From the NCBI GenBank assembly GCA_035514255.1, contig DATKBG010000202.1, forward strand, positions 1 to 36,303: a stretch of DNA of 36,303 nt. The letters run 5' to 3'. Below the pieces are notes generated by a model that worked only from the letters and a program-made list of their open reading frames with translations, ran no database searches and was not told the origin of the DNA. Origin of the DNA: Acidimicrobiia bacterium. Its GTDB lineage: Bacteria; Actinomycetota; Acidimicrobiia; Spongiisociales; UBA11373. Positions within the stretch are counted from its first letter, which is position 1. Each line of letters begins with the position of its first letter. The position numbers were made by a program, and so were the translations under genes. Shown here one piece after another: positions 1 to 36,303 of this stretch.

Positions 1-2
1 AG

Positions 3-302
3 CCTATCGCCGGGCGGGGCTGGGTCTGGGTCCTCGAGGCCGGTCGGGCCGTGGATCTGCTTCACGCCCGCTGTCGGGCCGGTCTCGCACTACCCGCAGA
101 ACCCCACCCTGACTCGGACGCTCGCGAGACCTACGAGGAGCTGGCGTCGATCGGTACTTGTCTGCTCGCCCTCGGTGACGAGGAGATGACCCCGCCGCCT
201 TCGTTCGACAACTGGGTGGCCTCAGATCCCGACACGCGATGGCACCCGTGGGTCGCACGGACAGGGATGATGCCTGAGGGTGCCGAGGAGTGCTTCGAGT
301 GA
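3..302 (+). CDS. C-terminal fragment of an unidentified protein (5' end outside the window)
   Basis: The frame is open from the window edge to TGA at 300-302, and third positions are mostly G/C. I recognise no family. The opposite-strand ORF 4..258 is R/P-rich junk. Confidence 0.35.
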   Translation, partial: PIAGRGWVWVLEAGRAVDLLHARCRAGLALPAEPHPDSDARETYEELASIGTCLLALGDEEMTPPPSFDNWVASDPDTRWHPWVARTGMMPEGAEECFE

Positions 303-356
303 CCGGGTGTGCCAGCGGGTAATCCCGGAGCGGACGCCCCCTCTCGACTCAGGAGT

Positions 357-833
357 TCAGCGGCCCGAGCCGGCCATCGATCCTGTCAGCGGCTGCAGGT
401 CGCGGGCAAACAGGGCACACAGCACCGTCCGATCGTCGGCCTCCCATGATTCACGCGTCGGGATGAGGGCAAAGAACTCCAGGTCCGACTCGGCACGGGG
501 CGAACCGACGAAGGACTCGAACTCCACGGCACAGCGCCGGTCGGACTCGTCGTCGAGTGCCAGGGCGCCGGGGTAGACATCACCCGACACGTCGTACACG
601 AAGTAGATCTCGCTGTCGTGCGGATCGTCGCAGGACATCACCAGCAACTGGGACACCGAGGCGGTCGAGGCACTCGGGTCCTCGAAGCAGTCGCCGGCTC
701 GCAGCTGGTCGACCGCCACCTCGCCTGCGCCCAGGATCTCGCCATCGGGGCCGCGTGCCGACCCGGTCGCGCCGCAGCCGACGCCGATGATGGCGATGGC
801 GGCGACGATGCCGATGATCCGGTCCCTGGCCAT
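357..833 (-). CDS. Membrane-anchored or lipoprotein with a septum-formation-type Cys-rich domain
   Basis: The ORF track starts at TTG 845, but ATG 833 follows a GGAGG Shine-Dalgarno with a 5-nt spacer. It has an N-terminal hydrophobic segment with a GVGCG lipobox-like site. The conserved pattern GDCF ... CDDPHD(S/N)EI ... C ... LTGSMAGSG is shared with the paralog at 31860..32690. Confidence 0.75.
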   Translation of the reverse strand: MARDRIIGIVAAIAIIGVGCGATGSARGPDGEILGAGEVAVDQLRAGDCFEDPSASTASVSQLLVMSCDDPHDSEIYFVYDVSGDVYPGALALDDESDRRCAVEFESFVGSPRAESDLEFFALIPTRESWEADDRTVLCALFARDLQPLTGSMAGSGR

Positions 834-913
834 CGGTCCCTCCAAGAGATGGCGTGAGAGGTGAGTCTACGACAGCCCCCAAACTGCACTCGACCCGGAT
901 GTATCGTGCCCCC

Positions 914-1546
914 ATGCGAGTCCGCCGAACTCTCGTCGTGGCCATCGCCGTGTTCGTCTCCTCGTGTGGAGGCTCCGCGACCAACACTCCCTCCATGACG
1001 GCACCCGCCGCCCCGACCACGGCCTCGACTTCGACGACGGCTGTCGCCGAGACCACTACCACGGTCGATGCAGAGTTCCTGCCCGCACACACCAACGACG
1101 CCGTCGTCGCCCTCTTCAGCGATGTGGTGGCGCCCCTCGGCTTTCGGATCACCCGGGGCTCACTCGTCGATCTCGCCGCGTACCGCTCCTCACCCGAGGG
1201 GCGCCACCTGGCGGTATACGTGGCACCGCTCGAGGAGTACAGCCCCGCCGACCATGCGGAAGCGTTCATGCCGCTGGCGCGACTCTTTCTGCCCATGGTG
1301 TTCGAACGGTGGAGGGGCCTCGAGTCCTTCGACATCTGCCAGGAGCCGCACTCGTGGGTCGGTGGGGGGACACCCCCGGCGGTGACCCTGTTCGATATCG
1401 ACAGAGCCACCGCGGAGGGCATCGACTGGGACACCGTCACGCTCGGCGATCTGATCCACCTCGCCGACGGCCACGACCACCTCCGGGTCACCGCCAACCC
1501 CGAGGTGGCGGCATCCGACCCCTGGCGACTCGCCTCCGGAGATTGA
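914..1546 (+). CDS. Putative lipoprotein of unknown function
   Basis: It has a signal peptide MRVRRTLVVAIAVFVSSCGGS with a lipobox Cys, followed by an Ala/Thr-rich linker. The start could instead be 899 or 854. Confidence 0.65.
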   Translation: MRVRRTLVVAIAVFVSSCGGSATNTPSMTAPAAPTTASTSTTAVAETTTTVDAEFLPAHTNDAVVALFSDVVAPLGFRITRGSLVDLAAYRSSPEGRHLAVYVAPLEEYSPADHAEAFMPLARLFLPMVFERWRGLESFDICQEPHSWVGGGTPPAVTLFDIDRATAEGIDWDTVTLGDLIHLADGHDHLRVTANPEVAASDPWRLASGD

Positions 1547-1605
1547 CCGCCCACTAGTGTCCGTCGGGTGAGGAAGACCGACCGACATACCCCGGGGCAC
1601 CGAGC

Positions 1606-2019
1606 ATGAAGCTCACCTCGGCAATGCTCGCCGACGCCGCCCAGGTGACGGCAGGCAAGCTCTACGTCCTCGGCGGCGCCTTCGACACGATCACCGCCCG
1701 AGCCTTCCCGGTGGTGTACAGGAGCATCGCCGTGGTCCTGGTGGCGGAGGTCGGCCCGGCCGACCGCAATCGGGACCTCCTGATCAAGATCACCCTCGTC
1801 GACGAGGACGGGGCCGACATGGGCGTGCGCTCCGAAGGCAACCTGAGGGTGGGAGCCCCGTCGTCACTTCCCGCCGGCGCCTCCAACGTGGTACCGCTCG
1901 TCGGCGCCTTCGGCAACGTTCGGTTCCCGAAGGCGGGAGGCTACGTGTTCATCGTGGAGGGCGAGGACGAGGAACTCGCCCGCATCCCCTTCCGGGTGCG
2001 CGGCGTCGACACACCGTGA
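1606..2019 (+). CDS. Hypothetical protein (137 aa)
   Basis: This is a clean ORF with protein-like composition. Its stop overlaps the pgsA GTG start (GTGA at 2016-2019), which implies co-translation. Confidence 0.65.
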   Translation: MKLTSAMLADAAQVTAGKLYVLGGAFDTITARAFPVVYRSIAVVLVAEVGPADRNRDLLIKITLVDEDGADMGVRSEGNLRVGAPSSLPAGASNVVPLVGAFGNVRFPKAGGYVFIVEGEDEELARIPFRVRGVDTP

Positions 2020-2582
2020 CCATTCCGAACGTCGTTTCTGGGATTCGCATCCTGCTCGTCCCGCTGTTCCTCTGGTTGTTGCTGGCCCGGGACGACGCCG
2101 CAGCCGCCGGGTTGCTCTTCCTCGGAATCGGCGCCACCGACTGGGTCGACGGTTACCTCGCCCGGCGCCTCGACCAGGTCTCCGCCATCGGGAAGATCCT
2201 CGATCCCACCGCCGATCGCCTCGCCGTCGGCGCCGCCGTGATCGGGGGTTGGATCGCCGGAGTCCTGCCGTGGCCGGTGGCGCTGGCGATCGTCGTGCGT
2301 GAAGTGATCGTGACGACGGTGGCAGCCATACTCGCCATCCGCCTCAAGACCGCCCTCGAGGTGCGCTGGGTCGGCAAGGTGGGGACGTTCGTCCTGTACG
2401 GAGCCATCGCTGCGTTCTACGTCCACGCCGGGTGGGATCACGACGCCGTCCTGTGGCTCGCCTGGGCCGGGGCCATTCCGGCCCTCGTCTTCTATTACGT
2501 CTCGGCGGTCATGTACATCGGGGACGCCCGCCGTCTCATCGCGGCCGGTCCGCCGGTATCCTCGGGCCCGTCGTCGACCTGA
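2016..2582 (+). CDS. pgsA: CDP-alcohol phosphatidyltransferase (CDP-diacylglycerol-glycerol-3-phosphate 3-phosphatidyltransferase-like)
   Basis: It carries the motif DWVDGYLARRLDQVSAIGKILDPTADRL, matching D-x2-DG-x2-AR-x8-G-x3-D-x3-D, and several TM segments. Confidence 0.85.
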   Translation: MTIPNVVSGIRILLVPLFLWLLLARDDAAAAGLLFLGIGATDWVDGYLARRLDQVSAIGKILDPTADRLAVGAAVIGGWIAGVLPWPVALAIVVREVIVTTVAAILAIRLKTALEVRWVGKVGTFVLYGAIAAFYVHAGWDHDAVLWLAWAGAIPALVFYYVSAVMYIGDARRLIAAGPPVSSGPSST

Positions 2583-2586
2583 GAGG

Positions 2587-2973
2587 GTGCCGGTGAACGT
2601 CCCCGAGGACCGCAGATACACCGATCAACACGAGTGGGTCCTCGCCATCGACGATGGGGGAGTGCGCATCGGTATCACCGACTACGCCCAGGACGCACTC
2701 GGTGACGTGGTCTTCGTCGCCATCGTCGCCGCCGGAACCACCGTCGCCGCGGGGGACACCATCGCTGAGATCGAGTCGACCAAATCGGTCGCCGAGGTCT
2801 ACGCGCCGATCGCCGGGGAGGTGGCTGCAATCAACGACGCGCTCGTGGCCGACCCGGCGCTCGTCAACGGGTCACCCTACGACGATGCGTGGTTCGTCGT
2901 CATCACACCGAACGACCCGGGCGCGATCGATGCGCTCATGGACGCCGCCGCGTACAGCAACCTGATCCGCTGA
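2587..2973 (+). CDS. gcvH: Glycine cleavage system H protein
   Basis: It has YTDQHEWV, GITDYAQDALGDVVFV and the lipoyl-lysine motif IESTKSVAEVYAPIAGEV. The start is GTG. Confidence 0.95.
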   Translation: MPVNVPEDRRYTDQHEWVLAIDDGGVRIGITDYAQDALGDVVFVAIVAAGTTVAAGDTIAEIESTKSVAEVYAPIAGEVAAINDALVADPALVNGSPYDDAWFVVITPNDPGAIDALMDAAAYSNLIR

Positions 2974-3017
2974 CCCTCGACCTGCAGTCGAAGGATCAGG
3001 GGTACCATTCCCTCGTG

Positions 3018-3437
3018 ATGGCCGATACCTCAACCCCGGATCCCGGGGACACCACCGAACACGATCCGACCGAGACCATCGACCCGGTGGGCGAGGCGAG
3101 AGCGGTTCGCGAACGCGAAGCAGCGGCCGGGATCCCCGGCCTCGCCGGCTACGCCCTGATCGTGGCTTCCGGTCCCCGACGCGGCATGCACTGGGCCCTT
3201 CCCGAGGGGAGCACCGAGGCCGGTCGCGACGTCGACGCGCCCATCTACCTCGCCGACGTGACCGTGTCCAGACACCACGCCGAGTTCACCGTCGAAGACG
3301 GAGTCCTCACCGTGCGCGACCTCGGTTCGACCAACGGAACCTACGTGAACGGCCGTCGGGCCGATACGGCGGTCCTCGACGCCGCCGACGAGGTCATCAT
3401 CGGACGCTTCCACCTCGTGGTCGCCCGCGGCGCATGA
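3018..3437 (+). CDS. garA: FHA-domain regulator, GarA/OdhI-like
   Basis: The C-terminal FHA domain (GR ... DVTVSRHHAEF ... DLGSTNGTYVNG ... GDEV-like ... IGRFHLV) closely resembles GarA. The N-terminus is Thr-rich (TTEHDPTETID). ATG 3018 was chosen inside track ORF 2889..3437 because the upstream part overlaps gcvH. Confidence 0.85.
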   Translation: MADTSTPDPGDTTEHDPTETIDPVGEARAVREREAAAGIPGLAGYALIVASGPRRGMHWALPEGSTEAGRDVDAPIYLADVTVSRHHAEFTVEDGVLTVRDLGSTNGTYVNGRRADTAVLDAADEVIIGRFHLVVARGA

Positions 3438-4129
3438 GCGGGGGAGAGCGCATCACGATCGGCGACGTCGCCGAGGCCCTCAAGGCCGAGTTCCCTGAGG
3501 TGAGCGTGTCCAAGATCCGATTCCTCGAGAGCGAGGGGTTGATCAACCCTCCACGCACCTCGAGCGGTTATCGCGAGTTTCGCTCCGAGGACGTCGAGCG
3601 GGTCCGCTACATCCTTCGCCAGCAGCGCGACCACTTCCTGCCCCTGAAGGTGATCAAGAGCAACCTCAGATCCCTGGAGCGGGGAGAGGAGCCCACCCTG
3701 GCGCCGACGCCGGGGCCGCCCGCCGCCGCCTACTTCGGTGAGATGACACCGCCGACCCTCGACGCCGCCGACCTCGCCCGTAGCGCCGGAATGCCGGCAT
3801 CGCTCGTCGACGAGCTGGTGGATCACGGCATCATCGTTCCTACCGAGACGCCCGATGGCCCCCTGTTCGGCGCCGATGACGTCGAGATCGCCAAGGCGGC
3901 ATGGCGGATGGTGGGGCACGGCCTCGAGTCGCGCCATCTCCGGATAATCCGGCAGGGCGCGAACCGCGAGGTAGACCTGCTCCGGCAGATGACGGCGACG
4001 CTGCTGCGCCACGCCAGCCCCGCTTCGCGCCGTCAGGCCGCCGAGGTCCTCGCCGAGGTCGCCCAGGCGGCGAGGACGATGCAGGAGGCGATGGTGCGAG
4101 CCGCCCTCCGAGAAACACTCAACGGCTGA
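3434..4129 (+). CDS. MerR-family transcriptional regulator (Rv1828/FtsR-like)
   Basis: The N-terminal HTH reads ITIGDVAEAL ... VSKIRFLESEGLINPPRTSSGYREF. There is an ATGA overlap with the garA-like stop. Confidence 0.85.
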   Translation: MSGGERITIGDVAEALKAEFPEVSVSKIRFLESEGLINPPRTSSGYREFRSEDVERVRYILRQQRDHFLPLKVIKSNLRSLERGEEPTLAPTPGPPAAAYFGEMTPPTLDAADLARSAGMPASLVDELVDHGIIVPTETPDGPLFGADDVEIAKAAWRMVGHGLESRHLRIIRQGANREVDLLRQMTATLLRHASPASRRQAAEVLAEVAQAARTMQEAMVRAALRETLNG

Positions 4130-4131
4130 TC

Positions 4132-5160
4132 GTGCTCCCGGCCGCCCTCGTATCTCTCGCGCTATCGATCGGTCCGGGGCCGCTGCACGCCCCGGTTCCA
4201 CCGGCGACCGCCTACCCCCTCAGTCCGCCGCCGGTGGTCGACGCCGCCGCTTGGAAGGCGTGGTCGGTCACGGCCAACGCCGAGATCGGATCCCTCAACG
4301 CCGACCGGCAGCGACCCCTGGCGTCGCTCACCAAACTCCTCACGGCGATCCTGGTGGTTGAGAATGCCAGCCTCCTCGACTCGAGCACGATCAGTGCGAC
4401 CGCAGCCGCCGCCCCCCTCGGCTACATCGGCCAGCCGGCGATACGCCGGGGGGAGGTCTGGCTGGTCGGCCAGCTGCTCGAGATGATGATGGTGCAGTCG
4501 AGCAACGACGCCTCGGTCGCTCTCGCCGAGCACATCTCCGGCTCGGTAGGGGCGTTTGTGCAACTCATGAACCAACGGGCCGCCGAGATCGGGATGAACG
4601 ACTCGCGGTTCCGCAACCCGAACGGCCTCGACGCCGTAGGCCACTACTCGTCGGCCAACGACATCATTCGCCTCGGCCTGGAGGCCCTCAAGCACCCTGA
4701 GGTGCTCGCCGTGGTCAGAGTTCGACAGGTGTCGTTCGCCATCGGTGGTCGGCAGGTCAAGATCACCGCCACCAACCGCGATCTGGGCGTGTACCCGGAG
4801 TTCCTCGGCCTGCGCACCGGGGACACGCTCATGGCCGGCCAAACCCTCCTGGCGTACGTTGAGGCGCCCCGGGGTGACATCCTCGCCGTGGTCCTGGGAT
4901 CCACCGACCGGCGGAAGGCGTCGCGCGCTCTGCTCGCCTGGGCTTCACAGGCGCTCGGGCCGCGCGACTACCTGCTCGCCCCGGCCACCCAGAGCGCAGC
5001 CGGTGACACCCTGCCGGACTGGTACCACACGCGACTCGAAGCGGCGCTGGCCCCGCTGCCGACCGGAGATCCCACGCCGGGCCGGGCGTCGCCGCTCACC
5101 GACGCCCTCGACGCCCGTATCAATGAACTGATGCCCGGTGTGCTCGGAGGCGGCCGATGA
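4132..5160 (+). CDS. D-alanyl-D-alanine carboxypeptidase (peptidase S11, PBP5-type)
   Basis: It has SxxK (ASLTK), SxN (SSND) and a KTG-like (RTGD) motif, plus a signal-like N-terminus. GTG 4132 lies just after the MerR stop. The track ORF start at 3901 lies inside the MerR gene. Confidence 0.82.
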   Translation: MLPAALVSLALSIGPGPLHAPVPPATAYPLSPPPVVDAAAWKAWSVTANAEIGSLNADRQRPLASLTKLLTAILVVENASLLDSSTISATAAAAPLGYIGQPAIRRGEVWLVGQLLEMMMVQSSNDASVALAEHISGSVGAFVQLMNQRAAEIGMNDSRFRNPNGLDAVGHYSSANDIIRLGLEALKHPEVLAVVRVRQVSFAIGGRQVKITATNRDLGVYPEFLGLRTGDTLMAGQTLLAYVEAPRGDILAVVLGSTDRRKASRALLAWASQALGPRDYLLAPATQSAAGDTLPDWYHTRLEAALAPLPTGDPTPGRASPLTDALDARINELMPGVLGGGR

Positions 5161-5738
5161 CCGTCCTCGCCGAAGTCATCGACGCGATCACGCTCGAGCG
5201 GCGCATCGCCGAACTGGGTGCAGAGATATCCGAGGCGTATTGCGACGGCGACCTGGTCCTCCTCGGCGTGCTCAACGGGTCGGTCCCGTTTCTCGCCGAC
5301 CTGTCTCGCCATCTCCCGACATCAATCGAGATCGACTTTCTCAGCCTGACGCGCTTCGGCGAGAAGGGGAGGGTCGGTATCGCCGTCGATTCGGGCACGG
5401 CCATCACCGGGCGCCATGTCCTCGTGGTCGAAGACATCGTCGACACCGGCCTCGCCCTGTCGTCGGTACGCACGCTGCTCGAAACCAGGCGTCCGGCCTC
5501 AGTGGCGACGGTCACCCTCCTCGACAAGCGGCCCCGGCGCATCGTGGAAGTCCCCTTGGAGTACCGCGGATTCGAGGTGGGGGATGAGTTCATCATCGGC
5601 TACGGCCTCGATTGGGAGGGCCGATACCGCAATGTTCCGTCGCTATGGGCGGTGCTCGACCTGCCACGGTTCCAGGAAGACCCCGAGCGGTACGCCGCGG
5701 AGGCTTTCTGGCATGCCACTGATAGGCTGTCCGGGTGA
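5157..5738 (+). CDS. hpt: Hypoxanthine phosphoribosyltransferase
   Basis: It has the PRPP-binding loop VLVVEDIVDTGLAL and LLGVLNGSVPFLADL. There is an ATGA overlap with the upstream stop. Confidence 0.9.
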   Translation: MTVLAEVIDAITLERRIAELGAEISEAYCDGDLVLLGVLNGSVPFLADLSRHLPTSIEIDFLSLTRFGEKGRVGIAVDSGTAITGRHVLVVEDIVDTGLALSSVRTLLETRRPASVATVTLLDKRPRRIVEVPLEYRGFEVGDEFIIGYGLDWEGRYRNVPSLWAVLDLPRFQEDPERYAAEAFWHATDRLSG

Positions 5739-6226
5739 CCAGCGATGCCATCCCGGTGGAGCTGATCGGTGTCCGTATCGAGCTGCCCACCAATACACCG
5801 ATCGTCCTCCTACGCGAACGCGGCGGCGATCGGTTCCTGCCGATCCTCATCGGCGCCAACGAAGCCGCCGCTATCGCCTTCGCCTTAGAGGGAATGGAAC
5901 CACCCCGCCCCATGACTCACGACCTGCTGCGCGACGTCACCGTCGCCCTCGGGGCGACCGTGGAGCGCGTGGTCCTCACCGACCTACGCGACGGGATCTA
6001 CTTCGCCGACCTGGTCCTCGCTACGAATGGCACCGAGACCATCGTGTCCGCCAGACCATCAGACTCGATCGCACTCGCCGTCCGCTCCGGTGCGCCCATC
6101 TTCGTGAGTCCGGCCATCCTCGACGAAGCGGGGGTCGAGATACGCGACGAGGACGAGGAGGAGGAGGTCGCCCGATTCCGCAACTTTCTCGCCGACGTTT
6201 CACCGGACGACTTCGGGACAGGCTGA
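5735..6226 (+). CDS. Bifunctional nuclease family protein (DUF151, Rv1829-like)
   Basis: It reads IVLLRERGGDRFLPILIGANEAAAIAFALEG ... PRPMTHDLL and has an acidic C-terminal tail. There is a GTGA overlap with the hpt stop. Confidence 0.85.
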   Translation: MTSDAIPVELIGVRIELPTNTPIVLLRERGGDRFLPILIGANEAAAIAFALEGMEPPRPMTHDLLRDVTVALGATVERVVLTDLRDGIYFADLVLATNGTETIVSARPSDSIALAVRSGAPIFVSPAILDEAGVEIRDEDEEEEVARFRNFLADVSPDDFGTG

Positions 6227-6235
6227 CAGAGCCGA

Positions 6236-6267
6236 GTACTTGGTACTTGGTACTTGGTATTTGGTAT
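6236..6267. repeat. Tandem heptamer array (GTACTTG)x3-GTATTTG-GTAT
   Basis: Read directly from the sequence. It is an AT-rich island 10 nt after the nuclease stop and 38 nt upstream of the putative merR2 -35. Confidence 0.9.
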
Positions 6268-6304
6268 CCCGCAGCGCCAAACGCGAGGTTTTCCACAGGG
6301 GTTG

Positions 6305-6334
6305 TTGACAACTCGGGTGCGCGATTCCTAACTT
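6305..6334 (+). promoter_or_regulatory. Candidate sigma-70-type promoter for the second merR gene
   Basis: TTGACA (6305-6310), an 18-nt spacer, then TAACTT (6329-6334). A stem-loop ggtagttccc-ttc-gggaaattacc follows in the leader, before GTG 6404. Confidence 0.4.
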
Positions 6335-6403
6335 CCAGTCGGGTAGTTCCCTTCGGGAAATTACCGTGGTGTAAGCTTCGCTCTGGGAAGGTGAGGTCTG
6401 GCC

Positions 6404-6874
6404 GTGAATAGTGAACAGGGTTTCCGCGCACCCGAGGTGTGCCGACTCGTCGGAATCTCATATCGCCAACTCGACTACTGGGCACGCACCGACCTGCTGA
6501 AGCCCTCCCTCCAGGAGGCGCAGGGCTCGGGTACGCAACGCCAGTACTCCTTTTCCGACGTCGTGCAACTGCGGGTGGTCAAGCGATTGCTCGACGCCGG
6601 CATGAGCCTCAAGAAAGTCCGGCAGGCGATGGACATCCTGCGCGATCGCCTCGACAGCGACAACCCGCTGAGCGAGGTGACCCTCCTCTCGGACGGGCAG
6701 ACGATCTACGCCGCCAACAGCGACCAGGACGTCGTCGACCTCTTCCGCGGGGGGCAGGGAGTGTTCGGCATCGCCGTCGGACCGGTCCAGGAACAGCTCG
6801 AGGGGGAAATACTCGAATTGCTGCCCGAGCGTGCCAGCATGACCGGAGCAGAACACGCCACCATGGAGGCCTGA
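6404..6874 (+). CDS. MerR-family transcriptional regulator (Rv1830-like)
   Basis: The HTH reads FRAPEVCRLVGISYRQLDYWARTDLLKPS ... GTQRQYSFSDVVQLRVVKRLLDAGMSLKKV. The start is GTG. Confidence 0.85.
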   Translation: MNSEQGFRAPEVCRLVGISYRQLDYWARTDLLKPSLQEAQGSGTQRQYSFSDVVQLRVVKRLLDAGMSLKKVRQAMDILRDRLDSDNPLSEVTLLSDGQTIYAANSDQDVVDLFRGGQGVFGIAVGPVQEQLEGEILELLPERASMTGAEHATMEA

Positions 6875-6875
6875 G

Positions 6876-7307
6876 CTGACCGTCGACTTCCGGACCGAAG
6901 CGGACCTGGTCGCCTTCGCTCACGAGAGCGAGAGGCAGTTCGCACGGCTCCTCGACTTCTACGGGATCACGTGGGAGTACGAACCGGCATCGTTCGCCAT
7001 CGAGTTCGACGAGACCGGTGAAGCAGCCAAGTACTTCACGCCCGACTTCTACCTGCCCGACGAGAACATGTACATCGAGATCACCACGATGAACCAGAAG
7101 CTCGTCACCAAGAAGAACCGCAAGGTGCGTTTGCTGCGTCAACATCATCCGCAGGTCTCCTGCAAGGTGTTCTACCAGCGGGACTACCTGCACCTTCTGA
7201 TCAAGTACGGCCTCGAAACCACCCCGGAACTCGACGACGTCACCGCACCGACCCGTATCCCCGGTCCGGTACAGGTCATCGACCTGGGTGATTCCGAGGT
7301 CGGCTAA
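6876..7307 (+). CDS. Conserved-looking hypothetical protein, possibly with a PD-(D/E)xK-like nuclease fold; start codon unresolved
   Basis: My own translation of the frame gives LTVDFRTEADLVAFAHESERQFARLLDFYGITWEYEPASFAIEFDETGEAAKYFTPDFYLPDENMYIEITTMNQKLVTKKNRKVRLL ... The frame opens after TGA 6840-6842 and contains no ATG, GTG or TTG before ATG 7068. The track therefore lists only 7068..7307. Confidence 0.5.
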   Translation: MTVDFRTEADLVAFAHESERQFARLLDFYGITWEYEPASFAIEFDETGEAAKYFTPDFYLPDENMYIEITTMNQKLVTKKNRKVRLLRQHHPQVSCKVFYQRDYLHLLIKYGLETTPELDDVTAPTRIPGPVQVIDLGDSEVG

Positions 7308-7313
7308 GAGCCT

Positions 7314-7358
7314 CCGGTACTTAGTATTTGGTACCAAGTACTAAGTACCAAATACCGG
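7314..7358. repeat. Imperfect 21-bp-stem palindrome built from GTAYTTG-type heptamers (CCGGTACTTAGTATTTGGTACCAAGTACTAAGTACCAAATACCGG)
   Basis: By hand pairing, 17 Watson-Crick plus 2 G-T pairs out of 21 around a CAA loop. It starts 7 nt after the TAA at 7305-7307 and ends 62 nt before gcvT GTG 7421. Confidence 0.85.
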
Positions 7359-7407
7359 CCAGGGGAGTGCCGTCAGGACTTCGAGCCTTGAGACTGAGGA
7401 CGCTCAC

Positions 7408-7413
7408 TAGAGT
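7408..7413 (+). promoter_or_regulatory. Possible -10 hexamer (TAGAGT) giving a leaderless gcvT transcript
   Basis: The TAnnnT hexamer ends 7 nt before GTG 7421, and no Shine-Dalgarno lies between them. There is no convincing -35. Confidence 0.3.
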
Positions 7414-7420
7414 CCCGCCC

Positions 7421-8467
7421 GTGCACCGCCGATCACCGCTTCATGGGGCCAACGAGGCCCTCGGTGCTCGTTTCACGCCCTTCGGAGACTGGGAGATGCC
7501 GCTCCAGTACGACGGCACGCTCGCCGAACACGCTGCGGTGCGTACCGGCGTCGGGGTCTTCGATGTCTCCCATCTCGGTCGATTCGAGGTCGCTGGATCG
7601 GAGGCAGCCGAGCTGGTCGGATCGATCCTCACCAACGACCTGGGCAAGATCACACCGGGCCGCTGTCAGTACTCGCTGATCCTCAACGATCGGGCCGGCA
7701 TCCTCGACGACATCGTGGTCTGGTGGCTCGAGCCGGACCGGCTGCTCGTCCTGCCGAACGCCGCCAACCACGAACGGGTGATGGCGCGGTTCGCCGAAGC
7801 AGCTGGATCCAACACACGCGTCTCAGACCTGCGTGATTCGACTGCCCTTCTCGCCGTCCAGGGCCCCGATGGCCCCCGCGTCCTCTCGGAGGGTCTTGGC
7901 GCGGCGCCCAACCGCCACCGCGTGGTCATCGCGGGCGACGCGATCGTCGCTGGCACCGGGTACACCGGTGAGGCCGGGGGAGAAGCGGTGGTGCCGCGGG
8001 CGCAGGCAGACGCCGCGCTCCAGGCGATCCTGAAGGCGGGGGCTACGCCGTGTGGTCTTGGTGCACGCGACACGCTTCGGCTCGAGTTCGGCCTGCCCTT
8101 GTGGGGGCAGGACATCGACGAGACCACCGACCCGATCGAGGCGGGACTGGCCTGGGCGGTCGGCTGGGACACCGCCTTCGACGGCAAGGAGGCTCTCGAG
8201 CCCCGCCGCCATCAAGACCCCACCCGCGCCCGCGTCGGATTCGTCCTCAACGACCGCCGACCGCCCCGGCACGGTTACCGGATCCGGTCTGGCTCCTCGG
8301 ATGGCGAGGTGACCAGTGGCAACTACAGCCCGACGCTGGAGCGTGGGATCGGGATGGGCTACCTCGCTCCGCCGGCCCCCGACGACCAGACTGCGGTGGA
8401 AGTCGAGGTGCGGGACCATTGGGTGCCCGCCCGTCTCGTCGACATGCCCTTTGTGAGGCGCTCATGA
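7421..8467 (+). CDS. gcvT: Aminomethyltransferase (glycine cleavage T protein)
   Basis: It reads SPLHGANEALGARFTPFGDWEMPLQY ... GVFDVSHLGRFEV ... TGYTGEAGGE. GTG 7421 was chosen because the upstream part of the track ORF runs through the heptamer repeat. Confidence 0.9.
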   Translation: MHRRSPLHGANEALGARFTPFGDWEMPLQYDGTLAEHAAVRTGVGVFDVSHLGRFEVAGSEAAELVGSILTNDLGKITPGRCQYSLILNDRAGILDDIVVWWLEPDRLLVLPNAANHERVMARFAEAAGSNTRVSDLRDSTALLAVQGPDGPRVLSEGLGAAPNRHRVVIAGDAIVAGTGYTGEAGGEAVVPRAQADAALQAILKAGATPCGLGARDTLRLEFGLPLWGQDIDETTDPIEAGLAWAVGWDTAFDGKEALEPRRHQDPTRARVGFVLNDRRPPRHGYRIRSGSSDGEVTSGNYSPTLERGIGMGYLAPPAPDDQTAVEVEVRDHWVPARLVDMPFVRRS

Positions 8468-9798
8468 CGTTCACCCCCCACACCGACGAACAGGAGCAGC
8501 GGATGCTGACCGCGCTCGGCCTGGCCGACGCGGACGAGTTGTTCGCCCACATCCCGAAGGCAGCCAGGCTGACCGAGCCGCTCGACGTGGCCGCCGGGAT
8601 GTCGGAACTCGAGGTGATGCGTTACGTCGAGGACCTCGGACGCCAGAACCGCAGCGGGCTCGTGTGCTTCGCCGGAGGAGGCGTCTACGACCATCACCTG
8701 CCGCCAGTCGTCCGTTCGCTGACGATGCGGCCCGAGTTCGTCACCTCCTACACCCCCTATCAAAGCGAGGTGGCCCAGGGAGTGCTTCAGGCGCTGTTCG
8801 AGTACCAGTCGATGGTGGCGGCGATAACCGGTCTGCCGGTGGCCAATGCCTCTCTCTACGACGGCGCATCGGCAGGAATCGAAGCGGTCAACCTGGCACT
8901 GGCGGAAACCGGCCGCGACACCGTCTGGGTCTCACGCGGGCTGCATCCCCACACCCGTCAGGTCATCGCCACCTTCGCCCACGCCCGAGGCGTGACGATC
9001 ATCGAGCATCCGCTCGAGGACGGACGCACCGCGTGGAATCGCGACGCCACGGGACCACCGGCAGCTCTGGTCTTCGGTCAGCCCAACTATCTCGGGATCA
9101 TCGAGGAGTACGACACAGCCGTGGCGCTGGCCGGCGAACTCGGCGCGCTGACCGCGGCCTCCGTCGACCCGATGTTGTTGGGCATCCTGCGCACACCCGG
9201 CGCTGCCGGCTGCGACATCGCCTTCGCCGAGGGCCAGCCCCTCGGAAACCCGCTGTCGTTCGGTGGGCCGGTCGTGGGGATCTTCGCCGTCGCCGAGCGG
9301 CTGATGCGGCGCATTCCGGGGCGGCTCTCTGGGGAGACCGTCGACCGCGAGGGGCGACGCGCCTACACGCTGACCCTGCGTACCCGCGAACAGGACATCC
9401 GCCGTGAGAAGGCCTCGTCGAACATCTGCACCAACCAGACCCTCAATGCGGTAGCCGCTGCCATCCACCTCGCCTGGCTCGGACCCGACGGACTCGCAGA
9501 AGTCGGCCGACAGAGCAGTCACAAGGCCCGCTATCTCCGCGGACGGCTCCTCGACCTACCGGGGCTCTCCGCCATCAGCGACGCTCCGTACGGTCGAGAG
9601 TTCGGGGTGGTGCTGCCCATCGATGCCGCCTCAGCAGTGACGAGCATGGCCGACCGCGGGTATCTGGCGGGCATTCCGCTCGACCACGACTATCCCGAGT
9701 ACCGCAACGGCCTCCTGGTCGCGGTCACCGAGAAGCGGAGCCGCCAGGAACTCGACAGCTTCGCCGACGCGCTCGGGGAGGTGATCGCCGATGGCTGA
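8464..9798 (+). CDS. gcvPA: Glycine dehydrogenase (decarboxylating) subunit 1
   Basis: It starts MTFTPHTDEQEQRMLTALGL and contains YTPYQSEVAQGVLQALFEYQ. There is an ATGA overlap with the gcvT stop. Confidence 0.92.
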   Translation: MTFTPHTDEQEQRMLTALGLADADELFAHIPKAARLTEPLDVAAGMSELEVMRYVEDLGRQNRSGLVCFAGGGVYDHHLPPVVRSLTMRPEFVTSYTPYQSEVAQGVLQALFEYQSMVAAITGLPVANASLYDGASAGIEAVNLALAETGRDTVWVSRGLHPHTRQVIATFAHARGVTIIEHPLEDGRTAWNRDATGPPAALVFGQPNYLGIIEEYDTAVALAGELGALTAASVDPMLLGILRTPGAAGCDIAFAEGQPLGNPLSFGGPVVGIFAVAERLMRRIPGRLSGETVDREGRRAYTLTLRTREQDIRREKASSNICTNQTLNAVAAAIHLAWLGPDGLAEVGRQSSHKARYLRGRLLDLPGLSAISDAPYGREFGVVLPIDAASAVTSMADRGYLAGIPLDHDYPEYRNGLLVAVTEKRSRQELDSFADALGEVIADG

Positions 9799-11266
9799 AC
9801 CGGGAGGACGAGCGACCAGCACCCCGCTGATGGGCGGCAGCCCGGAGCCGACGCTGATCGAACTGAGCGTGCCGGGGCGTCGTGCCTGGTCCTTCCCGCC
9901 CCTCGACGTGCCCGAAGACGATCTGGGGTTCCCCGAGACAACGGACTCGCTTCCGGCGCTCCCGGAGGTCTCCGAACGCGACCTGGTCGCCCACTTCACC
10001 CGGCTGGCGCACCGCAACTTCGCCGTCGATCTCGGCGCCTATCCGCTGGGCTCGTGCACGATGAAGTACAACCCGAAGGTGTGTGACTGGGCTGCCGAGC
10101 AAGGGGGCTTCCGCGACCTGCACCCGGCTGCGCCAGCCGAACTGACGCAGGGGGCGTTGAAGGTCCTCCTCGAAGCCGAGTCGATCCTGTGCGCCATCAC
10201 CGGTATGGCCCGGGCGACCTTCCAGCCACCCGCAGGAGCCTCCGGCGAACTGACGGGCCTTCTCATCATGCGGGCCTATCACGAGTCCCAGGGTCGTAAT
10301 CCCACGAAGATCCTCATTCCCGATTCGGCCCATGGCACCAACCCGGCCTCGGTCACCCTCGCTGGCTATCGGGCGGTGCAGGTCCCCAGCGACGATCGCG
10401 GCATGGTCGATCTCGAGGCACTCCACGCTGCCGTCGACGATGACGTCGCTGGCTTCATGCTCACCAATCCCAACACGCTCGGCCTTTTCGAGGAGGATGT
10501 GATCGAGATGGCCCGCGCCATCCACGACGTCGACGGGCTCGTCTACTACGACGGGGCGAACCTCAACGCCATCCTCGGGGTGGCCCGTCCCGGGGACATG
10601 GGCTTCGACATCGTCCATTCCAACCTCCACAAGACTTTCGCCACCCCGCACGGTGGGGGAGGCCCTGGTGCGGGCCCGGTCGCCGTGGTGGAGCATCTCG
10701 TCCGCTTCTTGCCCGGGCCGTTGCCCGTCGACGCCGAGGGCGCGCTCAGCTGGGAGATGCCAGCCGACTCGGTGGGTCGGGTGCATGGCAACCACGGCAA
10801 CTTCCTGGTGGTGCTCCGTGCCCTCACCTACATGCGCCTGCTCGGAGCCGAGGGGCTGCGGGTAGTGGCCGATCGCAGCGTGCTCAATGCTCGCTACCTG
10901 GCCTCCCTGGTGGAGGAGCGGTACCCCATTCCGTACGACGCTCCACCGATGCACGAGTTCGTCGCGTCGGCTGCTGCGCTCAAGAAGGCGACCGGCGTGC
11001 GGGCCATGGATGTCGCCAAGGCGCTGCTCGACCGGGGCTTCCACGCCCCGACCATCTACTTCCCGCTGATCGTCGATGAAGCCCTCATGCTCGAGCCGAC
11101 CGAGACCGAGTCGCCCGAGACCATCGAGGCACTAGCCGACGCCCTCAACGAAATCGCCATCCTCGCCGCCACGGACGCCGCCCACGTCCAGGCATCACCC
11201 CACAAGACGCCGGTGTCGCGTCCGGACGATGCGCTGGCGGCTAGGAACCCCAAGCTGACCTGGTAG
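9791..11266 (+). CDS. gcvPB: Glycine dehydrogenase (decarboxylating) subunit 2
   Basis: It has LGSCTMKYNPK and HSNLHKTFATPHGGGGPGAGP, the PLP-lysine region. It overlaps the end of gcvPA by 8 nt. Confidence 0.92.
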   Translation: MAEPGGRATSTPLMGGSPEPTLIELSVPGRRAWSFPPLDVPEDDLGFPETTDSLPALPEVSERDLVAHFTRLAHRNFAVDLGAYPLGSCTMKYNPKVCDWAAEQGGFRDLHPAAPAELTQGALKVLLEAESILCAITGMARATFQPPAGASGELTGLLIMRAYHESQGRNPTKILIPDSAHGTNPASVTLAGYRAVQVPSDDRGMVDLEALHAAVDDDVAGFMLTNPNTLGLFEEDVIEMARAIHDVDGLVYYDGANLNAILGVARPGDMGFDIVHSNLHKTFATPHGGGGPGAGPVAVVEHLVRFLPGPLPVDAEGALSWEMPADSVGRVHGNHGNFLVVLRALTYMRLLGAEGLRVVADRSVLNARYLASLVEERYPIPYDAPPMHEFVASAAALKKATGVRAMDVAKALLDRGFHAPTIYFPLIVDEALMLEPTETESPETIEALADALNEIAILAATDAAHVQASPHKTPVSRPDDALAARNPKLTW

Positions 11267-11268
11267 GA

Positions 11269-11289
11269 CTGGGCAGCAACGCTGCCCAG
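11269..11289 (+). terminator. GC-rich hairpin directly after gcvPB (CTGGGCAGC-AAC-GCTGCCCAG)
   Basis: A perfect 9-bp stem with a 3-nt loop begins 3 nt after the TAG stop. No U-tract follows. Confidence 0.45.
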
Positions 11290-11291
11290 TC

Positions 11292-11414
11292 GTACCTGGT
11301 ACTTGGTACTTGGTACGAAGAGAGAGCAGCTCACAGCCGACAGCTCACAGCCAGAAGGCCGCGTGGGTACCTGGTGCGGGTGTCTGCGAATACCAAGTAC
11401 CAAATACCAAATAC
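11292..11414. repeat. 123-nt element bounded by inverted heptamer arrays
   Basis: The left arm is GTACCTGGTACTTGGTACTTGGTAC (11292-11316) and the right arm is TACCAAGTACCAAATACCAAATAC (11391-11414). They are about 21/24 complementary. The interior holds a direct repeat CAGCTCACAGCC-GA-CAGCTCACAGCC (11327-11352). Confidence 0.85.
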
Positions 11415-12461
11415 TCAGCCGTTCGCGTACCCGGCCTCAACCCTTTCCCTGACACGGCTCCGCGTCTCTTCATCGCAGAAAGCCGCTTCCACCGCATTGA
11501 GGGTGATGGCTCGCAGGTCGTCTCGATCGAACCCCTGATCCTCTACGGCGAGCGTGAATTCGCGGCTCATCGACGTGGCGCTCATCAGGCGGTTGTCGGT
11601 GTTGATCGTGGTGGTGAACCCGGCTCGGTAGAGCAGGCCGATCGGGTGATCGGCAGCAGTTGGATACATGCCGGTGTCGAGGTTGGAGTACGGACACAGC
11701 TCGAGGGCGATGCCGCGATCGCGGACCTCGGTCGCCACCGGCCCCAACTCGACGATCTCGCCGTCTTCGACGGTGGTGTCTTCGATGATCCGAGCCCCGT
11801 GCCCGATCCGCTCGGCGCCCTGGTCGAGTGCCGCTCGGATACTGCCGACGCCATCACCTTCTCCGGCATGGATGGTGATGCGCAGGCCACCGCGGCGAGC
11901 GATCTCGATGGCCTCGGCGTGGAGTGACGGGGGGAAGCCCGCCTCTGGCCCGGCAAGGTCGAAGCCGACGACTCCCTCACCGGCGAAACTCGCGGCCGCC
12001 TCGGCGACCTCGACCGAGTCGTCCTGCTGACGGAGGGCGTCTACCAGGATGCGAACCGGGAGCCCGGTATCGGCCTCGGCTCGGGAGAACCCGTCGATCG
12101 CCGCCTCCAGCACGTCGGTTCGCGACATCCCGCGTTCGAGGTGGAGGGTGGGGGCGAATCTGATCTCGGCGTACACCACTCCTTCAGCCGCAAGGTCGGA
12201 AGCGGCCTCGTAGGCGACCCGGGCGACGGCCTGGGGCGTCTGCATGACCCCGAAGGTGTGGGCGAAAGCCTCCAGATACCGCTCCAGCGAGAACGAGCCG
12301 TCCTGATGGAACCAGCGGGCCAGAGATGCAGCGTCGTCGAAGGGGAGGCGGTCGTAACCAGCGTCGCTGGCGAGGTCGAGGATGGTCTGCGGCCGCAGAC
12401 CGCCATCGAGGTGATCGTGCAGCAGGACCTTCGGGAGCGCTCGGACTTCTTCGGGTTTCAT
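11415..12461 (-). CDS. add: Adenosine deaminase
   Basis: It has LPKVLLHDHLDGGLRP, ITIHAGE and TINTDNRLMS motifs. The internal ATG (MKPEEV) was chosen over the longer track ORF. Confidence 0.9.
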   Translation of the reverse strand: MKPEEVRALPKVLLHDHLDGGLRPQTILDLASDAGYDRLPFDDAASLARWFHQDGSFSLERYLEAFAHTFGVMQTPQAVARVAYEAASDLAAEGVVYAEIRFAPTLHLERGMSRTDVLEAAIDGFSRAEADTGLPVRILVDALRQQDDSVEVAEAAASFAGEGVVGFDLAGPEAGFPPSLHAEAIEIARRGGLRITIHAGEGDGVGSIRAALDQGAERIGHGARIIEDTTVEDGEIVELGPVATEVRDRGIALELCPYSNLDTGMYPTAADHPIGLLYRAGFTTTINTDNRLMSATSMSREFTLAVEDQGFDRDDLRAITLNAVEAAFCDEETRSRVRERVEAGYANG

Positions 12462-12471
12462 GCCCTTCAGG

Positions 12472-12954
12472 CTACCCAGCGGGTTCCGAGCTGAGCCACC
12501 AGCGCCGTTCGACGATCTCCTCGTCGTGCAGGGTCGTCGCCATGACCTCGCCGGGTACGAATCCGAGGGCCTCGAAGAACCGCTCGCCGTCGATGTTGCC
12601 CAGCACCACATCCGCTCGGACTGGCCGTTCCGGCTCGGTGACCCGAGCAACCTCGACGAGAGCACGCCCTACCCCATGGCGCCGGAATCGGGGCTCGGTG
12701 GACACATCGCCGACGATGGTCGCCGCCTCAGACTTCTCGGCGTCGACGAACCCGACGATCTGATCCTCCCACTCGGCGACGCGCAGTCCACCGGCGAGAA
12801 GGCGCCGCCGCAGAGCAGCAGGGGAGTAGGCCGCTTCGAGGAACCTGCCGACCGTCTCTGGCTTGAGGAGGCCGGCGTAGCTGTCCCAATAGGCGGCGTC
12901 AGCGACTCTCCGCACCGCAACCAGGTCGTCACGAGTGGCCGGACGGACTCGCAT
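12472..12954 (-). CDS. GNAT-family N-acetyltransferase
   Basis: It starts MRVRPATRDDLVAV and has the acetyl-CoA motif RRHGVGRALV. It lies 10 nt upstream of add on the same strand. Confidence 0.8.
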   Translation of the reverse strand: MRVRPATRDDLVAVRRVADAAYWDSYAGLLKPETVGRFLEAAYSPAALRRRLLAGGLRVAEWEDQIVGFVDAEKSEAATIVGDVSTEPRFRRHGVGRALVEVARVTEPERPVRADVVLGNIDGERFFEALGFVPGEVMATTLHDEEIVERRWWLSSEPAG

Positions 12955-13014
12955 GTGTCCGAACCTACTCCTCGGCCCGAGGTGCGTGCCGGTCTGAAGC
13001 CGTAGACTCCCGGC

Positions 13015-13689
13015 ATGGCATCCAAGCGACAGCGGCTCTTGTTCGCGTTTGCTGCAGTCATCGTGATGGCCGTCGGATACGCCCTGCTGCGGCGATGGCT
13101 CGGAAGCCCAAAACCACGGGAGGCATCCGTCGACGAGATGCCCGCCGCCACGGTGGGGGAGCGCGAGGCAGCGTGGGCGGCAGCAGCCACCATGCGGCTG
13201 GCCGAGCGCCGCCGCAATGAGGTCGGTGCGGCCCGTGACACCTTGGCCGCGGCCGAGGCTCGCGCCGACGATCTCGAGGCGCAGCTCGAACTGGCGCGCC
13301 GTCTGCTCAGCGAACACACCGCGATCTCCAACGAGAACCACCGGCTACGCGGCGCCGTACAGGCATTGACCGACGCGCTGACCGCGATGCCACCGGGTGG
13401 CGAGACAAGTGCACCGACGCCCGGACTCGCCGACGCCCTCCAGGGTGAGATCGACGGGTTGCGCGACGAGCTCGCCGCCATGGAACTTCAGGTCAAGGAG
13501 CTCTCCGAGGACCGTGACCGCATCGTCGAGGAAGCGGACCGGCTCCGCACGGCGCTCGAAGCTGCGGGAGAGACGACCGACCCGGATCGGTTGGGCCGAC
13601 TTCGTACCGAACTCGTCAACGTCCGACGATCGCTGGACATCGAGCGGCAGCGCAATCTACGACTGGGGCGTCGCCGGCGAGAATTCTGA
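13015..13689 (+). CDS. Membrane-anchored coiled-coil protein of unknown function
   Basis: It has an N-terminal TM segment (LLFAFAAVIVMAVGYALL) and then long heptad-like Ala/Glu/Arg/Leu stretches. The overlapping minus-strand ORF is Ser/Arg-rich and looks spurious. Confidence 0.55.
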   Translation: MASKRQRLLFAFAAVIVMAVGYALLRRWLGSPKPREASVDEMPAATVGEREAAWAAAATMRLAERRRNEVGAARDTLAAAEARADDLEAQLELARRLLSEHTAISNENHRLRGAVQALTDALTAMPPGGETSAPTPGLADALQGEIDGLRDELAAMELQVKELSEDRDRIVEEADRLRTALEAAGETTDPDRLGRLRTELVNVRRSLDIERQRNLRLGRRRREF

Positions 13690-14181
13690 TTGGTCGGTAT
13701 CGGATGGCCGATAGGTCGCCAGCAGCTGGAGCACGCCGGCCAGGATGCCTGCCAGGGCGATCGTCAGCCCCGCGGTACCTGAGAGCCGCTCGGTGAGACC
13801 CAAGGCATCGTCGACGGAGTACCGGCCGGGACCCAGGTAGGCGACGACTGCGGCGATCACCGACAGAGTCAGAACGTACTCGTAGCCCTCATCAGGCCGC
13901 GCCGATACGAAGAAGCCAGCGCCGCGATGCACCGTCCAGTACGCCACGAACATCATCGCAATGAGGCCCGCCGCTCCGATCGCGGTGAGAAATCCGGCGA
14001 GGAACGAGATGCCGATGCCGATCTCGGCGAAGGCCATGAGGAACCACTGCATCGTCGGGTAGCGGAGTCCGATCGAGGCCGTCCACCGGATCGTCTTGTC
14101 CCGGTTGATCACGTGCTTGACCCCGTGCGCCAGGAACACGATGCCAACGATCGACCGTAGCGCGAGGATGGCGAAGTCCAT
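13657..14181 (-). CDS. DoxX-family membrane protein
   Basis: It has four TM segments and the N-terminus ALRSIVGIVFLAHGVKHV typical of DoxX. Confidence 0.8.
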   Translation of the reverse strand: MDFAILALRSIVGIVFLAHGVKHVINRDKTIRWTASIGLRYPTMQWFLMAFAEIGIGISFLAGFLTAIGAAGLIAMMFVAYWTVHRGAGFFVSARPDEGYEYVLTLSVIAAVVAYLGPGRYSVDDALGLTERLSGTAGLTIALAGILAGVLQLLATYRPSDTDQSEFSPATPQS

Positions 14182-14247
14182 ACGGTCACGGTAGCGGGGG
14201 ACCGGTAGCCGCTACCCCGCCGGGGGAGGGGGCCTATCGTTGGCGCC

Positions 14248-14736
14248 ATGAGCAACCTCATCACTGACTTCTACCGCCAGAACGAGTGGGCGAACCTCGC
14301 CCTCATCGACCACTGCCGTCCGCTGACCGACGAGCAACTCGACGACACCTCGGTCGCGGGTGTTTACGGCTCGATCCGGTCGACCCTGCTGCACATCGTC
14401 GGCGCCGAAGGGGCGTACGCCGCCCTGCTCGGCGACACCGAGCTGGAGCGCTACGGGTCCGACGACCCGTGGCCGGGGTTCGATCGACTCGCCGAGTATG
14501 CCCGCCTGGCGGCCGCCTCGTTGACGGCACACGCCGAGTCACTCCCGGCCGATCCGATTCTGTCGCGGGACGGTAAGGACGAGATCGACCGCGAGGTCGT
14601 CCTTGTCCAGATGTACCACCACAGCACGCATCACCGGGCGGAGATCTGCACGGTGCTCACCCAGATCGGCGTCGAACCCCTCGACCTCAGCGCCTGGAGT
14701 TGGGGACCGGCCGACGATCGCATCCGGCCGGTGTGA
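14248..14736 (+). CDS. DinB-family (DinB_2/DUF664-like) metal-dependent protein
   Basis: It has the pattern NEWAN ... LLHIVGAE ... HHSTHHRAE, the His triad of a four-helix bundle. Confidence 0.78.
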   Translation: MSNLITDFYRQNEWANLALIDHCRPLTDEQLDDTSVAGVYGSIRSTLLHIVGAEGAYAALLGDTELERYGSDDPWPGFDRLAEYARLAAASLTAHAESLPADPILSRDGKDEIDREVVLVQMYHHSTHHRAEICTVLTQIGVEPLDLSAWSWGPADDRIRPV

Positions 14737-14839
14737 GCGAAGTCGCCTGGCCCCGGGGGATGGGGATCCGCAGTGTGGCGAGGTTCTCAATTCGAAGCAA
14801 CGTTACATAACGTGGATTATGGGACATAAGGTACGACGG

Positions 14840-15451
14840 CTACACCACCCTCCAGGCACCCCGACTCTCCTCACTCGCTGCTCTCGCATGACACCCGTCC
14901 AGGTGGTCGTTGACGAGCCCTACGGCCTGCATGAGGGCGTACATCGTCGTCGGGCCCACGAACGACCAGCCGCGAGCCTTCAGATCCCTGCTGAGCCCCT
15001 TGGACCCTTCTGTGATCGCCGGGATGTCTCCCAAAGACGCCGGTGCCTGCCGGGCGAAGTCGGCGTACCGCGCCAGGAACGCGGCGACGGATCCGAATTC
15101 GGCACTGAGTTCGAGCGCGCGTGACGCGTTGTTGATGGCGGCGCGGATCTTGGCTCGGTTGCGGATGATGCGGGCGTCATCGAGGAGCCGACGCACCTCC
15201 CGGTCGCCGAAGCGACTGACCGTCGTGGGGTCGAAACCAGCAAAGACCTCGCGGAAGGCTTCTCGCTTGCGCAGGGTCGTGATCCACGACAGGCCAGCTT
15301 GGAAGCCCTCGAGCGCGACCCGCTCGTAGAGGCCGGCGTCGCTCAGGACCGGATGCCCCCACTCGGTGTCGTGATAATCGAGATACAGGGGGTCAGAACC
15401 GGGCCACGGGCAGCGCGTGATCCCATCGTCACCGACCGCGAGGTCACTCAC
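14840..15451 (-). CDS. tag: DNA-3-methyladenine glycosylase I
   Basis: It has CPW ... YHDTEWG ... LEGFQAGLSW ... IIRNRAKI. GTG 15451 overlaps the msrB stop by 8 nt (GTGAGTGA). Confidence 0.88.
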   Translation of the reverse strand: MSDLAVGDDGITRCPWPGSDPLYLDYHDTEWGHPVLSDAGLYERVALEGFQAGLSWITTLRKREAFREVFAGFDPTTVSRFGDREVRRLLDDARIIRNRAKIRAAINNASRALELSAEFGSVAAFLARYADFARQAPASLGDIPAITEGSKGLSRDLKARGWSFVGPTTMYALMQAVGLVNDHLDGCHARAASEESRGAWRVV

Positions 15452-15842
15452 TCGTTGGATCGAAGTCCAGGGCTCCCGAGTTGATGCAGTACCGCAGCCC
15501 GTCGGAGCCAGGCCCGTCGTCGAACACGTGCCCGAGATGACCTCCGCAGGTGGCACACAGCACCTCCGTCCGCACACGGCCGTAGCTCGTGTCGGGCTTG
15601 GTGGTCACCGCCGCGACGTCGGCCGGAGCGACGAACGAGGGCCAGCCGGTACCGCTGTCGTACTTGTCGTCGGACCGGAACAGCTCGGTGCCGCAGCCGG
15701 CGCACTTGTATGATCCTGGGTCCTTGGTGTCCCAGTAGGCACCGGTGAACGCCGGTTCGGTGGCGCTGCACCTCAGGATGTCGTACTGCTCAGGGCTGAG
15801 GCGCTCTGCCCAGTCGGTGTCGGTGGCGGGAAGATCGGGCAT
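15444..15842 (-). CDS. msrB: Peptide-methionine (R)-S-oxide reductase
   Basis: It has the zinc motifs CAGCGTELF and CATCGGHLGHVFDDGP, and GWPSF. Confidence 0.93.
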   Translation of the reverse strand: MPDLPATDTDWAERLSPEQYDILRCSATEPAFTGAYWDTKDPGSYKCAGCGTELFRSDDKYDSGTGWPSFVAPADVAAVTTKPDTSYGRVRTEVLCATCGGHLGHVFDDGPGSDGLRYCINSGALDFDPTSE

Positions 15843-15892
15843 TATGACTCCGTTATCGATAGAGACAAGGGTATCGCAGGATCGGAGGAGTC

Positions 15893-16447
15893 ATGGCCAG
15901 GATCGCCATCATCGGAGACGGACCAGGAGGTCTGAGCGCCGCTCTCTTCCTCGCCAAGAACGGCCACGAGGCGCTGGTCTACGGCGACGACAAGACGGCG
16001 GTTCACTACGCCCATCTCCACAACTACCTCGGAGTCCCCAACACGGGGGGCACCGACTTCATCGACATCGCACGCGCTCACACCGAATCCCACGGCGCGC
16101 GCTTTCTGACCGAGCGCGCTCGCGACGTGGTCCCCTCCCCCACCGGACTCTCCGTCATCTCCGAGTCTGATGAGACGCAGGCCTTTGACTACGTCGTCCT
16201 CAATGAGGGCAAGACCCCGGTCATCGCCACCGCCCTCGGACTCGAAGTGGACGACTCCGGCGCGGTGCTGGTGGACAGCGAACAGCGGACCGGCCTCCCC
16301 CGCGTCTACGCCGTCGGTCGTATGACCCGGCCCAAGCGGAGCCAGGTGGTCATTTCTGCCGGTGCCGGTGCCGTCGCAGCCCTCGACATCCTCGCCACCG
16401 AAGCTGGCGAGGACATCCAGGATTGGGACACTCCCCCCAAGGACTGA
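15893..16447 (+). CDS. Short FAD-binding oxidoreductase (thioredoxin-reductase-like fold, about half length)
   Basis: The N-terminal dinucleotide motif is IAIIGDGPGGLSAALF, and a C-terminal FAD motif-like VYAVGR is present. It is 184 aa with no cysteine. Confidence 0.7.
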   Translation: MARIAIIGDGPGGLSAALFLAKNGHEALVYGDDKTAVHYAHLHNYLGVPNTGGTDFIDIARAHTESHGARFLTERARDVVPSPTGLSVISESDETQAFDYVVLNEGKTPVIATALGLEVDDSGAVLVDSEQRTGLPRVYAVGRMTRPKRSQVVISAGAGAVAALDILATEAGEDIQDWDTPPKD

Positions 16448-16453
16448 CCGGGC

Positions 16454-17389
16454 TCAGCCCTCCGGCGGCACCGGGGGCTCGTACGGTGCTGTTCGCTGCG
16501 CCTCGACCGCTGCGTAGTTCGGCCCCTCGACGAGAGCGGCGAACACCACCAGGCGCTCACGGGAGGAGTACTTCGGGTGACAGGTGGTGAGGGTGAGCCA
16601 GGCGCCGTCACGCCCGTTGACCACCCAGATGTCGGTCGGAGCCACCACGAGCGACGACACCACCCTGTAGCGATGCCGCCCGATCGTGGTCTCGACGATG
16701 ATCTCATCCCCTTCAGACAGCTCGTCGAGCCGGTGGAACGGGGCACCATAGGTCGTGCGGTGACCGCTGAGTACCGCGTTCCCGGGCTGCCCCGGCAAGG
16801 GGGAACCGGGGATGTGCCCGGGACCCTTGCGAAGCTCGGCGGCGGAGGTCCCTTCCACCACAACCCAGTCGAGACCGAGCGCCGGGATCTCGATGCGACC
16901 GAGCGGGTCGCCGCGCAGCGGGGACAACTCGGCGATGGCGTCGCGTATCGGGGCGGCGGGCGACAGATCGGCGGGGTCGAACAGCAACACCGGGATGTCA
17001 TCGCCGTCGGTGAACGCACCGACATCCACCTCCTGATGACTCACCGGGCCGGTGTCGAACACACCATCGACTTGGCCAGCGGCGGCGAGTCGCTGGCGCT
17101 CAGCGAAGCGTTCGGTCAAGCGCTCTTGCTCCTCGCGAGCGACCGCGTTGGACACCGCCAGGTCGATGGCGACGCGGGCGATCACGCCAACTCCAAGCAC
17201 GATGAACACGACCCCCGCCACGAGCAAAATTAGGCGCCTCCGTGAGCCAGATGGTCGTACGCGGTGTTGGCTCCCAGGGAGCGCGGTCGGTGGCGCGCCC
17301 CGCCCCTCCCCCGACCCTGCCGATGTTTCAGCCGACGACGTCGGTTCCGCTCCGCGCTCTTCCACCCTTCTCAGCGGCTCATCAGGCAT
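16454..17389 (-). CDS. Class E sortase (transpeptidase)
   Basis: It has an N-terminal TM segment, LSGHRTTYGAPFHRLDEL, and catalytic Cys and Arg in LTLTTCHP ... RERLVVFA. Confidence 0.85.
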   Translation of the reverse strand: MPDEPLRRVEERGAEPTSSAETSAGSGEGRGAPPTALPGSQHRVRPSGSRRRLILLVAGVVFIVLGVGVIARVAIDLAVSNAVAREEQERLTERFAERQRLAAAGQVDGVFDTGPVSHQEVDVGAFTDGDDIPVLLFDPADLSPAAPIRDAIAELSPLRGDPLGRIEIPALGLDWVVVEGTSAAELRKGPGHIPGSPLPGQPGNAVLSGHRTTYGAPFHRLDELSEGDEIIVETTIGRHRYRVVSSLVVAPTDIWVVNGRDGAWLTLTTCHPKYSSRERLVVFAALVEGPNYAAVEAQRTAPYEPPVPPEG

Positions 17390-17486
17390 GTCTCCGAGTG
17401 TATGAAGGCCTTGAACGCAACCGGAAGACCGACGCCAGCCTTTCGGGGGGCGGGCTCCTTTGCCTTTGACTCCGGTTCGAGATCCC

Positions 17487-18494
17487 TCAGTACATGATGG
17501 TTGGGGTCAGGTGATGCGGCCAGTGCGTCGTGTGGTACACGCTCCACAGCCGATAGTCCACATGCGGGATGATCACGGCCCGGCCGGCGGGACGCCGTCG
17601 ATTGATCGCATCGGTCAGCAAGGCGGTGGCGTAGACGGTGTGGATACGGATCTCGATCTCGTCGTTCGAGTCGCGCTCGATGATCTCGCCGGCACCGATT
17701 CGACGGTCGAGATCCTCCGAGTAGTCGAGGATGCCCATCACCCGGAGCGCCACCGGCACGATGTAGTCGGCAAACGCCGTCAGCCGGTCCAACCCGCGGA
17801 TGTCGAGGCCGCGTTCGGGGCCGATGGTCAGATGCAGGGACCACAGTGCCAGTTGGGCGAGCTTGTGGAACACGACCGTGTGCTCCTTATACGCGCTGCG
17901 GTCGTCGAAGCGCGGGAACTCGACGATCAGCCGCTCCAGCAGGCCGTCGCCGTCGGCGTAGACGGCTGGCGCGCACGACTGGATGAACCGATGGAATCGC
18001 CCCCCGTAGCGCTCCTCGAGCACCGCCCCGACGTCGTTCAGGACCGAGGCACGCTCGTCGAGCATCGGCATCGACACCGTGCCCTGGAATATCCGATCGA
18101 GGTCATCGACGGTGACCGTGGCGAGATAGCCACCGTCGAGCATCGGAGTGCCACCCCGCCAAGCGCGGTGAAGGCACGCATGCATCGCCTCGCTGTCGGA
18201 CCAGGTGCCACCCTCGTAGTCGACCTCGAACCGCTGACCGCTGGTGAAGTCGGTGAAAGCGAAGTCGAGCACAGCCTTCAGCATGACCCCATCGATCTGA
18301 TCCCCGACGGTGTCGCCCCACGAGAAGGGCCCGCTCGGCCCTCCCTCGGGTGGCGCAAATGGCTCGTACGCCATCCAGTCGGCGACCAACTCGACGCCTT
18401 CCAGGTTGGTGCGCACGGTGTCGGTGAGATCGGCGACCGGCACCACCGACTCGAGAACGGGCATGTCCCATGCCCTGACTCTCTCCGTAGGCAC
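17487..18494 (-). CDS. Queuosine salvage family protein (DUF2419, Qng1-like)
   Basis: It has the characteristic TAFADYIVPVALRVMGIL.Y...L...I..GE.I...S.EIEIRIHTVYA and a terminal HH...T block. Confidence 0.72.
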   Translation of the reverse strand: MPTERVRAWDMPVLESVVPVADLTDTVRTNLEGVELVADWMAYEPFAPPEGGPSGPFSWGDTVGDQIDGVMLKAVLDFAFTDFTSGQRFEVDYEGGTWSDSEAMHACLHRAWRGGTPMLDGGYLATVTVDDLDRIFQGTVSMPMLDERASVLNDVGAVLEERYGGRFHRFIQSCAPAVYADGDGLLERLIVEFPRFDDRSAYKEHTVVFHKLAQLALWSLHLTIGPERGLDIRGLDRLTAFADYIVPVALRVMGILDYSEDLDRRIGAGEIIERDSNDEIEIRIHTVYATALLTDAINRRRPAGRAVIIPHVDYRLWSVYHTTHWPHHLTPTIMY

Positions 18495-18535
18495 CCGATC
18501 CTCCCCTTCTCTGCCGGCTGACAGCGGCCGCTAGG

Positions 18536-19492
18536 GTGCCACACATCGTGACCCCCACGCGTCACCCACCTCGGATCGCCGTCGTCGGTTCCACGAACAT
18601 CGACCTGGTCGCCTACACCTCGCGAGTTCCCGATGCCGGCGAAACCATCATCGGGGAACGGTTCGCCATGGGATTCGGGGGTAAAGGAGCCAACCAGGCC
18701 GTCATGGCCCGGCTACTCGGCGCCGAAGTGGCCATGGTCAACTGTGTGGGCAACGACCCATACGGGAGGATGACACTCGACAACTTCGCCGCCTTTGGCG
18801 TCGACACCTCGCATGTACACACGGTCGACGGAGCGAGCGGCGTCGCTCCGATCTGGGTGGAACCCGATGGCACCAACCGGATCATCGTGATCCCCGGGGC
18901 GAACGATGCACTCACCCCCGAGCAGGCGGTCGCCGCCATCGAGAATCTGGCTCCGATCGACGTCATCGTCGGGCAGTTCGAGATCCCCCAGGCGGTGACC
19001 GCCGCCGCCTTCGCCGCCGCCCGGAACGCCGGGGCGACCACGATTCTCAATCCGGCACCCGGAGCCGGGATCGACCCTTCTCTCCTCGCCGAGACAGACT
19101 GGCTGATACCGAACCAGGTCGAGCTCGGTCAGGTGACCGGAGCGACCGTGGCCTCTGATGCCGACCTGGTGACCGCAGCCGGGCAGCTCGGATGTCGCCT
19201 CCTGGTCACGCTCGGCGAGGACGGCGCCGCACTGGTCGCCGACGGTGCCGTGTACCGCTACCCCGCACCGGCGGTCGCTGCCGTCGATACGACCGGTGCT
19301 GGCGATGCCTTCGTCGGGTCGTTCGCCTATGGCCTTGCCTCGGGATGGGACGAGTCGCAGGCGGTCACCCTCGGCGTGATGTGCGCCGCCGACAGCGTCA
19401 CCCGTCACGGAACCCAGACCTCATTTCCCAGGGACGACCGGATAACGAAACTCTTGACCGCAGCTTCGGAGGCAGCCTCGACCCCGGGTTGA
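18536..19492 (+). CDS. rbsK: Ribokinase (PfkB family)
   Basis: It has VVGSTNIDL, GGKGANQAV and DTTGAGDAFVGSFAYGL. The start is GTG 18536 or GTG 18548. Confidence 0.85.
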   Translation: MPHIVTPTRHPPRIAVVGSTNIDLVAYTSRVPDAGETIIGERFAMGFGGKGANQAVMARLLGAEVAMVNCVGNDPYGRMTLDNFAAFGVDTSHVHTVDGASGVAPIWVEPDGTNRIIVIPGANDALTPEQAVAAIENLAPIDVIVGQFEIPQAVTAAAFAAARNAGATTILNPAPGAGIDPSLLAETDWLIPNQVELGQVTGATVASDADLVTAAGQLGCRLLVTLGEDGAALVADGAVYRYPAPAVAAVDTTGAGDAFVGSFAYGLASGWDESQAVTLGVMCAADSVTRHGTQTSFPRDDRITKLLTAASEAASTPG

Positions 19493-19573
19493 GGCCCATC
19501 AGCGACCTTCGACGTCGACTCGAGCGCGCCCGGGAGCGAGAAGGTGTGCGCCGGCGCCGCTCGACCGACCACA

Positions 19574-19972
19574 ATGGATGTCATGCTCTCCATCGGCACC
19601 ACTGTTCTGGTCGTCCAGGACCTCGAGCGAGCAGGTTCCTTCTGGCGCCGGGCGCTCGGGTATGTCAACCGCCGCGAGCCGGGCGACGATTGGGTGATCC
19701 TTGACCCTCCTGAAGGGCAGCCCGGGGCGTCACTCGCCCTCAGCGTCACCGGAGCGCCGCACAGCTATCCCCCGCGTATGCACCTCGACCTGTACGCCAA
19801 AGACCACCGGGCCGAGATCGACCGCCTCGTCGAATTGGGGGCTCGCCACATCGAGTGGAAGGGATACCCGCCCGGTGCCGACTACGTGGTCCTCGAGGAT
19901 CCCGAAGGCAACCGATTCTGTGTGGTCGACGCCCCGCACTGGGATCCGATCGCCCGCAAAGACCACGGCTGA
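19574..19972 (+). CDS. VOC/glyoxalase-family protein
   Basis: It has a beta-alpha-beta-beta-beta type pattern: VLVVQDLERAGSFW ... HLDLY ... VVLEDPEGNRFCVV. Confidence 0.75.
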   Translation: MDVMLSIGTTVLVVQDLERAGSFWRRALGYVNRREPGDDWVILDPPEGQPGASLALSVTGAPHSYPPRMHLDLYAKDHRAEIDRLVELGARHIEWKGYPPGADYVVLEDPEGNRFCVVDAPHWDPIARKDHG

Positions 19973-19983
19973 GACGGGCGAGG

Positions 19984-21204
19984 TCAGACCACGCCGTGCG
20001 AGTGGGAGCTACGGGCGAAGTCCTCGGTGGCAAACGCCGCCGCCAGCCAGGTGGTGATAGGCACCGAGGCCACCAATCCGATGCTCCCGACAAGGGTCCG
20101 CACAGCCTCCACCGCCACGACCTCGCTGTTGAGTACGGTCCCCAGCGACTGCTCGGCGAGCACGAAGAAGATCATCAGTGGCATCGCTGCTCCGGCGTAG
20201 GCGAGCAGCAGGGTGTTGACCGTCGACGCCACGTGGTCGCGCCCCACCCGCAGACCGTGCCGCATCAGGGCGACCCGTCCCAGATCCGGGCGCACCCAGT
20301 GGAGCTCCCACACGGCCGATGCCTGGGTGACGGTGACGTCGTCGATCGCCCCGATCGCTCCGAGCACGATGCCGGCGAGGATGAGGCCGGCGGGGTCGAT
20401 CCCGGCGATCGTGAGGATGAAGGCCTCGTCGGTGATCAGCCCGGTGAAACGGGCGGCTTCGACCACAAACCACGACAGCATGGCCGTGAGACCCAAGGCG
20501 AGGAGCGTGCCCAACAGGGCAACCGTGGTCATCCGGTTGAACCCGTGGGCGGTGTACAGCGCCACGTAGGCGATGAGTGATGCCCCCACCACCGCAACCA
20601 GCACCGGCGGCCGGGCATCGAGGATGGCCGGAATCACGAACTGCAGGAGGACGAAGACGGTGGCGATCAGTCCGAGGAGGGCGGCGAAGCCCCGCAACCG
20701 TCCCAGGAGGATCACCACGGCGGCGAACGCCAGAGCCACCCATAGGAGCACCGGGCGCCGTTGTCGGTCGGCGTAGTTGTAGCGGAACTCCGGTTCGGCT
20801 CCGGCCTGATACTCCAGCACCACCCGGTCTCCGGGGACGAACTCGGGTGCGGTCTCAGCCACCACGAAGGTCAACGGGAACACCTGGCCTTCATCCGGCC
20901 CTTGCGTGAGGCGGAAGGAGATGGTGGCGCACTGCAGAGCCTGCTCAGGAGCCACGCCCTCGCAGGGATTGACGTCAACGGTCTCCGTTACCGCCTCGTA
21001 CACAGTGGCGTTGACCCCGATGACGGAGAGGTCGGGTTTGCTCTCGCCCGTCGGGCGGAGCAGGAGAACACCGAGAGCCGTGGCCACGCCGACAACGGCG
21101 ACGATGATGATCGGCAGGGCCCGCAACACGGCTCTGCTCTCCGGCTCGAGGAAGCGGTCGAGGTCAGGGTGACCCGAGCCCGCGGATGGTGGGTCGGTAC
21201 TCAC
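19984..21204 (-). CDS. YibE/F-family integral membrane protein
   Basis: An N-terminal TM segment and extracytoplasmic domain are followed by multiple TM helices, with AIGAIDDVTVTQASAV characteristic of YibE/F. The GTG start overlaps the upstream stop (GTGA). Confidence 0.75.
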   Translation of the reverse strand: MSTDPPSAGSGHPDLDRFLEPESRAVLRALPIIIVAVVGVATALGVLLLRPTGESKPDLSVIGVNATVYEAVTETVDVNPCEGVAPEQALQCATISFRLTQGPDEGQVFPLTFVVAETAPEFVPGDRVVLEYQAGAEPEFRYNYADRQRRPVLLWVALAFAAVVILLGRLRGFAALLGLIATVFVLLQFVIPAILDARPPVLVAVVGASLIAYVALYTAHGFNRMTTVALLGTLLALGLTAMLSWFVVEAARFTGLITDEAFILTIAGIDPAGLILAGIVLGAIGAIDDVTVTQASAVWELHWVRPDLGRVALMRHGLRVGRDHVASTVNTLLLAYAGAAMPLMIFFVLAEQSLGTVLNSEVVAVEAVRTLVGSIGLVASVPITTWLAAAFATEDFARSSHSHGVV

Positions 21205-21407
21205 GCGCGAGCCCGCACGACCAGGTGATCGAGTAGATGCCGGCTCGAGGCGGCGATCTCTGCGACCGCCTGCTCGAACACCTCATGGTTGGCTCTCGAC
21301 GGCTCCCGAAAGCCAGAGATCTTGCGGACGAACTGGCGCGCTGCCGCCTCCAAGGCGACATCCTCGGGCCGCTCCTCCCCTCTCAACTGAACAATGCTCC
21401 GGCACAC
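21201..21407 (-). CDS. DUF2277-family small protein
   Basis: It starts (GTG)CRSI and contains ALEAAARQFVRKISGFREPSRANHEVFEQAV.EIA ... LLD.LV, matching my memory of the DUF2277 consensus. The rest of track ORF 21201..21917 is R/P-rich. Confidence 0.68.
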   Translation of the reverse strand: MCRSIVQLRGEERPEDVALEAAARQFVRKISGFREPSRANHEVFEQAVAEIAASSRHLLDHLVVRARA

Positions 21408-21559
21408 GGTGATATCCCTCCTCGCTGTCGGCTCGCAACCTACATCCTGCCGCCGGTCCGCCAGTACTGAGCGCGACTCCTCGCGCCCCGGCGAGACGCA
21501 CCGGATCCATGCGCAGGCGCAGGAAACCGGGGACGGCGAGCATCCAGGCAGGCTACCCG

Positions 21560-21910
21560 TCAGGCGTCGGCACCCACCGGCTCCGCTTCGACGCTGTCGT
21601 CGGCGGCTTCCTCCCGCACACACACCTGGTCGGCGACGAGCTCGATGCGGCTGCGCCGGCCATCCGACCCGCTCCAGAAGCGTCGCTGCACCGACCCCGC
21701 GGCCCACACTCTCGTGCCGGGCTGGGGATCGGCATCGATCAGCTCGTCGGCCGGATCCCACAAGGTGATGGGAAGGACGTCGACACGGCGATGTGGCTCT
21801 TCTGAGCGCACGGTAACCAGGTAGCGAGCGAGCCTCGCACCACTTTCGAACTGGCGTATCTCGGGCGGGGCGGCGAGGCGGCCGGACACCACCATGAGGT
21901 TCAGATCCAT
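21560..21910 (-). CDS. Single-stranded DNA-binding protein-like (OB fold only)
   Basis: It reads MDLNLMVVSGRLAAPPEIRQFESGARLARYLV ... ITLWD ... GTRVWAAGSVQRR ... IELVADQV. It has no C-terminal D-D-(I/L)-P-F tip. Confidence 0.68.
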   Translation of the reverse strand: MDLNLMVVSGRLAAPPEIRQFESGARLARYLVTVRSEEPHRRVDVLPITLWDPADELIDADPQPGTRVWAAGSVQRRFWSGSDGRRSRIELVADQVCVREEAADDSVEAEPVGADA

Positions 21911-22022
21911 TGCACACTCCATCGATCAGTGGGGAGTGCGGGTAGTGACAAGGTATGGCGCGGGGGTGACACGAATGGGCCGGTCACCCGCCCCGGGCCG
22001 CCCGCGGCGGTATCGTCGCTTC

Positions 22023-22946
22023 ATGCCCGATGTGTCGGTGACACCACTGGGACACGACCTGTACCAGATCGATGCCTTCATGCACGACGAGGAGCACCGC
22101 CTCGCCTGCTACCTGTTCGACACACCGAACCGGGTGCTGATCGAGTGCGGGCCGTCGAGTTCGATCCACAACCTCTACGACGCGCTCGCCTCCATCGGCG
22201 TCGACGACGTGGCGGTGATGGCCGTCTCCCACATCCACCTCGACCATGCCGGGGGTGCAGGACACTTCGCCGCGCGCTTCCCGAACGCTCGTATCGGCGT
22301 CCACGCCAAAGGTGCGCCCCACCTGAGTTCGCCGGACCGCCTGTGGGCCAGCGCCGAACGCATCTACGGGACCGAGGGAATGCTCCGTCTCTGGGGCACG
22401 ATGGAGCCCGTGGATCCCGACCGGTTGCTCATCCTCGACGAGGGAAGCCGAATCCCGCTGGGAGGTCGACGCTCCGTCGAGGTGATGTACACGCCGGGTC
22501 ACGCCAAGCATCACATCGTGTTCTTCGAGGACGACAGCGGCGGATGCTTCATCGGCGACGCTGTGGGCATCGCCTTCCCGCACGGCCACATGGTCCAGCC
22601 GGTCACTCCCCCACCGGACTTCGACCCTCATCTGGTCGACCAGCAACTGGCCCGTATCGCCCTTCGCGATCCGGCGTTCCTGGGGTTCGCCCACTACGGC
22701 GTCCGGGAGGAAAGCACCCAACACCTGCGCCAGGCTTCGGAACGGCTCTGGGACTGGGTTGGGTGGGTGGAGGCGGCCGGGGTGGAGCGTGATCTCACCG
22801 CGGCAATGCGGGAGTGGGTCCTCACCGGGTACCGCAACGAGGGGTACGACGAGGAGACGATCTCCCAGTACGACCGCAACACCTTCTGGCCGATGCAGGC
22901 ACAGGGCATCCAGCGCTGGTTGCAGGTGCGCCCGGGAGACTCCTGA
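22023..22946 (+). CDS. MBL-fold metallo-hydrolase
   Basis: It has the HxHxDH motif SHIHLDHAGG and a downstream TPGH. Confidence 0.8.
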   Translation: MPDVSVTPLGHDLYQIDAFMHDEEHRLACYLFDTPNRVLIECGPSSSIHNLYDALASIGVDDVAVMAVSHIHLDHAGGAGHFAARFPNARIGVHAKGAPHLSSPDRLWASAERIYGTEGMLRLWGTMEPVDPDRLLILDEGSRIPLGGRRSVEVMYTPGHAKHHIVFFEDDSGGCFIGDAVGIAFPHGHMVQPVTPPPDFDPHLVDQQLARIALRDPAFLGFAHYGVREESTQHLRQASERLWDWVGWVEAAGVERDLTAAMREWVLTGYRNEGYDEETISQYDRNTFWPMQAQGIQRWLQVRPGDS

Positions 22947-23101
22947 GCCACGGAGGGCGAGCGAGAGGATCCACACGGGGACCCTCAAGCCGATGCAGGA
23001 CTCAGATCTCCTTCATCGGCTGCGCTCATTCGATCGGATTAGGTTGGGGGCGTCTACCCGGACCGAGTGGGACCGGGGGGAGCGTTCGGAAGGGGACATT
23101 C

Positions 23102-23545
23102 GTGGTTGCAACCGTACGACAAAACCTTGAAAGCATTGAGCATGCATTTGAGGCCTACAACTCCGGAGACATAGATCGGTACGCACAAACCTACGCCGAT
23201 CCGGTTGTGGTCGTCGATGCAGCCACCGGCGAGCGCCGGGAGGAAAAGCGGGCCGACGGAATCGCGGGGACCCGAGGGTTTCTCGACTCGTTCCCCGATC
23301 ACCAGTGCACGATTCTCCGCTTGACCGCCGAGGACGACCGTGTGGTCGCCCGCTATGTGAACGAGGCCACGCACACCGGACCCGGCGCCTTTGGCGAGCC
23401 GACGGGAGTCCGCGCGATCTGGGGAGCGTTCTCCGAGTACCGCTTCTCCGACGGGATCGTCGTCGAGGTCTCTACCGTCAGCGATGTGTACTCGCTGGTG
23501 AAGCAACTCGGTTTCTCTGTGACGCCGCCGACTTCCGACATCTGA
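23102..23545 (+). CDS. SnoaL-like / ester-cyclase (NTF2 superfamily) protein
   Basis: It has the pattern NLESIEHAFEAYNSGDIDRYAQTYA ... TH.G ... G.PTG ... FRF.DGKIVE. GTG 23102 is preceded by GGAAGGGGA. Confidence 0.62.
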   Translation: MVATVRQNLESIEHAFEAYNSGDIDRYAQTYADPVVVVDAATGERREEKRADGIAGTRGFLDSFPDHQCTILRLTAEDDRVVARYVNEATHTGPGAFGEPTGVRAIWGAFSEYRFSDGIVVEVSTVSDVYSLVKQLGFSVTPPTSDI

Positions 23546-23587
23546 CCTGGCGCGCGACCCGGATCGTCGCCTCGGCACTGCTGAGCC

Positions 23588-24373
23588 TCAGTCGGGTTTC
23601 GCGACCTGCGACTCAAGCGCGTCCAGCCCCGGGAAGGCCGGGTCCGCCTCCTCGATGGCCTCGCGTAGTCGGCGCGCCGTAGCCGTGTCACCGAGGATGC
23701 CGGCTGCACGCGACGCCACGTACCACACGCGCAACTCGCTTTCCGTCGGATCCGCAGTCAGGCGCTTGGGGTCGGTGATCTCCCAGGCCCGCCGTGGCTC
23801 ACCGCGGTCGATCAGGTGAGAGGCGTACACCACTCGAGCCTCATCGCGGGTCTCCGGAAAGGCGTCGAGGCGCTGAAGTTGCTTCCACACCTCGTCGATC
23901 TCGGTCGCAGGCCGGTCCAGCGCCCGCAGGGCGTCGATCTCGATCGGGATGTGGAGGGGCTCACCGGTGAGCCGCCGGAAGACCCGCAGCTCTCTCAGGG
24001 TCACATCCCAACGCCCGAGCCGGTACGCAGACAGGGCGATGAGCTCACGGACGGTGGCGTCGCGCGGCGACAGCGCCTTCGCCGACTCGGCTTCGGCCAT
24101 CGCCTTTCCATAACGGCTGGCGGCGAACGCCCTGGCCGCCAGTTCGAGGTGTTCGATAGCCGCGGCGAGACGAACCTTTGGCGTCGCCCGGGTGAGTGCC
24201 TCGAGAACCCATCGCGGGAGCCCACCTTCGGCCGCCCAGGACCGACGGGGACCAGCCGCGGCCGGGCGATCCACCCGATCGACGGCCTCTGGCTTCCTCG
24301 CCGGGGGGGTTCGGGTGGGCTTGTGCGGCGGTCCAGACCGCCGCCGGCGCGGCGGGTCCTTCTCTCCTGGCAT
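23588..24373 (-). CDS. Hypothetical protein with a basic Pro/Arg-rich N-terminus and a helical repeat (TPR-like) body
   Basis: The ORF has protein-like composition and lies immediately downstream of the rRNA operon hairpin. Confidence 0.55.
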   Translation of the reverse strand: MPGEKDPPRRRRSGPPHKPTRTPPARKPEAVDRVDRPAAAGPRRSWAAEGGLPRWVLEALTRATPKVRLAAAIEHLELAARAFAASRYGKAMAEAESAKALSPRDATVRELIALSAYRLGRWDVTLRELRVFRRLTGEPLHIPIEIDALRALDRPATEIDEVWKQLQRLDAFPETRDEARVVYASHLIDRGEPRRAWEITDPKRLTADPTESELRVWYVASRAAGILGDTATARRLREAIEEADPAFPGLDALESQVAKPD

Positions 24374-24416
24374 CGCAACGCCTCCTCGTCACCGGATCGT
24401 ACAGGGGCCCGGACGC

Positions 24417-24449
24417 GATCGGGCCGCCCCAGTGCGGGACGGCCCGATC
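24417..24449 (-). terminator. Hairpin downstream of 5S rRNA (10-bp stem GATCGGGCCG / CGGCCCGATC)
   Basis: Perfect inverted repeat with a 13-nt loop, about 10 nt past the 5S 3' end. There is no U-tract. Confidence 0.4.
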
Positions 24450-24458
24450 ATCGAAATA

Positions 24459-24575
<117 letters not shown>

Positions 24576-24851
24576 CTTCGAATGCTCATCCCTGAGCACT
24601 CCATAGCGAGCACGCACGTCTACGAATTCGATTCAAGCCCTCGACCGATTAGTACCGGTCGGCTGAACGCATTGCTGCGCTTACACCTCCGGCCTATCAA
24701 CCTGATGTTCTGTCAGGGGTCTTACCCGCTTGATGCGGTGGGAGATCTCATCTCGGAGCCGGCTTCGCACTTAGATGCCTTCAGCGCTTATCCGTTCCGT
24801 ACGTGGCCAACCAGCCGTGCCTTTGGCAAGACAACTGGCACACCAGAGGTA

Positions 24852-24883
<32 letters not shown>

Positions 24884-24910
24884 CTCTCCTCAAATCTCCT
24901 GCGCCTGCGA

Positions 24911-24942
<32 letters not shown>

Positions 24943-24961
24943 AAACCCAGCTCGCGTACCG

Positions 24962-25037
<76 letters not shown>

Positions 25038-25549
25038 CCCTTGCCGTCGATATGGACTCTTGGGCAAGATTAGCCTGTTATCCCCGGGGTACCTTTTAGC
25101 CGATTAGCCATGGCGCTTCCACATGCCACCATGGGATCATTAGGCCCTGCTTTCGCATCTGCTCGACTTGTAGGTCTCGCAGTCAAGCTCCCTTGTGCCC
25201 TTACGCTCAACGCCCGATTGCCAACCGGGCTGAGGGAACCTTTGGGCGCCTCCGTTACACTTTAGGAGGCCACCACCCCAGTGAAACTGCCCGCCAGGCA
25301 CTGTTCCTGATCCGGATAACGGACCGAGGTTAGAAGCTCAGTATGTCAAGGGTGGTATTTCAAGGTCGACTCCACGAAAGCTAGCGCCTCCGCTTCCAAG
25401 TCTCCCACCTATCCTACACATAACAGACTAAACTCCAATGCCAAGCTGCAGTAAAGGTCCCGGGGTCTTTCCGTCCTGTCGCAGGTAGTGAGCATCTTTA
25501 CTCACACTGCAATTTCGCCGAGTCCGTGGTCGAGACAGCGCCCAAGTCG

Positions 25550-25604
<55 letters not shown>

Positions 25605-26347
25605 CACGCTTGTTACTCCCCTCGCAGGAACCATATGTCCCCGAGGGTGGCCGGATCATTTCTGCCCGGCTCCTCATGTCGCCATGAGGGTCGGACTGTC
25701 TCATCGCCGCTCATGCGGCGCCTGGCGTACAGTCTCTGAGGATCCCAGGAGGATCGCTTCCTTTGGTCGAGCTCGCTGCTTGCCGGTTCCGTTCATCTCG
25801 TAGGCGAGGTGAACGATCCGTTCGAAGCCAGTCGGCTCGAGGTGCTCTCTACTTCGCAACGACCTGACGATCGATGCGAACAGCTCGAAATCCCGGCGCT
25901 TCACCTCGAGCGGCCAAACCTCGAAGAACGGAAGGATCCGATCAATGAGGTCCTGACGGCTCGATACGCCGTAGACATCTACGTTGCTGCGCGGACCCTT
26001 CGACCGGACGCCGCCGCACCCGAAGGTGGCGGCGAGTCGCTCGAGGATCTCGCGGTCCCGCTCATGTTGTGAGACCTGGAACACGGCAGTCACCTGCCAG
26101 CCCCGGGTCTTTCGTACATGTGGGTTCTTGTGGAACGAGATGGAGAAGCAACCTTCACCATCGACGAATCCACTCACCCATCGCGGGTCGAGAGCGCGAA
26201 TCCTGGTTTCCTGCTGATTGTCCGCACCGGACGGATTTTCACTGCCCATGTCGTGACCCTATGTCGGGCCTGTGACATGGACGAGTACCGCCGGATACTC
26301 GGATGTTCCAGCATATAGCCAGGTTTACCCACCGCCAGTAGGTACTA
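25605..26347 (-). mobile_element. Group I intron in 23S rRNA helix 69, inserted between E. coli positions U1923 and C1924
   Basis: The exons read ...GGCGGUAACUAUAACCGU | intron | CCUAAGGUAGCGAAAUUCC... The 5' exon ends in U, which can wobble-pair with the intron guide sequence GCGGU. The intron ends in G. The P7 strands are GACUGU / ACAGUC in the context CAGAGACUGUA ... GAGACAGUCC, and the P8 hairpin is CGCCGC-AUGA-GCGGCG. A P9 hairpin has a GCGA loop, followed by further 3' hairpins. Confidence 0.85.
25701..26249 (-). CDS. LAGLIDADG homing endonuclease, single-motif (homodimer) type, I-CeuI/I-CreI-like
   Basis: It has one LAGLIDADG motif, VSGFVDGEGCFSI, and a FQVSQHERDREILERL block typical of the family. 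The protein is 182 aa and lies wholly inside the intron. Confidence 0.88.
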   Translation of the reverse strand: MGSENPSGADNQQETRIRALDPRWVSGFVDGEGCFSISFHKNPHVRKTRGWQVTAVFQVSQHERDREILERLAATFGCGGVRSKGPRSNVDVYGVSSRQDLIDRILPFFEVWPLEVKRRDFELFASIVRSLRSREHLEPTGFERIVHLAYEMNGTGKQRARPKEAILLGSSETVRQAPHERR

Positions 26348-27303
26348 ACGGTTATAGTTACCGCCGCCGTTTACCGGGGCTTTGGTTCAAAGCTTCGCTT
26401 CCGAAGAAGCTAACCTTTCCCCTTAACCTTCCGGCACCGGGCAGGCGTCACAGCGTATACGTCGTCTTGCGACTTAGCACGCTGCTGTGTTTTTAGTAAA
26501 CAGTCGCTTGGGCCGAGTCACTGCGGCCTCATCGAGCTCCGGGACGCGAAGTCCCATCACTCTACCGAGGCGCCCCTTCTCCCTAAGTTACGGGGCCATT
26601 TTGCCGAGTTCCTTGACCACGGTTCTCTCGCTCGCCTTGGTATTCTCTACCTGTCCACCTGTGTCGGTTTGGGGTACGGGCACCCCGTGCACTCGCTAGA
26701 GGTTGTTTCTTGGCGGCATGGACGTTCGGCAGCTTCCCCTTAATCGGGTCGGCATCCCGCCTCAGGCTTCGTGGGATCCGGATTTGCCTAGATCCCGCCC
26801 TACACGGTTACCCCGGGTCAACCAACGCCCGGGTCTGCTTATCCTTCCGCGTCACCCCATCGCTGGCCTAGTACCGGCTGGGTCGGTAGGCCCCGAAGGG
26901 CTTTCCTTAGCAAACCGGGTTCGGCCTGGGCGCGCACGTGGTGGTACTGGAATATCAACCAGTTGTCCATCGACTACGCTTCACAGCCTCGCCTTAGGTC
27001 CCGACTAACCCTGGGCGGACGAGCCTTCCCCAGGAAACCTTGGACATTCGGCGGGGGAGATTCGCACTCCCCTTTCGCTACTCATGCCGGCATTCTCACT
27101 TGAACGGCCTCCACGACTGGCTCACGCCGCCGCTTCGCTGGCCGTTCAACGCTCTCCTACCGATCCCGTCACCTGGACCTGTCCCCGAAAGAACAGGCCT
27201 GGCTATTGACGAAATCCCGCAGCTTCGGTGCTGAACTTGAGCCCCGTTACATTTTCCGCGCAGAACCACTCGACCAGTGAGCTGTTACGCACTCTTTAAA
27301 GGA

Positions 27304-27334
<31 letters not shown>

Positions 27335-27902
27335 TTGTGCAATTCCACATCGTTCCCCACTTAGTTCAGACTTAGGGACCTTAGCTGGCGATCTGGGCTG
27401 TTTCCCTTTCGACCAATGAGGCTCATCCCCCATGGTCTGACTGCCGCGCTGTGGCACCATGAAATTCGGAGTTTGATTGGGGTCGGTAAGCTTGTTGGCC
27501 CCCTTACCCATTCAGTGCTCTACCTCCATGGTGGAACGCGCGACGCTAGCCCTAGAGCTATTTCGGAGAGAACCAGCTATCGCCGAGTTTGATTGGCCTT
27601 TCACCCCTATCCACAGGTCATCCCCCAAGTTTTCAACCTTGGTGGGTTCGGGCCTCCACGAGGTCTTACCCTCGATTCACCCTGCCCATGGATAGATCAC
27701 TCGGCTTCGGGTCTAGAGCACGCGACTAGTCGCCCTATTCAGACTTGCTTTCGCTGCGGCTTCGGCTCACGCCTTAACCTTGCCACGTACTGCTAACTCG
27801 CCGGCTCATTCTTCAAAAGGCAGGCCGTCAGGTCCCGAAGGACCCTCCGACTGCTTGTAAGTTTACGGTTTCAGGTTCTATTTAACTCCCCTCACCGGGG
27901 TG

Positions 27903-27944
<42 letters not shown>

Positions 27945-28471
27945 TGGGTAGTACTTAGCCTTACGAGGTGGTCCTCGCAGATTCACACGGGATTTCACGT
28001 GCCCCGTGCTACTTGGGAAATCCACCAGGAGCTCAGTGCGCTTTCGCCTACAGGGCTGTTACCTTCTATGGCCTGCCTTTCCAGGCATGTTCGACTAGCA
28101 CCTGAGTTTGTAACTCCTTGACGGTTCCGGTGGACCGTCAGGTGACTCCCACAACCCCAGCATGACAACGGCACCGGCCTATCACGCCACACTGGTTTGG
28201 GCTCTTCCCGTTTCGCTCGCCGCTACTCCGGGAGTCGCTGTTGCTTTACTTTCCTCGGGGTACTGAGATGTTTCAATTCCCCCGGTTACCTTTACCGGTC
28301 CTATGTGTTCAGACCGGAATGACTGGGCATTACCCCAGACGGGTTCCCCCATTCGGACATCCCCGGATCAGTGCCTGCTTGGCGGCTCCCCGAGGCTTAT
28401 CGCAGCCTGCTACGTCCTTCATCGGCTCCCAGCGCCAAGGCATCCACCGTAAACCCTTAGTAGCTTGAATC

Positions 28472-28690
28472 TTGTGAATCCAAGACGCTTGTGCTCGCTA
28501 TGCAGTTCTCAAGGTGCATGAGATAGACGGACCGAAGCCCGACTCCCTCACGACTGAACAATGTGCCCATGCCGACATCCGATCGATGCCGTCGCGGCCG
28601 AAGCCGCTGCGTCGCCGATCTTCGATCGGCATGAGTAGCCAGTCTCATTGACTAGGTAGCTGTTGGGGCTCGAGGCCCCGGTTGCTCCTT
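28472..28690 (-). other. 16S-23S internal transcribed spacer without tRNA genes
   Basis: These 219 nt lie between the rRNA ends. I saw no cloverleaf or T-loop (GTTCGAATC-like) signature. Confidence 0.8.
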
Positions 28691-30226
<1,536 letters not shown>

Positions 30227-30582
30227 AAGATCGAGGCCCGAAGGCCCACAATCCTCAAGTTGTTCGAGTTTGTGTGCGAGGGGTTGGCCAAACCGCACCC
30301 TCGCGGCTGACATCAGTTGTTGTCTGATGCTTACTCGAGTACGAATGCTCTCACGACGCGACAGGAAAACCCATCGGACGCGAGAGGCTAAAACTGGCTT
30401 TTGGCACATTGTTCAGTTGTCAAGGAGCCAGGACCACTCCTGCGGCATGCGCGACAGCGCTGGGGCGCGGGAGCGGACGCAATCGTATACCAACGGTTAC
30501 GACTGTGCAATTCGGCCAACCTCGGCCCCGACTGAAGTATTCCCTCGCGGCGGCTGCGACCGAGCCACTACCCTGCCCTGCC

Positions 30583-31863
30583 GTGGCGAACCCTCTCGAC
30601 ACCCTCATCGAACGCGGCTTCGTCCAGGATGCCAGCGACCGCGATGCCCTGCGCGACCTGCTCGACGAGGGCCCCACGACCTTCTACTACGGATGCGATC
30701 CCACGGCGAGCTCGCTGCACATCGGGAACCTGGTCGGCCTCATGGCCATGGCGTGGCTGCAGCGCTCCGGACATCGGGCCATCGCCCTCGCCGGCGGCGG
30801 CACCGGCCGCATCGGTGATCCCTCCTTTCGCGACGACGAACGCCAACTGCTCCCCGAGGAGACCATCACCCACAACCTCGAAAGGATCCGGGAACAGATG
30901 GGAAGGCTCATCGACATCGAAGACCCGAGCCGCGGGATCCTCGTCGACAACCACGACTGGCTCGGCACGGTGGGCTTCCTCGACTTCCTGCGAGACGTGG
31001 GCAAGCACTTCTCGGTCAACCAGATGATCGCCCGCGAGTCGGTCCGACGGCGCCTCGAGGAGCGGGAGCAGGGCATCTCCTTCACCGAGTTCTCGTATCA
31101 GCTCCTCCAGGCCTACGACTTCGCCCACCTGCACGCCGCCGAGGGATGCATGCTCCAGATCGGCGGGTCCGACCAGTGGGGGAACATCACCGCCGGCATC
31201 GAGCTGACCAGGCGCCTTCACGGTGCGCGGGTTCATGGATTCACCTGGCCGCTCATCGAGCGGTCCGACGGCAAGAAGATCTCCAAGTCGACCAACACCG
31301 ACGCCCCCGTACTCGCCGCCGACGAGACGAGCCCGTACGCCTTCTACCAGTGGTTCTTCAACGTGCCCGATGCCGACGTCGACCGCTTCCTCCGCCTCTT
31401 CACGTTCCTGCCCCTCGACGAGATTGCGAGTCTGGTCGCCGCCGGTGAGTCCGACCCGTCGGCGAGGACGCCTCAGCGGACCCTCGCCGAGGAGGTCACC
31501 CGCATCGTCCATGGCGAGGAGGGCCTGGATGCGGCTCGGAGCGCCAGTGAGATCCTCTTCGGGTCGGAACCGTTCGTCGGCCTCGACGATCGGACCATCG
31601 ACGATGCGTTTGCGGCCGCACCGTCGGTGACGCTCGAGCGCAGCCTCCTCGGCTCCATCGGACTCCTGGAGCTGATGGTGCGCGCCGGAGCAGCCGCCTC
31701 CAACGGCGAAGCCCGGCGCCTGGTGACTCAGGGCGCCGTTCGGGTCAACAACGCCCAGGTGGACGAACCCACGACCATCATCACCGAGTCTCACCTGATC
31801 GGCTCCGATGCCGTCGTCATTCGGACGGGCAAGAAGTCGTACCACCTGGCGAGGTTCCGGTGA
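30583..31863 (+). CDS. tyrS: Tyrosine-tRNA ligase
   Basis: It has the HIGH motif (SLHIGN), a KMSKS-type motif (KKISKS) and a C-terminal S4-like domain. GTG 30583 was chosen inside track ORF 30409..31863. Confidence 0.92.
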   Translation: MANPLDTLIERGFVQDASDRDALRDLLDEGPTTFYYGCDPTASSLHIGNLVGLMAMAWLQRSGHRAIALAGGGTGRIGDPSFRDDERQLLPEETITHNLERIREQMGRLIDIEDPSRGILVDNHDWLGTVGFLDFLRDVGKHFSVNQMIARESVRRRLEEREQGISFTEFSYQLLQAYDFAHLHAAEGCMLQIGGSDQWGNITAGIELTRRLHGARVHGFTWPLIERSDGKKISKSTNTDAPVLAADETSPYAFYQWFFNVPDADVDRFLRLFTFLPLDEIASLVAAGESDPSARTPQRTLAEEVTRIVHGEEGLDAARSASEILFGSEPFVGLDDRTIDDAFAAAPSVTLERSLLGSIGLLELMVRAGAAASNGEARRLVTQGAVRVNNAQVDEPTTIITESHLIGSDAVVIRTGKKSYHLARFR

Positions 31864-32690
31864 GGCCAACCGGTCTCCTACTTGTCACCCTGGCCCTGTT
31901 CTTTACCGCCTGTGCACCGGCCCTCCCGGAGCGTGATGCAAGCGGCCTCATCATCGAGGAAGCCGAGATGCCCAGCAGCGACCTGCGCGAGGGAGACTGC
32001 TTCTCGGTGCCGGGAGGCCTCTCCGGTGGGGAGATCGAACGCGTCGTCGGCGTGCCGTGCGCTCAGGAGCACGACTTCCGTGTCGTCGGGGTGGTGGATG
32101 TCACCGCTGACGATCATCCCGGCCAGTCCGCCCTCGACGGGCTCGCCCTGGATGCCTGCCCGGCTGCCTTCGTGAGCCGCGTCGGTGCTCCCTTCCACGA
32201 TTCCGAAGTGGCGATGATCTGGCTGACCCCAACCGGCGACTCGTGGCGCGCCGGGGCTCGAACGATCCAGTGCATCGTGAGTAATCTCACCACCCCCGTC
32301 CGGGATGGCAGCGGTGCCATCATCGGTGGCGGCGAGAGCACGGTGTTCGGTCTGCGCCAGGGGGACTGCTACAACGACCCGACGGCGGCGGATCGACTGA
32401 CCATCACCGCGGTGCTCTGTGCCGAGCCCCACGACAACGAGATATTCCACCGCTTCACCCTCCCGGCTGGCCCCTTCCCCGGTGAGAGCGCCCAGGCAGA
32501 CATCGACGCGGCGTGCCTGGAGGCCTTCGAGAACTTCACCGGCGCCCCGCACGGCGAGACACCCCTCGAGTTCTTCACCGATTGGCCCACCGAGAAGCTG
32601 TGGGACATGGGCGACCGGGACGTCCACTGCGTGCTGTTCGCTTCTAACGGCTCGAAGCTCACCGGTTCGATGGCCGGCTCAGGAGCCTGA
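31860..32690 (+). CDS. Lipoprotein with two tandem septum-formation-type Cys-rich domains
   Basis: It has the lipobox LALFFTAC. The pattern GDCF/GDCY ... C(A)(Q/E)(E/P)HD.(R/E) ... C occurs twice, and the C-terminus is LTGSMAGSGA. The GTGA start overlaps the tyrS stop. Confidence 0.75.
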   Translation: MRPTGLLLVTLALFFTACAPALPERDASGLIIEEAEMPSSDLREGDCFSVPGGLSGGEIERVVGVPCAQEHDFRVVGVVDVTADDHPGQSALDGLALDACPAAFVSRVGAPFHDSEVAMIWLTPTGDSWRAGARTIQCIVSNLTTPVRDGSGAIIGGGESTVFGLRQGDCYNDPTAADRLTITAVLCAEPHDNEIFHRFTLPAGPFPGESAQADIDAACLEAFENFTGAPHGETPLEFFTDWPTEKLWDMGDRDVHCVLFASNGSKLTGSMAGSGA

Positions 32691-33227
32691 GAGGACAAAC
32701 CTCCAGGGTCGGTCGGTCGCACGGGAGATGCCGATCCGAGGCGTCGCCGTCCAGGCCAGATCCGGGTGAGGATCACCAACGATCGACACCGGCCCGTCGA
32801 ACACCGACGACCCATCGAGGTCTCCGCTCACGCCGAGCGCCTGGGTGAGGCGTCCCGGTCCTCGGGCCAGGACATCAGATCTGCCTCGCCGCCCCACCAT
32901 CGTCGCTTCGCCCTCCACCGGTTCCCCGCCGCGCAGCAGCACGGCCGACGCCGCCCCCTCCGGGCCGGTGACCACGTTCATGCACCAGTGGATCCCGTAG
33001 CTGCGGTACACATAGAGCGTTCCAGGAGGCCCGAACATGCTGCGGTTCCGTTCGGTCAAGCCACGGTAAGCGTGGCTCGCCGGGTCGTCGGGGCCGCCAT
33101 AAGCCTCCACTTCGGTGATGACGACACCGACGACCTGACCGCCGGTACGGGACTCCAGCCGACGCCCCAGCAGGCCCTGCGCCGCCGTCGCGGCCGGGCC
33201 GCTCAGTAACCGCTCGAGCTCGGTCAC
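32679..33227 (-). CDS. mpg: DNA-3-methyladenine glycosylase (Mpg/AAG family)
   Basis: It has ITEVEAYGGPDDPASHAYRG.T.RN..MFGPPG.LYVY.SYGIHWC.NVV. GTG 33227 overlaps the argF stop (GTGA). The rest of the track ORF up to 33965 is an out-of-frame overlap with argF. Confidence 0.86.
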   Translation of the reverse strand: MTELERLLSGPAATAAQGLLGRRLESRTGGQVVGVVITEVEAYGGPDDPASHAYRGLTERNRSMFGPPGTLYVYRSYGIHWCMNVVTGPEGAASAVLLRGGEPVEGEATMVGRRGRSDVLARGPGRLTQALGVSGDLDGSSVFDGPVSIVGDPHPDLAWTATPRIGISRATDRPWRFVLSGS

Positions 33228-34126
33228 CCCGTCAGATGCAGGAGGAGTGCCTTGAAGGCGTGAAGACGGTTCTCGGCCTGGTCGAAGACCCGGCTGCGCT
33301 CGTGGTCGACCACACCGTCGGTGACCTCTTCCTCCCGGTGTGCCGGAAGGCAGTGCAGGAAGATCGCCGTCGGCGCTGCCAACCCGAACAGCGCCTCGTC
33401 GACCCGGTACGGGGCGAACAGCGAGCGACGCTCGGCGGCCTCGGCCTCCTGGCCCATCGACGTCCACACGTCGGTGTACACCGCGTCGGCGCCGCGCACG
33501 GCCTCCGCGGGATCCGTCATCACTTCCACCTGCCCCCCATTGGCGGCAACGGCCCCCGCCTCCTCCACCGACCATGCCGGCGGTTCGTAGCCCGAGGGCG
33601 ACGCCACCCGCACCCGGGCACCGAGAGCCGCTCCGGCGATCATGAGCGAGGTACACACGTTGTTGCCATCGCCGACATAGGCGATCGTCGATCCCTGGAC
33701 CGGCAGGTTCTCGGCAATCGTCTGCATGTCGGCGAGGGCCTGACACGGGTGCTCCAGATCGGAGAGCAGATTGATCACCGGGGCCGCAGCGTGCGCGGCG
33801 ATCGTGTCGAGGTTGCGGTGATCGAATACCCGAAAGGCGAGGACGTCGAGATATCGGTCGAGGACCCGGGCCACGTCCTCCACGGCCTCGCGGGAACCGA
33901 GTCCCACCTCGTCCTGCTTGAGCACGATCGGCACGCTTCCGAGATCCGTGGTCGCCACTTCGCACGACACCCTCGTCCGCGTCGACGGCTTCTCGAAGAA
34001 CAGACCGACCCGAAGTCCCCTCCGAGTTCCGGCGACGCGATCACGGTCGCGTTTCACCTCTGCGGCGAGATCGACGAGATGTCGGATGCCGTCGGCACCG
34101 AGGTCACCGACCTTCACGAAGTCCAC
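33224..34126 (-). CDS. argF: Ornithine carbamoyltransferase
   Basis: It has the STRTRVS, HPCQALAD and HCLPAHR motifs. Confidence 0.93.
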   Translation of the reverse strand: MDFVKVGDLGADGIRHLVDLAAEVKRDRDRVAGTRRGLRVGLFFEKPSTRTRVSCEVATTDLGSVPIVLKQDEVGLGSREAVEDVARVLDRYLDVLAFRVFDHRNLDTIAAHAAAPVINLLSDLEHPCQALADMQTIAENLPVQGSTIAYVGDGNNVCTSLMIAGAALGARVRVASPSGYEPPAWSVEEAGAVAANGGQVEVMTDPAEAVRGADAVYTDVWTSMGQEAEAAERRSLFAPYRVDEALFGLAAPTAIFLHCLPAHREEEVTDGVVDHERSRVFDQAENRLHAFKALLLHLTG

Positions 34127-34130
34127 GAGT

Positions 34131-36303
34131 TCACCCTCCTCTGAGTCGCCCGTCCAGTGATGCCGCTACTGCCGAGGCGATGGACGCGCGCACCGGCGCC
34201 AGTTCGTCGTCGGTGAGCGTCCGCTCCAGGTCGCGAGCGGTGAGGCGCAGGCCGATGCTCTTTCGGCCTTCTGCGAGGGGCGGGCCGGAGAACACGTCGA
34301 ACACCACGACCCGCTCGATCAGAGGCCCGGCCGACGATCTCACCTCGTCGAGGAGTCGGGCAGCGGGTACGTCTTCGGGCAGATCGAAGGCGAGGTCGAA
34401 GACGACCGGTGGCATCGGGCTGGGAGGTACGAACGGTGACGCCTCGCCGAGCAGCGCCAGCAACTCGATCTCGCCGGCGACCACCCGGTCATCCAGATCC
34501 CATCGCAAAGCCACCGACGGGTGCACTTCGCCGAAGTAGCCGACGGTACGCCCGTCGACGCGGACTTCGGCGGCACGACCCGGGTGCATACCGGGCACGA
34601 CCGCGGCGACGATCTCGGCGCGCACTGCGGCCTCCGCCAACACGCGACCCACCAGGCCGGATGCGTCAGTGGCGTCACGACCACCCACTGCGGCGAACCC
34701 CACCATGTGGGGCTGGTCCGGGAGCTCAGCGTCGCCACGAAGGAACACACTGCCCACTTCGAACAGGGCAGCAACCCGTTGGCCACGGGTCTGGTTGGTA
34801 CGCAGCCCATCGAGGAGGCCAGGCAGCAGGGTGGTGCGCAGGTAGGCGTGTTCCTCGGACACGGGGTTGCGGACGCGGATCGGATGAGCCCGTCGATCAT
34901 CGTCGGCGAATCCGATGGCCCCGATCGCCGCGTTGTCGACGAAGTCGAGGGAGAGCACTTCGTAGTAACCGGCGCCGACCACTACCTGCCGCACCTGCCT
35001 GCGGAGACGCTCCGATGGCGGCAAGCCCGCTCCCGGCCCGCGCGGTAGCCGTGCCGGGATGTGATCGAAACCGTGGATCCGGGCCACCTCTTCGACCAGA
35101 TCGGCCGGCCGGGTTACATCGGGCCGGTAAGACGGGATGGTCACCGTGAACGGATCGGATCCTTCGACGCCGAAACCGAGCCCGGTGAGGATCCGCTCGA
35201 TCTCACCCGGAGGCACCGCGACCCCCAGCAGCCGTTCCACTTCGCTCGATGCCAGGGCGACCGGCGATGTCTCCGTGCGCTCAGCGGCGACGTCGATGAG
35301 GTCGCCAGCCACCTCGCCGCCGGCATGCTCCAGTATCAAAGCGGTGGCACGGGCCGAGGCGAGCGGTGGGAGCTCAGGATCGACCCCGCGTTCGAACCTG
35401 GCGAGCGCCTCGGTGCGGATGGCGTGATGCTTCCCGGTGAACAGGACCCGAGCGTGGTCGAAGTGAGCGGCTTCGAGGACCAGGGCGGTGGTGTCCTCGG
35501 TCACCTCGGAGTCCTCGCCACCCATGACCCCGGCGAGACCGACCGCCGCCGAAGCGTCGGCGATCACCAGGTCGTCGGCGCGCAGCGTCCGCTCCTCGCC
35601 GTCCAGGGTGCGCAGCACCTCCCCTTCGGCGGCACGGCGCACCACGATGCGAGTCTCCGCCAGGCGCTCGCGATCGAACGCATGGAGGGGTTGTCCCACC
35701 TCGAGCATGACGTAGTTGGTGATGTCGACGACGTTCGAGATCGGCCGTACCCCGAGGCTCCGCAGCCGAAGCCGCATCCACAGCGGGGCCGGTCCGACGC
35801 GAACGCCGGTGATCTCCCGGGCGGTGAAGCGTGGACAGCCATCGGCATCGTCGACGCGCACATCCACCGAAGCCTCGCCTTCCGATGGCACCTCGGGCAT
35901 CTCCGGTGTGATGACTGCCACACCGAAGTGGGCGGCGAGATCGCGAGCGACGCCGTAGGTGGACATGAGGTCGGGACGGTTGGAGGTGACGGCGACGTCG
36001 AACACGACATCCGGCAGGGGGACGATGCTCGCCAGGTCGGCTCCAATCGGCGCCTCGGTCTCGTCGATAACCAGGATGCCGTCGGCGTCGTCGCCGATAC
36101 CGAGTTCGCGTTCCGAGCAGATCATGCCGGGAGACGGCACGCCCCGGATCTCCTTCTCCCCCACCTCGAAGCCACCCGCCAGCGTCGCGCCCGGCGGTGA
36201 GTAGGGCACCGTCGCCCCCACGTCGAAGTTCCACGCCCCGCAGACGAGTGTGACCTCACCATCGCCGGCGTCGATGGTGACCACCCTGATGCGATCGGCG
36301 TCG
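34131..36303 (-). CDS. pheT: Phenylalanine-tRNA ligase beta subunit (N-terminus beyond the window)
   Basis: tRNA-binding, B3/B4, B5 and FDX-ACB-type regions are recognisable. The frame stays open to the window edge, and the stop lies 4 nt before the argF ATG. Confidence 0.92.
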   Translation of the reverse strand, partial: DADRIRVVTIDAGDGEVTLVCGAWNFDVGATVPYSPPGATLAGGFEVGEKEIRGVPSPGMICSERELGIGDDADGILVIDETEAPIGADLASIVPLPDVVFDVAVTSNRPDLMSTYGVARDLAAHFGVAVITPEMPEVPSEGEASVDVRVDDADGCPRFTAREITGVRVGPAPLWMRLRLRSLGVRPISNVVDITNYVMLEVGQPLHAFDRERLAETRIVVRRAAEGEVLRTLDGEERTLRADDLVIADASAAVGLAGVMGGEDSEVTEDTTALVLEAAHFDHARVLFTGKHHAIRTEALARFERGVDPELPPLASARATALILEHAGGEVAGDLIDVAAERTETSPVALASSEVERLLGVAVPPGEIERILTGLGFGVEGSDPFTVTIPSYRPDVTRPADLVEEVARIHGFDHIPARLPRGPGAGLPPSERLRRQVRQVVVGAGYYEVLSLDFVDNAAIGAIGFADDDRRAHPIRVRNPVSEEHAYLRTTLLPGLLDGLRTNQTRGQRVAALFEVGSVFLRGDAELPDQPHMVGFAAVGGRDATDASGLVGRVLAEAAVRAEIVAAVVPGMHPGRAAEVRVDGRTVGYFGEVHPSVALRWDLDDRVVAGEIELLALLGEASPFVPPSPMPPVVFDLAFDLPEDVPAARLLDEVRSSAGPLIERVVVFDVFSGPPLAEGRKSIGLRLTARDLERTLTDDELAPVRASIASAVAASLDGRLRGG

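Follow-up and report, generated by a model that had tools for sequence, protein, structure and literature searches.

A GTAYTTG array upstream of merR2 is probably a solo copy of a dispersed heptamer repeat linked to S23p cassettes

The window analyzed here is a 36,303-nucleotide stretch of DNA from an Acidimicrobiia bacterium whose assembly (G000) comprises 1.74 Mb in 291 contigs and is 74% complete. With 67.4% G+C, the genome is GC-rich, as the original prediction had stated. Positions 6236 to 6267 of the window read (GTACTTG)3-GTATTTG-GTAT on the plus strand, and Tandem Repeats Finder describes this array as having a period of 7, 4.4 copies, and 95% matches, which confirms the tandem GTACTTG/GTATTTG heptamers reported there. 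The array begins 9 nt 3' of the TGA codon of a bifunctional-nuclease gene (PF02577) and ends 37 nt upstream of a TTGACA box (6305 to 6310), with TAACTT (6329 to 6334) lying beyond a spacer of 18 nt. This promoter-like TTGACA-N18-TAACTT region precedes merR2, a gene of the MerR family (PF13411). An open reading frame at 6843 to 7307 (plus strand) follows merR2; its first canonical start codon lies only at 7068 or later, and its similarity to phage endonuclease I (PF05367; E = 9e-4) is weak and falls below the cutoff. No inverted partner of the array was found within 200 nt, either by a partner scan or by direct reading, and no Rfam family matches positions 6200 to 7700 of the window at E values up to 1.

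The GTAYTTG heptamer occurs 17 times in the window, compared with 1.53 ± 1.26 expected occurrences, and none of 100 shuffles contained 17 or more. The three further sites that had been noticed in the window are also real. The first, at 7314 to 7358, begins 7 nt 3' of the stop codon of the small open reading frame and is an inverted, nearly loopless pair with a left arm, GGTACTTAGTATTTGGTAC, and a right arm, CAAGTACTAAGTACCAAATACC. Its predicted RNA fold (−23.6 kcal/mol; z = −3.67) was equalled by none of 200 shuffles. The other two sites are the arms of a second pair. A GC-rich hairpin predicted by folding, ACTGGGCAGC-AAC-GCTGCCCAGT, at 11268 to 11290 (plus strand) ends directly 5' of the left arm, which spans 11292 to 11316 (plus strand) and which reads GTACCTG GTACTTG GTACTTG GTAC, as identified by inspection and by Tandem Repeats Finder. 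Nested between the arms at 11327 to 11352 (plus strand), a tandem-repeat scan identified an array of a second family, of the CAGCTCA type, ending in CAGCCAGA. The right arm reads GTATTTG GTATTTG GTACTTG GTATTCG on the minus strand, spans 11387 to 11414, and abuts the stop codon of a convergent gene (open reading frame 11415 to 12665, minus strand). The whole 149-nt paired unit folds with a z score of −4.7 on the plus strand and −7.2 on the minus strand. The statement that no copy lies inside coding sequence holds for the tandem arrays, which are confined to the DNA between genes, but not for single heptamers, which occur at 154, 7028, 7202, 15660, and 24495 within genes and the 5S rRNA gene.

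Two other features of the window were observed in passing. The stretch CTAGAGTCCCGCCCGTGCACCGCCGATCACCGCTTCATGGGGCCAACGAGGCCCTCGGTGCTCG, which precedes the glycine-cleavage genes at 7400 to 7470, is nearly identical in three species, whereas the adjoining DNA is not, and it has no Rfam match, glycine riboswitch included, at E values up to 1. At 24629 to 28470 (minus strand), the match to 23S rRNA spans 3,842 nt compared with 2,925 nt in the model, and an open reading frame lies at 25701 to 26249.

When the whole assembly was searched for GTAYTTG, the repeat proved to be a dispersed intergenic family. It comprises 135 to 144 arrays, depending on the criterion, at about 120 loci essentially all between genes, and not the four sites first described. 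Nearly all arrays that appear to lie inside a gene are at the over-called 5' ends of crude gene calls. Copy number per array peaks at 3 to 4 (2 units, n = 17; 3 units, n = 52; 4 units, n = 54); longer arrays comprise five of 5 units, five of 6 units, and one each of 11 and 14 units. Since contig ends are enriched in arrays, at twice the genome-average frequency, the true number of arrays is probably higher. Restriction-site avoidance was considered and rejected, the frequency of GTAC being unremarkable (observed/expected, 0.86).

The tandem-repeat spectrum of G000 contains 675 arrays of period 7, compared with 16 of period 5, 83 of period 8, and 91 of period 10. Predicted genes contain only 27% of the arrays of period 7, compared with 68 to 89% of those with other periods. 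The units AAGTACC and AAATACC account for 146 of the period-7 arrays. More than 12 heptamer unit families coexist in the genome and form mosaics, with CAGCTCA, CTACTCG, CCCTCGC, AATCGCG, AATTCGC, and ACCAGCT among the other units, and about 21 GTAYTTG arrays continue into one common linker and then into a CAGCTCA array. With its tandem excess, period-7 excess, and intergenic preference, the array at 6236 to 6267 is a heptanucleotide long simple-sequence repeat of the STRR-like kind. As a separate observation, many units in G000 and in the sister species G001 seem to consist of a core plus three variable bases, as in AGCY+NNN arrays ending in AGCCAGAG before a loop and in TCGC+NNN arrays, and the commonest variant differs between the two species.

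GTAYTTG arrays less than 400 nt apart form pairs of fixed polarity. The order (GTAYTTG)n...(CAARTAC)n was found in 21 pairs and the opposite order in none, and the CAGCTCA family obeys a like rule (7 to 0); the rule fades past about 1.5 kb. The interiors of the pairs span 3 to 209 nt and are mutually unrelated; some are short loops, some are arrays of other heptamers, and some are a GC-rich element about 170 nt long. Neither target-site duplications nor conserved flanks were found. Inverted pairs fold better than shuffled sequences, with z scores from −3.7 to −7.2. The C/T state of the units does not covary between paired arms (25 alike compared with 32.5 expected), so that no sign of selection for perfect pairing of the stem is seen. 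About two-thirds of the GTAYTTG loci are solo arrays, and a trace of a partner was found at 2 of 78. A rule by which arrays point away from the nearest gene was considered and rejected for solo GTAYTTG arrays (37 versus 37).

Other repeats in these genomes have features of their own. CTACTCG arrays are strongly one-sided: of 27 solo arrays, 25 have the gene on the 3' side, and those in co-directional gaps run against transcription by 16 to 4. A position rule absent from GTAYTTG may thus apply to this family. The GC-rich dispersed element, of about 170 to 200 nt, has hairpins of the type CTCCCCCC-GAAG-GGGGGGAG at both ends (in G000, for example, C40:2338-2546 and C213:895-1094) and often lies between inverted GTAYTTG arms. 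Tandem copies of it are present at contig ends in G001 (L005 7570-8038 and L009 1-70), where the element also fills slots that carry heptamer arrays in G000.

Comparison with relatives indicated changes in the identity of the repeats at fixed positions. Matches to (GTAYTTG)3 number 133 in G000, 14 in G001, and 0 in 23 other genomes of the family. Their wider distribution is patchy, covering four families of the order and 10 of 401 genomes of the class, and the reversed control gave 0. G001 also has a period-7 excess, with other leading units; one of them, AACGCTC, is absent from G000. In 200 kb of G005, from another genus, the excess is small (23 arrays of period 7, compared with 7 of period 8), and none of the units recurs. 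Across 32 orthologous gaps, some units are kept, and many face a different heptamer or the GC-rich element. The slot upstream of merR2 holds four copies of GGTTGCC-type units in G001, at the identical place and in the identical register, and one GGTTGCC copy in a third species; it holds no array in G005 and G002, both from other genera. The promoter-like TCCACAGGGGTTGTTGACAAC...TAACTT is conserved in all genomes compared at this site, and a metagenome scan for it returned only two contigs, both from one further species. The slot of the pair at 7314 to 7358 contains only CTACCAG CTACCGG between the same flanks in G001 and (GGTTGCC)4...(GGCAACN)3 in the third species. The gap that holds the arm at 11387 to 11414 carries other repeats in G001, where the assembly breaks, and a different heptamer array in the third species.

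A single gene of the S23p family (23S rRNA intervening-sequence protein; PF05635/TIGR02436) was found in the G000 assembly, at 2368 to 2727 of contig C163. It is flanked by arms with the GTAYTTG unit and polarity, namely, (GTATTTG)3GTAC at 2287 to 2314 and CAAGTACCAAATACCAAATAC at 2744 to 2764, and these arms form the outermost stem of the predicted fold of the cassette (z = −4.6). A dCTP-deaminase-like gene lies on one side of the cassette and an ABC ATPase gene on the other. Within the cassette (C163:2287-2764; L176 1405-1882), an internal TTGACA and a G-rich stretch were observed before the GTG start codon. The cassette flanks are 28 nt apart in G001, where the neighboring terminator hairpin is kept, and the cassette is absent from the orthologous site in G006. 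The empty site in the sister species shows that the cassette is a presence/absence difference of about 500 nt. The C163 cassette has terminal inverted repeats built of heptamers, which form a stem of about 25 to 30 bp as in S23p-type cassettes, and the array at 6236 has only one arm. No PF05635 gene is enclosed by this array or by the pairs in the window, and the array is therefore a gene-less relative and not a cassette.

The best solved homologue of the C163 S23p protein is XCC0516 of Xanthomonas (2GSC). S23p belongs to the Pfam family 23S_rRNA_IVP, which presumably also has the Avd accessory proteins of diversity-generating retroelements among its members. A reverse transcriptase was considered as a templating enzyme and set aside: the only one is in G001 and is of the defense type UG22. 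This 584-aa UG22-class protein (G001:C29:35472-36038; L173 511-2265, minus strand) was not found in the G000 assembly.

Tandem heptamers are a regular feature of S23p genes in this order. Among 28 such genes, period-7 arrays were found on both sides of 22 and on one side of 6, with the upstream arm usually 47 to 76 nt before the domain, and 8 of the 28 carry GTACTTN-type arms. In five genomes, the arm heptamer is also the genome's own dispersed repeat, compared with 0 for reversed-pattern controls, and every genome tested shows dispersed copies of its arm unit. Dispersed matches to the arm unit GTAYTTG number 133 in G000 and 33 in G131; the corresponding numbers are 33 in G031 and 49 in G435 for GTACTTA, 19 in G336 for CAGTTCA, and 39 in G001 and 16 in G000 for CAGCTAC. 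S23p proteins with GTACTT-type arms are only 40% identical, and those of the sister-species pair are 52% identical, indicating that the arms do not simply travel with the S23p gene. The cassette of G005 has arms of 12 and 9 repeats, yet no recurrent heptamer family was found in the 200 kb sampled from that genome. No S23p partner was found in the incomplete G000 assembly for its other large families (CAGCTCA, CTACTCG, and others).

Heptamer repeats are an already described class, and what is new here is the Acidimicrobiia host and the GTAYTTG unit. Xanthomonas carries 186 GGGAATC arrays, mostly of 4 units and some in inverted pairs (PMC4692102), and marine Beggiatoaceae carry 169 sets of TAACTGA in 2 to 6 copies (PMC4679880). 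Like these repeats and the cyanobacterial STRR/GGGGAYT, the GTAYTTG family has a 7-nt unit, usually in 2 to 6 copies, that is specific to a lineage, occupies more than 100 intergenic loci per genome in both orientations, varies in length between close relatives, and has no known function. It differs from them in its host, an Acidimicrobiia bacterium of 67% G+C; in its unit, which is undescribed in the literature searched; in the coexistence of more than 12 mosaic-forming unit families; in its fixed pair polarity; and in that a link to S23p cassettes was tested. The earlier remark that this is not a described family is thus correct for the heptamer and incorrect for the class. In the literature searched, no paper was found that connects genome-wide heptamer repeats with S23p cassettes. 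In Xanthomonas campestris, GGGAATC repeat no. 15 (622956 to 622983) lies between bccP (XCC0517) and XCC0516 (Rehm et al., supplementary table, PMC4692102). Since XCC0516 is of the S23p family, a classic heptamer-repeat genome shows a like neighborhood.

The second system to which the family can be compared is the intervening sequence of 23S rRNA. In Coxiella burnetii, this element contains an S23p open reading frame and a 28-bp terminal stem that is cut by RNase III, and it carries GACAGAT heptamers, of which some strains have 2 copies and others 3 (PMC4990558). The open reading frame-bearing intervening sequences of C. burnetii, Leptospira, and Brucella are like the C163 cassette in having an S23p gene within stem-forming inverted repeats of 25 to 30 bp and tandem heptamers of strain-variable copy number in the arm region, and they are regarded as selfish elements (PMC4990558). 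They sit in helix 25 or 45 of 23S rRNA, whereas the C163 cassette is absent from those positions and lies free between two protein genes. Most members of the GTAYTTG family also differ in being gene-less, and many consist of one arm. Cleavage of the stem by RNase III is known for the Coxiella element (PMC4990558), and the GTAYTTG pairs may be processed likewise.

The approximately 135 dispersed runs, together with the identity between their unit and the cassette arms, identify the array at 6236 as a dispersed repeat and not as a MerR binding site. We consider it probable that positions 6236 to 6267 are a solo copy of a dispersed heptamer family that is linked to S23p cassettes, spreads through the mobility of cassettes or hairpins, and is inert at merR2. 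The array most likely descends from, or is maintained with, an S23p/intervening sequence-type cassette with matching arms. Arrays would spread through the mobility of S23p-type cassettes or of gene-less hairpins and would afterward grow, shrink, and homogenize by replication slippage. Transcribed pairs would give double-stranded RNA stems of 21 to 30 bp, of the type that RNase III cuts in rRNA intervening sequences. A solo arm such as that at 6236 would probably have no activity beyond, at most, weak termination of the upstream operon and would take no part in the control of merR2.

Slippage might also account for the family without any connection to S23p if the arrays were plain microsatellites, that is, neutral heptanucleotide repeats that polymerase slippage built up from chance seeds. 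In many bacteria, heptamers are the most frequent type of long simple-sequence repeat, and a proposed cause is slippage tied to the polymerase footprint (Mrazek 2007, as cited in PMC4679880 and PMC4692102). Neighboring units in GTAYTTG arrays are alike in C/T state (CC 166 and TT 84, versus 97 for CT plus TC), in keeping with this proposal. Arrays of at least five GTAYTTG copies also occur singly in many phyla (at least 117 stretches, mostly single pure arrays); these were not counted as evidence, because ordinary microsatellites would produce as many, given about 1,170 heptamer classes and 185,000 genomes. However, chance seeds do not explain the presence of one heptamer at about 120 loci when it is absent or rare in other genera. 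Nor do they account for the fixed polarity of the pairs, for a copy number that peaks at 3 to 4 with no steady fall from 2, or for the identity with cassette arms in five genomes, and we regard this explanation as unlikely. As a property of the array, the slippage-prone tract suggested in the original prediction is plausible, since the merR2 slot holds 1 and 4 copies in two sister species; the array lies outside the open reading frame and the promoter spacer, and no effect on the promoter is indicated.

It appears less likely still that the arrays act post-transcriptionally throughout the genome, each heptamer binding one single-strand nucleic-acid binder of the cold-shock type or S23p itself. 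A single cold-shock protein spans one heptamer, and proteins of this type have been proposed as readers of TAACTGA repeats (PMC4679880). Three units also amount to 21 bp, or two helical turns, and the arrays peak at 3 to 4 units. The placement of the arrays argues against such a function. They have no preferred place relative to starts or stops, and they occupy 17.5% of convergent, 17.5% of divergent, and 12.5% of co-directional gaps, counts that are approximate because the genes were called with a crude GC3-based finder that gives over-long 5' ends. In co-directional gaps the strand bias is only weak, with the U-rich reading the rarer (20 versus 38). In addition, sister species differ in what a slot holds, whereas the genes compared and the merR2 promoter-like region remain constant. 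The exact bracketing of the merR2-open reading frame and gcvT-PA-PB units noted in the original prediction is a consequence of arrays occupying the gaps that are available.

Similar data bear on whether the arrays serve as intrinsic terminators or transcript-end stabilizers, either alone or, in a REP-like manner, with a preceding GC-rich hairpin. The array at 6236 lies shortly 3' of a stop codon and was scored as terminator-like by a simple terminator scan. A clean GC-rich hairpin ends 0 to 4 nt 5' of about 20 to 38 of 132 GTAYTTG arrays, and the pairs fold well. However, the gene end on the hairpin side is a stop in 10 cases and a start in 9. Occupancy is equal in divergent and convergent gaps, and it is the U-rich reading that is rarer in co-directional gaps. 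The solo array at 6236 folds on itself only weakly, through its GTAC palindromes (centroid, −17 kcal/mol), and no better than shuffled sequence (z = −0.98). We therefore consider a terminator function very unlikely.

Among the three roles offered in the original prediction, a REP/MITE-like dispersed element came closest, in that the family is genome-wide, intergenic, and often arranged in inverted pairs. In its fixed-polarity inverted doublets and its numerous solo copies, the family is reminiscent of REPINs and REP singlets, with which it shares short palindromic doublets and singlets between genes and a lineage-specific turnover. REP/REPIN elements have one conserved palindrome of 20 to 35 nt and a RAYT, whereas the GTAYTTG arms are tandem heptamers without a RAYT. 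A search for the RAYT gene (Y1 transposase, PF01797) found 0 in G000 and 0 in the 97%-complete G001, and the gene was detected in 6 of 14 control genomes. Likewise, a classical MITE moved by a DDE transposase does not fit a family that lacks target-site duplications and whose interiors and flanks are not conserved. Movement by either enzyme is thus highly improbable.

MerR operators sit within the spacer between the −35 and −10 boxes. An operator or upstream element for merR2 or another MerR regulator, as first suggested for this array, is favored only by the position of the array next to a gene of that family and can be ruled out with near certainty, because the array is swapped or missing in relatives where both the regulator and its promoter region are conserved, and its repeats are direct and not inverted, end 37 nt upstream of the −35 box and so outside the spacer, and recur genome-wide at about 120 loci beside unrelated genes.

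The linkage of the dispersed heptamer family to S23p cassettes leads to a more speculative proposal. S23p, which is a pentameric four-helix bundle, might be the trans-acting partner of heptamer-armed hairpins, and the dispersed family of each genome might then be the gene-less progeny of that genome's cassette, whose arm unit would set the heptamer that spreads. We put this forward only tentatively and do not expect it to be the probable outcome; if true, it would explain how the heptamer repeats of bacteria, first known in 1990 and including STRR and Xanthomonas GGGAATC, came about. For annotation, neither merR2 nor the glycine-cleavage genes should be assigned the repeat as a regulatory site. 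The dispersed arrays also cause assemblies of the genus to break in intergenic gaps. Three sister species with genes that are approximately 90% identical hold different heptamers in shared slots, and the match between cassette arms and dispersed repeats provides a testable handle on the origin of heptamer repeats and on why their unit is seven bases long.

Follow-up and report, generated by a model that had tools for sequence, protein, structure and literature searches.

Position 1923 of large-subunit (LSU) rRNA is the site of the organellar I-CeuI introns (Chlamydomonas CeLSU.5 type), which interrupt the sequence AACnGU/CCUAAGG (slash, insertion point), lack P2 and hold a single-motif LAGLIDADG gene within the P6 loop (L6). 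Bacterial introns have been described at the nearby sites L1917, L1931 and L1951 in Synechococcus C9 and C1, Thermotoga, Simkania and Coxiella (Haugen et al. 2007, PMC1995217). They also lack P2, have a complex P5 and encode single-motif LAGLIDADG endonucleases in reading frames that run from P6 through P7, P3 and P8; the Synechococcus C9 L1917 intron is 743 nt long and encodes a 181-aa endonuclease. In archaea, IB4 introns occupy LSU/1923 and LSU/1931, and about half of 39 archaeal introns contain LAGLIDADG genes (Nawrocki, Jones and Eddy 2018, PMC6125680). The rRNA insertions of CPR bacteria include group I introns, clustered in 23S domains IV–V, whose single-motif LAGLIDADG_1 genes encode roughly 180 aa; the sites listed are 1917, 1931, 1952, 2593, 2604 and 2657, and 1923 is not one of them (PMC11270868). 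The published tables that we read place bacterial LSU introns at 1917, 1931, 1951/1952, 2593 and beyond, with 1923 absent, and we found no report in the searchable literature of a bacterial site-1923 intron or of an rRNA intron in Acidimicrobiia or other Actinobacteria.

Here we analyse a 36,303-nt contig of an Acidimicrobiia bacterium (the window), in which a 743-nt insert at site 1923 is very probably a mobile group I intron that encodes a LAGLIDADG homing endonuclease. With the organellar I-CeuI introns it shares the insertion point (the junction is the same in two organellar I-CeuI-type loci, L081 and L083), the P2-less core motifs CUAUAUGCUGGAAC, AAUCAGCAGGAAAC, GGAUCCUCAGAGACUAUACG and AUAGUCC, and the single-motif gene in the P6 loop, in keeping with a sequence-only reading of the window that had named 1923 the classic chloroplast I-CeuI-family site. 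It differs from them in its bacterial host, in a roughly 90-nt P5a-b-c extension that two organellar examples do not have, in an open reading frame (ORF) that extends from P5b to J8/7 rather than lying within L6, and in its protein; by insertion site it belongs to the I-CeuI family, but by endonuclease clustering it does not. The bacterial introns of PMC1995217, likened to it here by description, match it in rRNA region, absence of P2, complex P5, type and course of the reading frame and, for Synechococcus C9 L1917, nearly in size. Their sites lie 6–28 nt away from 1923, so that P1, the internal guide sequence (IGS) and the endonuclease target differ from those of the window intron. The archaeal IB4 introns, again likened by description, share its site but belong to another domain of life, and the CPR introns share its gene type but have other sites, whereas hosts of the window family are mainly Acidimicrobiia.

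A single insert in helix 69

The minus strand of the window carries a complete rRNA operon in the order 16S, 23S, 5S (Rfam); its 23S gene, the only one in the window, is interrupted within helix 69 (Table 1). Helix 69 forms intersubunit bridge B2a. The Rfam LSU alignment is interrupted between ...UAACUAUAACCGU and CCUAAGGUAGCGAA, and global alignment with a 2905-nt E. coli rrl copy places a single 743-nt insertion after nucleotide 1924 of that copy, which corresponds to canonical U1923 in the ψ1911/1915/1917 register; the insert separates E. coli U1923 from C1924. Ligation of the predicted exons would give ...UAACUAUAACCGU/CCUAAGGUAGCG (ACCGU/CCUAAGG). The sequence-only reading had proposed this insert and its 182-aa LAGLIDADG ORF, which Rfam, the E. 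coli alignment and Pfam bear out to the base, and had also noticed that a G1921C change in helix 69 is offset by C1909G; C1921 and G1909 are both present (GGCGG...CCGU). Its description of the 23S gene as otherwise colinear with that of E. coli holds for the 743-nt insert but overlooks smaller expansions near E. coli positions 272-278, 1163-1180 and about 1404.

Table 1. Positions of the rRNA genes, intron elements and ORF in the window
Feature	Position	Strand	Basis or observation
16S rRNA gene	30226-28693	minus	Rfam
23S rRNA gene (intron host)	28470-24629	minus	3842 nt with intron; Rfam RF02541, 2751.9 bits, model positions 1-2925; aligned to E. coli rrl
5S rRNA gene	24573-24458	minus	Rfam
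5′ exon end, helix 69 nucleotides 1906-1923, GGCGGUAACUAUAACCGU	26348-26365	minus	motif positions
Group I intron, 743 nt	26347-25605	minus	first nucleotide 26347, terminal (omega) G 25605; LSU-alignment break and E. coli rrl alignment
P1 5′ strand (last seven nt, including intron nt 1)	26353-26347	minus	U1923·G pair in 77/77 inserts
IGS GGCGGUG (P1 3′ strand)	26330-26336	minus	comparative model; tracks host helix-69 variant in 74/74 clean cases
P3 5′ strand CCUGGC	26318-26323	minus	5/6 P3 pairs compensatory; 98.3% of cells paired
P4–P6 domain 5′ side and P5 extension	26202-26313	minus	comparative model and covariation count
P4	26313-26308 / 26217-26212	minus	invariant
P5	26303-26300 / 26224-26221	minus	3/4 pairs compensatory
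P5a, with A-rich bulge	26294-26284 / 26243-26227	minus	7/7 pairs compensatory; 99.6% paired
P5b	26282-26274 / 26252-26244	minus	comparative model
P5c	26270-26266 / 26259-26255	minus	weakly aligned, 54% paired
P6 5′ strand	26211-26202	minus	comparative model
P6 3′ strand CCUGGGAUCC	25740-25749	minus	4/6 scored P6 pairs compensatory; outermost two poorly aligned
Homing-endonuclease ORF, 182 aa	26249-25701	minus	Pfam PF00961 LAGLIDADG_1, 66.8 bits (cut-off 23.1), E 3.6e-18
Catalytic core, 3′ side	25694-25739	minus	Rfam aligns to RF00028 P7/P3/P8 consensus with high posterior probability
J6/7	25739-25735	minus	core
P7 5′ strand GACUGU	25734-25729	minus	core
P3 3′ strand GCCAGG	25726-25721	minus	core
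P8	25720-25705	minus	5/5 pairs compensatory
J8/7 AUGAG, containing ORF stop UGA	25704-25700	minus	core
P7 3′ strand ACAGUC	25699-25694	minus	core
P9 region	25606-25691	minus	compensatory pairs
P9.0	25691-25690 with 25607-25606	minus	2/2 pairs compensatory
P9	25689-25672	minus	6/7 pairs compensatory
P9.1, invariant loop GCAGAAAUGA	25670-25650	minus	5/5 pairs compensatory
P9.2	25647-25619	minus	6/6 pairs compensatory
Conserved GUAACAA	25616-25610	minus	P9 region

A covarying group I fold

Covariation was counted over 77 distinct homologous inserts, all from other genomes, which had been aligned with MAFFT independently of the structural model. Over this set, 90.3% of cells in the group I fold (P1, P3 to P9.2, P9.0 and the terminal G) are paired, compared with 33–46% for slid partners. 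Changes occur on both sides in 60 of the 88 pairs, a value reached by none of 500 shuffles (mean 38.6), with a covariation score of 0.325 versus 0.139; kinship of the sequences inflates the shuffle control and leaves the slid-partner control unaffected. Covariation backs P1, P3, P5, P5a, P6, P8, P9.0, P9, P9.1 and P9.2, and the conserved core comprises the P4–P6 stack, the P3–P7–P8–P9 stack and the P3/P7 pseudoknot. There is no P2 between P1 and P3, which begins 6 nt past P1, and P8 directly adjoins the 3′ strand of P3. Most P7 pairs are invariant, the sixth being unpaired in 49 of the 77 sequences; AGACUGU...ACAGUC aligns to the RF00028 P7 consensus, and its G site would be the one that binds guanosine. 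All 77 introns end in G. The P1 (ACCGU/UAG with CUG-GCGGU), P7, P8, P9 hairpins and terminal G drawn from the window alone lie where the comparative model puts them.

The guide sequence varies together with the exon that it would pair with. Across the 77 inserts, the pair between exon position 1921 and the IGS is GC in 50, GU in 14 and CG in 13. Hosts with the helix 69 variant GGCGG/CCGU have the IGS GGCGGU in all 13 cases, and those with GGCCG/CGGU have GGCCGU or GGCUGU in all 61. At the level of sequence, the guide demonstrably follows the helix 69 polymorphism of its host. Compensatory changes in nearly all helices, together with an IGS that tracks exon changes, argue for continuing selection on the fold and on P1.

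The insert is a P2-less LSU intron and putatively of subgroup IB4, to which the archaeal site-1923 introns are reported to belong; the P5 extension is similar to what PMC1995217 describes as IC1-like. Other pairings fared less well. We found no consistent, convincing P10 between the 3′ exon and the P1 loop. An arrangement suggested by the Rfam local alignment, with P3 and P4–P6 inside the 3′ part of the ORF, was rejected because the 5′-proximal CCUGGC covaries perfectly with GCCAGG. A UACCUA/UGGGUA helix flanking the guide sequence, as a switch competing with P1, was likewise rejected: the longest complementary run averages 4.17 over 66 distinct introns against 3.65 in shuffled sequences, and the run in the window is equalled by 31 of 200 shuffles.

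Generic and family covariance models

The generic group I model RF00028, which the sequence-only reading had proposed as a check and as part of its refuting condition, scores 16.2 bits on the insert (E 0.21), short of its gathering score of 50, and would have misfired as a refutation. We do not take this shortfall as one, because the ORF in P6 and the P5 extension break the generic model and the same failure has been published for archaea: RF00028 detected none of the archaeal LSU introns, 1923 included, whereas IB4 and IA3 subtype models did (PMC6125680). A family model spanning P7–P8–P9–P9.1 (R1), built from 58 relatives with the window left out, gives one match in the window (25648-25745, minus strand; 112.8 bits, E 8e-24). 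In two further loci (L017 and L016) sister introns score 97, 57 and 55 bits, and the introns with the 97- and 55-bit matches pass the RF00028 gathering score. Organellar I-CeuI-site introns score 39, 29 and 29 bits with R1, and it has no match in E. coli rrn or in an intron-less relative. Together with the pairing counts, the R1 match upholds the original call of a group I intron. With RF00028 below threshold and no NCBIfam match, the element is missed by standard annotation, and primer- and model-based rRNA surveys may mishandle the 23S genes of these hosts.

A putative endonuclease distinct from I-CeuI

The body of the ORF (about 26201-25750) occupies the P6 loop, and both of its ends overlap ribozyme helices; its AUG sits inside P5b, with no clear ribosome-binding site. 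The protein has a single LAGLIDADG motif, GFVDGEG, in which D30, G31, E32 and G33 are invariant among 33 aligned relatives. Its acidic residue, E32, aligns with the acidic E of the I-CeuI motif, E66. Codon-position entropy in L6 is 0.88/0.71/1.47 for first, second and third positions, and this third-position relaxation is absent from the ORF ends that overlap the ribozyme. The loop-encoded part is under strong purifying selection at the protein level. The frame is open in 72 of 78 copies and broken in 6.

The closest solved relatives are meganucleases of the I-OnuI/I-SmaMI family (PDB 3qqy, 4lox and others; E 1e-35 to 4e-43), each half of which aligns to residues of about 20–153. Those enzymes are two-domain monomers, whereas the window protein has a single domain and is presumably a homodimer. 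I-CeuI is not among the 60 best PDB matches of the protein, and identity between the two is 27% over 111 aa; the protein lies outside the cluster of 50–84% identity around I-CeuI. The best 120 of 228 I-CeuI relatives are 49–100% identical to I-CeuI, and three sampled contigs that encode such relatives have organelle-like GC content. By these comparisons, the window endonuclease is a lineage separate from the organellar set of I-CeuI; of the comparisons that the sequence-only reading had proposed for the ORF, the one with LAGLIDADG_1 is positive and the one with I-CeuI shows no close kinship. An I-CeuI relative labelled 'Gallionella' was considered as a bacterial example and set aside, its contig being organellar at 29% GC. 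The protein may offer a new specificity or a new scaffold for a site that nearly all bacteria possess.

Distribution and inheritance

The element is of a well-known kind, and the window holds one representative of a large family that occupies this site in hundreds of publicly available genomes of bacteria. Relatives are encoded by at least 486 GTDB species representatives, mostly Acidimicrobiia, and about 65 of the best 80 relatives are labelled Actinomycetota, again mostly Acidimicrobiia. In all 78 loci with both flanks readable, the element is at site 1923. The same architecture occurs in records deposited as whole chromosomes (OZ244202.1 and OY969923.1). Introns in bacterial rRNA continue to be presented as rare exceptions, and this family is large and sits at the classic I-CeuI site; the sequence-only reading, in calling such an intron rare and notable in an actinobacterial genome, was right about the searchable literature and not about the databases. 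The family supplies about 80 or more natural ribozyme variants with rich covariation. Among the loci compared, one organellar I-CeuI-type contig (L081) is an rRNA contig misplaced in a metagenome bin, and two others (L045 and L049) have identical sequence under different phylum labels.

Intron divergence tracks divergence of the host 23S gene (Mantel r 0.74, p 0.001), which reaches about 33% between hosts. This correlation is consistent with long residence in helix 69, where an element could persist only if it were able to splice. Relatives without the insert, which the sequence-only reading had suggested looking for, exist: among 23S genes that diverge from the window by about 8%, some have the intron and some do not. 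The closest intron-less allele among the matches listed is 91.6% identical, so that coarse patchiness is all that can be claimed; a near-identical intron-less relative was for the same reason dropped as proof of presence and absence within a species. Intron-less targets with the same helix 69 variant are common.

The correlated divergence is also what would be expected if the intron splices and is inherited vertically rather than by homing, its ORF serving mainly as a maturase or decaying. The broken frames and the entanglement of the ORF with the ribozyme core at both ends would fit such an account as well. We nevertheless consider it unlikely: the LAGLIDADG motif and its acidic residue are invariant in the 33 aligned proteins, selection on the loop-encoded part is strong, occupied and unoccupied 23S genes coexist at modest divergence, and targets are plentiful. 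Within the favoured reading of a mobile intron, we tentatively suggest, at somewhat less than even confidence, that the family is the first recognised bacterial lineage of site-1923 introns, one that is inherited mostly vertically, chiefly among Acidimicrobiia, and that has a P5abc-like extension peculiar to it and an endonuclease distinct from I-CeuI but tied to the same universally conserved target in helix 69. In that event, maturation of 23S rRNA by way of splicing would be routine in a major class of soil and freshwater bacteria, and the I-CeuI site would have a second, independent meganuclease scaffold.

Proposed splicing and homing

In the proposed mechanism, the guide GGCGGU of the pre-rRNA would pair with the exon end ACCGU, placing U1923 in a U·G wobble. 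The P3–P7 pseudoknot core, with the large P5abc-like extension, would bind exogenous guanosine for attack after U1923; P9.0 and the terminal G would position the 3′ splice site, and ligation of the exons would restore helix 69. The 182-aa single-motif protein would act as a homodimer and cut intron-less 23S alleles at TAACTATAACCGTCCTAAGGTAGCGAA, and repair of the cut allele would copy the intron in. This scheme does not alter the established understanding of these elements. If the intron splices as proposed, ribosome production in the host must depend on splicing within helix 69.

Several observations bear on whether splicing is efficient. The element could be a group I intron by descent that no longer splices well, being retained in mature 23S rRNA or wholly dependent on protein. 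Retention in mature 23S rRNA is reported for the L1931 intron of Simkania negevensis, and Everett et al. 1999 (cited in PMC11270868) describe, according to their title, a group I intron that stays unspliced in the 23S rRNA of a bacterium; splicing of the Thermotoga LSU intron is reported to be maturase dependent (PMC3984707), and the missing P10 points in the same direction. Against this stand the compensatory changes in nearly every helix and the IGS that follows host exons, and 743 extra nucleotides inside helix 69 would be hard to tolerate; the element also persists across such divergent hosts. We regard loss of efficient splicing as quite improbable, and a splicing-competent mobile intron as the better account.

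It is less probable still, to the point of being hardly credible, that the insert is an artefact of assembly or binning, or that it interrupts a defunct copy of the rRNA gene. Metagenome bins do misplace rRNA contigs, as in the three loci above, but the operon here is complete, with scores as high as those of intact ones, its 36-kb contig carries ordinary Acidimicrobiia housekeeping genes, and the architecture recurs in 78 independent assemblies, whole-chromosome records included. An intervening sequence (IVS) that RNase III removes without the ends being joined, so that the 23S rRNA stays in pieces, was the alternative that the sequence-only reading itself had allowed for, and such IVSs are the commonest inserts of non-CPR bacterial 23S genes, but this possibility is effectively refuted by the conserved group I core and the endonuclease gene, by the location of the RNase III-cleaved IVS sites known from the CPR survey (23IS2 and 23IS4, not the 1917–1952 region; PMC11270868) and by a duplex between the insert ends that is no better than chance (−36.7 kcal/mol, compared with −40.0 ± 4.7 kcal/mol for shuffled sequences).

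A 743-nt insert interrupts helix 69 of 23S rRNA

The minus strand of the window carries a complete rRNA operon (Rfam; Table), with a short 16S–23S spacer of 222 nt that holds no tRNA gene; a search across the whole window found no tRNA genes. Alignment of the 23S gene to the Rfam LSU model breaks between ...GGCGGUAACUAUAACCGU and CCUAAGGUAGCGAAAUUCC, and a whole-gene global alignment against an annotated E. coli rrl gives one insertion of 743 nt. Both alignments reproduce exactly the coordinates, flanks and length that the sequence-only reading had given for the insert; its statement that the gene is otherwise colinear with E. coli 23S does not hold strictly, as there are smaller expansions of 52 + 26 nt near E. 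coli positions 272–278, 8 + 26 nt near 1163–1180 and 69 nt after ~1404, possibly lineage-specific rRNA expansion segments. The insertion follows nucleotide 1924 of the 2,905-nt E. coli rrl copy, and, in canonical numbering (helix-69 pseudouridines at 1911, 1915 and 1917), it falls between U1923 and C1924. Cleavage by I-CeuI is reported to leave a CTAA overhang (PMC2790883), and CTAA is contained in the CCUAAGG directly 3′ of the junction.

The operon is flanked by unremarkable chromosomal genes, among them glycine-cleavage T, PA and PB, adenosine deaminase and PheT. Their named best matches are all from Acidimicrobiia or Actinobacteria, GcvPB is 94% identical to an Acidimicrobiia MAG protein, and GC content outside the rRNA operon is ~67%. 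The window comes from the chromosome of an uncultured Acidimicrobiia bacterium (Actinomycetota). Within the glycine-cleavage cluster, the T protein is followed by P-protein subunits A and B in ORFs that overlap or abut; adenosine deaminase, an MPG glycosylase and pheT provide housekeeping context elsewhere.

Table. Features of the rRNA operon, the insert and its predicted fold, and additional introns in relatives
Feature	Position	Strand	Description
16S rRNA	30226..28693	minus	Rfam
16S–23S spacer	28471-28692
23S rRNA	28470..24629	minus	Rfam
23S expansions	28195-28112, 27216-27166, 26942-26874
5S rRNA	24573..24458	minus	Rfam
Insert	26347..25605	minus
Endonuclease ORF	26249..25701	rRNA strand	182 aa
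Endonuclease start codon	26249-26247
Family-model match	25648-25745	minus	112.8 bits, E 8e-24
P1			exon AACCGU + intron U, with guide GGCGGUG
UACCUA	26344-26339		P1 loop
UGGGUA	26331-26326		just 3′ of guide
P2			absent
P3			CCUGGC/GCCAGG
P4			UGCUGG/UCAGCA
P5			helix
P5a			bulged U + A-rich bulge
P5b, P5c			helices
P6			closing helix of 452-nt loop
J6/7			junction, between P6 and P7
P7			GACUGU/ACAGUC
P8			helix
J8/7			junction, after P8
P9.0, P9, P9.1, P9.2			helices
P9.1 loop	about 25665-25655		GCAGAAAUGA
GUAACAA	25616-25610		just 5′ of 3′ splice site
Intron 3′ end			terminal G
Glycine-cleavage cluster	7328-11266
Additional intron, locus L016	3223-3523
Additional introns, locus L017	3791-3884, 4524-4809

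The insert encodes a LAGLIDADG protein with many relatives

The sole long ORF of the insert matches Pfam LAGLIDADG_1 at 66.8 bits (cut-off 23.1); NCBIfam has no model for the protein. Among solved structures it is closest to the two halves of I-OnuI/I-SmaMI-type meganucleases (E 1e-35 to 4e-43), and the motif GFVDGEG is invariant among 33 aligned relatives. Column entropy in the part encoded by the P6 loop is 0.88, 0.71 and 1.47 at codon positions 1, 2 and 3, a pattern that marks selection at the protein level. The first 16 and the last 15 codons, which overlap P5b–P6 and P6′–P8, show no third-position relaxation; this fits a double constraint and accounts for the near invariance of the peptide ends (M.S.NPSGADNQQET and GSSET.RQAP). 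The frame is open in 72 of 78 copies. The ORF may be a maturase or a decaying gene instead of an active homing enzyme. Translation and ribozyme folding should be mutually exclusive, as the start codon is part of the 3′ strand of P5b and no clear ribosome-binding site precedes it.

A database search at E ≤ 1e-3 gives 1,277 relatives of the protein, of which the best 120 are 59–94% identical. Scanning GTDB with a single genome for each species yielded at least 486 loci that encode such a protein; of the 80 best, about 65 are labelled Actinomycetota, mostly Acidimicrobiia. At all 78 loci with both flanks readable, the gene lies inside a 690–805-nt insert whose position in the 23S gene is identical. 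The most divergent copies (L073 and L076) have clearly different host 23S genes. Some of the non-actinobacterial labels among the relatives cannot be trusted, nor can bin labels on rRNA contigs in general: L045 (‘Acidobacteriota’) shares identical sequence with L049 (‘Actinomycetes’) despite their different phylum labels, and the 23S-plus-intron of L010 and L013 is (near-)identical across bins labelled as different phyla. About 20 of the 80 loci L001–L080 (about a quarter) carry a second insert 8 nt downstream, directly after CCUAAGGU, at site 1931, and in some relatives yet another intron follows farther along the gene. The 1923 intron is the only such intron in the window.

Comparative analysis supports a group I fold

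We derived a group I fold by inspecting insert alignments and then projected it from the window sequence (Table). In a MAFFT alignment of 77 distinct inserts, window included, with no structure used as reference, standard pairs occupy 90.3% of 6,677 cells, versus 33–46% after shifting the 3′ partners by 1–3 columns. Changes on both sides occur at 60 of 88 pairs (shuffle mean 38.6; 0 of 500 shuffles as high), and the covariation score is 0.325 versus 0.139. Compensatory pairs are found in the 5′ part (P3, 5 of 6; P5, 3 of 4; P5a, 7 of 7) and in the 3′ part (P8, 5 of 5; P9.0, 2 of 2; P9, 6 of 7; P9.1, 5 of 5; P9.2, 6 of 6). P4 and most of P7 are invariant and so count neither for nor against the fold; alignment is poor in P5c (54% paired) and at the outer end of P6.

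All 77 inserts have a U·G pair at the splice site and a terminal G. The most informative pair, between exon position 1921 and the guide, is G–C in 50 inserts, G–U in 14 and C–G in 13, and the upstream strand of helix 69 varies in step with position 1921. All 13 hosts with a GGCGG/CCGU helix 69 have the guide GGCGGU, and all 61 with GGCCG/CGGU have GGCCGU or GGCUGU. The ribozyme guide thus follows the host rRNA polymorphism, a match that makes little sense if P1 is not in use.

A candidate pairing of UACCUA with UGGGUA, a potential competitor of part of P1, was rejected: it is seen in one subfamily, with one compensatory change, and is no better than shuffles family-wide. GUAACAA and the P9.1 loop are each invariant, and a search for a pairing partner found none for either, so they are probably tertiary contacts.

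A retained, non-splicing intron, like the reported Simkania case, would fit poorly with the ongoing compensatory evolution, P1 included, and with a location in helix 69, which forms intersubunit bridge B2a. An artefact or a dead rRNA gene is unlikely: the operon is intact, its chromosomal context is ordinary, and the insert recurs in 78 independent assemblies, two of them deposited as whole chromosomes. Within the limits of sequence evidence, an RNase III-type intervening sequence is excluded by a missing terminal stem (−36.7 kcal/mol versus −40.0 ± 4.7 for shuffles), the wrong insertion site, and the conserved ribozyme core and endonuclease gene. For the group I intron, we infer the standard mechanism from strong comparative evidence; the window element would be expected to splice and to home.

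Covariance models link the insert to known group I introns

RF00028, the generic group I model of Rfam with which the sequence-only reading had suggested a scan, scores the insert below threshold (16.2 bits, E 0.21; gathering score 50). Its local alignment does match AGACUGUACGCCAGG...ACAGUC, at high posterior probability, to the P7/P3 consensus. A weak score is expected, because RF00028 also missed all archaeal LSU introns, LSU/1923 and LSU/1931 included, which IB4 and IA3 subtype models detected (Nawrocki et al., PMC6125680). We therefore built a family-specific model of the P7–P8–P9–P9.1 domain from 58 relatives, with the window itself excluded. It matches the 36-kb window once and gives no match to the E. 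coli rrn locus or to one intron-less relative. Other introns of L017 and L016 score 97, 57 and 55 bits, the 97- and 55-bit matches lying inside introns that pass the RF00028 gathering score (one of L017, 65.7 bits, and the ORF-less second intron of L016, 56.7 bits); organellar introns encoding I-CeuI-type proteins score 39, 29 and 29 bits. Sequence and modelled structure together tie the window insert to curated group I introns.

Relation to I-CeuI and to published introns

An I-CeuI sequence, validated against PDB 2ex5 (206 of 207 residues identical), shares only 27% identity over 111 residues with the window protein. I-CeuI lies outside the best 60 PDB matches of that protein, and its relatives form a separate set of 228 proteins (E ≤ 1e-10), the best 120 being 49–100% identical to I-CeuI. 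Sampled contigs of these relatives have 29–42% GC and are therefore organellar. We rejected the ‘Gallionella sp.’ label of one MAG contig with an I-CeuI-type gene (L081, JBAVHL010000072.1), which at 29% GC looks organellar.

Organellar I-CeuI-type introns have the same junction as the window intron (..UAACUAUGACAGU / UAAG... / CCUAAGGUAGCG) and share the core motifs CUAUAUGCUGGAAC, AAUCAGCAGGAAAC, GGAUCCUCAGAGACUAUACG and AUAGUCC. AUAGUCC and the other common motifs also occur in neighbouring L1931-type introns and so mark the intron class, not the site. Unlike the window intron, the two organellar introns examined lack a large P5 extension, and their ORF is confined to L6. It is fair to state that the window element has the site and ribozyme class of the I-CeuI intron with a different endonuclease lineage.

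Introns at site 1923 also occur in green-algal chloroplasts. They have been reported in archaea (PMC6125680), and bacterial LSU introns with LAGLIDADG genes are described at L1917, L1931, L1951 and L2593 (Haugen et al. 2007, PMC1995217); the sites in a 2024 CPR survey are 1917, 1931, 1952, 2593, 2604 and 2657 (PMC11270868). Haugen et al. describe the L1917 and L1931 introns as lacking P2 and having a complex P5, their ORF extending across P7, P3 and P8; one is 743 nt long and encodes a 181-aa protein (PMC1995217); the window intron has this architecture at a site 6–8 nt away. The literature searched, of incomplete coverage and so giving absence of evidence only, held no report of bacterial introns at site 1923 or of Acidimicrobiia rRNA introns. 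The finding is real and was read correctly in its essentials from sequence. The window intron is of a well-known kind of element and represents a bacterial lineage that is large and apparently undescribed.

Inheritance and potential homing targets

Pairwise intron divergence correlates with host divergence, measured over a 1.5-kb stretch of the 23S exon upstream (Mantel Spearman r 0.74, p 0.001, 66 loci), which points to an intron history mainly of vertical descent, or of transfer among related hosts. The nearest intron-bearing 23S (L006) is 91.7% identical to that of the window. Relatives without the insert, which the earlier reading had proposed to look for, were found, the nearest intron-less 23S among the matches listed in a metagenome scan (L132) being 91.6% identical; intron-plus and intron-minus states are both present near the window lineage. 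The C1921/G1909 variant of helix 69 occurs in at least 120 intron-less alleles, and potential homing targets therefore exist.
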